Below, in pieces: positions 1 to 64,000 of a stretch of 64,000 bases of DNA (the stretch's first letter is position 1; each line of letters opens with the position of its first letter). The DNA is from Antedon mediterranea (Eukaryota; Animalia; Echinodermata): assembly GCF_964355755.1 (NCBI RefSeq), contig NC_092672.1, forward strand, positions 18,241,237-18,305,236. The letters are read 5' to 3'. A program made the position numbers and the translations under genes. Under the pieces are notes generated by a model. It did no database searches. It was not told where the DNA came from and worked only from the letters and a program-made list of their open reading frames with translations.

Positions 1-221
1 GTGAAGAAGAACTTAAATATCGCAGAATTCTGCCAAAGGTGCATTTGCACTATATCTACTTTGACAACACATGAGATGCATGAGGTATAACACCTAGCCT
101 GCGCACTGAGTGCATCGAACTGTCAAACTAATTTCCCAGGCCTTTTTCATGATATTTATACACTGTTTTTTTTCTTTTTTTTTAAATAAAAAAGAACGTT
201 TTGCAGTAAAAAGTATGTCCA

Positions 222-808
222 TAAAAACCACATTCCCTAGGTTTTTTTTTTTTACATTTAAGGTCACTAACTGAGATTTATGTAAATATAAATACTACAG
301 TATATGGATTTAATGCAATAATTTTTTTCTTCTTTAAATGGTAAAAATCTTAAATATAAGTATAAGTTAAATAATTTAAGCGGCCCACTATAAATACCAG
401 CATGCATTACGTGCGGATTGATATTTTTGTTTTGCATCTGTGATGTACCCACTTAATTTGATCGCGAAAGCAAAACAAATGGAAGAATTGTAACTTTTCA
501 GCAAAAATGCCAGGGGTTTCCCAATTTGTATTCATGTATTGTGCTAAAAAAAAAAAAAAAGCAACTAGACAACGCCAAACTTAAAACTAAAAAGCCTATA
601 GATAGCGTACAATGTTTCGCTTACCAGCTAGGCCTACAAAACTAAAGCTTAGGCCTAAAGACGCAAGCTACTGTTGCATTGTTTTTTTCTTTTTAAACGT
701 AAACGTACATTTTAAATTTAAGACAAAGAATGTCCTGGTTTAATGTTAAGTAATATATATATATACATTATATTTACAAAACGTCAACAATTGTAGGGAA
801 CGTGTCTT
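222..808 (-). mobile_element. Degenerate MITE in an intron; same family as the TTAA-flanked element at 36326-36943, in opposite orientation
   Basis: Bases ~380-535 are a diverged reverse complement of ~36650-36810 (gcggcccactataaat / atttatagcgggccgc; caaaacaaatggaaga / tcttccatttgttttg). The ends ccacattccctag ... gtagggaacgtgt resemble that element's termini. Boundaries are approximate. Confidence 0.6.
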
Positions 809-1112
809 GTGAATTACGTATTTGTAAGTACTTGTTATTGCTGTTGGTTACACTTCTGCTGGCCACTATTACTAAATTAAAAGCAAAACACTATGACATA
901 AATCGAATAATTACAAGAATTTTGGATTGTCAGAAATGGGTATATGTCGTGGGTGGGGGTTCTCTGTAGATTAAAGGAGGTTTGCTGTGGAACCAAATAA
1001 ACTCTCCTGGCTAATGGGCCTAATGATTGGACAGTAGATGTTGTTTTTAATTCCCAAAAACATACATACAACCTACAAGACTACAAGATAGGGAGGCTGA
1101 GGTTGATAATGA

Positions 1113-1649
<537 letters not shown>

Positions 1650-2103
1650 TATTGATGTTTTTTTTCAACAAGAGCAAATTGGTAACTGTATATTGAAGAC
1701 AATGTCACTATAGTTGTCATATATTAATTTATCACATTTTATATTAGTTAAATATAAAACAGTGGTAAACTTACTAAAGAGCCATTGATATTTTAGTCAT
1801 TGATAGTTATTATAAATTAGTGCAAAATAGGTGTATAGTCTATTTAATAATTGCTGTATCTCATAATAACCAAGTATATATTTAGAATTTTGACCTATTT
1901 CAAAGCTACATATTTAATAATTGTTGAACTTTTTAAAATGTTGATGTTACTTAAGTACAGTTGACAAAATTGGTTTTGACCGTCTTGTGCAAATAGCAAA
2001 GTGCATGCCAAAAAGGCATATCTACCAACTTGCATATTGCCTGCTACAGTGCTAGACACTATTTGAACTGATTTGATTCCATATCTAGGGCTAATCTGCT
2101 AAA

Positions 2104-2197
2104 AACACGCCCATGTCACGTAAACAGACATTGTTTACCAAGTATATCAAACACGCCCATGTCACGTAAACAGACATTGTTTACCAAGTATATCAAA
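2104..2197. repeat. Tandem duplication of a 47-bp unit in the presumed 3' UTR
   Basis: aaacacgcccatgtcacgtaaacagacattgtttaccaagtatatca occurs twice head-to-tail. Confidence 0.85.
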
Positions 2198-3144
2198 TAC
2201 AGCAAAGTACATGTTTATAAGACCTTATACATTCAATTAATTTTAAACACAGTAAAATGGATGAATGTTTGGAAATTAATTATTCAATTCCCAAATACGG
2301 GAGTTTCCTACTAATCATTTTTTAATATAAAGCTTAAGTTACATCAACATTTCAGTATAGTATAAAACTAGTCAACAGTTTTGTATCTTGATATTAATTT
2401 TGTAATTAAATTTGCAATGATGACGCAATGTGCAATTAAGTTTGACCAAATCACAGAACAACATTACTCTATAGGTCTTTTACTTTAATAATATTTCATC
2501 CGCATACTTCAGTTAAGTATTTACATATGAGCCTAAACCTTAGTACTATATATATGAAAGTAATGAAAATATTTACTATAAAGAATCAATTTCATGTTTG
2601 TATGTACAGTATTATTGGTTTATTGATGTGTGCTAATGTAATGTGACACACTGTAGTGTCTGCACATGTATTATGTAATGTGACACACTAGGTTTATTAC
2701 TGTAGTGTCTGCACATGTATTTTCTAAACTGCAAATTGTTTTTAGTTTGTATTGTGAAACTTTTTAGCGTTGTATACTATAGATAATTGTTATGTATGTA
2801 TTATATACTTATATATATATATATATATTATATATCAGCAAAAACAATGCTGAAAACTATGGACCAACAGATAGCTAATTCTACCTACACAGCAGGTCTG
2901 AGAAACACAAATAAAGCAGACAGAAGACGGAATGCAGTATACAAACAATTTATTGCTTTTACAATTTTAAATACATTTTTTTTACTAATTATTCTTTTAC
3001 TTAATTTTATTTTATATTACTATTTAAAAAAGATTATGTACAAATCAAACCCAATTTAAGTTAAAAATATTGAATACTGTACCATCTCTGTAATGAAAAC
3101 ATGTTAATACAAATAATGATTAATGAAAGATTTACTGAAAAGAT

Positions 3145-3338
3145 TAAAGCGTGGTTCCCACTAGGACGCAACACAATGATGCATTGACGCAAAGTGCTAT
3201 ATTGCATAATAGTGGCAACTGATGATGCAACAGCGTTGCAAACATTGCAGGTTTGATTTCATGCAGGTGGGGAAAACACAATTATTGGAAGGGTATTTTC
3301 TTATGTTGCGTTACGTCGCTAGTGGGAACCACGCTTTA
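3145..3338. mobile_element. Short MITE, PIF/Harbinger-like
   Basis: Terminal inverted repeats taaagcgtggttcccactag ... ctagtgggaaccacgcttta; non-coding. Confidence 0.75.
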
Positions 3339-3714
3339 TGTATGATTCCCAATAATAGAAAATAGCATTGTAAAACTCCATTTGAAAAATAAAGTAAATG
3401 ATGTATGTAATATAAAATGTTTGATTTTGTGACTTGTAAAAGGATGCACCATGCATGTCAGTAATAGCACCCTATATTTCAACAATTTTCTCATCTCATT
3501 ATTATAATCAAAATAGTACTGTCTGTAAAATCACAATTGAGATAATATCTGTGCGATGAAATATTTTTTATTACTACAGGCACAACATGAACTGCAGGAA
3601 AGATTGTTATCTTTCCTAGTGTTTGTTAATGACATACATTTTGCATCGAACTGTAGTGTAGAGAGGAATGAATAGTAAATTTAAAAACATCATGTATACA
3701 ATAAACAGTTGCAA

Positions 3715-6700
3715 TTAAAGGAGCCCAGGGCCATGAGAATTTGTCACCAATAAAGGAACTTGACGAACATGTTCCATTAAAAGGATATGATTGGCTGCCT
3801 GCCTTCCAGTTGATACAGAACGTTCCATGAGACTTGACGGGTACGAAGTATGAAGCCAATCACCAGCAAAACTTAAGTTTGGGATGCCACATCTATTAGG
3901 GAATGTTACATTAGGCCTAAACTGTTCTGTGTTGATTTTAAACGATGGAAAATTATCTTCAAATGAATTAACATGATATGCAAGCATAGTGAAATTCTCA
4001 CTGAATATTTCAGGATATATCATTTTAACAGTTGGTTGGATTATTTCCCACACTTTATCATCTGGTGTATCCTTTTCCTTCCATGTATACAGATGAAATT
4101 CCAGGACAGATCCATTGGTTTTATTAGCCCACATTGCAAAGTGTTCTTCCAACAGATGATACTGCGCTATAAGGTTGACTGGTGTATAATCTGGCGTTTC
4201 AAGAATATCTGGACGATTGTGAGGTTGTTTGTCAAACCAGGCGCGGAATATCTTGTACCTTGGTGCTAATGGTAACTTGCCAACTTTGGACTGTAAACAT
4301 TGTAGACTAACTCCAATTTTTGAATCTGGTGAATAGTTCTTTTGTGTAGTATTAATAATTCTTTGAAGGCCAACCAGATTTGTAGCTAATATCACATGAT
4401 CAAACATCTCTTTAGTTTCAGTTGAAATTACTTTGCCATTTGATGAATTGAAATATAAAGACTTCACAGTTGAATTTGTTTCAATTCTGATAAATAAATG
4501 ATAAAATGACAATGACAATTTGCACAATAATTGAATACAAATTAACTAAACTATACCTATACACATATTTTATCTATATTACTTAAGAGATAGTCTAAAC
4601 TGACAGTAAAATGAATAAATATTTGATAATAATGAGAATAAAATCTGCCACAACCAAGACGGGTTGATATGCAGATGTCCTACCATTAGACCTCTAGTTT
4701 TTAAATTTACAAATGGATTCCCAAAGAGATACTTTTGTATAAACTAACTAGTTGTCTAATGTACCTGACACCATTTTCTTGTAAAACTTTTTTCCAAGGA
4801 CCTATTACTGCATCTTGATAATTCTTGGTTGTAACTTCCCTTCCATCAGCCTAAAAATAAAATAAAGATATTTAATATGTAATTGGTCCATTTAAACAAA
4901 CCAAATTTGTATTGTATAATTTTAATTAAAAAAATTAGAAGAAAGAATTACAGTATCCTCTTTCTATATTATACATAATCAATGGATTTTACCAAAATAT
5001 AGGTGAACTTGATTATGTTCACATTAACTACCTGTTCAAGAGCAGTTGCTGACATGCAGTTTGATTTATTTTTTATTTTCTTATCTTAACTTGCAATTGA
5101 GAAGTGACATATCAATCTAGAGTTATATTTACTTTATTAAAATATTATTAAAATAGAGATTTTATAGATGGATACAGTTTTTTAATTACTGCATTTAAAT
5201 ACAGACAAATAATTAGCACCAACCTGTGGTTCACTTAGGAAATACATCTGCATATATGTGAGCATTTCAGCTGCACTGATTGTATGCCTTTCATTCAACG
5301 TTACAGACAGAGCAGGTCGCATTATAATGCTATAAAATGCCTCATCAACATGCTTTTCTTTTGCCCAGTCATCTTAAGTAATAAAATAATAAAATAATAT
5401 AAAATTGAACAGTCATTAAAATAATTAGTTTAGTTTAGTATAGCACAAATGTACAATATTAGTATCAGCAACACAATATTTCTGTTAACAGATTAACAAA
5501 TAAAATTTATTTTCTAAAAAACTGATTCCAACGCTAAAAAAAACTATGACAACCAGCCAGTCCAACGACTCTATAGCCCCTTTCTCACAGAGCTGTGTGC
5601 CAGGAATCGGGAATATACCATTACCATGCCGGTATGGTTTTCTGTAAGAACGGATCGTCTTGACATCTGCTTTAGACCTAGTAATATTACTAGGGATATT
5701 CCCCGCAATGCCAGACGGGCATTCTGTGAGAACGTAATATTTAATTCCCCGTCGCGGCTTTGACACCTTTCGTCGCCTTGTAAATTGTACAGCATTCTAT
5801 TGGTGTTTTACAGATTGCTGATGATGGCTAATTAATTGCTGTACCTGTATAATATATGCACAATATACTGTACATAGCATGTATTGCATAAATATGCTAT
5901 AAAGGAAGATAATAATCTGTAACTTAAAATTCGCCGCAATATATCACTAGACAAAAATACTAACAATAAAAGACGCCCTCAATAATTATTTTGTCAGAGA
6001 CTTTTTATTGGCCGAATATGCCCGACTCCTTTCTCACAGAAAGCCGGTATATACCGGTTATATTTCCGGCACAATAGTCCGATGAGAATGGGTATATACC
6101 GGTAACGATACCGGCACGACGCCAGCATACTACCGGTATATTGCAGGCACATCTGTGAGAAAGGGGCTTATGAAATATATTTCATAGTGAAATCAAATGT
6201 TGATATAAAGTTTGCGGTACACCACATAGTTCTGAAAAGAAAGTTTCTAGAGAAGGGAGGAAAACTTTCTATATTAATCAACCAATAAGGACTCGGTTCT
6301 GTACTAAAAAATAACCAAAAGTACTTACCAAGAGATATATTTGCATATTTCTCAAAAATAGTATCATAATTGTAATACAATAAATCTGGCAAGGACAATG
6401 AGGACTCGATTGCATTAGTCATCTTTAGATTGGGACTGCGAAAAATGATACCTATGAATAAAATTAAAATGCTAAATTTAAAAAATATCAGGAATGAATA
6501 TAAGAATGCCTTATACCATCAAAAAGTGTAATTCTCACATTTTTTCATTCTCTGCAATTGATTTTTTTTTTTCAATATTAAACCAGGCCATTCCTTGTCT
6601 TGAATGTATTTGATTATGATAAAAAGAAAACAATCTCTCTCTCACCCGAGGTGTCTTAAGCCCACACTAGCCTGCTAACAGTGGTAATGTACAAACATCA

Positions 6701-8601
6701 TAGGCCTATGAGCTTTACATTGTCTTGTTGCTGAATTAATTATCTTAATTTTTTTGGCAGAATCCGTTAATATAATATATATCCCATCCAAACCGTTAAG
6801 AAGGAATCAAAATTAGTTCAATAGGCCTATATACAATTTAATTTTACAAAAAATGTACAGAAGTTTGTGACCTTAAAATACAAAAAAAATGTAATTAATT
6901 TCACCAGGCACTTTAAAGTTGCCTTTAAATTTTTAACCTTTTAAATGTGTTTTTGTATGTGTATGCTATAAAATTGTTCTTATGTACATCCACTTAAAAA
7001 TATCATTCCATTATTTGTCTTTTGAGAAATATTTGGACAGAGATTTGTAATGTTAGGATATACAGTATGTCTGAACTCACCAAGTAGATTTAACGGGAAT
7101 GGCCCTTCACTATATATTTCCTCTGGTAAATAATTTCTAAAAACATAGTCGACCGCCTTCCACTCTCTAAAATTTCCATCGATTCCAAGTCTTTTGCGAA
7201 TATCTTTAAACTGATGGTAGTTGTAAAACCAGGCTATAATATAAAATGTCCATATACAACTTTATCCTTCTTAACAACACTGCATGTGGAGCATGTACTG
7301 TACCTTCTTAAAATGTAATACATTAATATAATTATTAAGCATTATTCAGTAAAAAAATAATCAAATCACTGTCAAAATAGAACTTTTTCTTAATTTAATT
7401 TTCATGATGTAATTTCATAAAGTTTATTTTGAATTGTACGTTCCAAGAAAAAGTATTACAAAAATAATGACCAAAGCACCAACAACTCATAAATAATGTC
7501 CTACCATGAAAGGCATGTTCAACAGGCCATGTTTGATTTAATCGCTCAATGTTTTTTGTATGAAGACGTCCACCAAGTACCAAATCCTTCTCACAAATTG
7601 TCACATTAAATCCTCTCTCGGAAAGTTCCAAGGCTGCTGAGAGACTTGCAAGACCACCTCCTATAATATAAAATACCCTATTTATAGAGATCTACCAATA
7701 CTTTTATAATTTATATTGCCTGCCTGGATGATCACACAACACTGAATATACTGACAATAAAGCTAGTGGTGTGACACCTTTCCCTTTAATTCACTATGTT
7801 CATTGGGACATACAGATTTCCTAGTTAAATATTGTTTCCAAATTATTAAATAAAAATCTGAACTTAAAACTGTTCATCCGAATTTTTAACAAACTACAAG
7901 TTGAAACTAGAAAGGCACTCCGAGAGTGGATACCTCCGCCGACTGTAAAAAAATTCTCCTACATAAGATTTCTCCGGTAAAAGAAAAAAATATATATATA
8001 TGTGTGTGCGTGTCTTAATGCTGTTTGTGATTTACGCTAATTTCACTACAAGCATGTGTATGCGAGTTTGGTGTAATGGTTATGTAACAAGCCTTTCAAT
8101 TAACAATAGCTTCAGTTGACCAACAATAGAACAGCAATGCGAAAATCAAACGAGTGAATTTGAATTTCAGTTTACTTGTTACTTTAAGACTGCTCGCCGG
8201 CTTTTGAAAAAATTCTGTCCTATCTTTTAACACTAGCAGGTCTGAAAAGTATACTAAAAAAGTGGTCCAGAATTGGGGGGACCATGGTCCCAAAATTTAA
8301 TGGAATGGTCCATGACAATATATCTATCTGTATATTCATTTTGATAAAGATCTTGTATTTAATTTTTGAGTAATCCTGCTAACAAACAAACACACGCTAC
8401 CGATTACATATACCTCCTTGGCGGAGGTAAATTTTATCAAATTGTCAAAATCAAAATGTGTGTTATTGAATACTGTACCTGCTATAAGAACTGTCCTAGA
8501 GACTCCAGCTGGAAGCTTTGGAGCATCAGAAGGATTTACAGGTGGAATATCAACAGGTGGCTTTGGGAATGCTATGCAACATCCAACAAACAACAAACAC
8601 C
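3715..8601 (-). CDS. crtU: CrtU-like FAD-dependent carotenoid desaturase (carotenoid phi-ring/isorenieratene synthase family). Exons 8601-8479, 7660-7505, 7233-7081, 6451-6329, 5372-5224, 4850-4765, 4486-3715; the start-codon exon is not located
   Basis: Seven GT-AG exons with compatible phases (1,1,1,1,0,2) give an uninterrupted 520-codon frame plus stop. Motifs: VLIAGGGLASLSAALELSERGFNVTICEK..LGGR (Rossmann), VEHAFHAWFYNY, SAAEML..MQMYFL, FDHVILAT, LAPRYKIFRAWFD, GSVLEFHLY, and RPNV...PNLSFAGDW...YPSSLMERSVSTGRQAAN, which is characteristic of the CrtU/CruE group. Confidence 0.88.
5575..6168. mobile_element. Harbinger-like MITE in a crtU-like intron
   Basis: TIR agcccctttctcacaga / tctgtgagaaaggggct; 3-bp TSD TAT at 5572-5574 and 6169-6171; internal ccgg-rich subrepeats. 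Confidence 0.85.
7905..8432 (-). mobile_element. Helentron-associated (HINE-type) non-autonomous element in an intron
   Basis: The minus strand starts ttacctccgccaaggaggt...gtgtgtttgtttgttagcagg (palindrome plus GTTT microsatellite). The subterminal acctccgcc motif recurs at ~7932. Confidence 0.6.
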
Positions 8602-10637
8602 CTGAAAAATTTCACGTTACAAATTAATTCTTATATTCCACCGCACTATGGAACGCATTTTGATTATTATGAATTTCATAATGTGATATAAATGAAATGC
8701 ATTGATGATATGAATTTCAATTTCATGGTGCGATCTGAATGAAATGCTTTGGAGGGAACAATTTTTGTTTTGGTTTAAATAATTTCACTTTTTTCATTCA
8801 AAGCATTTTATTAACATGGCAACAAAATTTGTACCATCTATGCATTTCATTCACATCCAGCAAAATTCATATCACCAATGCATTTCAATAAACACGTCAT
8901 GAAATTCATATCACCAATGCATTTCAATAAACACGTCATGAAATTCATATCATCGTGTGTGTTCCATACAACTGCAAGCATACATTATGTTAGGACAAGC
9001 AAATCCTAATAGTTTGGCAATACGGAATTGTAATTAGAGAATGGTGTCAACCGTAAAACACACACAGATTTCATTTGTCATCACTGACGCTGGCTAGCCT
9101 AGGCCCTCTTAATCCATATTGGTCCCAATCATCCTATTTGTTTGGCCTGATCATCTTAGCTCAGGGCACAAGAGTCTTGTGTTCGATATCATAATAATCC
9201 CGTTTTATTTTGGTCTTGATAAAATTAACATCCGGTATTCTGTATGGAACATCACACTGATACGTTTTTGCAGTATATAAGAAATCCACTAATAAAGGCT
9301 TATGGCTCAGTTTAACAGATAATATTACTTGAAAATGACCGGTGACTGGTTATTGACCTAAGTACATAATTTAATAAAACTTGGTATATTTTATATTAAT
9401 AATTATAACAACATAAATTAAAAAATATTTGTCGTAGGGAGCAAATTTTGGTGTCAGATTGTTTGCAATATTTATTTATATACTTGTCATAGTGCAACAT
9501 TTTTTCCAAAAGTGAACGGAACATTTTTTTTCATGTATTAGCATTTGACCCACTTTCTAAATAACGACATGCCGTAGAAAGTTGAAACTTAGGCGCACAT
9601 TGTTTATAATAATAGATCTTATATACTTATATTCACTCTAATGGATTGTAATATTTGAAAAATAACTTGTGTGAAGAAGTTCCAATTTTATTTGACCAAA
9701 TAAATGCATCGGTAACGCCTCACAGTTGACTGCTCAATACAATAGACACGGAAGAACACATACTTTACTCTTTTTTTCTCAATTTTTTTTTCTCCTTATG
9801 TTAGAATAATTGTTTTTCTCCAGATTAATAAGGGGGCGGAGGGTGCGTGTGTCCCCCTCCCCCTCTGGATTTGCCACTGGTCAAACGCATTCGATTATGA
9901 AATTGTGATATGCCGAGAAATTTACTTTTAACTTCAATTTTATCAGTTTCTGAAAGAATTAAGCTTTGAAATTTGTAATATACCATTAATAATCAATTCC
10001 AAGCAGGTGGCTGCTCTCTGGTGGTAGGATTTGATTTGTTGCTCTGGTAGGTGGTCTAGTAGGGCCTAACCCTAGCCTAGAGGCCTGGCTAGCTACACGC
10101 GGCTACATACATGCCTCGCATTTTTTTGAAATATTTAATACCTCACAAATTTTCGGCATGCCTCGAATAACGCAGCTTCGCACTTGACCGATCATCCTAT
10201 TTGTTGAGCCCGATCGTCTTACAACTTTGTTGGCCCGTTCGTGGTCGATTCCGATGAATTGTCCGTTCCGATCGCGCGCCTGTTCACTAGGCCTAGGCTT
10301 ATCCTGACTTGATGTCTAGCCTACCTAGGCTAGGCCTACTAGCCTAGGCCTAGTTAGGCCCTATATTTTTAATTTCTAAAAATCAAGTGATGTGTCGTAA
10401 TAATAACTAGGCCTAGGCTAGTGCATATTATCTATTAAATCAGACAATCATAGGGCCTACCATAAATGATAGAAATACTCGTAGCAACAGTGCTATGCAG
10501 GTGACCCTCCATCTCTCTAATAGGGCCTAGATCTCTTACACTACCACAGTTAGTAGACTATAGTAGGCCTAGACGCTCTATCAAAGAAGTTAGTGTGTGA
10601 TCAAAGATCAGTGTGATCAAAGAATATATATCACAAG

Positions 10638-12684
10638 GGGTAGTAACAAAGTGCGAGGCAGCGAGGCACGCGAGGCAGGGAAGGCATGCGAGGCAAGTCA
10701 GAAATTTATGCGAGGCATCGTTTTACCATCATCAAAAAATGCGAGGCATCATTTTATCATTTCTCAAAATTGCAAGGCAGGAAATCACCGAAATTGAAGT
10801 AGCCTAGGCCTAGGCCCGCTAGGCTAGTTTCCTTTTGCACCTGCCTTGTATTTTAACCAACTTTATCCTGAATACCACAGCTTAGAATTAGTAGGCCTAC
10901 TTTAATGAAGAAAAATCACATAAAAGTAACAATAAATCCATTAAATTGGTGATTTTACAGACGTTGTTTTTCTCGCATTTCGCACACTCAATGTTCAATA
11001 TTTTGGTTTCTATGGAACGCCAAAAGAGCAAAATTAATTAGAGGGCTAAAAACTCTGTGGAATCCATTTATATTTAACGCATTATTTGGTGAAAATCAAG
11101 TACAATTTCAATAGATTTTGTCACTGTCAGTAATGAAAAATGTTACTGTTGATAATGTACACGGTTTCGTTAACATTTTAAAGAATAAAATAGAAAAATT
11201 CATCATAATATCCTTAGTAGGATGTCCTAGGTCTAGACTAGGTAGTGATGTTGATTTAGGATCGATTATTATTCTTTGAAAACAGAACAGTATCAGCAGT
11301 AACATATTACAGCATTTTTATTGACAAATTAACAAATATATTGAAATAAAACGTGTTTTTCACCAATAAATGCATGAGAAATTGACGCATTCCACTGAGT
11401 TTTAGTCCTCTATTATCGTTGCTCTTTTGGCGCTCCATAGAAACAAAAATATTGAACATTGAATAAGTGAAATTCGCGAACAGTGTGCGAGAAACACGCC
11501 TGTAAAATCATTAATTTAAGGATTTATTTGTTACTTTTTATGTGATTCTTTCATTAAAGTACTCATGAGGTATACTTCTAAGGTGTGGTATTCACACGAT
11601 AAAGTTAGTTATCAAATTTGGAGTAAAAATACAAGCGAAGGAAACTAGCGCCAGGTTTATTAATACGTACATGGACAACAATAAATAAAAATCGTTCGTA
11701 ATATACCTAGCTTACTAAAACAGGAATAGTGTATCATTATTAAATATTACACCAATTATTATTATATCAAAATTGATTAAATTATTTTCTACATAGGCCT
11801 CTTATCTAGGTTAGGGCTAAGCATATTAGCTAAAGTTTAATTTTAGGCCTAGTATTACAATTGTCGGACGTAAATCTTTTTTCACACGCGCTCCAGAATT
11901 CTGTCGCAATTTTTTTCTTTGCGGCATGTTATTGGATCGCCATATCAGTTACCTTTTATTCACCGCCAGTTATTGAACTTGTCCTGGCAATCGCTGTTCA
12001 CCTTATTTGCGAGAGAGGTACACCACACGTGTTGTTCCTAGAGAATGGAATGTCAAAAATGTCTTTGGCACGCCGCTCAGAGAGAAGTCTGTGCGTTGCT
12101 GCTGAAACCACGTGCTATAGGAGGGGAATGCACCACAATCCTCTGAGCTGAGGGCTGAATCATTCCGCTACCTGCTAAATAGTAAAGAGGGATTTTCCAT
12201 CTCTCGGGTCTACCGGATCTAGGCGCAGGGGTGTGACAAAATATTATTTTCACTCTGCTATGTTCGAGAGACATGTGAGTGAACACGCTCGAAATGCCAA
12301 CAAACATTGCAGTCATTTGATGAGTGTGTCGCTTTAACAATTATTGTTTATCGAAAGTTAGAGACTGTCGTTTAGATTTTTGAACCGTAGTTTGGGCACT
12401 TTTGACACGATATGACTTGAATGAAAAAACAATCGTTACATAAAAATAAACAACATGATGAGTGTATACACGAATCTATTTAGATACGCTTGTATCGATT
12501 GATTATTAGGCCTATAATATAGCATAATAGCACGTTAAGATATGCCTCGCACCTTTTTGAAATTGTAAACTATATGCCACGCATGCCTCGCACTTTTAGA
12601 AATGATAAAATGATGCCTCGCACAAATATTTGGCATGCCGCGCATGCCTCGCTTGCCTCGCTGCCTCGCACTTTGTCAACACTC
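10638..12684. mobile_element. Non-autonomous Mutator(MULE)-like TIR element with 9-bp TSD
   Basis: TATCACAAG flanks both ends (10629-10637, 12685-12693). Long imperfect TIRs are built of gcgaggca repeats (acaaagtgcgaggcagcgaggca ... tgcctcgctgcctcgcactttgt). An orphan right-end copy lies at ~10110-10190. Confidence 0.8.
10824..11648. repeat. Internal fold-back: ~245-bp imperfect inverted repeat arms (10824-11067 / 11388-11648)
   Basis: For example ttctatggaacgccaaaagagcaa vs ttgctcttttggcgctccatagaa, and aatcacataaaagtaac vs gttactttttatgtgatt. Confidence 0.8.
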
Positions 12685-14046
12685 TATCACAAGAATGAGT
12701 ATTCCGCGATTTTTGCATGAGAAATTTGTAACAGAGAGCTCCAGTGAGTGATGCCCGCCCTCATAAGGGCGGATGTATACATACTAAATATGCTTGATTT
12801 AATAGATATTATACATGTCACATTAAATAGAATTATGATAATAGTTTTTGCAATTGTAAACTATTTTATAATACATATAGTGTACATTCACTTTTACAGA
12901 CAATTATTTACTAACATGCTAAGTTAGTTCACAAAAAAGGCCTAACACAGCAACACCAAAAATCAATGAATCTGTAGGAACTTCACACACATATTTGCGT
13001 GTGTGCGCTCAACGCGTAAAGTTATGCAAATTGCTGTTGTAAATATAGCGAACGCGCAACGAGCGATCTCTCTCTCTCTGCGTCAAGTTTTCAACGAGAA
13101 GACATCGACATTTTTATGAGCAAACCATTGCGAGTTTTAATACAAGTTTTACGATAATAATTAGTTGTCCTAATTATTAGCACTATTACATTTTGATATT
13201 TAGCGTTTTAACTTTACATATTTTACTACGTGTTACTGTATGTTATCGTGTTTCAATTATTGTACCGTTGTATATATTATTGTCCTGAACTAGTCTAGCC
13301 TATTAACCTTACACTGCGCACGTACGTACGCGCTTCGTGTGGATATGTGGTTTCTACACTCCGTATAGTTTATTTACTTCGAGCCTAGGATACTTCCAGC
13401 TTTGGACATCGTTTGACTGCTACAATACTCCATTACCGTATTCTAAATAGGGTAAGTAAAGACCGAATTACTTATTCCCTAAAAATCGTTACTCAGCACG
13501 GCCTATTCTTTACCATTGCCGTGTACTACTCTACGCCCGGTAAATTAAGTATTGTTTTTATGATATAAATTAGTATAAAATACATGTTATTAATAGGACA
13601 AAATGTTAAATGTTATTAACATTTATTTGTTTTACCAGAAACAAGTTAAATATAGGAATATTATTAAACAATCCTTCGTGAAAACGCGTAAACACCAACA
13701 CGCCCGGTCACGCTATCGTAGCGCCCGGTTGATAAAGCAAACTGTTTATACGGCAGTTTTTACTAAATAAATTGCATAAAACGAACAATTAAATATCCAA
13801 ATAGTATTTAACATGATGTTGGCATGTAGTTGATAACATTTTTTATCATGAAAATACTACCGGTGGTCTAGCCTTGGATTATTGAAATCGTCACAAAGTT
13901 GTATACATCCCAGATACATCCACACTTATGGCGGCGCCCTACCACATGGACAATATTACTGTTACAGGGAAAATCGCGGATTACTCATTCTTGTGATATA
14001 TATTCTTTGGTGTGATCATCAAAGATCAAAGTTGAGAGCGCAAGAT

Positions 14047-14145
14047 ATTATGGAACGCCTCCTCTGCCTTCAGTTCACATTTATCATGCAGTACACTATG
14101 GAACGCCTCCTCTGCCTTCAGTTCACATTTATCATGCAGTACACA
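14047..14145. repeat. 48-bp tandem duplication
   Basis: tatggaacgcctcctctgccttcagttcacatttatcatgcagtacac occurs twice. It generates the repeated peptides in the ORF track. Confidence 0.85.
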
Positions 14146-14891
14146 CCATGCCAATCGAAAATTGACAACTATAACATTGGTTTCCATTATAGTCATGTCC
14201 ATAAAATTTTTTGTTATTGTTATTGTCCTTTCCTTTTTTTTTCCAGTAAAAAACAGGTAAACTTCAAACATTTTAAACTTAAAAAGGTGTAATGTTCATT
14301 CAAAACCGGATATTTCGGTGCGGACATGGTAACTGTGGACCAGGTATTGCGTGGGCCATTGGTTCTGGGTCGTCATCATCATAGTTGCTATCTATTTCCA
14401 ATCAACACTTACTTCTTGCCACACACCTTGCGGAATTAGGTTAGACATCCTTAGCGGTTCTCGGGCACTACTCTCTAATCGATTCCTGGAAACCAAACTT
14501 TGAGTCTCATGTTTCGTTTTAATTACCCCTTGATGACCTTTATATGCGATATCGGTAAAATTTTTGTCGTAAAGTCTTAGGGATCACTATTCTATTCTAT
14601 GATCACGTAGCAGTATGTTCTTATCTGTGCTAATGATGCTGAGTAGGCCTAATGTTTCGTGTCCTTGTAACAAACCCACAACTGATGTACATTATACGTT
14701 TTATACGTTGTTTGCATAAACAAATAAAAACATTTCCAAACACACTTATTTGGAAATAACGCGCACCCAGGGCAAGCTGATGGTACATCTTCTGTCATAA
14801 CGAGACCTTGACTTGTACGACGAATGTTGAGAAAGTTAAGACATATTATATTATTATTATTGTTGTATCCAAATTGACAAGCAAAATAAAA

Positions 14892-14922
<31 letters not shown>

Positions 14923-15419
14923 TTCATTATGTTTTATATTGTATTGTGTATTATTTCTCAAAATACAGATTTCATCACTTTATGTGACAGTTGCATACAT
15001 TATGCTAAATTGCTAAATAAAAGTAGGAAACAGGGTAGAGTAAAAACATCAGCAACAACAAAATATTACCGTATTTCCATTTTTTATTCATGATTTAATG
15101 GTCAATTTCCATGAATGTTAAATCCGATTTACTAACCAATACATTTAACCGAAGTTAATCTACAAAGTGCACGGAAACTTTTGACAAAGATATATTAATT
15201 GATACAAAATAAGTCAATCGATCAATCAAATAAACATTTATTTCTTTCATTTTCAAATGAACATTAATACATTAATACATTAATACATTATACATTATAA
15301 ATTCTGAGATTTTTTTTTGATATTTATAATAAATGATATGTATAAAAAGGTGATTAAATTATATAAAAAATGAAAGAGAAAACAATACTATATACATTTT
15401 TATGGGAAGAAAAAACGGA

Positions 15420-16330
15420 CTAATTTTTTTTAATATAGTTGCCTATTTTCGTATGTAAAATTGTAATGCAAGAATTGCACCAAATAATCTCGTTTGCAGG
15501 CATACCAACTTCAATTGTATTTTTGGGAGTTTTAGGTTCATACCAACATAACAAACACTTAACATAAAATTCTTTTCTTTGCGTCTCTAAAGTTATATAG
15601 AGTTGTGATGCAGAGGAATTGAAATAGAGAGACGACATTATTTGGTATATTTCCATGCTGCTATTTCATTGTTAAAAATTCTTTTGATCAAATTGATTTT
15701 AAAGGTAGTTATTATAGTAGGTACATGAACCATATCTAGACCTCTATGTATTTTGTTTCCAAAAATAACCGTAGTCCGTTTTTCCTTCCCATAAAAATGT
15801 ATATAGTATTGTTTCTATAGCTGTAATAACCCATTGAGGTACATCGGGGACCATAATTGGAAATAAAATTAGGGATATAAGCAGTGATTTAATAATTACC
15901 ACTTTACCTTTCAACGACAGATATCTTTTTTCCCATAGGTAAGTAATGTTTTGTTGTTTTTCTATTCGCTTCGTCCAATTTTCCTCGATATTTTCAGCCG
16001 GTATTGTGCTTTTGCTTTCCCCTCATTTTTACAATTAATGTCTTCGACATTTTCCTTTTTATTAACGTTATTACCAAGCCACAGGCCTTCTGTTTTATTT
16101 CTATTTAGATGCAAGCTTGACAAATTGAAAAATTCTTTAATGATTTTAAAAACATTTGAGATGCGAGCATCATCACCAAGGAATAATGTGTTGTCATCTG
16201 CATAGCTAGTAATTTTGATTTTGTTAATTGGATAATTTGTATTAGGCAATTTGATACCGTTTACATCTTTAGTCATTTTAATTTTGAGAGTGAAGATTTC
16301 CGTCGCTATGTTAAAAAGATAAGGACTCAA
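15420..16330 (-). mobile_element. Degenerate L1/Tx1-clade LINE reverse-transcriptase fragment
   Basis: SPYLFNIATEIF...KITSYADDNTLFL...SLHLNRNKTEGLWLG, then WEKRYLSLKGKVVIIKSLL and RGLDMVHVPTIITTFKINLIKRI, broken by frameshifts. Confidence 0.8.
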
Positions 16331-16710
16331 TAGCCTGGCAGATATAATAGATGCTTGGAATATAAATGTTCTGACAGGAAATGTGTCATTGTTATCATGT
16401 TTATTATTAAAATCAATACCACAAAAAAAACAATGATCTTTGAACCAAAATTGTTGATCAAGAGAGCGAGGGTTGGTTTAGCTATAGTTTCTGTTTCTAT
16501 CTTTCTTTTTTTCTCCACTTGTATACATTTCTTATTTATGAGGTCCTTCTACATGTAAAATGTAGTGCTTGTCTTGATAACACATGAAAATTGATGGATT
16601 TTCCCTCGCGGTGCTAGCTCTGTTAACACCAACAGCACCCTTTTCTGTCATTTTTACAATATCCATTTCATCATCAATGCTCTTTCCACATATAGCACAT
16701 TGGGTAAAAT
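16330..16710 (-). pseudogene. Academ-type transposase N-terminal fragment, inverted relative to the rest of the element
   Basis: Minus-strand pieces CAICGKSIDDEMDIVKMTEKGAVGVNRAS..R, LHFTCRR and F.FKDHCFFCG resemble the Cys-rich N-terminus I recall for this protein family; frameshifted. Confidence 0.55.
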
Positions 16711-17591
16711 GGATAGAGAACGGGATTGTTTAAATCAAAGATCTTTTTAATAAAGATGCAACATTAAAATCTTTTTCACAACTTAAACAAGTGGTGCAAA
16801 GAAAACAATCCTTCACCATAGAATACTTTATGCTTTCTAATGCAGTCAAATAACCCCTTGTTATTGTCAGGATATTATTTTTTCTATATTCTTCTTTCTT
16901 TCTACTTCGTCACAATTTTGGTTATAGTTACCATTAATCCACTCTTTTGGGAGATGAAGATAATAATTGAAAATGAAAAGGATGACAGCATACTGAAACA
17001 ATTAGTTTTGAATTTGGAAGGTTTTCATTCCTCTATGAGTTTTTTGTGCTATTGGTCATACGATGCAGTCGTCCGGACTGTTATAATTAGATACTACTGC
17101 AGACTATTAATAATGAAATTAGACATATATAATAGTGATCTGGTATTTCATTTATTTTCCACCTCCTATAGATAGTAACTGGCCACTGTCTGGGTCCCAA
17201 GGGTAAACACCATCCAAGTCAGTTAGCTAGACAAGAATATGCTGTCAAAACAAGTCATCCAGGGGTGTTTTCAGACATGCATGTTACAGTATCAGAGTTG
17301 TTTTCAATAACATGACAGCACAGGACTAAAAAAAAACCATGGAACTTGTTTTTGCAGACAATGCTGTAACATATATTATCTGTAAAGGCAATACATGGTC
17401 ATTTTCTTGTTGATATGGCATTGAATGCATTGCTCATCTTGAAAGCATAGTATATATTTTCCAGTTGTCGAAGAAGATCTACGTGGCAAAACAGACATAC
17501 TGAAGGCACTAGACATATTCGATGTACTTGTTAGAGCCCTACAGTTACTAGTCCTGTACATTACAATTACTACTGTATATAGATATATAAT

Positions 17592-17766
17592 CAGGGAAAA
17601 TTTTCATTTAAAAATTTTGTTTAGCAATATTGCTAATCAAACTGATTTTTAAGTCGAGAAACATAGTTTTGTATTGTATTTTTTGCTACACAATTTTCAA
17701 AATGTGTAGCAATAAGGTTGTTTTGTATAGCTTTTTGCTACGCTACACTGGCGAAAATGTTCCCTG
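17592..17766. mobile_element. 175-bp MITE (P-superfamily-like CAGGG termini) inserted in the Gypsy 5' LTR only
   Basis: TIR cagggaaaatttt / aaaatgttccctg; 7-bp TSD ATATAAT. The 3' LTR shows the empty site (agatatataatacaacc). Confidence 0.8.
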
Positions 17767-18041
17767 ATATAATACAACCTATAATCCTACTACCCTAGAT
17801 ATAGACATTTCTAAACTATTGATCTCAGCTCCGTTTCCATGGTAATTGATGAGTATAATATTAGTGTAAGGGGAGTTGGAATCACTGTTAGTGTAGGATA
17901 TAGTTTTTAGTTGACCAGCTTGATGATAACACCTATGTACTGTAACTTGCTTGATATATTATTCTATTAAATTATCGGATCTATATTCTGTTGTGAAATA
18001 CTGAAACAGTGTCCGAGATGTTTATACGACCCGGTAACATT

Positions 18042-18059
18042 TGGCGACCACGATGGGAC
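18042..18059 (+). promoter_or_regulatory. Primer-binding site, tRNA-Arg(TCG) type
   Basis: tggcgaccacgatgggac, 2 nt after the LTR end, is complementary (one mismatch) to the recalled 3' end of metazoan tRNA-Arg-TCG. Confidence 0.8.
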
Positions 18060-19422
18060 AGGTAGGCAAATAAAGACATTTTAGAAGTAAAATAGAATTT
18101 AATGCTACCTGTTCAGCGACACGTCTGACCCATACTAGACTGTTGTGGTGCAACGAGTGCTGGTAGGATCGTAACAAGAACCTAGAAATAAGAGGGTGAG
18201 TTAGATTGACTACCATGGCAAATGATATGACACCACTTCAATGCTACGAACTGGTAATAAAGCAGATAAATGCCGCAGATCAGCAGACTTTATTAAAGGT
18301 ATGCAATTACTTAAAAATAAATGGGTACGAAGATATCACTGACAAGACAGATAGTAAATTGAAATTAGGGAAGAAGATTCTAAAAGAAATTAATAAAGAT
18401 GAATTAGAAGCACTGTCTGACGAACGTCTCATTGCCATGTTAAATGATCTGAGTAAATTCATGTATGGGATTATTGTCGGTGTAACATCGAGTAATGTCA
18501 CGACGACCAGTACGACTCCAGCGACGACAGATGGGGGCCTAGTTAGATTGACTAGACGAGACTTTAAAATTGCTGGACAAATTGGAGAGCCGAGACAAAA
18601 GGACCGACTCATATTTTCAAGTTTGGTCCACCAAATTGAAAATGCCAAGCTAAAGGCCATCCCCGACTCGGAAATAATAGAAGCTGTTGTACGGGCCGTG
18701 GGACCAGGATCAGCTCTACGCAGTTATCTTGAATGTCGCCGAAACATCACATTACCAAATCTGCGCCGAATGCTGCGATCCCATTATGGTGAAAAAGAAG
18801 CAACCAAGCTGTACCACCAACTTTCGAGGAACACCCAAGAGCCGAGAGAATCAGCCGGCACCTTCTTAGTTAGGACATTGGACTTGAGGCAGAAGGTGAT
18901 ATTTGCGAGCCAAGAGAGTGAAACTGGTTTGGAATACGATTCCAAACTAGTGGATAGTATGTTCAGACATGCATTGCTGACCGGATTAAGAAGTGAATCG
19001 ATCCGAAATGAGTTAAAACTGTACTTACAGGACAAAGGAGTGACGGATGAAATACTGTTTGAACGGATGAATAGTGCGGCAAGTAATAAAGCAGAGCGAT
19101 GTGAAAAGCTTGATCGACACTATATTGTTGAGGTCAAAGAGAGTTGAGTGCACGAAGAGAAATACCAGAAACCAAAGGAGGGCACCTTGATGCAGGAGAT
19201 GGCCGAACTAAAGGCGGGAATGGCTGATATGGCAATTCTGAAGACCCAAATGGCCACCTTGCAAGAACTGTTGACTAATGAACCACCACGATTCCAAAGA
19301 CAAGCACGTAGATTGTGCCAATCATGCCAGCAAAACAATGAAACGGAATGCAGTCATTGTTATATATGTGGGTCGTCAGAACATTTCGCACGAGGATGTC
19401 GGCAACGAAGAAATGATCAATC

Positions 19423-19464
19423 GGGAAACGGCCGACGGTTACAGTCGGGAGACAAACTGTAACC
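19423..19464 (+). promoter_or_regulatory. -1 programmed ribosomal frameshift signal at the Gypsy gag/pol junction
   Basis: G GGA AAC is in the gag phase, and the -1 frame is open into the protease. It is followed by stem CCGAC/GTCGG, whose loop GGTTACA is complementary to the downstream TGTAACC. Confidence 0.75.
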
Positions 19465-22400
19465 TGTAAATATCAACCCCACACGTCTCACATCTGTAAC
19501 ATCTCTCCAGAGAAAGAAGAGAAAATCGTTCGACTGGTAGGCAAGAAGTGCACAGTCACTTGCTACTTTGAAAAAGTGAAGACGACAGTACTCTGGGACA
19601 TGGGGGCCCAAGTGTCGATAGCACCAGCCTGGTGGGTATCGACATATTTACCGGACATGAAACCTAAACCACTTGATGAACTAATTGGGAACACCAACCT
19701 TCATTTACAAGCTGCAAATGGTACACCAATTCCATTCAACGGTTGGATCGAAGTGATCATGACTTTATCAACCAATCAGCCTGCACTTACGGTTACCTTA
19801 CTAATATCACCAAATAATATGGAAAGGCCAATCCTGGGGTACAACGTCATTCAGGAGATAGTGAAAAGAGATAACACAAGTACGTCCATCCAAGCGGCTT
19901 TCCCAGCAATGAGAAAAACCGACATACAAGCATTTTTTAGCCTTATAAAAGCTGAATACCCACCTGAGGTAGCCACCGTCATCGTGGGGAGACAAGATGA
20001 AGTCAATCCTAAGCAGGGATCATCATGCGTGACATGTAAGGTACGCTCTCCTTTTTACTTTATCGGGAAATTACTACTATTTGAACCCGACGATCAGGCA
20101 GCACCTTCTGAGAAGTTACATGTAGGCCTACCACCTTCAGTGGTACAACTCCAGGACGGAACAATGAAAGTGAACATATTTGTCTTAAATGACAGCAATA
20201 GTGACATAATTTTAAGAAGACGCACATAATTAGGTTCCCTGAATATATTTGAAGGCATGGAGATCTGTGAAAAGGAAGCTGTACCACCAACGCCTGTAGT
20301 TATCAATTCAATGACTGATTCACCCCTAGGGATTCCACCAGTAAACTTAACAGACTTAAACAGAAATCAACTTAGAACTGCCACTGAATTGCTGGTGGAC
20401 GAGGCAGCAGCTTTTGCGAAGAATGACAACGATTTGGGATGTTTGCGAGATTTAAACATGAAAATTAGATTAAAAGACGACGAACCCGTTCAAAAAACAT
20501 ATATTTCCATCCCACCACCACTGTAAAGAGAGGTCAAGACCTATTTAAAAGATCTTATCGGCAGAGGATGGATTCAAAAGTCTGAGTCACCGTATTCATC
20601 CCCTGTTGTATGTGTTAGAAAAAAGGACTGCAGTTTAAGGTTATGCATAGATTACCGAGAGCTAAACAAAAAAACTATTCCGGATAGACAGCCTATACCT
20701 AGAATTCAGGATGTTTTGGACAGCCTTGGAGGAAACTCATGGTTCTCTACACTTGACCAAGGAAAGGCATATCACCAAGGATTTGTAGCCGAGGAGAGCA
20801 GACAAGCTACGGCATTCGTTACTCCATGGGGCCTGTATGAATGGCTTCGGATTCCATTTGGGCTTACTAATGCCCCAGCAGTTTTTCAACGACACATGGA
20901 GTCTTGTCTTGATGGTTTAATTGGTGAAATTACTGTTGTATACTTAGACGATATATTGGTATATGGGAAAACGTTTGAAGAACACACAGCCAATCTACGA
21001 CGAGTTCTGCAACGATTACAAGAACGAGGTGTGAAGTTAAAATCGAGCAAGTGTTTGCTTTTCAAGTGTGAAGTACGTTATTTGGGTAGAGTAGTCTCGG
21101 AAGACGGTTACACAATGGATCCCAGTGAAACGGAGGCAGTATTAGCACTACGTGACCGACAACCAACAACTGTAGGAGAAGTGAGAAAAATCGTTGGCCT
21201 TCTCGGGTATTATTGGCAATATATTCCCAAATTCTCAAGTATTGCAAAACCACTATATAATCTTTTAAAATGTGAGACTCAGAACGAGAAGCAGACGAAG
21301 AAAAAGAAGATGATGTCCAAACCCAATCGACGCCAAAAGAACAAGCAGATTCTCTCAAAACAACCAGTAGTGTGGACCCTGCAGCATCAAAGCACACTAA
21401 GCACGCTCATCGATTGTTTAACATCACCACCTGTGATGGGTTTCCCTGATCACAGTCAACCATTCGTATTGCACACGGATGCATCCAAAGACGGGTTGGG
21501 AGCAGTACTTTACCAGTTACAAAAAGGAAAGCTCCGGGTTATTGCATACGGATCTAGGACCCTAAGCCCAGCAGAGAAAAATTATCATCTCCATTCCGGA
21601 AAACTTGAATTTTTGGCGCTGAAATGGGCTATTACCGAGCGGTTCCGGGATTATTTATATTATTCACAACCTTTTACTGTATATACTGACAATAACCCAC
21701 TAAATATGTTCTTACATCAGCGAAATTGAATGCGACTGGCTATAGATGGGTTGCCGAATTAGCGGACTTCAACTTCTCAATAAAGTACAGACCTGGACGA
21801 ATAAACATTGACGCGGATACTTTATCGAGACTACCACTGGATATCAGCAATTTTAAAAATGACTTTACAGAAGAGGTCCACGAACCACACCATATCACCT
21901 TCAAGGGAACGGGCAGGAAGAGCGATTTAACCGAACATTATTATCTATGCTGGAAACATTCACTCAACAGACTTGTACATGCCTACAATTGTACACGACA
22001 TGATGCAATGGATATTCACCATTCTTTTTGATGTACGGGAGATACCCACGTCTTCCAGTTGATATTGCATTTGGACTCCATAAACCATCAGAGAGAGACA
22101 CAGTAAATCCTTCCGAATATGCTCGTCAATGGAAATCAAACATGGAGTAGGTATATAGAGTAGCAGCGAGGAACAGTCAGAAATCAGCCAACAGAGGAAC
22201 AACTACGATCGAAAGGTAGCGTACACGTCTCTAGAACCCGGTGACAGAGTATTGGTCAAAAACTGTGTGCACCCCGGAGGACCAGGAAAGTTGCAGAGCT
22301 TCTATGAAGATGATGTGTATGTGGTATTGGAACAAAAAGGTGAAGGCATGCCCGTTTATGAAGTTACACCAGAACATGGCCATGGTAGACATCGTACGCT

Positions 22401-23538
22401 TCATAGAAATCTTCTTTGTCCGTGTGACTACCTGCAGACGGAAGAAGACAAAGAAAATACCAGCTACGAACCATGTTCCAGAGAGGAAGCAGTGAACGGC
22501 CTCCAGCATTCTGATGATATATATATAAACTTTATTTAGACACGAGACTGATGTGCAGTACAACTTGTTCAATCAATATTGATTGTTTTTACACAAGTTC
22601 GTGATACTGTATTACAAAACAAAAAAAATCAACACCATATAAATACAACAGAAACGAAAAAAATTGAAATTGAAAAGAAACAAAATTACAGCAGAATCCC
22701 CTTCATCTGATTATATATTTACTGTCGTGGTACGTGAGACCATGCCCGGATTGATTTGGAAGTTTTCTCCCCGGGTATCAAGCGTGCGAGGCTTGGCTCA
22801 AATGAATGCAATATCAAGACCAAAAGAAAGACAACAAGTTGTTGATTGCCGTTACCAGACCATTTATTGTGTACGAATCAACGTCACTCAGAAAATAAAG
22901 AGAACGAAGAAAGGAAAACCCTGCAAATATACAAACAAGCGTTACATAATTTCAATATATATATATATATAGATATATAATACAACCTATAATCCTACTA
23001 CCCTAGATATAGACATTCCTAACCTATTGATCTCAGCTCCTTTTCCATGGTAATTGATGAGTATAATATTAGTGTAAGGGGAGTTGGAATCACTGTTAGT
23101 GTAGGAGTTAGTTTTTAGTTGACCAGCTTGATGATAACACCTATGTACTGTAACTTGCTTGATATATATATTATTCTATTAAATTATCGGATCTATATTC
23201 TGTTGTGAAATACTGAAACAGTGTAGGAGTATTTATGTTTATACGACCCGGTAACATACTTATCAGAGACCAAGGTGAAACAAGGATTGATTGTACCGAT
23301 GAGTCTATAACACACATACCTCAAAAGCTTGACAATGAAACATTTTCTCAAACAAAATCCTACAGGCTCATTATGGGTGCAGTATATGTCTATGGACTCC
23401 ATAGAGTAGCACTTTGGGCATTCATTAAATCACAACGTACTTGTACGTGATTGGCGTACCATACTTACCTGGGGTTTTGGACAGCGTGGTGTGTTCACGC
23501 AGGTTGGGTTGAAACGTTGTCATGTTATGTTATGTTGA

Positions 23539-23936
23539 AGTATAGCTTCTTACCTTTAGTGATTCTTACCTTTAGTGATTAAAAGAGGCTGTGAGCTTAA
23601 TGCTCGTAATACTAGTTGCCTCCTCTCCTTTTGTTTATGTGAATGTCGAGGTTGTTTTTGAATTAATTTGTTTTTGTGCTGTTAATGACATGTTCTGGTA
23701 GTGAGTTCCATTTGTTGATTGCTCTGACGTCAAAATAGGTATCTCTCCTGATGGTTTTGTATCTAGGTTTAGATAGTGTAAGTGAGTGTCCTCTGGTTAT
23801 ATAACCTCCAGGGTTCTGCCTTAGAGTGAAAAATGAACTTGCCTCAATGTTTACTATACCACGGATAATTTTGAACATTTCAATGAGATCACCTCTATCT
23901 CGTCTTTCTTCGAGTGTTGGTAGGTGAGTATTTAAT
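23539..23936 (-). mobile_element. 5'-truncated CR1-clade LINE 3' end inserted in the BEL-1 5' LTR
   Basis: LPTLEERRDRGDLIEMFKII...TRGHSLTL.KPR..TIRR..YF..RAINKWNSLP; the tail carries a duplicated 16-mer (aatcactaaaggtaag)x2. Absent from the 3' LTR. Confidence 0.85.
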
Positions 23937-26180
23937 AAACTTCACTTTACTGATAATAGTGGTCGATATATTTATTCGAGTCAGTAAAATTGGTGCCGAA
24001 ACCTCCCTGATCTACTAGGTCTAGAATTTGGATGATAACGATCGGGATAAAGATACCAACGAATCAGGTAATATTATGGATAAATTATTCCGAGTACCAC
24101 ATCGGCTAGTCTGACTCTCCAGGTAGGAGAGTTAGACAAACGAGTAGAAGCTTTGGACGCCGTCCAGAGCCAGGTAGAAGAAAAGCTATCGGACGATCAA
24201 TTACGATTTTCGTTCTCGTTTGTTAAGAACAAAATTGGAAGCAATGAATAGAATAGCTGAGCTTTCCGAGCAGTCACAGTTACACGTGAGCTCGAGTAAT
24301 AATGACACTACCAACGGTATTGGCAGTCGTCTTAATAATACAACAAAGCTACCTAAATTGGAAATAAAGAAATTTTGTGGTGAAATATCTGAATGGCAGA
24401 CATTTTGGAATCAATTTTGTGCTGAAGTGGATAGTACCACCATTCCCAAGGTTAATAAATTCACATATTTAAAAAACCTTTTTTCAGGAGAAGCTTTGAA
24501 CAGCATTGCAGGTTTAGCGCTGACAGACATAAATTATGATATTGCAATTCAATCACTAAAAGCTCGGTTTGGTCGACCGAAGCGTATAATCTTTTCACAT
24601 ATTCAGGCACTCATTAATATCAATGTCAATACAAGTCAGGCTTCAACCGCAGCGGAGTTGTGGTCTATTCGAGATGAACTTAATGGACATGTCCAATCAT
24701 TAGGAGCACTAGGGGTCAATGGAGAAGAAAAATATGGCATAATACTGACTCCCCTTATTTTATCACGCTTACCCGGGCGCTTACCTCCAGAAATCCGCCT
24801 TGAATGGGCAAGATCAGGAATCGGTAAGAAGCAGATTTAAAATATTTACTGGAATTTTTTTAATCAGAGATTGAGCGTCGCGAACGTTCTGAAGGGTTTG
24901 CGAATACGGTTCACAGTTCAGGAAGTGTGCAAAATCAAGGAACAGTTTCAGCTATGCCAGCTACAGTTGCTGTTGCAGGTAAAATCAAGAACTGTATATT
25001 TTGTAATAGGACAAATCATAGCTCGTAGAAATGTAGACAACTTAGATCGATGACATATGCTTAGAAATCGAATGCGATTAAGGAAGCACACTCCTGCTTC
25101 AAATGTTTGAACACTAGTCACTTTGCAAGGAAATGCAGTTTCAAATGTCGCAGTTGTAACGGACCTCATCATGAAATTATCTGGCAGAAATGAACAACAC
25201 AGACAGCCACTCCGGTTCCAGTTTTCACAGAACCAGTAGTCCAAGCTGCAACTACAGAACCATTAGTCCAAGCTGCAACTACAACTCATTCGAACACTGA
25301 CATTCCTCATAGTTATACTGTCTTACAGAATGCTAAAGTCAGAGTTAAAGGTAGTAAAGTAATGTTGTAAATAAGGTAGGAGCAGTGGGGTTAACACCCA
25401 AATCATTTGCATTTGCTGCCTTTGGTGAAGGTAAGTCCTCACAAAATGAAACTAGGAATATTTACAAATTAAATGTTGAAAATAAATATGGTAGGAATAA
25501 TGAATTGCATTGAAGTTAAATCGATATGTGCACCCATGTTTAGAGCTAAGGTTCCACAGTCCTCCTTGAAAGCAGTAGCCCATCTCCCATTAGAAGATGA
25601 CTATGACAAAGAGAGGGAGATCCATGTTGACATTTTAGTGGGCTTAGATTATTATTGGCAATTTATGGGACGTGGCATACACAATCTTCCAGAGGGTCTG
25701 GTAGCCCAAGACACTGTTTTCGGTTGGGTTATCTCAGGGAGATGGAATTTGAATGACAATATAAATGTTACTCGTAATCATAATGTTAACCATGTATCCC
25801 CACAGTTGCTTTGCATTACAGACATATCCGATGACAGATTGAAAAAATTCTGGGACAAGTGATGGAGTGCAAGATGCTGTACTGAAAGAGTTCAATGAGA
25901 GCATACGTCTGGTGAATGAGAGATATGAAGTTAAGTTACCATGGAAAGAGGGTATGAAAGAGTGCCTTCAAAATAATAGAGAGGTAGCTAAGGTGAGGTT
26001 AAATAGTCTGAATAGGAGGCTTGCTAAAGACAAAGAATTAGGTGAAAAATATGAGGCCTCTATCTCTGAAATGGAGAGATTAGGCATAATTGCTGAAGCT
26101 CACACCACAGATAGTGGTATTGTTTATTACCTTCCCCATCACCCAGTAGTGAAAGATGCCAGTTTTACAACCAAGGTTAG

Positions 26181-27260
26181 GGGGTGTCACGAAAGCTCAG
26201 ACCACGAAAGCTCAGACCCCCTAAGACCTAAGATCACGAAAGCTAAGACCCAACACCTAAGATTACAAATACTAAGATATACTACAGATTAAAAACAATA
26301 CTTGTTTATCCATACATAATTTTAAACACAGTAGGTTTCATTTATTACCATAAATATAATTTAATACTACCGCAAAACATAGATAAACTCACATTATTTT
26401 CGCCCGTTGAGTAAATGTATATTTTTTCTTTACAACAAACAAACTTGACGGGTTGTTTGTTGGTATATATTTACTCCATTGTGTTGGTTCAGAGGATGTT
26501 TTTCTTACGCACCTGCCTTTCTTGTATTTTGACTCCAAATTTGTTGACTAACTTTATCCTGAACACCACACTTTAAAATTAGGACTTATAAGTACTTTCA
26601 GAAGGAGAAACACATAATAACAAATAAATAAATCCTTTAAATTGATGATTTTACATATGTGTTTCTTTGTATACTGTAATGTAACTCCTCGAGCTCCCAC
26701 CATGCTCAATGTTTTTGTTTCCCTGGAGCGCCAAAAGAGCAACAATAATAGTACAAGCATAAAAACAGAAAGAAAACGAAACAAAAAAACTTATCATGAT
26801 TTTTAAATTAAAATTTATTTGCCAGTATTTATTTCTTCGTACTTGCATGATTATACTATTATCATTACAATTTTAATTTTACATTGTTCCATCCACACTG
26901 TAGATGGACTCCACAGAGTTTTCAGCCCTCTATATAATTTTTGCTCTTTTGACGTTCCATAGAAACAAAAACATTGAACATGGGGTAGGCCTACTGTAGT
27001 ACTGTAGGTTAGTCATTTTGTGTGCGAGAAAAACGTCTGTAAAATCATCAATTTAAAAATGTATTTGTTACTTTTTATGTGATTCTTTTTCATGAAAGTG
27101 CCAATTCTAAGGTGTGGTATTCAGAATAAATGTTGGGAGTTAAAATACAAGGCAGGTGCGAAAGATAAATATTTGTAATCTTAGGTGTTGGGTCTTAGCT
27201 TTCGTGATCTTAGGTCTTAGGGGGTCTGAGCTTTCGTGGTCTGAGCTTTCGTGACACCCC
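26181..27260. mobile_element. Non-autonomous MULE-like element with 9-bp TSD inserted into BEL-1 pol
   Basis: Apparently perfect ~90-bp TIRs (ggggtgtcacgaaagctcagacc ... ggtctgagctttcgtgacacccc); TSD CAAGGTTAG at 26172-26180 and 27261-27269. Removing it restores FTTKVRVVFDA. Confidence 0.92.
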
Positions 27261-30200
27261 CAAGGTTAGGGTGGTATTCGATGCCTCTACTAAATGCAAT
27301 AATGGGATTTCACTGAATGATTGCCTAGAAACGGGCCCCCACTTATACCAGGACTTGTTGACATTTTATTACGGTTCCGAAGGTGGAAAATTTGATTAAC
27401 CTCTGACATTACAAAGGCATTTTTGCAAATCAAGGTCCATGAGGATGACCAAAATGTCCATAGGTTTTCTTTGGAAAAAGGAGGAGAAAATCAGAACAAT
27501 GAAATTTCTGAGAGTGCCATTTGGCAATGCTAGTAGCCCATTTTTATTAAATGCCACAATTCGCCACCATTTGACAAAGTACCCAAGTTGCCTCCCTATT
27601 ACAGAACTAAAGGATAACCTTTATGTGGATGACTGGCTCACAGGAGCTGACTATTATGAGGATGCATTATTATTGTTTCAACAGGCAAAAGAAATCATGG
27701 CCCAAGGGAAATTCCCCCTCACATCCTGGAACTCTAATAACACAAAGGTAACAGAGATGTTCTTTAATGAGTTTGGTTCAAAACACATAGAACGACAGAG
27801 TGTCAAGGTTCTTGGTTTGAAATGGATAAAACCTTCTGATAGTTTTGGATTTGATGTATTAGATGTTTCAGAGGGATTAGTAGCAACAAAACGAGTTGTT
27901 TTGAGCATCTTAGCTAGAATGTTTGATCCATTAGGATTTCTAACTCCCTTCACTATGGCTGTTAAAATCTTGTTACAAGATATTTGGTTATTAAATTTAG
28001 GATGGGATGAACATACCCCAGAGATGATTCAGCAAAGGTTTGACAAGTGGATATATGGATTAGTCTATACGAAATTGGGAAATCCCTAGATGCTATACTC
28101 CTGCATTGTTATGGTCAGGTATGTCGGATATTGAGTTACATGGGTTATATGGGGCAGTAGTTTACCTTCGTATCCCAAAGTCTGATGGATTTAAAGTTTC
28201 ACATCCAGAGCGAGAGTCTCTCCAGTGAAAAAAGTTTCACTTCCTCGTTTGGAATTATTAGGTGCCCTTCTTACTGCTAGGTTAGTAGTTTTTGTAAGAG
28301 ACGCATTGAGACTTCAGAATGTAATTTGTAGATTTTGGACAGACTCCACAGTGACATTAGGCTGGATTCAAGGAGATCCAGCAAGGTGGGATACCTTTGT
28401 AAGAAACAGGGTTATAGAAATTCGTAACCTTTCACAGATAAACACTTGGGCCCATTGTCCAGGGAAACACAACCCTGCAAATTTGTTAACTAGGGGTATC
28501 TCTGCAGGAGACTTAGTATCATCTGGTGGTATTTGGCTTGATGGTCCAGCGTGGTTAGCTAATAAGTTTGATTTACCTACTCATAGTGTTTCATTAGAAG
28601 AAATAGAAAATGTAAAGCCAGAAACACAGTCAGCTTTGCTAGTAGAATTATGTCCCCCAAAGGTCAGAATATTTGATGTTCTTAGATGGGGTACTTTAGA
28701 AAAGCAGTTAGAATAAACTGCATTGTGTAAAAGGTTTGTCAAAAAGTTGAAAGGTCGGATGTGACTTTCCAGAAAACTTCTCTCATGATGAACTGGCTAT
28801 GGCTAAACTTTGTTTATTTCAACAGGAAAAAGAAGTTGCATTTGGACAAGAACTAGATTCTTTAAAGAGTCGTAAATCTATAAGTGGCTCTTCTCCACTC
28901 TCTAAATTACGTCCATTTATGGGATATGACAGGTTGTTAAGAATTACGGGTCGTCTGCAGCAGGCAGACCTTTCTTATGATGAGAAACACCCTATCATTC
29001 TACCTAAAGGCCATTTCACAACATGGTTAATTCAATCATTTCATGTTAAATTACAAGATGCAGGTGTTGACACAGTTATCAATGCAGAAATACATATTGG
29101 ATACTTGGTGTCAGAAAGTTAATGAAGTCCGTTAAAAAACGGTGTATACCATGCCAAAAAGTTGATTCCCTGGCATGCAATGAAGTAGCAGCACCACTTC
29201 CGAAATTGAGAGTGCACCAGGCACCCCCATTTACGGTCACTGGTTTGGATTATGCCGGACCACTGTTCAGCCTTGATTTTCCGAATGTTAAGCTTTACAT
29301 ACTATATTGTTTACGTGTGCAGTGGTAAGAGCAGTCCATTTAGAATTGACTGAATCCTTAACTCAAAAAGATTGTATGTTGGTGTTCTATCAGTTTTTTA
29401 TTCTGATAATGCTAAAACATTTGTAGGTGCTCGGACAGAGTTATCCACCCTTTTCGGTGAGGAGGGTCCGAAGTGGAAATTTATTGCTCCCAGATCTCCT
29501 TGGTGGGGAGGATGGTGGGAGCGTCTTGTTCGCTCCATTAAAGGAGCTTTAAAAAAGTCAATTGGAAGTAAATGTCTCAAAAGAACAGAACTCGAAACAT
29601 CATTGCAAGAGGTAGAAGATTGTGTGAATTCTAGGCCATTAACCTTTGTTGGAGATGAGGTAGACACTTCAAAGGCCTTAACCCCTTCTCATTTTTTAAT
29701 AGGCAAGGTTGCAGGATTCCAAAATAAAATATCTGAACTTGAAGTAGAGATAACGAGAGCGAATTTGTGTGAAAGAGAACTTGTGCGACAGAGAAGACTA
29801 GAGTTGTTTTGGGAAGTATGGAGCAAGGAATACTTGAGAAATTTACCTCCCACAATAAATGTTGGATTAGGTTTGCTTGTATTAATCCGTGAGGATAATA
29901 TACCTCGCATGAAATGGCCCCTGTGACGTATTGTTAAAGAATTTCCTGGAAGGGACGGAGTGACTCGATGTTTTGAATTAAAAACATGTAAGGGTAATTT
30001 AGTACGGGCTATACAAAGATTACATAACCTAGAGTTGGACGGTGGGAGTAACAACCTTCCACAGTCCGTATGCACATCCTTCCATAAGTCTTGTGAAATT
30101 AGTGGTAATGAGAAAAAGCCAAAGGAGAACAATTCAAGGCGTAGTAGTAGAACGATCAAACCAATAGATAGACTTGATTTGTAGTAGTGTTTGTTTAATC

Positions 30201-32175
30201 AATAAATTGACTGATACAGTGTTTTCTATAGAGAGAATATGATTTAATGAAGAACTTTTATGTTATTGTTTGACGTTATTTAACAGAAGTATCAGTAAAA
30301 TTACTATTAATATCTTCAATTTGTTCTAGAAAAGATATACAAGTTAATTTAAATGATGGTTCTAATGTTTATTCAAGTTTGTAAGAAGAACAGTTCAGTA
30401 TGAATATTGTAACGATTTTGATACCCCTCTTATTGTTATGGAGTAGTCCTCTTAGGAGGCTTCTGATTGGTGGGAGCTCCAACCTTGAACAGGAAGAGTC
30501 ATAGGCTTAAAAATTATCTGATCCAATCCATACTAGGAATTACTTTGTACCTGAAGTTACACGCAATTATTAGGTAGGGCATACGAATATCATTTCTATT
30601 ATGTACTGTATCATCAGTTGTGAAAAGAATAAAACGCCTCCTGAATTCGTAACAGATTGTAGTTTGTGCTTCTGTACGTCATATTACTTACTTATCGTCG
30701 TCGGAATAACACCGACGCCAAACCCGCTAACAACGAGGCAGGGAAACGTTACAATATATATTGTTGCGTTGCGGCATTGCATTTGCCATATTTTATTTGT
30801 TGATATTTATAGTTAATATCAGGTGGGAGAATGTACGCGATTGGCGTACCATACTTACCTGGGGTTTTGGACAGCGTGGTGTGTTCACGCAGGTTGGGTT
30901 GAAACGTTGTCATGTTATGTTATGTATGTTGAAACTTCACTTTACTGATATTAGTGGTCGATATATGTATTTGAGTCAGTAAAAGTACTGGTAACTTCAT
31001 GCAATATTTAGAGACACTTAAAAAAATGTTTCCATTCTACGCAGCCACTGGACACTCACACTATGCTAAATCTGTGTATATCTATATCCAAGATATGTTT
31101 GACCTAAATGAATTACAGCCTGACATTTAACAAGAGGATGTACATGGTCAATTTGTCATCCGCAGAACCGACCGCTTCTGCGCTGGGTTGCCAACAGACT
31201 TGATAATAGAACAGGAACTAATGAGATGAAGACTACTGGCGGTCTTACTCGAGAAAGCGGTATGGAAGAAAGACATACCGCTATGCAATGCCTGCTTGTG
31301 CAGAAATCAATGATTCAATGCAAGAGCTATTATGAAAACAATATAGCACAAGTAAACAACACAAAGAAATGACACAAGCATGAAAAACCAGAGATCAAAA
31401 GTATGCAGAGGAGATAATATATTCATTTTTTGAGGATCCCAATCCCTTTGAAGCTGCAAAGGTGGTCCACAACATTGCAACTGGAGAGACAGGAACAGAA
31501 TCAGCTAATCCTCACAAAGCTGTTGAAGTGGGAACAAACATTTTAAAGAAAATGGAAGGACAATGTGCATTTCAGTACACATTTCGCAAAAAAAACCAAG
31601 TACTAGGATGTGACACTCAATGGTGAAACCGTATGTATATAACACAATTTGGTCTTGGTGGTTTTCTCATCCTGTTAATCATACACAATGTAAAAGAGCG
31701 AATAAATCATTTCATCAGTTGATATAAGATCAATTTCATAAGTTGACATAAGGTCAAAGGTCAACATTTTGCATTTATGCATATTAATTAGTTACCAAAT
31801 AAATGGAAAGTTGTCCAAACTTAATATCGATAGTTTTACAAGCAATCAAATTATTTCATCAGTAAAGTTATGCTATTTTATTATAATTTTAATCAAAATA
31901 ATTATAATACTGTAATTAATCAAATCAGACTTAAAATGTTATGCTGACCTTGAATAAAATAAATGGTTAAAGCACAACTTATAAAACTTCATTTCATCGG
32001 TCAGAACATGGTTGCAGGCCTGCAATATTCATTTTGAGGCGATAAAGTATCTGATTTGATCTGCTTCTTTATGTTGGCAATATATAATTTGTTTTTATTT
32101 GTCTAAACGCAATGTTTCCGGAACCACCGGTAGGTGGCGTTGTACACGACTCAAGCCTTCACGGGACACACTTAA

Positions 32176-33744
32176 AGGGGGGTTCCGGGTTTAAAATGAA
32201 TAGTAAAAAATGTAAAATATATTTGTTTGTCTCTTGAACGGTAAAAGTTTCAATTTATATAAGCGCCCAGTGAAGCAGAACGAAGGCTGTGAAATCAGGC
32301 CAGATTACAAGTGCAGCTACGGCAAAATCACACTGTGGTTACAAAATAGGAAATTCGTGAAATGGTCCATCTTCCGACGACTCGTTATCAAAAACCATAT
32401 CAATTACTTTTGTAAAATTATACTTATCTGATGTAATTTTAGTCGGTCTTCCCATTTATAAAGTCAATTTTTTATGAAAATTCATCAAAACAGTGAAAAA
32501 TTAGATATGTTTGCACTTTACGTTTGCCGATTTTCGCACCGACTTAGGGAAAAATCAAAATCAATGAAGCGTAACGTATACTGTACATTCCTGCTGAGGA
32601 TCGAGCGAGACGAAAATACACGTGCTCTCTCTGCTGCCCATGCCTGGCATCGTCACGTGATAAGCAGATACAACAATACCAAACTGGTCGGGTCGAGTAT
32701 ACCCCGTCTATAATCACAACATGAACGATGTACAGTATTTGATTGAAGGTCGACTTGACCTACCGGATTGGTATAGATAATATAGCTCGAATGAGAGAGT
32801 TGGAATATTTGTGTAGTGCAGCCTAGTAAAAGGCCTGGTAGTATCAATTCGCATAGGGTCTACTACTACACTAGCTAGCTCAATTTTTAACTGGGCCGGA
32901 TCGGCTAGGTCTCCTTCCTACTACCTGGTCTACTTGCTTGATGCATGAGTATCCGCTTTTTTGGAGAGTATTAAGCCTATTTTATTTTAGGCCTACTTAG
33001 ACGATCGGGACACCATACGTGTGGACGGCGATCGGACCTTGTTTTGCTTCAATATTTACAGCCGATTTTGTAGAACGTTTTAGGTTCAGATTGTTTAGGA
33101 GTTTGGTTGATAGGATGGGTTTTGTTATTTATGGGCCAATCGTCTAGTAGTAGGCTAGCTAGGCCCATGGGCCCCATTGTTTTAACGTAGCCATCGTGGC
33201 ATGGAATCCCTAGTCAGAATGGCTCTCGCCCATATTATTATTAGGCTAGGCCTAGAGTAGTATTGTACGTGAAGCCGATAATACGATCTGTACTATAGAG
33301 GTATAAAAATAGTATAATTTATTCCGTATCTGTACTAAATTTTGTATTTCATTAAATGTCAAATAAATATATGCTACTACTGTTATTATTACACTTTAGG
33401 CCTAGCTTAGAAAATCTACAAAAAATGTATTTCACAATGATCGGGTGGTCGTCGTTTGACAGGGAAGAGAGATGTAAATTAGTTGACAAACACAACGTAC
33501 ATGACGTCGCGAGTTTGGAATCCACTGGTGACGTGATTTTGTGAATATCTCATGAATATTAATGAGCTTCCCTAAGCTGCTGAAAAACAGACTTTCCATG
33601 AATTTACCCTAAAATGTATATGAAATTTAATTTTTTTAATTTCTCGTTATTACTTCTTCATTCTGACATGTCTATATTGTTATAATATTTTTTATTTAAT
33701 AAATAAACGATATTTAAAACCAATTTTAAACCCAGAATCCCCCT
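32176..33744. mobile_element. Kolobok-like non-autonomous DNA transposon (TTAA TSD, AG...CT ends)
   Basis: ttaa|aggggggttccgggtttaaaat ... attttaaacccagaatccccct|ttaa. Confidence 0.8.
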
Positions 33745-36011
33745 TTAATACTTTCGTAGAAAGAAATCAGGTAATGACCTAAAATGCCCCAGATATGTAC
33801 AGTATGTTGTAGCCAACATTTTGACATTGTATCGCATGGAACGCCTTAGAATGGTTTTAAGAGAGTTCTTCGGCATGTCTTCGGAAGAAACGTCTTCGGA
33901 AGCGTTGGAATGTTCGGAAATATCACCCAAACAAAGTTTAAAATGATCATGCTGATTGGTCGGTTAAAATTCTTATGTACAGCAGTATATGTTTTATTCA
34001 TTCATATACAAAATAAAACCCGATTGAATCAACGAGCTGGATGGCTTAGTGAGCTTGTATTGAGGGTATTGCCCATGGGGGTTGCAATAATTTTCTACTT
34101 GACAATCTTTTAAAATATTTTTTTTTTTAGTTTGAGAGAGATTATAATTATAATAATTATAAGCCGTCAGACAGATAGATGCACTATTAGACTAAACAAT
34201 GATGCCACATACATGACCAATGTGAGTACAGACACTATCCTAACATTCACTTCCAACATCAAAATCAGGAGGTGAGAGGTAGCATTCCACGTATGGATAA
34301 TGCTCTCACCACTAGAATACTTCATCAACAACAGTCATACTCCAAGCACAGGAGGAACATAACACAAAATTATGTGCAACATCAAAACAGCTCAAGACAT
34401 GTGCACCAGTACATTGAAATCCCTTCACCGGACCATGCCTTCAACAAGCACTGCATGTTAGCCAAAGTAATAAATTGTACCTGGTCATTTTGCTAACACC
34501 TTCATCATTTAATTATTGTGCAGCAGCACAACATCTATAAATGTACAGGTAGCCCCTTTCATCTGACCAGACGCAACACATGGCATTTATCTCTAGTTCT
34601 GAAAAATTCTGGGTACTCAGATAATTTATTTTATTTATTTATTAACAATATTTAACTAGGGAGATAACTGAGATTACTTGATGTACTAGACAGTCTGTGC
34701 ACCTTAACTGGTAAACAAAATACAATTATGTGGTTTTTGGCAGAATTTTTTCAAAATCTTTTTTTTTTTTTTTTTTGGGAATTAGTCAAAGGGACAATAC
34801 ATCTTTAAACATAAAATCCAGCAAATTCTCAAGTAATATTATATTGACTGTGTATTTTTCGTGTAGGAATACTCGCGTTTGCCGATAAAAACAAAAGTCA
34901 TCTACTGGGACTTGAACTTGCAATGATTTGTCACACCATTACAAGACAACGTTTCAGTTGTTGCGCCACACAACTTGCTTGAAGAAATTAATCAACTAAA
35001 CAATGTATACATAGAGCCTCATTTGTTATTAGTCCTCCCTAGATGTGATGAAAGACCGTTTATGATTAGTAACCTGTTACGCGCAACGTACCTCCTACCA
35101 AATAATAATATTATTATTGTTAATGTAGGCTTATTGATGGAAATTCTTCTGTTAATAAGTGAATATTTTATTGCCAAGGAATCATTAATTATTATTAGTA
35201 TATTATTCTTCGCAAGGTAAGGTGAATGCAATGCCTAACTAGGCAGGCTTATTACAAAGGAGGCCTAGCTACACCCGACCCAGCAGTAGATATTCAACTT
35301 GTTGTTGGCTATGTAATATAACAGAGGAATAATATACATCCCTCAGCTAGTGCTTCAGGAAATATATATTCCCTCAAACATAATATCATTTCCTCGGAGA
35401 TGTTAAATCTTAAAAATTGGATGGCAATTTGTACCCTTTCGGGTGGTGATACTCTCCCTTCCTGCCACCGGACTGTCCTCTATAATAGGGAGAGGATAGT
35501 GACTGCGTTTAAGTGCGCAGTTAAGACAGATTGACATTTGGAGATAAGCCGGCACCAGCTATGGCGCAAACAGCTTTGAAGTTAACAGCGAAACAAAATG
35601 AAGCCAGATATCCAAGAGCAGCAATGGTATTAAAGAATGATGTTTACATGGATGATATACCGGTATGTACCTCGGTTAGAATGGAAGAGGCAAAATCGCT
35701 CATCAAAGATATCGACATAGTGTTAAATAAAGGAGGCTTTACGGTGAAAGAGTGGGTATCAAACAGCTGATTGGTGACAGACGACACAAAGGGCAAGATT
35801 GCATCTGTTTTGGAAAACAAAGACAACGAGGAAAAGGTATTGGGAGTCATCAGGTGGCAGAAAGAAGACGATAATTTAATGATTAGTGTGAAGATTGATT
35901 ACACCTTGTTAAACGGAAGAATAAATAAGAGGAAGGCGTTAGGCGTCATAGCTAGAATATGGAAGAACCTGTTCTGTGAGCTAATGAAGCTAGATGAGCT
36001 AACATGTCCTA

Positions 36012-37736
36012 TACCCCTTTTACACTATCACCGTAACAGCGGTGTAACCCTGCGGTTGTTAGTACACCGGGCCGTTAAAAGCCGGTGTTGTGGTTTTTAT
36101 TGACTGGTAATGGGAAAATCCAACCACCCCGGTGTGCTCTCCCCGGGGTGAAACGAAGCTGAATGTTTTCCGGTGTACCTTCTCCAGTGTAGTCGAATCT
36201 ACACCGCAGACACAAAGTGTAAACGGTTTTTGTCATTCAACACTGAGCTGTCATTGACTTGAAAATGTAACATGTTGTCACAGAAATACAATATATTATG
36301 CAAACAAAATAGGTTTTTTGCTTAAAGACCCCTTCCCTGCAATTTTGGACGTTTTTTGGAAAATAATACATATATATCACTTTAAAAACATTAAACCATG
36401 TCATTCCTTGCCTTAAATGTACGTTTTATGGTAAATTATGATAAAAAGTGAGAAACAATGCACTACCTAAGTAGCTCGCGGCGATCGACCTCTCGTGGAC
36501 GGTCTTAGGCCTAGCCTAGCTAGGCTTAGTTTTGTAGGCCTAGCTGGTAAACATCGATAACGTACGAACATCGTACGCTAGCTATATACCTAGCCTGACG
36601 TTGTATAGTTGCTGCATTAATTGTCTTTCTATTTTTGCCAGACTCCGTTGATACAAATTGGGGAAAACCCGGTATTTTCGCTGAAAAGTTAGGAGTCTTC
36701 CATTTGTTTTGGCTTCACGATCGATCGAAAAGTGGGCGAATTACAGGTGAAAAACAAAAATATCAATCCGCGCGCAATGCATTTTGGGATTTATAGCGGG
36801 CCGCTATAATTATTAGAATCGATTTATTTTTCACATTTTTAACCGTTAAAAAAGTTATCGCAGTAGGACCATATAGTATTATTTTTACATTAAATATAGT
36901 TTGTGATCTTAAATTAGATCTAAAAAACGTAGGGAATGGGGCTTTAAAATACATCTTTTTTTGCATAAAATAATAATTGTACGATATATTGTGCTGTTCG
37001 TTATTTTCTTTTAAAGGCACAAACAAATTTGTGATTTTTCTTTTCTGCTGAAAATATTAAAAATTGTTTGTTTGCATTCTACCTTACCAAAACGCCTAAA
37101 ATAATGTAATATTGGTGTAACTCTACCCTGGCCGATTTTATGTTGGCCTAATTATTAAAAAAGTGAAAAATATATATATTACTGACGTTTCAATGGATGA
37201 AAATGATATCTTTTTTAGGAACTGAAAAAGAACCATATAATAATTTTCCTTCATTGATACATTGTTATGCTAATTATTTAAATACTTACCGTACCCTACC
37301 CTATTTTTATGCCAACCTAACAATTTAAGGCCTATTTAATGTACGTACAGTCTACAAGGCGGAAATGCAGTCATTTTAAAAAGAAAAATAATTGTTAGGC
37401 CCTAATGTTTCAAATAATAAATGATAATCTTAATAGTCACAAAGAAAATATTACACTGGACTACATTCAAAATTAAATAAATTTTGTGTAGTTTCGGATT
37501 ATTATGTTTTTATATGATATTTGTCGATATGTTCCAGTGTTTAACGTTTAAACCATAGTCAGTTAAGTTCCACGTGTGCGCTTGCAATAGTGATTTGATT
37601 GACAGCACCGGGGTGATCGATGTAGTGTAAATGGGCGCAACTCAAGTTTATATCGCAGTTTTTTGGCTAGTGTAAATGGAAATTGCCTCCGAGTTCAACT
37701 CATGTTCCTCTCTCAGTCGATAGTGTAAAAAGGATA
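36012..37736. mobile_element. Harbinger-like non-autonomous element inserted in BEL-2
   Basis: TIR taccccttttacactatc / gatagtgtaaaaaggata; 3-bp TSD CTA. Removing it restores the codons TGT CCT AGA GGT CTC. Confidence 0.85.
36326..36943. mobile_element. Kolobok-like MITE nested in the Harbinger-like element
   Basis: ttaa|agaccccttccctgc ... cgtagggaatggggct|ttaa; homologous copy at ~222-808. Confidence 0.75.
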
Positions 37737-39652
37737 CTAGAGGTCTCACACCAAAGGGCACCTCAGACGAGTTAACCTTAATAGTCTTCTGTGATGCCTC
37801 TGAGAAAGCCTATGGTTTATGTGCATATGCAAGATGGATATTAAATGATGGGACATATAAGACAAGGTTCATAGCTGGGAAGTCGAGAGTTGCACCAATA
37901 AAAAAGACTGACGATACCGAGATTAGAATTACAGGCTGCAGTAATGGCAGTAAGACTGGCATCTATGATAATTGAAGAAACAAGGATTAAATTTAACCAG
38001 ACAATATATCTGACGGATAGCATGATTGTGCTTGGCTGGTTAAGGAAATCTGTCAACTTTAAGGCATTCGTTGTCGAGAGTTGCGGAAATTCAGGAAAAA
38101 TCTGACAAAGGTAATTGGAGACACGTACCGGAAGTATGAATCCTGCAGTGCTGACGATGTATCGAGGGGTATACCAGCAAGTAATTTAGAGGTAGGTGGA
38201 TCAGAGGACCAGAGCTTCTTAAGTTGAATATTAATGACTGGCCCAATGAGAAAATCAGTGTTTCAAAAGATGATGATGAAGCAAAACTATGCATGAACAT
38301 CCAAATCGCTGATGCTTCTAATGTTAAGCTAGATGGATTAGAAACATGGGAGATCCTGCTCAAAGAGTACAGAAAGCATCTTTATGGACTTGATTCTGAA
38401 GCATTAAATGTTGAGAAAGTAAAAGAGCTTGAATTGATCTTACTAAGAAGGGTTCAACAAGAATGTTTTGGAGAAGAATTGAAAGCATTACAGAGAGGAA
38501 AAGAAGTATAAAAAAACAGTAAGTTGACCTTACTAGATCCCAAGTGTGATGAAGATACCAAGCTCATCAGAGTAGGTGGGAGATTAAGAAAGAGTAGTGG
38601 TAACTTGGAACTTGATGTTCACCCAGTTCTGCTGGAACCCAACCATCACATTAAAAAACTGTTAGTTAAAAGAATAGATGCTAATGTTTACAATCACCAC
38701 GCTGGTGCGGAAAGTATTCACTTACATCAGGCGAAGATACTGGATCTTGAAGGGGAGAAGTTTGATAAAGTCAGTGATGAGAAGTTGCATAGAATGCTAC
38801 AAATGGCGAAGTAATTCTGAGGTTCCGAAAATGGCAGATGTCCCAGAAGCAAGATCAAGAATTGGAAAACCCCCTTTTTTCTCAACAGGAATAGACTGCT
38901 TTGGACCAATGCTAATAAAAATTAAACGATCACAAGAAAAAAGATGGGGAGTGATTTTTAAATGCCTAACAACGCGAGCTATCCATTTAGAAATAGTTAG
39001 TGGAATGGACACAGACACTTTTTTGTTAGCATTGAGAAGATTCATTGCAAGACGTGGAACTCCAAAAGAAATCCTTGCGGATTGCGGAACTAATGCCAAG
39101 AGAGAGCTGAATGAAGCGTTTAATAATATAAGAGTTGAACTGCAAGAACGGCTGGCTAAACAGATTGAATTTAAATTCAATCCACCAGGTGCTCCACATT
39201 TTGGCGGTGTCTGGGAGAGGGACATAAAATCTGTGAAGACCGCCTTAAAATGCTGTCTCAAAGATAGAGTAATTAGTGAGGTATTACTTGCGACTATAAT
39301 GGTAGAAGTTGAAAGGCTTTTGAATGCCAGACCTTTGGGATACGCATCCAGTGATGTTGCAGATCCAGATCCGATAACACCAAACTTGCTATTAATTGCA
39401 CGATGGGATTCCACACTTCCAGCTGTTGCTGTAAAGCACATTGAACTCAAGGGGTGTCGTCAGTGGAAGCATAGCCAAGTGATTGCAGATTTATTCTGGA
39501 AAAGATTTGTTGGAGAGTACCTATCTAGCCTACAGATTAGACAAAAGTGGTATAGAGAAAGTTCCAATTAAAAAGTTGATGACGTCACATTGGTAATCAA
39601 TGATCAACTGCCAAGAAGAGAATGGCTTATTAATAGGATTATTAAAGTGTAT

Positions 39653-42600
39653 TGTTGTTGTGGACTGTATACCAAGTATATACTAGCCTTTTATTTTATA
39701 CCTTACTTTAAGTAAAACCGGGATGATCAGTCATGACAAGACAACATTCCTAAGAACCCAAAGCTATGACCTTATAGGTTATTACCATGGAAACCTGCCC
39801 TCCCTCTCTTAGAAGATATGATAATTAGCTAAAGAAATCACACTTTACCTTACTGTGATAAAGGAAGAACACCTATTTTTTATTATACGGAATTTACATG
39901 ATTGAAACAATATTTAAATGTTTTAGAAACAACAGAATTATATAGGATCCACAGTCAAGTGAGTAATTTAACTTTAGTTACTTGTAGTTTCAGTATTATA
40001 ATTGTAGATTAGAGATTTTGTTATATATTGATTATAACCTCACCTAATCTTTTGAGGCTATTATAAGTTTTAAAGTAAAGTAGATTCAATTAGGCATTTC
40101 AACTAATAATGATAACGTTGATCGAATGATTTATTGCATTTAATTGTTTAGAATGTTTATTGTATTCTTTTATAGTTTACACGTTGGAATAAAGTTACTA
40201 CACCGACAGTCAGGTGATTTTGGGATACATATCCAACGAATCTAAACGTTTCCACGTATATGTGGCAAACAGAGTCCACAGAATACACTCAGTATCTGAC
40301 TCCAGCCAGTGGTACCACATTCATATTGACCAGAATCCAGCTGACATTGCATCAAGATCTGTGAGAGCAGAAGACCTTACAGTAGGAATACTACGTGGTT
40401 CACAGGACCCGAGTTTCTGTGGAGTTCACAGCCTAGTCCGACAAATTCCATCAATTTGAAAGAGGTGTTGCCGCTGAACGAAAATGACCCCGAAATCCGT
40501 ACAAAGGTTTACACCAAAGCCACCAATGTAATGCCAGGATTAGGAACTGAAAGATTTAAACGCTTCTCGAGTTGGAAATCTCTCAAGCGAGCAGTTGCAG
40601 CCTTAATACTGAAGACCAGAGTGTTGAAGTCAAAAAGGGTAAACAAGCAGCAAGATGTGACACAACGATTGCTAGAACGGCCGTCGTTGATTGAACTGCA
40701 ACGTGCGGAAATGATCATACTAAAAGAGGTCCAGTACCAGTCTTTCAGCAAAGAAACATTAGAACTGACACCCGAAAATAAAATTCAACCTACGATCAAG
40801 ACTGGCCCTCTTAAAAAATTAAGTCCCTTCATAGACCAAGATGGACTGCTAAGAGTTGGCGGACGCTTAAGAAGGGCTGACCTCGAACTTGGAGGCAAAC
40901 ACCCAATTCTCCTCCCGAAAGACAGCTACGTCTCTAAATTGGTCGCAGAACACTTTCATTATCAAGTGCAACATCAAAGTCGTCAGCTGACAACTGCCGC
41001 TATTCGATCAGGAGGCATGTGGATACTTGGAGCACACAACTTGGTAAGAAGTATCGTGAACAAGTGTGTTGTGTGCAGAAAACTCAGAGGAAAACCGTTA
41101 ACCTAACAAATGGGAGACTTACCCAAAGACAGACTAGAGGCAACTCCGCCATTCACCAACGTCGGTACTGACGTATTCGGCCCATGACCTGTCAAAACAA
41201 GAAAAACCAGAGGTGGAGCAGCTGACTCCAAGAGATGGGCTGTAATCTTTACATGCCTCTGCAGCAGAGCCGTTCATGTCGAAATAATTGAATCAATGGA
41301 TACATCAGCCTTCATTATGGCACTACGTCGTTTTATTGCATTACGAGGATCAGTTTCCAGACTCAGGAGCGACTAAGGCACCAACTTCATTGGAGCAAAG
41401 AACGAGCTTGACGCTTCACTTAGACAGATGGATCAGGCACTCGTTGACAGGTACCTGACCTCTCAAAATTGTCAGTGGATCTTTAACCCACCACATGCTT
41501 CACACTTCGGAGGAGTTTGGGAGAGGCAGATCGGAACCATTCGACGCATCTTAGAAGCAATGTTTGATCAACTGGGCGGACATCGACTCACACATGAAGT
41601 CCTAGTGACATTAATGGCTGAGGCATGCGCAATTGTTAATTCACGTCCCATCACCACACAATCCGCAGATCCAATAGCCCTCAGCCCCTCCATGCTATTA
41701 ACTCAGAAATCCATGTCACTACATCCACCCCCAGGAAACTTTGTAAAGGAGGATATCTATGGAAGGAAGAGATGGCGTCAGGTCCAGTACCTGGCAGACC
41801 AGTTCTGGGCTCGCTGGAAAAAAGAGTACCTCCAAAATCTTCAATCTAGACAGAAATGGTTCCATACCAAACCAGACATTTCAGATGATGATGTCGTGCT
41901 TCTTCGTGAAAAAGACGACCCTAGATGCAACTGGCCACTCGGACGTGTAATTAAGACATACCCTAGTGAGGATGGAAAGGTTTGCAAAGCTGACATCCTT
42001 ATATGCCGAGATGGAACTCGACGTACCTACTTAAGACCAATCTCCGAGCTTGTATTGATCCAGAAAGCTCCAATCTCTACTTTGTTTAGACTTGATTATT
42101 CTGATTGAAAGTATACTAGGAATGATTGAATTACTATGTACAAGCTTAGTTATTAGAATATGTAGATTAAAAATGTTCCCTTTTAAGTTTTAAAATTTTT
42201 AGGCGGGGAGTGTTGTGGACTGTATACCAAGTGTATACTAGCCTTTTATTTTATACCTCACTTTAAGTAAAACAGGGATGATCAGTCATGACAAGACAAC
42301 ATTCCTAAGAACCCAAAGTTATGACCTTATAGGTTATTACCATGGAAACCTGCCCTCTCTCTCTTAGAAGATATGATAATTAGCTAAAGAAACCACACTT
42401 TACCTTACTGTGATAAAGGAAGAACACCTATTTTTTATTATACGGAATTTACATGATTGAAACAATGTTTAAATGTTTTAGAAAAAACAGAATTATATAG
42501 GATCCACAGTCAAGTGAGTAATTTAACTTTAGTTACTTGTAGTTTCAGTATTATAATTGTAGATTAGAGATTTTGTTATATATTGATTAAAACCTCACCT

Positions 42601-42885
42601 AATCTTTTGAGGCTATTATAAGTTTTAAAGTAAAGTAGATTCAATTAGGCATTTCAACTAATAATGATAACGTTGATCGAATGATTTATTGCATTTAATT
42701 GTTTAGAATGTTTATTGTATTCTTTTATAGTTTACACGTTGGAATAAAGTTTGGGAACCATCGCTCTGACCTTTGGCCTTTATTTTGTTTCGACGAGTTA
42801 AACTAACTGGTGAAAATTGTGTTACCACTGAAGCTATACGACCCGACTTGAAACACTAGGCTACACGCAAACAGCAACCAGTACA
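39653..42885 (+). mobile_element. BEL/Pao retrotransposon 3, internally deleted, nested in BEL-2. Partial 5' LTR 39653-40196, RNase H end and integrase 40197-42108, 3' LTR 42211-42885
   Basis: 5-bp TSD TGTAT (39648-39652, 42886-42890); highly similar LTRs; PPT aggcggggag. Motifs YTDSQVILGYI.NESKRFHVYVANRV, GLLRVGGRL, PPHASHFGGVWERQI and YLRPISELV, with stops. Confidence 0.92.
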
Positions 42886-43169
42886 TGTATCCTAGTGATG
42901 ATGGAAGAGTTAGAGTAGCAGATGTCGTTGTAAATAACAAAGAGTATAAAAGGCCAGTAACAAAGCGTATTAAGCTTGAGGAGTGGAAGTGTAAAAAAAA
43001 ATAAAAAAATTAAATGTTTGGAAAATACTGTATAACTAATTTGTTGTATAATGGGATTTCCCCATTGGTTGGGGAGTGTAAGATTTAGTTTAATCTTAAT
43101 TGGCGCAGCCAACGGATTTGTGGGAGATGAGCGTAGAAAACGCTACCGTGTGTGTGTTACAGTTAAATA

Positions 43170-44410
43170 CTAAGAAACATTAGTTTAAAATCAAAATCAG
43201 GTGATATAATACGAGTAAAAGCAATTATAGGCCTATAGCTTTAGCTAGTGTGGTATCTAAGGTACTAGAATCTGTATTAATTAAATTGTCCGGAGATAGC
43301 CTTAAGTCATCTGACCATCAGTTTGCGTTTAAATCGGGTCACTCCACAGATACATTTATATTTTGTTCAAGTTGTTGAATTTTATACTCGGCAGAATAGC
43401 CCTGTATATGCTTGCTTTCTTGATGCCTCTAAGGCATAATATGACAGAGTAAATCACTGGACTCTTTTTAAAATATTGTTAAACAGAAAGATGGCAACCG
43501 CAATTGTAAAATTGTTAGCGTGTTGGTACTCACAGCAACAGTTTTGTATTAAATGGGGAAGTAATGGTTCTATGTAAGAAACGAAGTGCGAAAGGGCGGA
43601 ATCATGTCTCCGTTACTGTATAATGTTTACATTGATGATCTGAATGTAGCACTTAGTAGATGTGGTTATGGGTGTAAAACCTCAAATATTGTCCTAAATA
43701 ATTTAAGTTATGCTGATGACATGACTATTATGGCTTCATCTTTTTATGGGTTGAAAAATATGGTTAAAATATGTGAGCAGTATGGTGTAGAACATGATGT
43801 TATTTATAACGCAAACAAATCTGTCTGTATGGTTTTTTTCTCCAAAGAAGAAACATGGTGAAGTGGTATCAAATATTATGCTAAATAATGATATATTTTT
43901 ATTTATTTAATTATTTATCTATTTCAATTTTTTTTTTTTTCGTTTTAAGGGGCTTCGCGTCTAAAGCATTAGCTTACAGTTTAACCCCGTTCACAACTTC
44001 AATTAATTTTTCAGGTCATTTTGTACTAATCTGTACTGTTGTATGTTATGGTCTAACAACACTGTTAAGATTATTAAATCTCTGGAGGTGTGCTACAACA
44101 ACTCATGGAGAATGTTGCTAGGCTTACCTAAGCACTGTAGTGCTAGTAATATGTTTGCCACGAGGATAATTCCCTCTTTCTACGAGCATGTACGCAAGTG
44201 CGTCTATGGTTTTAGATTAAGAATTGTAAATAGTGAAAACGATCTGGTTTAGTTAGGTGTACCACAAACTATTTGTTCCGATATTCATATCTCTACACAT
44301 AAGTGGGAAAAAATCCTATTTTAGTTTGATTTTCCGGTTTCTTATTATTTGTTGTTGTATATTTAGTATATGGAATATTTATTCTGAAATAAATTGATAA
44401 AAATAGATAA
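43170..44410 (+). mobile_element. Degenerate non-LTR (LINE) RT region with 3' end; clade uncertain
   Basis: NYRPIALASVVSKVLE, HQFAFKSGHSTD, ACFLDASKA, VRKGGIMSPLLYNVYIDDL...LSYADD, CYNNSWRMLLGLPKHCSASNMF; AATAAA at ~44388. Confidence 0.85.
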
Positions 44411-44419
44411 AATATTGAG

Positions 44420-44880
44420 CATAACAAAAGTAAGTTGTTTAAATGGCTAACAGGTAACGTTTTACAGATTTTAAAGTAATTAAATATACAGAAAGTTTTA
44501 TTTTAACAGGGAGATCGTGCCATAGTTTAGGTCCAGCTATTGAAATAAAAAATTTATTTCTAGTTAATCTTGTAAAGGGAACATATAAACGTGTCCTTCT
44601 CAAATTATAATCATTACTTAAATTACTTTTTGATCAAATTCCAAGTATACAATGAGGAAGTTTATTATTAATAAATTTAAACATAAAAATAGCAACTTGA
44701 ACCTAATAATATTGTTTAAATAAAGGTTTGGATGGGGTTCGATAATGGGAAAAAGTGATGATTCTTGAAATACGTTTTTGTAACAAAATAAGTGTATCTT
44801 ATTTATAATCAGGTGCCCAAATAATATTACAATATTGAAAATGAGGAAGAATAAGTGTATTATAAACAGACAGCAAATGT
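44420..44880 (-). mobile_element. L2/Crack-like LINE 3' fragment
   Basis: The minus strand reads LLSVYNTLILPHFQYCNIIWAP...LLQKRISRIITFSHYRTPSKPLFK...AIFMFKFINNKLP...ISIAGPKLWHDLP. Confidence 0.7.
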
Positions 44881-44983
44881 TCCTAAAAAGATGATTGTAT
44901 GTTTTATTTTATCATTTACAGACTTGTGTTCATCAATCTGTAATTTATGTAGAGCGCGCTAGGCGTACACAAAAATGTCCCAA

Positions 44984-45520
44984 TCTATATTATAAGTGAG
45001 AGAGTTTGTACGTTTGTTTGTCTTTCTGTTTGTTCGTTATAAAAATTGATGTTTCTGCACGTAACTATACATATGGGGTATCAAAATTATCGCAATTGTA
45101 CCGGGAAGGTTTTAAGCTACATTTTAAAAAGTCTGGGGATTTGGTAGGAGAGGGGGGGGGGGGGGAGTTGGGGTTCAGAGGATAGTGGAGATTTTGCTTA
45201 GGCTAGGGGTAGTAGGCTATCAAATTGACAAAAAGTATTTTAATTATCCCTGGGAAGGGGATGGGAGGGGGTGGCAATGTAGGCCTATCACCATGACCGA
45301 AACTGTACTTGGAATGTTTTAAACTACATTTGAAAACTACAACTTAGGGATTATGGGTTGGGAGTGATGGCTAACATAATTTGTACTGGCATCGTCTTAA
45401 AGACATCACCCAGTATCTGAGGTATGTTGGGAGGGGAAGGAGGAGGGGCGAAAATACTGGCGTAATGAAGTAGCCTATCCCGATGGGGAACACTGTATGG
45501 TTTAGAAATGATTAATTCCC
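44984..45520 (+). mobile_element. Probable Helitron/HINE-like non-autonomous repeat
   Basis: Starts tctatattataagtgagagag, followed by a gtttgt/gtct microsatellite. The right boundary is uncertain. Confidence 0.45.
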
Positions 45521-45990
45521 TCCCTGAACCATTTGATGATGGAAAGTTTTCAGTCAGACAGACACCAGGGAAGTTTAAGGGAATTTGGACAGACATGGGA
45601 GTGGAGACGACAATTATAAAAGAAAGCAAGAGCAACAGCGGAATAATAGGATTGACTCGTAGAGGTTCAGCTGTACTGAGGTAGACATGTATACGGCACC
45701 TTTATAGGTGTTTCGCCTAACAGGAAATGTCGAGGAAAAGGCAAATCAACACCCTGAAATATTTAAGGCTGGAAATAGAATGTTATTTATTTCAGGCGGA
45801 TATCAAATGAGATTGATGTCAAAGGTGGTAAATCAGATAGGAATTAATGAAATTGTAGAAGACTTATTGTCAACTCATACTGAAGCTGATACAAGAATGC
45901 TCTTGTATTTTAACAACCGAATGATCACTATACATTCTAAAGGACGGCTAATTGTTAAAGATAAAGACGTGCTAGTTCTTTTGACACATT

Positions 45991-46369
45991 AGGGAGGTTT
46001 CGCAACCTTACGAATACGATAACGAAAACGGGTATAGTTTTTGATCTTTTGCACATTTTGCATTTGAATCAGGAATGATTCATGATTATAATATAATTAT
46101 AGATTTATTGAAAGTAATTTACTAAAGTAATTAGTAAAAAGTAAAGGTCAATTTTGATAAATAGCAGTTTTTAAAGTCCTCACTCGCTTTGATGTTACGC
46201 TAGGCCTAGGCAGCCAAGCACCAAAGCAATACGTACCACCTGCGCTTCGCTCAAATTTACCGCAGTCATATTTTGGACGGCGCCCTCAATATTTTTCCTG
46301 CCTTACGAATAACGAATACGTGTGCATGACGTTTTCGTTATCGTATTTGTAAGATTGCAAAACCTCCCT
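45991..46369. mobile_element. Harbinger-like MITE in Academ relic 2
   Basis: TIR agggaggtttcgcaaccttacgaatacgataacgaaaac / gttttcgttatcgtatttgtaagattgcaaaacctccct; TSD ATT. Confidence 0.85.
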
Positions 46370-46695
46370 ATTATTGTTGAGAAATGCAGGGAATTTGTGA
46401 AGTTTGGTTTGAGACTGGCCACATGACCAAGATGTTAGATTTTAGAAGGTATATTCCAGTGCATTCAATTCTGATCGGATTGGGAAAGAAGTTAGTAAAG
46501 TGTTGCCAGCTGCACATTCCCTTACAGAATGTGACACAGTCTCATCATTATTTGGAGTAGGAAAGAAAACAGTGTTCCGTATATTGCTGAAAATGCCAAA
46601 AGAACACTTAAATAATCTTCAAGATCTTAATGATGATGACATAAAGCTGTGAACTTTTCAAGGAAATTTGTTGCTAATCTTTATGATACTACTAT

Positions 46696-46937
46696 GTATG
46701 GCACGCCAAGCTGTCATTTATTTGGAAATAAAGATATCTTAGTTTAAAACTAAGATATCTTAGTTTAAAACTAAGATATCTTAGTTTAAAACTAAGATAT
46801 CTCTATAGAGATATCTCTATTAAAAACTAAGATATCTCTATTAAAAACTAAGATATATCTATTTAAAACTAAGATATCTCTATTAAAAACTAAGATATCT
46901 CTATTGCTTGAATAAATGACAGCTTAGCGCGCCATAA
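46696..46937. mobile_element. Fold-back MITE with an internal ~21-bp palindromic array
   Basis: TIR tatggcacgccaagctgtcatttatt / aataaatgacagcttagcgcgccata; CTAT flanks both sides; the interior is (agatatcttagtttaaaacta)n and variants. Confidence 0.8.
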
Positions 46938-47205
46938 CTATGCGATTTGAAGGAACACATGAATGTCTCAATAAGCTACGGGTTTGTATGGCAACAACAC
47001 GTTGTGCATCAGTATCAAAACTTCCACCATGTGAAGCATCATTCCTGCAACACGTCAAACGTGCATCATGGCAGACAAAGACATGGTGTAAATCACATGT
47101 GGCAAAACCAGAACTTCCGAACCCTATTGGAAATGGTTGGGAATTCAATGATAATGGTGTAAAGTCCTGTTTTTTTTTAAAGGCCAAACTGCAGTAGACA
47201 AATTG

Positions 47206-50200
47206 TGTTGTAAAGATTTATGTCGTCCGTTGAGGGCGCATATTATAATATGCTTCGAGTATCGGACGATGGTGTGCGTGCACCCGTTCGCAGTTAATGT
47301 CATATAAACATGCCTGTAGCGTTCCAATCACCATATTATTATGTAAATTATAGTGTTTTGGTGAGTTCTGAAATATTATTAACCTTATTACTTGTTTTTA
47401 TATAAACCAGGAATCCTGGTAATAGGCTGTAATTGTTGATAAAAAGATTTTAAAAGTTATATTTTAGTCAGTTTAGGTGACGTCTCTAGGCCGACGCACG
47501 TTGTTTTCATTGTTTTGTACTCTGCGAGAGCCTCTCTCGCTCGGACAGTTTGGGTCACGTGACCCGTATGCTAATATTGCCGGTACTATTGTAACTTATC
47601 CGTTTCCATTTATTTTGTATTTGTAGTGATGAATGAACACAAGCACACACGCACACGCACACACCCACATTGCCAAATAGCCACATTGACACCTTGTCAA
47701 TTTGCAACCTCATCACCTATACTGTGGAGGATTACCTATTAAAAGATACCTTGAGTTTTACACGCCGACTACTTTGTTTCATTCTGTCTGTAAATCTACC
47801 CACTTACTACCGAACCAGATAAAACAGTACATACATTTCTACATGGTCCCTCGAGCCGGATAAAAATGGCGGAGGAATTGAAACAACTGAAAATCAACAG
47901 ACGTAATGCTAAAGGAAATTTAACCAGACAAGGCAACGCACTGAGGAGGATGCTTGCATTGGAGAACCCAGATTTGGAAGAGATTAAAAGGAAGGCAGAT
48001 TTATTAGAGGACCTCTTCGCCGTAGTAGAACTAAAGCATAACGAATTAGTCGAACATGTGGAGGGCGAGGAAGACTACAACACAGAAGAGAAATGGATGC
48101 AGGATTGCCAGGACCAGTTCTTGATTGAAAAGGAACAGACAAGAAACAGTATTAGATCTTTAGAAAAGAAACTAAATGAGACTGTTGTTTTAGTAAATGA
48201 CAGTAATGTAAATAATAGTAATGTTATTAATGATGAAGTTTCAAGTAATCAAAATGATATCCATGATGATAATGTTAGTGATGTTAATTTAAGTGATCCC
48301 GCTATTGAAGTTGATAATGTTAACGATAATAATGTCATTAACCCTAATTTATCCACAGCCAGCAGTAGTTCATTGGACACAAACGCCTTCAACTGGGAAG
48401 GCTTGTTACGGGCAATTGCTCTACCCCGCAGCCAACCGAAAAAATTCAGAGGAGACCCGCTACGGTACCATGCATTCATTACAGCATACAAGAGCACCGT
48501 TTCTCAAGTCCCAGATGATGGTGTCAAGTTACAACATCTACTCTCATTATGTGAGGGTGCTGCATATTCTTCAATACAGTATTGTGTCCTTAAACCAGCC
48601 GAAGAAGGCTACATAGCAGCCATTAAAAAGCTAAAAGAGAAGTTTGGGGACCCCAACATAATAACCAAGGCCTGGACTGATAAAATACTGAAGCGAGAGA
48701 CAGTTACCCTCGATACACTCGGAGATTTTGCAGATGACCTAGGAAACTGCTACGGAACCCTAGAAGCTTTGGGGAAACTCTCGGAACTGGATACCATGGA
48801 GGGATTATCCAAAGTTGTGCAGATTTTACCGACATTCCTCCGAAACAAGTGGAAAGACGTCAATTTCAAGTTGAAAGAGAACCATACCACCGCTACACTC
48901 AAGCATCTACTTGAATTTGTTCAGAAGGCTAGGGACAAAGAGGAAGATCCAGTATTTGGAAGGGTGCTAACCGCTAAGAAACCAGAAAAGGATAAACCTA
49001 ACCAAAGGGATCACCAAAGAAATCACCGACCACCAACAACTATGACCCTTACAGATACGAAAGACAGCAAGAAACTACCTCGGATGTTCTGTCCTTACTG
49101 TAACGGAAACGAGCATTTCCTTGGGGGCTGCAAAAGCTTTAGAGAACTAAGCAAATCCCAGATGAAGGATTGGATCACTAATAACAATCGCTGTAAACAT
49201 TGCGCTAGAAAACATGTTACCACCGAATGTACTCTTCGGAAGGGTTGTAAGATGTGCTCTGAACTGCATCTTACAGTTTTGCACGACACCCTGTCACCGG
49301 CATCTCAACAGTCCACTCCTTCCAATCCAGCAGCGGCAACCAACCAACTCTACAGTCTGTGTCAACAGTACAAGCCCAGAGACGTATTCCTGAAAATCGT
49401 CCCGGTAACATTATACAGTCCTACCAGCCAAGTTGATACCTACGCTGTTTTAGATGGTGGGTCGATGAGAACCATGCTGCTCACTGATGGAATGAATAAA
49501 CTACACATACAGGGCCATGAAGACAGCATTGTTCTGAAAACTGTGGAACACGGAACAACCACTGTTCCTGGACGGAGTGTAAACGTACAAATATCGGCAA
49601 GAGGCGAGACTCACAACAGATATAACCTTGACGATGCGTTTTCTTCGACCTTGTTAACACTGGGGACCTACTCGTACCCAACAAGAGAGATCAAAGAGAA
49701 CTACAATTACCTGAAAGATGTCCCTTTACCAGAAATAACTGACGCACTTCCTTTAGTCATGATCGGAGCTGACAACGTACATTTGCTTACGCATAGAAGC
49801 CCGATGATACAGCTAGGCATTAACTCTCCAGCAGCAGTACATACAGTGTTTGGATGGACATTGCATGGCCCAGTTCCTATGCCTTTGACCAAGCCACCGG
49901 TCACTGTAACAACCTTCACCCTATGCGAGTCATCACAACTGAAGTCTGATGTTAGAAGGCCTTGGCAGGTGGAAGAACTTCCTCCTAGTAAGGCAGCAAC
50001 TCGTTCTCGACTCGACCAAATGGCAGTGAACAATCTCGACCATTCCACACACCTGATTCAAGTAGATGGAGTGAACCGTTATGAGGTTCCTCTGTTGCGT
50101 GATAACAGCGGTACACGATTCCGAGCTGGTGTTGAGTCGGTGATTCCACACATGAGGAGAACGGAGAGGTGCTACAACCAGAAGCCTGAAAGACGTGAGA

Positions 50201-53200
50201 AACACAACCAATTAATCCAGAAGCTAGTCGACGATAAACTAGTGAAGATTATTACAGCCGAAGAAGCCGAGAAGTCTGAGGAATCGTGGTTCGTCCCTCA
50301 CTATGTTATCGAACAGAAAGGTAAACATAGATTAGTGTTCAATTGCTCCCACGAATTCCAGGGTCTGAACTTGAATAAGCATCTGCTAGCCGGACCTAAT
50401 TTGGGTTCATCTCTCATCGGAGTAATCCTGAGGTTTCGCCAACATGAAGTAGCGATATCTGGCGACATTAAAGCCATGTTCCACCAGGTACGACTAAAAC
50501 CAGAAGACCAATCCCTGTTCCGCTTCATCTGGAGGGATTGTGATGAAACTAAACAACCTACCATCTACCAATGGTTATCTCTGTTATTTGGATCTACCTG
50601 TAGCCCGTGCTGCGCTACTTATCCACTCCAGAAACTAGCTGTAGAGCATGGTGAACAATATCCAGAAGTTAAAAGATCCGTCATGGAGGCCTTTTATGTA
50701 GACAACTGTTTGGATAGCACGAAATCTACAGAAGAAGCTGAAATCCTTGTGCATGACATCAGGACTGTACTGAGCATGGCTGGCTTCAACGTCAGACAGT
50801 GGGCTAGCAATAAACCGGAGGTTTTAAAGGGATTGCCTGAAGAAGCACTCTCATCCTGCACTATATTAGAGTTCCAACAAGACACTAATGAAGCAGAACC
50901 TATGTTGGGTATGCGCTGGGATACTGGATCTGACTCACTTACATACCGCCAGAATCACGATCATCAAGATGTTGTAACAATGCGATATATTTACCGGACA
51001 CTGGCAAGACAATACGACCCCATTGGCTTCTTGGTTCCATTCCTTATTAGGGGCAAGCTTATAGTCCAAGACTTGTGGAATATGGATAACATCGATTGGG
51101 ACAGAGAAATAACTAACTCCGAGATTCGAGCCTCCTGGGTCCAATGGGAAGACGAACTTAAGTACATCGATCAGGTCAACATCTAGAGACGATATCTCAC
51201 ACTTAAGGATGCCACTCACCAGTTACATGTCTTCTGCGATTCTTCCGAAAGAGCTTATGGTGCAGTCGGCTACATCCGCGGAGAGCGAGATGGGAAAGTG
51301 GAAACCGCATTCGTTATAGCCAAATCCAAAGTTGCTCCTAAGAAACAGTTAAGCATGCCAAGATTGGAACTCTGCGCCGCACTGGTTGGTGCGAGACTGA
51401 TGGACTTTATGGAGCAAACCTTGAAGATTCCTATTAGTACGAAGCACCTGTGGAGCGATTCCACAACGGTACTGACGTGGCTCACTTCAGAAACCTGTAG
51501 ATTCAAGGTCTTCGTCGGAACTCGAGTAACAGAAATAAACCACTTAACCAAAGACATGACCTGGCACTATGTGCCTACAAAGCAGAATGTAGCAGATGAT
51601 ATCACAAGAGGTATGTCCTTGGAGGAAGTCGCAAGCGACCACAGGTGGAAATATGGACCGTCCTTTCTAGCTCAGGCTACAGACCACTGGCCAGTGATGC
51701 CCAAACTCAAAGATCAACCTGGTGACACAGAAGTCAAGAAAAGTGTTTTCTGTGGGCTAGTCAATGTTGATGCTACAGATGAGATCAGCCACCTAAAGGA
51801 CTTTGATGCACTGTTGCTCCAGCTCGGCCGGAAGTTTGATGGGGCGGCCCCTCAACAAATTGAGAATGAAGCCTGGAGAATGGTACAACGATGCTGTTTC
51901 CCAGAAGACGTTACAGCACTGAAAACTGGAACCTCACTACCTACAGGTAGTAGACTGAAGCAATTAAGTCCAGAATGGGACAATGACGCTGGTCTTATAA
52001 GAGTAGGTGGACGATTGAGTGAAGCAAATGCTATACAAGAGCAATTGAAGCACCCAATCATTCTTGATCCAAAGCACTACATCACAAAACTCATAATCCG
52101 ACATACCGACGCTAAGTTGCTACATCCTGGACCAGAACGTGTTCTAGCAGACCTGAGAAGGAGATACTGGATTCTCAGAGGCAGAGAAGCTGTTAAAGGA
52201 CAACAACGACTTTGTCAAGAATGTCAGAGGTGGCGAGCAAATCCTACCATTCCTCGGATGAGAGACCTGCCGGCCGCAAGATTACAAATATTCAAACCTG
52301 TTTTCCACTGCACCGGGATCGACTGCTTCGGACCCATGTCTGTGAAAGTTGGACGGAGAACAGAAAAGAGATGGGGAATAGTCTACAAGTGTATGACAGT
52401 TGGCGCCATCCATTTAGAGCTTTTGGAGAGCATGAATACGGAAGCATTCCTGTTGTCGTTTCGCAGATTTGTTGCGCGAAAGGGCCAACCAGCTAAGATT
52501 TTCAGTGATTGTGGAACTAACTTCAAAGGGGGAGACAAAGAACTCAAGTCAGCCTTCGACCTGATGACAGCTGATCTTCGAGACAAACTACGACCGTTTC
52601 AAGTAGAATTCATCTACAATCCTCCTAACGCTCCTCACTTCGGAGGAATATGGGAGAGAGCGGTTAGGAGTGCGAAGACAGCTCTCAGAGTAGCAATAGG
52701 CAACCAGCTAGTTACAGAACCAGTTCTTATGACCCTGCTTATAGAAGTTGAAGGTATACTAAACCCAAAACCACTGGGTTACGTATCAAATGACTCTAAG
52801 GATGTCAACGCGGTTACACCCAACATCCTTCTGATGGGACGGCTAGATCCAGTTATGCCACAGGTGATATACACCGAACATGATCTTTTGACGAAGAAAA
52901 GATGGAGACATAGCCAGGTGCTGATTAACCATTTCTGGAGACACTTTATCAGGCACCACTTGCCGAACCTGCAGGTCAGGCAGAAGTGGTGGAGGGAGTC
53001 GGAGAACTTGCAGGAAGACACGGTCGTCCTTATCATGGACAACCTACTTCCCCGAGGCCAATGGATAATAGGACGTATAACCAAAGTTTTCCCCGGAGAG
53101 GATGGCAGAGTGCGCCCGGCCAAAGTACTCGTTAAGGGCATATGTACGCCCTGTTGTAAAACTGATCAAACTCCCAGAGCTTCAGTAACCGTTCAAGTTT

Positions 53201-53876
53201 TTTTTTTTATTAGATACCTTGTATTTACATGTCTTTATATGATAGTTTACTTTAAATTTAGTGCCTAAATTTAGGGGCGGCTGTTGTAAAGATTTATGTC
53301 GTCCGTTGAGGGCGCATATTATAATATGCTTCGAGTATCGGACGATGGTGTGCGTGCACCCGTTCGCAGTTAATGTCATATAAACATGCCTGTAGCGTTC
53401 CAATCACCATATTATTATGTAAATTATAGTGTTTTGGTGAGTTCTGAAATATTATTAACCTTATTACTTGTTTTTATATAAACCAGGAATCCTGGTAATA
53501 GGCTGTAATTGTTGATAAAAAGATTTTAAAAGTTATATTTTAGTCAGTTTAGGTGACGTCTTCTCTAGGCCGACGCACGTTGTTTTCATTGTTTTGTACT
53601 CTGCGAGAGCCTCTCTCTCTATTGTAACTTATCCGTTTCCATTTATTTTGTATTTGTAGTGATGAATGAACACAAGCACACACGCACACGCACACACCCA
53701 CATTGCCAAATAGCCACATTGACACCTTGTCAATTTGCAACCTCATCACCTATACTGTGGAGGATTACCTATTAAAAGATACCTTGAGTTTTACACGCCG
53801 ACTACTTTGTTTCATTCTGTCTGTCATTCTACCCACTTACTACCGAACCAGATAAAACAGTACATACATTTCTACA
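47206..53876 (+). mobile_element. BEL/Pao retrotransposon 4, full-length and nearly intact. LTRs 47206-47843 and 53282-53876; PBS tRNA-Tyr 47844-47860; PPT ~53273-53281
   Basis: TG...CA LTRs are nearly identical apart from a ~46-bp deletion and a 3-bp insertion in the 3' copy; 5-bp TSD AATTG; PBS tggtccctcgagccgga. Confidence 0.97.
47866..53188 (+). CDS. BEL-4 gag-pol polyprotein (gag with three Cys/His knuckles, protease, RT, RNase H, integrase); one in-frame TAG at 51184-51186 and a late frameshift near 53138
   Basis: ORFs 47866-51186 and 51298-53268 share a frame, and the gap reads RRYLTLKDATHQLHVFCDSSERAYG. Motifs CPYC..EHFLGGC, VLDGGS, GDIKAMFHQV, FYVDN, MPRLELCAA, GIDCFGP/SDCGTNF/WER. 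The canonical end YVRPVVKLIKLPELQ* lies in a shifted frame. Confidence 0.9.
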
Positions 53877-54109
53877 AATTGCAAGATCTGTTTTGTGCAT
53901 ATGAAGGGAAAAGCAAATAGGTATAGGACCGTAGAATATTTCAAGGTATTGTTGCGGCAGCCAAATTTGCATATCGCTTGCCCGGTGTGGCGAAGCGTCA
54001 TCTAGCGTGGTTTGTGAAATGTTAGGCACTCAATCTCTTGACATCATTGCATTGAGTCATTAATTCCCACAGCCAATTGTGCGGGACATCTAGGAGTGAT
54101 TGTTTAGAG

Positions 54110-54842
54110 CTTATTTATTGGTCTGTCTGTCTGTCGGTCCGGTATCACTATGCGTTTTATCGCTTTCTGACCTTATCTTGATATCAGTTTAATCTAGCTA
54201 GGTCAATTTTTCACAGTATATTCCTTATGGCCAGGAATCAATGTGGTTATGTTTTCACGGTGCGCAATAAAAAATTACGCGGTCTACGCACGATTCAACG
54301 AAATCACGTTTGTAATCATATCTTCACAACCATGAATCACAATTAAATAAAATTTGGTACTCATAAATTTCAGGGCATAAATCATCATATGGCAATACAA
54401 TTACGTGCGTAGCGCATGTAACGCATGCGTACGCGCGCTTAACATTTTCAAAATTTATTTTCGATGAAATAAGAGTACATTTCAGGCAATTTTAAGCGTT
54501 TACAAAATTGCCATGAGTGCGCATATTTTTGCGCGCGCACTGCGCGTTAAATGTTATTGCGCACTCTTTTTGCCCGATTTCTGTTTTCTTGACTTACTTT
54601 TCAACTCGAAATTACGTTATACGAGCACGTCGAAAGTGACAGGCTACGCACGTGTAAATTTAAAAAAAATAAATGTTTTTAAACATTTCAACATTTTTAA
54701 ACATGTTCAGTAATTTCGGTCAGTATAGTTCACTATGTCGGTCGGTCGGTCTCTCTGTCTGTCTGTCTGTCGGTCGGTCTGTCTGTCGGTCCGGTATCAC
54801 TATGCATTGTAGCACGCGACTTAATGGCTGTTGGCCTTGTTC
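54110..54842. mobile_element. HINE-type non-autonomous element
   Basis: (GTCT/GTCG)n microsatellites each followed by ggtccggtatcactatgc (twice); terminal tagcacgcgactta..tggccttgtt. Confidence 0.6.
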
Positions 54843-54859
54843 TAATACCAGAGAATGTT

Positions 54860-55907
54860 TTTAGCAGGTTTCAATAACTATATTGGTGATTAGTTCGGAG
54901 AATGTCACATTCATCAAGTACCCAATGCAAAGAACCTGGGTATTTTTCTTGACTCATCAATGAGCATGAGTAGGCAGATATCTAAAATCACCAGCACTTC
55001 AACTTTTCAAATGCGCAATATTAAGAGGATAGGAAAATACCTTTCCAGAGATGCGACAGAGCAAGTGGTACTTGCTTTTGTGACCTCATGTTTGGATTTT
55101 GGAAATTCTGTCCTTCATGGTATTACTAAGGGAAGTATCCAGCACCTCAAACTGTTGAAGAATACAGCTGCTAGGATTATAACATGTGTTACCTTCTTCC
55201 ATCAATGCTTGCTTAACATGAATGATCTTAATATCAAAGCTTTCGTTACATTTTCCTCAGACAATAATGGTCGTGCAACAAGAACATCTGTTGATGACCT
55301 CAATCTTACTGTTAGATATGGTCATACTGAATCACATAAATGGATGTATTTACAACGCATTGTTCCCATGTGGAATCAGTTAGATCAAGATACTAGAGAA
55401 GCACCTACGTCTTACAGGTTTAAGCTAGGGGCTAACAAATATTTCAACGACTTATTTACCAATACGTATGAAACTGGCAATATGTGCACATGGGTGTCCT
55501 GTTGTCGCTGCTGTAAAAGTCGACCAACTTAGTTTAATCTTAAATAATACAAATTTATAAATTACTATTACGGTACCGTATATATAAACTTTTTTACTCA
55601 TTGTGCAATTTGGGATTGGACCGTCCTAGAGGTGTTTACCACCTGTTGGTCCCATCCTTCAAGAGTGCGCTTAAGACACATCTGCTGTCGGTTGCTTTTG
55701 GCAATTTGTAAGATTTTTAAATTGTTTAGCTATACCCACATCAATGAGAACACCTGTAAGTTATGTACTGGCTGGTTTATGCACCTTAAATTGCTGGTAA
55801 ACGGAAGCAGTGATGTGGGTTCGATTGGTTTTCACAAGCGCCTTGAGCACTTTTGTGGATATGTGCGCTGTATAAGTCTTCTTATTATTATTATTATTAT
55901 TATTATC
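54860..55907 (+). mobile_element. L2-clade LINE 3' end interrupted by a CR1-clade 3' fragment (~55190-55655)
   Basis: L2: AKNLGIFLDSSMSM..QI...RNIKRI.KYL...VLAFVTS.LDFGNSVL.G...NTAARII, resuming as FKSALKTHL, then the tail aagcgccttgagcac...gcgctgtataagt(tat)n. CR1-like: YLQRIVPMWNQL...CTWVSCCRC plus a 3' stem-loop. Confidence 0.75.
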
Positions 55908-56429
55908 GCATTGAGACTTGTTACAGTGACAATGATTAGGTAACGGAAGTCGATGGAGTGCTATAATAGTAAAGACTGGAACATTTCGACACAAACGTTG
56001 TGCTCCTTCAAATACAAATAATTTTTTTTTCCAAATAATGTCTGCTATTATTATTTCCAAATTTACCATCATTTAGAAAGCAAGCTTTAGCCCGTAATGG
56101 ATATACAAGCAGACTTGTACCAAGAGGTGATCAAATATGAAAATAATGACACATGAAGAATCTTCGCAAACAGTTAGAAACTTAAAGAAACAGATAGAGA
56201 AAGGGAAGTCAGAAATACAAAAGAAAAATTGAAAGAGCATGGATTGCGAGGTGATTACAGAGCCTTAGCTTATAACTTAAAACAAGCAGGGGAGAATGGT
56301 CTATTAGATGACAATAATACGGAATTTGGTATAGCCCAAATCATTTATTTCCTACCTATTCCTATAATGTAGCAGGCCAAATAAGACTAAGTTCTGATTA
56401 GCTCTTTTTCTGTACGTGTAACGCTATAT

Positions 56430-59400
56430 TGTGGTAAAAAACTTATCCAGGGACCTACTAGGTATCTAGCACCCTTGGTTTTGATTTTGACGGAGCAGGA
56501 CGTGTTGCGTTGATTGGGCGCTACCTGTCATAAACATAAACCCTCTTTATTTAATTTAGTGTACGTACTGTACATGTGTGGGCCTAAAGCGAGCAGACTG
56601 AACGAGAGGAACCTGAGAACCTGATGATAGGCTAAGCGAGATTAAATTTCCCATCTGTCCGTAAATAAACTAGGGTGTGGGACTCTTCCGGTGGTCCGTT
56701 TATTAGAAGGAGCATACTCCTTCCGATAAGCCGAGCATCTTATCTTTAACTTTATAATAAATGTTCTGAACACGCTTTTGTAGTATACAGCGCTAGCTGT
56801 CACGTGAAACATAACACGTTGTTGCTTAGTTATACCTTTATACAATCGAGTGATTCAATTAAAAGTTTACTGTTAAAGAGCTGTTTTAGTAGTTTGTTGT
56901 TTCCGAACATCACATAATTGGCGACGAGGATTTTATCCAATATACAAAGAACACTATCAAGAACGTATCATTACTTACTTGGGCTACAAGTTAGGCACAA
57001 AATTTTCTTTTAGGCCATCAGCATGTAGGCCTACAGTAGAATTAACATCACCGATCAGCGAAGTGATTGCATTGCAGTACTGGCGAGGACGCGCATCATA
57101 TTCACACTTAGCAACCACAGTAGGCTAACAACCACGTGAGTTTTCAGTACTAGTACTAGTACTATCTGAACTCACGGAAACGGCACCAACTAGGTGGGAA
57201 CGCTGGCTTAAGCGTTTTGATAATTTTCTCATCGCTAAGGCAATTACCGATGACGGACGGAAACGAGCAATGTTACTCCACCTAGGAGGAGAAGATGTGT
57301 TTGAAATAAGTGAAACTCACACGACGGGGAACGAAACTTATCTAGAAACAAAAGCAAAAAATTGACAACATACTTTGCACCTAAACGTAATGTTGAATAT
57401 GAAGTGTTCATGTTCAGGCAAGCTGCCCAGCACCCCACTGAATTGCTGGACAAATACTATGCTATGTTGTGCCAACTAGCAAAGAACTGTGAGTTCCAGG
57501 ATAAGGAAGCGGAAATAAAATCGCATATTATACAACGCTGTCAACTTGTAAAGGTCCGCAACAAGGGCTTAAGTGAAGCAAACATGACACTAAAAGCATT
57601 ACTTACATTTGGTCGAACTCTAGAAGCCACCCAGGTACAAGCAAAAGCAATGGCGGGAGGTGTAGAGACAGAAAAAACTATACATGTGGTAGAACACAAA
57701 CAGAAGTACTACTAACCTCGAAAACCGAAATATGGAGGGAAGCAAGGAGGTAAACATAAAGCAAAGCCAGAAACAAGTAACCGTCGTTGCACAGGATGTG
57801 GAGGTTGTCATGGTACGGAGAAGCGTGATAAAGTTTGCCCAGCCTGGGGAAAACAATGTCATAAATGTAAACGATCAAACCATTTTGCTTCAGTTTGCAA
57901 GGCAACCACACCGGCAAATAAGATGCACATGATACAAACGGAAACAGAGATTCCGATGCAATCGGCAACGGCAGCAGCCATTGATGTTGATGAGTATGGA
58001 TTTCCTTTATTTAAATCTGATACCTTAGGAAAATATGTGAAGCCTTATGTGCGCTGTTACACTTAATGGTGTACCAGTAATGATGGAAATAAGAAGAAAA
58101 GTTACAATCTTCCATTGTTGATAGTACCTCTGGCAAGGGTCCAAGTTTACTTGGCAGAGACTGGCTACAACAAATGAAAGTAAATTGGGCAACCGTACAT
58201 CATCTGGACAAACTTGACTATACATAGATCTTTCCAGAGCTTTTAAAAAATGAACTTGGTACGCTAAAAGGTAATAAAGCAAAATTGTGGATTGATAAGG
58301 AAGTACAACCCAGATTCTTTAAAGCTAGACCAGTTCCACATGCACTCTTTAAAGTAGAGTCTGAACTGGATAGATTAGTAGCAGAAGGGGTAATTAAACC
58401 AGTAGAATTCGCAGATTGGGCTGCACCTATTGTCCCTGTTCTAAAAGCTAATGGGATGTGCAAATTTTTGGCAATTACAAGCTTACTGTTAACGTTTCTG
58501 CAAAAGTGGACAGATATCCAATTCCAAACATCGAAGACCTTTATACCAACTCCAAGTTGGATCTCAGTCATGCTTATCAACAAATTGAGTTTGACGAGGG
58601 GTCCCAAAAACTAACAACAATCAACACAACAAAGGGGTTGTTTGTTTACACCAGGATGTGTTATGGTATCTCATCAGCACCCGGTGTATTGCAACGCTTG
58701 ATGGAATAAATCGTACAAGGAATTCCGATGATTGCAGTGTACTTAGACGATGTGTTAGTGACAGGATCTTCACAGGACTACGCTTAAAACGAGAAAAGTG
58801 TACGTTTATGCAGGAGTCATGTGTGTATCTAGGGCATAAACTAGATGCTGAAGGGGTACACCCAACTAAAGAGAAAGTGCAGGCAGTGGCACAGGCACCT
58901 ATCCCAAAGAACACTTCAGAACTGAAAAGTTACTTGGGTATGATAAATAATTATCATCGATTCTTGCGAAACCTCAGTACTGCTTTGGCACCACTAAATA
59001 ATCTTCTGCGCATGATGTCAAATGGAGATGGAGCGCAAACGAACAGAGAGCATTTGAGTTGTCGAAGAACATGCTACAATCTTCTCAAGTAATTATCCAT
59101 TACAATCCAGCCCTACCATTACTCCTCAGCTGTGATGCATCACCATACAGCATTGGCGCTGTGCTGTCTCATAGAATGCCTGATGGGACAGACAAGCCTG
59201 TAGCTTTCGTCTCTCGATCTCTTTTGAAGGCAGAAGCAAACTATGCCAACATTGAGAGAAAAGGGCTAGCAATCATTTTTGAAATTACAAAGTTCCTGTA
59301 TTGTAGGGAATTCATCATCCAGACAGATCATAAGCCATTGTTAGGCTTACTGAAAGAAGACAAACTAGTTTCAACCATGGCTAGTGCAAGAATCCAAAGA

Positions 59401-59960
59401 TGGACCTTGAAATTGGCTAATTACGACTATACATTGCAGTACAAGCCTGGTACCCAGAACGGCAATGCAGATGGTCTCAGTAGACTGCCGTTGGCCACTG
59501 TGCCAGCTACTGTTCCTGTTCCAGAGGAAATTGTGTTCTCAATGAACTTGCTGACAGCACCGCAGATACGAAATGGACAGCAAGAGATCCATTGTTGTCA
59601 GCAGTCCTAAAATATACAGGCCAAGGTTGGCATTTCGGGGTTAGAGAAGAATTCAAAACGTACCATCGCAAGAAGGGTGTACTTTCCACACAGAAAGGAT
59701 GTTTATTTTGGGGTTCAAGAGTGATAATCCCAGCTGAAGGCCGAGAAATACTACTGTCAGAATTACATTGCATTGTGCGGATGAAATCATTGGCAAGGAG
59801 TTATATTTGGTGGCCTAATCTTGATATGGACATAGAAATTACTGTTCGGAGATGCCCTACTTGTCAGCAGTACGGGAAAGCACCACCAAAAGCAAATCTG
59901 CATCCATGGGAGTGGCCAGGAAACATATTTGAAGGGAAAATGATACTAGTTATAGTTGAA
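56430..59960 (+). mobile_element. Ty3/Gypsy (Mag-type) LTR retrotransposon, degenerate and 3'-truncated. 5' LTR ~56430-56914; PBS tRNA-Ser(GCT) 56919-56931
   Basis: PBS tggcgacgaggat after ...atcaca. Gag W..WLKRFDNF, YFAPKRNVEYEVFMFRQ and CHKCKRSNHFASVC; pol PRFFKARPVP, WAAPIVPV, LDLSHAYQQ, YLDD, CDASPYSIGAVL, TDHKPL, MKSLARSYIWWP, LHPWEWP. No 3' LTR. Confidence 0.9.
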
Positions 59961-60299
59961 AAAAATAACAATTGTTTTGATGATCATCACAGATTTATGA
60001 TACTAATAATTATGACTACAAAGTAGCTAATGATATTGATAATTGATTTTAACAGACTTTATATTCAATTCACTTTTATTTCAGAACAAAGTCCATATCG
60101 TAACAAATAACAATATTCAATAAATAGATGCAAGTAAAGTAGTATACCACATGTCGCACATAATAATGCCGTCGGAAAACCGTCAACTAGGAGTGAAAAA
60201 AAACCACCATTTTTATGGCTACTGATACAAGTTAACATACGTAAAAGTATACATGAAATTATGTTCAATCCATTTTCTGTTCAACTTTGAATCTTTTAG

Positions 60300-60691
60300 A
60301 ATTTGAGAAAAAACACATGTTATTAAAGTATTACAGCTTTTTTAAATTTTTGTTTTGAAACAAAAAATTGATTTTCGAATGTACTCATAGAAAGAGGGAA
60401 CATGGTTATCAACAAACATTGCACTAGCACTACAGCTCCTTGAGCGTCTTAAAATCTTTCTAAATGCGTTATTATAACAGACCTGTAATGACTTCATAGT
60501 TTTTACATTAAAATCGCACCATAAGGCCGCACAATACATACTAATACAGTATGACTTAAACAAAGTAATCTTAACATCCGTTGAGCATTTACTAAATTTT
60601 CTACAAAGAGAGTTACCTCTAATACATAATGATCGATATTGCCTTTTAATATCCAGTTCGTCCCTAGTATCATTACTAATAACACAACCAA
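60300..60691 (-). mobile_element. LINE 3' fragment, same family as 43170-44410
   Basis: GCVISND..DELDIKRQ...RGNSL.RKF.KCSTDVKITLFKSYC...VCYNNAFRKIL..SRSCSASAMFV. Confidence 0.8.
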
Positions 60692-62135
60692 CCCAGGTAG
60701 CAAGCCCATATGGGGCCCATCCCATATGGGAAATCCAATATTTAAAAAATAAAGACCCCATATGGGATATCCCATATGGGTTTGCCCCATGATAAACCAA
60801 TGTGGCACCCATCTGCCAAAAATCTGGGCTGATATGTATGGGCAAGCCCATATATATTCAGTTCTATATGCGACCCATCTGCCAAACATCTAGGGTAATA
60901 CATATGGGCAAGCCCATATATAATCTATATGGGACCCATCTGCCAAACGTCTGGGCTAATACATATGGGCCAGCCCATATCTAATATATATGGGACCCAT
61001 CTACCAAAAATATGGGATAATGCATATGGGCAAGCCCATACATATTCTATATGCGACCCATCTGACAAACATCTGGGCTAATAATAAGCCAATACATAAT
61101 CTATATGAGACCCATCTGCCAAAAATCTGGGGGTAATGCATATGGGCAAGCCCATATATAATCGATATGAGACCCATCTGCCAAACATCTGGGCTAATAT
61201 ATAAGGGCAAGCCCGTACCTAATCTAGATGGAACCCAGCTGCCAAAAATCTGGGCTAATACATATGGTTAAGCCCATATATAATTGATATGGGACCCATC
61301 TGCCAAACTTCTGGGCTAATACATATGGGCAAGCCAATACCTAATCTATATGGGACCCATCTGCCAAAATACTGGGCATATATAATCGATATGGGAACCA
61401 TCTGCCAAACATCTGGGGTAATAGGCCTACATATGGGCAAGCTCGTTAAGGGACCCATCTGCTAAACATCTAGGGTAATACATATGGACAAGCCCATATA
61501 TAATCTATATGGGACCCATCTGCCAAAATACTGGGCTAATACAGATGGGTAAGCCCATATCTAATCTATATGGGACCCATCTACCAAACATCTGGGGTTA
61601 TACATGGGTAAGCCCATATGTAATCTACATGGGACCCAGCTGCCAAACATCTTGGGTAATAAATATGGGACGCATCTGCCAAAATATGGGGTAATGCATA
61701 TGGAAAAGCCCATATATAATCGATATTGGACCCATCTACCAAACATCTGGGCTAATACAGATGGGTAAGCCCATATCTAATCGATATAGGTCCCATCTGC
61801 CAAACCTCTGGGGTAATACATATGGGCAAGCCCATATATAATCTATATAGAACCCATCTGCCAAACATCTGGAGTAATACATACGGGCAAGCCCATATAT
61901 ATTCCATATGGGACCCATCTGCCAACAATCTGGGGTAATACCAGGCCCCACCCATATATAATCTATATGGGACCCACATGCCAAACATCTGATGTAATAC
62001 ATGGGCAAACCCATATAAAATCTATGGGACGCATCTCCCTATCTGGGCTAAAATACATAATAGACAAGTTCATATAATTGTTCCCATCTGCTGAACATAT
62101 TGGCAAGCTGATGTATAATATATGGGACCCATCTT
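60692..62135. repeat. Tandem array of about 20 diverged ~61-bp palindrome-rich units, probably the subterminal array of a CCCAG-terminated DNA transposon
   Basis: Consensus gggacccatctgccaaacatctgggctaatacatatgggcaagcccatatataatctatat. It begins abruptly with cccaggtagca inside a LINE ORF. Confidence 0.85.
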
Positions 62136-62764
62136 GCATACATATCTGTGCTTACACAAACATTAAACAACCTTTCCCAATAATTTAAAATGTAACATGA
62201 ATTGTACACATTTTGACAAAATTGTCCTATTATTGGAAAACATTAATTCAAATATAACATTTACAAAGTATAGTTTCTCAAATACGTCCATTTGAGTCAA
62301 TCAAGTTGAATAAAACAAAATTTATTAAGAAGTGTATTCTTAAAACCTCCGTTTATTTGAACTTGGGTGATAAACTTTAAAGCTGGGATGAATCATCATC
62401 ATCTACAGTTGGTGTTTTGTTTGAGATTATAAGTTCATGAAACAATTGAATTGAAAACAAAACTATTTTAAGTACTTTATTACAGTAGATAAAAGTTCAA
62501 TTAATGATCAAATATGCAATTTAAATTGTATTGTCTTATAAAAATGTTTCTATAATAATATAACAATACGACACAAAATATTAAGTGTGATAAAATATAA
62601 AAATGTCTCAAATGGTAGAAAAACTGTACAAATAATAATATATGTATAATCAATTCTTGGGTTTACCATCAATAGCTGCGCCTGAAAATGCTAGACCGTA
62701 AGAATTAAGTATCTTAAAGTTTTAGTAGGCCTAGGCCTATACAAATTATAATTTGAAAAGACTC

Positions 62765-63000
62765 AAGTGGTCGCGTCATCTAACGTCACAGCCAATCACC
62801 GGCACTCTACGCGGCCATACTCGTATCCGGCCCTGGGACTGGTCAGTGGCGAGTGACGTCACGGCCAGTCCCCCGCACGCGGGGGGCGTAATTTTTTTTT
62901 CCAGGACGAACGTGGGCAATTTACATAAATGGGCGTGGCTTAACCCCCAACTACTCTCGCGCATGCGCGTATTGTCTAAAAAAAGTTTTACTTTAAGTAG
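62765..63000 (+). promoter_or_regulatory. CpG-rich Pol II promoter-like segment
   Basis: Local GC/CpG peak with CCAAT (agccaatca), CRE (tgacgtca), GC-box-like (gggggcg, gggcgtggc) and NRF1-like (gcgcatgcgc) motifs, then gATGGCG and a CAG|GTAAAT donor. Confidence 0.55.
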
Positions 63001-63017
63001 AGAGAGTATGCAGAGAG

Positions 63018-63083
63018 ATGGCGAGTTGTTTAGCTGGGAATGCTTGCGCTGATCTAAAACTCGATACATGTCCTCGATTGCAG
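63018..63083 (+). CDS. Putative first coding exon of an unidentified gene (MASCLAGNACADLKLDTCPRLQ)
   Basis: ATG in good context (GAGATGG), 22 open codons ending exactly at a GT donor, downstream of the promoter-like island. No recognisable homology. Confidence 0.35.
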
Positions 63084-64000
63084 GTAAATTTTATCTCATC
63101 TTGTTTGAATGATGCATTGTTTTTCATGGGAGCTTATTAAGTTATTTTTTGACCCAAAATGTTCAACGAATTTCACAAAAAATGCAGTAGAATTGGTCTC
63201 ACACAATCGATCGGTAGCCTAGTTCAGGTAGTGCATGGAGGTATAACTCCATGGGTAGTGTGTGTAGTGTTTGTTGTATACACAATAAATTACATGCGCG
63301 TGTACACTGTTACTTGTTGTACGACTACCTATATAGGCCTACTCTAGTTATACTCATACATATAGATGTTGAAATGTTGTATAAATCTCATGGTATTAAA
63401 ACAATCACCCCAGTGTGTCATTCGGGCTGCAGCGTGGTCTGTGTGGCATACTGCTGGATAATGTGTGTAATGTAAAAAATGGTTCTGAAGCAGAAATAAA
63501 CAAATGAGAACAGGGTACCATATGTATAATTACATGGTATATGTAGATCTGTCCATAACCTATGACATCTTTCCCAGCCCAGTAGAGCATAGCCCTACAT
63601 ATTAAAAGCAAGTCATTTGCTTTTAAAAAGGACAACGTTTGGCTTGATAATGGGTTCATTACTACAAGTACAACACTTAATTTCATCATAAACACACCCC
63701 TTTTAATATTATTCTTTCTTTAGAGTTTTGGATTGCAACAACAAGGACAAACAAGTAAAATACATACACGTTTGTTTTCGTCATAAGATGTTGGTTGCTC
63801 TAGACCTGTATTTTGTTGAATGTTTTGAGGTCTGTCACATCACCAGCATACTGATTAAGGCCATTTTTATGCCATTAAAGCCATCTGATTATAAATTAAT
63901 TTCTCTTACAGATAATACTTCCAGAATTGCAATCAGGTCACAAGTATAAAATTTGCCACTATGAAGAAAACTGAAATTCAATGCTATGTACCCTAAGGTT

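Follow-up and report, generated by a model that had tools for sequence, protein, structure and literature searches.

A crinoid gene for a flavoenzyme of the phytoene-desaturase fold from an unstudied family with CrtU/CruE as nearest characterised relatives

Results

Gene structure and splicing

The window analysed in this study is the whole 64,000-nucleotide stretch of Antedon mediterranea DNA. It contains a minus-strand gene of eight exons in which all seven introns are of the GT-AG type and the frame is unbroken, with intron phases of 1, 1, 1, 1, 1, 0 and 2 for introns 1-7. When spliced, the exons give 1614 nt coding for 537 amino acids, an exact match to the NCBI protein (P0001), which was automatically named 'carotenoid phi-ring synthase-like'. 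A first-pass annotation of this DNA had described seven GT-AG exons and a frame of 520 codons beginning at 8601. The strand, the introns and the unbroken frame (519 residues and a stop) were correct, but the first of the eight exons, at 10512-10461 and so outside the annotated range, had been missed, as had the N-terminal signal peptide.

The coding part of exon 1 (10461..10512, 52 nt, residues 1-17) supplies the start codon and the first part of a hydrophobic leader; it matches the N terminus of P0001, and its joint (8600/10460) is found in runs X1 and X2. Exon 2 (8479..8601, residues 18-58) holds the end of the predicted signal peptide, a proline-rich arm and the first FAD-binding strand, and is followed by the FAD dinucleotide motif in exon 3 (7505..7660, residues 59-110), where Pfam NAD_binding_8 and Amino_oxidase match and where Ser64 and Ala108 stand at positions that are Gly in relatives. 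Exon 4 (7081..7233, residues 111-161) encodes the invariant Phe113, aligned with Phe162 of phytoene desaturase (PDS), and Asn159, which is shared with CrtU; exon 5 (6329..6451, residues 162-202) encodes a helical segment; and exon 6 (5224..5372, residues 203-252) encodes the SAAE motif with the CrtU-shared Ala237 and Glu238 and the region that aligns with PDS Arg300. After exon 7 (4765..4850, residues 253-280), the coding part of exon 8 (3715..4486, residues 281-537 and the stop) contains the E410-H412-Y414 strand, P497 and the C-terminal FAD motif without a Rieske insert, and matches Pfam Amino_oxidase at 7e-14. The 3' UTR (3274..3714, also minus strand) extends here to the limit of the spliced contigs (3314 in X1, 3274 in X2), which cannot show the true end, and has an AATAAA at 3572.

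A spliced transcript had been proposed earlier as a check on the gene, and spliced contigs were indeed found in X1 and X2, which come from two studies. Six of the seven joints are listed directly in these contigs, and for the seventh the coordinates of the X1 and X2 contig records leave exactly 235 nt, the length of exons 6 and 7 together. We infer transcription from this splicing, no run being on record as RNA. Introns are present in runs X4 and X5 and none of these joints occur there, which makes a processed DNA copy an unlikely source of the spliced contigs.

The coding sequence has a GC content of 38% (GC3 29%) and the introns 31%. Intron 5 carries a MITE-like insertion (5575..6168, no strand assigned) of 594 bp with 17-bp terminal inverted repeats and high contig depth, in line with the MITE claimed for the introns. 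A neighbouring, convergent gene is of the rabphilin-3A/Doc2 type: its two final coding exons (1134..1649, plus strand) match the C2B domain in a PDB search (E 1e-10 to 3e-13), which bears out the rabphilin neighbour proposed before; a Pfam search did not recognise these short exon pieces. Introns, splicing, the neighbouring gene and base composition together rule out bacterial contamination, and the gene belongs to the host as first supposed. No linkage to carotenoid-synthesis genes was found at the animal locus.

Fold and domain matches

The structure model of the 537-residue protein (pLDDT 92.9) points to an FAD-binding fold of the PDS/ZDS type. The best solved fold is rice PDS (5mog), with a Z score of 38.7 and an rmsd of 2.1 over 442 residues, and the next stands at 27.8, so that PPO, MAO, LAAO and CrtI types all score 27.8 or below. 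For MAO, LAAO and LSD1 the match is largely confined to the N-terminal FAD motif, and in fold they fall over 10 Z units below PDS, which agrees with the expectation that the protein would group apart from ordinary amine oxidases. The nearest Atlas models are bacterial clusters (TM 0.85-0.89 by query), of which two bear the automatic name phi-carotenoid synthase and three contain a Rieske domain.

Family models place the protein less precisely. The best NCBIfam model is HpnE (residues 55-516), but the score of 105 bits lies well below the cut-off of 283, and CrtP/Q proteins reach 236-246 bits on the same model; the match is therefore at the superfamily level. The PDS and ZDS models stay under their cut-offs (50/569 and 54/622 bits), and no CrtU model is among the NCBIfam matches. 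The Rieske domain PF00355 was not found in P0001 or in the actinobacterial CrtU type P0129, and because it is absent from the latter too, the insert, a feature of the phototroph forms, is not required for the CrtU/CruE family. The protein is a flavin enzyme of the phytoene-desaturase fold from an unstudied family whose nearest characterised relatives are CrtU/CruE, at an identity of only 22-29%.

Diagnostic residues

All four motifs that had been taken as marks of CrtU/CruE are present. Additionally, nine columns (N159, A237, E238, W400, H412, Y414, P497, N513, G533), in a set defined in this analysis from 21 CrtU-type and 6 CrtP/Q rows, are conserved throughout the three CrtU groups and the clade of the Antedon protein and are absent from the 6 CrtP/Q rows; the Antedon protein has all nine. 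The PDS counterparts of F113 and P497 in the alignment are Phe162 and Leu538, both at the active centre. A further 46 columns are specific to the clade, and 31 CrtU-conserved columns differ in it, several of them non-conservatively (W112, A223, A253, D254, N385).

These differences, along with echinoderm pigments that are not aryl in the available part of a review, leave some room for an enzyme that acts on carotenoids without aromatising them, either making only 3,4-didehydro rings or using its flavin for polyene isomerisation or hydration as a first step on dietary pigments. The carotenoid links would be the same as for ring aromatisation. However, every polar residue that sets CrtU apart from the plain desaturases CrtP/Q is retained, and Echinodermata are on record as having beta,chi carotenoids; we regard such an enzyme as unlikely.

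The Antedon copy itself departs from its relatives at three near-invariant positions. Ser64 stands at an FAD-motif glycine in 1/346 scored homologues and Ala108 in 2/332, both crinoid, and Gln244 replaces the His of CrtU. Antedon mediterranea also has a second paralogue (P0005) that retains the FAD-motif glycines. It could be argued from this that FAD binding is poor in this copy, which would then serve to carry carotenoids or lipids or be a weakened duplicate, with activity kept by P0005. Against this, the frame is intact and spliced in two studies, identity to the Anneissia orthologue is 82%, the end branch is short (0.10-0.12), and replacing Gly by Ser or Ala alters the residue little, so this explanation seems very improbable.

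Tree position and distribution

The first-pass annotation called the gene an animal homolog of CrtU. CrtU/CruE are its nearest characterised relatives, but it lies in a separate clade that is sister to all CrtU/CruE types (support 100/99 for the clade and 94/86 for CrtU). This placement, outside the CrtU/CruE clade, recurs in five trees including a constrained test, and the two groups together split from CrtP/CrtQ at 100/100; the stem of the clade is long (0.61). The trees span these families without plant or cyanobacterial PDS/ZDS, MAO or RetSat, and the outgroup consists of CrtP/CrtQ-type genes from a Bacteroidota sample, presumed to be green sulfur bacteria. Quick versions are quoted for the 63-row and mixture-model trees.

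Besides prokaryotes, the clade includes 7 non-animal eukaryotes and animals of 17 named species. Its named animals are echinoderms (all five classes), hemichordates, a brachiopod, a chiton and a rotifer, with no sponge named among the homologue matches; the other eukaryotes are fungi, an aphelid, a heterolobosean (Acrasis), a stramenopile (Nannochloropsis) and an alveolate (Vitrella). Prokaryote members, at 36-47% identity, come from myxobacteria, Bdellovibrionota, Microthrixaceae and Thermoplasmatota.

Such a very patchy distribution, with few named animal groups and prokaryote relatives at this level of identity, is what a horizontal transfer from a bacterium to animals, as first suggested, might leave behind. 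However, four trees place the animals in one cluster with the other eukaryotes named above (support for eukaryotes 99, 96, 93/94 and 90), and because eukaryotes group together an animal-specific transfer is disfavoured. In AU tests (LG+G4, 35 rows, with groups named after the tree had been seen), a clade of animals and prokaryote relatives was disfavoured (p-AU 0.022) and one of animals and CrtU was rejected (p-AU 0.003). A transfer of the animals' own is therefore improbable. The gene probably entered eukaryotes once and early, from a prokaryote lineage now found in myxobacteria and Bdellovibrionota, followed by wide loss or some spread between eukaryotes, rather than being gained by crinoids or echinoderms. 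Monophyly of the animals is itself unstable, as Vitrella falls inside them in two trees.

Genome context of prokaryote relatives

Carotenoid-type neighbours were found at 4/5 archaeal loci. In one Thermoplasmatota genome (L019) the gene is immediately followed by those for lycopene cyclase, CrtI and phytoene synthase, and in three others (L018, L021, L023) a small gene of the fatty-acid-hydroxylase family, which we take from its motif to be CrtZ-like, lies directly upstream. All five Thermoplasmatota carrier genomes have crtI, phytoene synthase and lycopene cyclase. Beside the bacterial members no carotenoid-type gene was found among the scanned neighbours (100 of 175 selected representatives; 9 of 60 loci, in which the gene was absent from the ORF calls, contributed no neighbours). 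The sole related neighbour was a polyprenyl synthetase at L049.

Squalene/phytoene synthase is absent from 23 of the 50 carrier genomes, and the single-copy control uppS is present in 22 of those 23. The lack of phytoene synthase in these carriers suggests a substrate from outside, as in animals. Only 8 of the 23 have a gene of the carotenoid-oxygenase family. At 12 loci, mostly of one Bdellovibrionota lineage, the gene adjoins a di-haem peroxidase with weak similarity to RoxA/B/C.

This context could also fit an exported enzyme that oxidises or reduces some other prey isoprenoid or lipid (squalene, a hopanoid or sterol derivative, a prenyl quinone or polyisoprene), with only the archaeal branch working on carotenoids. 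HpnE is the best NCBIfam match, the bacterial members lack crt neighbours, 15/23 crtB-less carriers also lack carotenoid oxygenases, and the Rox-like peroxidase stands next door. However, that neighbour reflects synteny among kin and is not independent support, the trees put the clade with CrtU and away from CrtP/Q and other proteins matching the HpnE model, and the crt-linked archaeal members, which are 42-43% identical to the crinoid protein, nest within the clade. We consider a different lipid substrate rather unlikely.

Export signals and glycosylation

Hydropathy of the Antedon protein peaks at residues 19-29. A signal peptide is predicted, with cleavage probably following Ala28, and entry into the secretory pathway is predicted from the sequence. 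It has 12 N-glycosylation sequons against 3.9 expected, a number reached in 0/2000 shuffles, though the excess is clear (p<0.05) in only 4 of the 15 animal proteins tested. A twin-arginine pattern, searched for crudely and without a shuffled control, occurs at 45 of the 56 prokaryote loci that could be parsed, although 2 of these seem false on inspection, and 104 of the 115 Rieske-type CrtU/CruE proteins show it as well. In Silvanigrellaceae the leader closes with an AxA site, and the FPxPP start that comes next is the same as in the crinoid protein. Export does not speak against carotenoid work, because Rieske-type CrtU/CruE bear such signals too.

Discussion

CrtU/CruE turn the beta-rings of carotenoids into aryl rings of the phi or chi type. 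Because the nine CrtU-diagnostic residues are kept and 4/5 archaeal members lie beside carotenoid-type genes, a carotenoid function is suggested for the Antedon protein, which may desaturate the beta-rings of food-derived carotenoids as its sister family does; we put this at about an even chance. Carotenoid ring desaturation of some kind is likewise evenly balanced, while full aromatisation of the beta-rings is put forward only tentatively.

For ring desaturation, the leader would direct the protein into the ER, where it would be cut or kept as an anchor, glycosylated and loaded with FAD, and it would act on the luminal or extracellular side of a membrane (gut, lysosome or lipoprotein). There a carotenoid would insert one of its ends into a hydrophobic tunnel like that of PDS, and the flavin would take a hydride to leave a 3,4 double bond. 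Glu238, His412 and Tyr414, which are common to CrtU and absent from CrtP/CrtQ, may then steer a second desaturation and a methyl shift to give the aryl ring. The flavin could be reoxidised by quinone or oxygen without a Rieske domain, as in Streptomyces CrtU.

Pigment records point in different directions. A Carotenoids Database table, in the available part of its source, gives beta,chi carotenoids for Echinodermata and phi,phi for Mollusca (PMC5574413). The available text of a review reports aryl carotenoids from green sulfur bacteria and sponges but names no such compound for echinoderms, whose pigments there are keto, acetylenic, reduced-ring and 9-cis carotenoids (PMC3093257). This, like the lack of a named sponge among the homologue matches, counts against the carotenoid reading. 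Aryl carotenoids of animals are attributed to symbionts in the portions available of two sources (PMC3093257, PMC7395447).

A host-encoded sister of CrtU in echinoderms, hemichordates and some spiralians makes the origin of animal aryl carotenoids directly testable. Fossil aryl carotenoids are read as signs of particular bacteria. It is conceivable, though doubtful, that eukaryotes including animals have an aromatic-carotenoid synthase of their own, which an early eukaryote acquired from a lineage of predatory bacteria and passed down, and which acts in the secretory pathway on prey pigments; the aryl carotenoids of echinoderms and molluscs would then be host-made, and oxygen-breathing predators and grazers would be an unrecognised source of the isorenieratene-type biomarkers of anoxic sunlit water. 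Even with another function, this would be an unstudied family of exported flavoenzymes linking myxobacteria and Bdellovibrionota with eukaryotes. The label 'carotenoid phi-ring synthase-like', mentioned in the first-pass annotation and indeed carried by the NCBI protein, is unproven, and no study of the clade or its eukaryotic members was found in a literature search with subscription journals and supplements outside its scope.

Among known systems, Streptomyces CrtU (isorenieratene synthase, forming phi-rings; here L001, the gene of the S. anulatus crtY-crtT-crtU cluster, identified by context) is likewise an FAD-dependent desaturase with the PDS fold, lacks a Rieske domain, and shares the nine residues and four motifs. 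However, identity is 25%, the two lie in separate clades, Streptomyces CrtU sits in the crt cluster of a carotenoid producer, and the actinobacterial CrtU rows seen have no export signal, unlike the Antedon protein. The Rieske-type CrtU/CruE of green sulfur bacteria, Thiodictyon and cyanobacteria share the core, the diagnostic residues and an export leader followed by a proline-rich arm, but at 26-29% identity, with a Rieske insert that is theirs only and a Tat rather than an ER leader; Thiodictyon CrtU, which forms the chi-ring of okenone, has been cloned (PMC10604819). Plant-type PDS (PDB 5mog) and CrtP/CrtQ offer the closest solved fold and aligned active-centre positions, whereas their identity is 20-21% and they lack the nine CrtU-type residues; in the available part of PMC5703498, PDS is described as having a flavin-only mechanism and an acyclic substrate. 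The hydroxysqualene dehydroxylase HpnE resembles the Antedon protein at superfamily level only. The plasmalogen desaturase of animals, CarF in myxobacteria, belongs to an unrelated protein family and is alike only in distribution, being, in the available part of PMC9304148, a lipid enzyme common to myxobacteria and animals and rare elsewhere.

Gene structure and surroundings

The gene under study is a host gene on the minus strand, and its eight exons (10512-10461, 8601-8479, 7660-7505, 7233-7081, 6451-6329, 5372-5224, 4850-4765 and 4486-3715) splice across GT-AG introns (7/7) to 1614 nt and 537 residues. The translation is exactly P0001, the database protein named 'carotenoid phi-ring synthase-like [Antedon mediterranea]' by NCBI. 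The first-pass annotation had proposed seven exons, which were right as exons 2-8, and had overlooked exon 1. Two studies yielded spliced contigs, which list six exon joints directly; the seventh is deduced from a gap of 235 nt in the contig record coordinates, the combined length of exons 6 and 7. As RNA, 0/5 runs are on record. Two further runs retain the introns. Run X1, one of the spliced ones, carries a variant at 4455 (Tyr292 to Asn), and two more coding variants, at 4030 and 7121, are silent. The convergent neighbor ends in a C2B domain of the rabphilin/Doc2 type, in agreement with the earlier assignment.

A 194-bp MITE-like element (3145-3338) with perfect 20-bp terminal inverted repeats lies between the convergent genes. 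Contigs of both transcripts enter it (2840-3334 and 3274/3314-4486), and the two 3' untranslated regions may overlap there, although the contigs carry no strand information and are interrupted at repeats. Upstream of exon 1, 10850-11600 and 12685-13998 hold long, imperfect inverted-repeat, high-copy elements. By eye and from an ORF list, 15900-64000 consists largely of disrupted LTR-retrotransposon-like frames (gag/pol, integrase-like) together with LINE-like fragments, and one of these elements has long frames (47794-53268).

A sister family of CrtU/CruE

Pfam places an Amino_oxidase domain at residues 65-516 of P0001 and finds no Rieske domain. The structure model is confident (pLDDT 92.9), and its closest solved fold is rice phytoene desaturase (Foldseek E 2e-30; Z 38.7 versus 27.8 for the next entry); the nearest Atlas models belong to bacterial clusters that automatic names, Rieske domains and taxa mark as CrtU-type. 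Because P0001 has a hydrophobic leader (residues 1-28) and an excess of N-glycosylation sequons (12 versus 3.9 expected), entry into the ER is predicted. Most animal and other eukaryotic relatives also have a leader, although those of some echinoderm members look more like uncleaved anchors. The fungus Saitoella apparently lacks one (P0054 and P0277 have no evident signal peptide), and its proteins fall together with a chytrid protein in which a signal peptide is present.

Database searches found named animal members in 17 species, covering crinoids, an ophiuroid, echinoids, asteroids, holothurians, three hemichordates, Lingula, a chiton and a rotifer, with frequent paralogues. Many matches are unnamed. 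The named ones include no sponge, cnidarian, arthropod or chordate, a result that is not proof of absence. Seven other named eukaryotes carry members: Acrasis, Nannochloropsis, Vitrella, the chytrid Quaeritorhiza, two Saitoella species and the aphelid Amoeboaphelidium. Two adjacent accessions from Holothuria leucospilota (P0398 and P0406), likely tandem paralogues, are mislabeled as plastid phytoene and zeta-carotene desaturases. As the first-pass annotation stated, automatic phi-ring synthase labels exist (NCBI, JGI). Searches of the open literature found no paper on the eukaryotic members or the new clade, and earlier work may exist elsewhere. A prokaryote genome scan found 69 loci, and 60 of these are close relatives (37-46% identity to P0001), from Silvanigrellaceae, Oligoflexales, Myxococcota, Microthrixaceae-type actinobacteria and Thermoplasmatota. 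The known CrtU types are far less similar (Streptomyces 25%, Rieske forms 26-29%).

In a careful 35-row tree, rooted on a distant outgroup of CrtP/CrtQ-type genes, the CrtU/CruE types grouped together (94/86), and the new family came out as sister to them (100/99, stem 0.61), with eukaryotes (93/94) opposite prokaryotes (86/93). The sister position and eukaryote clade recurred in a 102-row FastTree (support 99 for the eukaryote clade), a 63-row quick tree (96; 39 long-branch or near-duplicate rows removed) and a mixture-model quick tree (90). Grouping animals with CrtU was rejected by the AU test (p 0.003), and these trees and tests place P0001 outside the CrtU/CruE family, so that it is CrtU-like in its working at best, and the earlier reading of an animal CrtU homolog in the strict sense is not supported. 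A gain by horizontal transfer into animals, which that annotation raised as possible, is disfavored: eukaryotes form a clade, and the AU test spoke against grouping animals with prokaryotes (p 0.022). Animal monophyly was not rejected (p 0.27). Most simply, the gene would have entered eukaryotes once, early on, and then been lost many times; spread between eukaryotes is possible, and the root depends on the distant outgroup. On the best reading, the P0001 clade is an unstudied sister group of CrtU/CruE with a long presence in eukaryotes.

Prokaryotic members and export

Prokaryotic members divide by gene context. Those of Thermoplasmatota have no twin-arginine leader and adjoin carotenoid genes, and 5/5 carrier genomes could make cyclic carotenoids by gene content. 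In three loci (L018, L021 and L023) the family gene stands behind a small hydroxylase-family gene; in a Thermoplasmatales locus (L019) it directly precedes lycopene cyclase, CrtI and phytoene synthase. This compact cluster (L019:105-8534) continues with a UvdE endonuclease and a photolyase, which suggests a light-protection island, and the archaeon possibly makes aromatic carotenoids.

Bacterial members mostly have a twin-arginine leader (45/56 parsed loci, 2 doubtful), and no crt neighbors were found among the neighbor representatives scanned. No squalene/phytoene synthase occurs in 23/50 carrier genomes, 22/23 of which keep the control gene uppS; only 8/23 have carotenoid oxygenases. Many carriers prey on, graze or parasitize microbes, a way of life in keeping with an enzyme that is exported and finds its substrate in food. 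Twin-arginine-like leaders also occur in Rieske-type CrtU/CruE (104/115, e.g. L003:5866-7770 and P0279-P0397), which would imply that aromatization takes place on the luminal or outer side of the membrane, a point of which no statement was found in the literature consulted. Activity on the outer membrane face therefore seems old in CrtU/CruE and the new clade. A di-heme cytochrome c peroxidase-like gene, weakly similar to the rubber oxygenases RoxA/B/C, adjoins the family gene in 12 mostly Silvanigrellaceae-like loci (e.g. L005:9600-11270). Many CrtU-type proteins of 730-800 aa (P0083, P0102 and similar) have a fused N-terminal lycopene cyclase, and the accessible text of one paper mentions such a fusion in myxobacteria (PMC9304148).

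Possible function and comparison with known desaturases

On the best reading, P0001 is an exported flavoenzyme that would desaturate the beta-rings of dietary carotenoids, an activity with about an even chance of being right; full aromatization is less likely than not. In the available part of one review, aryl carotenoids are linked with sponges and the symbionts of sponges, and no echinoderm is listed as having them (PMC3093257). A Carotenoids Database table, as excerpted, does record beta,chi types in Echinodermata and phi,phi types in Mollusca (PMC5574413), but diet or symbionts could account for these entries equally well. Counted against the carotenoid reading are that review, the scarcity of carotenoid oxygenases in carriers that lack squalene/phytoene synthase, the differing columns described below, and Ser64 and Ala108 at FAD-motif glycines (1/346 and 2/332 scored homologues, respectively).

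In the sections of the phytoene desaturase (PDS) study consulted, the active center includes Phe162 and Leu538, with which Phe113 and Pro497 of P0001 align, and residues 244-246 fall near its Arg300 (numbering of PMC5703498). The PDS mechanism is described there as flavin-only, and CrtU/CruE chemistry includes a methyl shift according to the consulted part of another paper (PMC10604819); the extra invariant polar residues of the new clade would thus suit extra chemistry, such as a methyl shift. Nine columns, including Glu238, His412, Tyr414 and Pro497, are common to all CrtU groups and the new clade versus CrtP/CrtQ. P0001 keeps these nine diagnostic columns of CrtU/CruE, and 31 other CrtU-conserved columns differ in the new clade.
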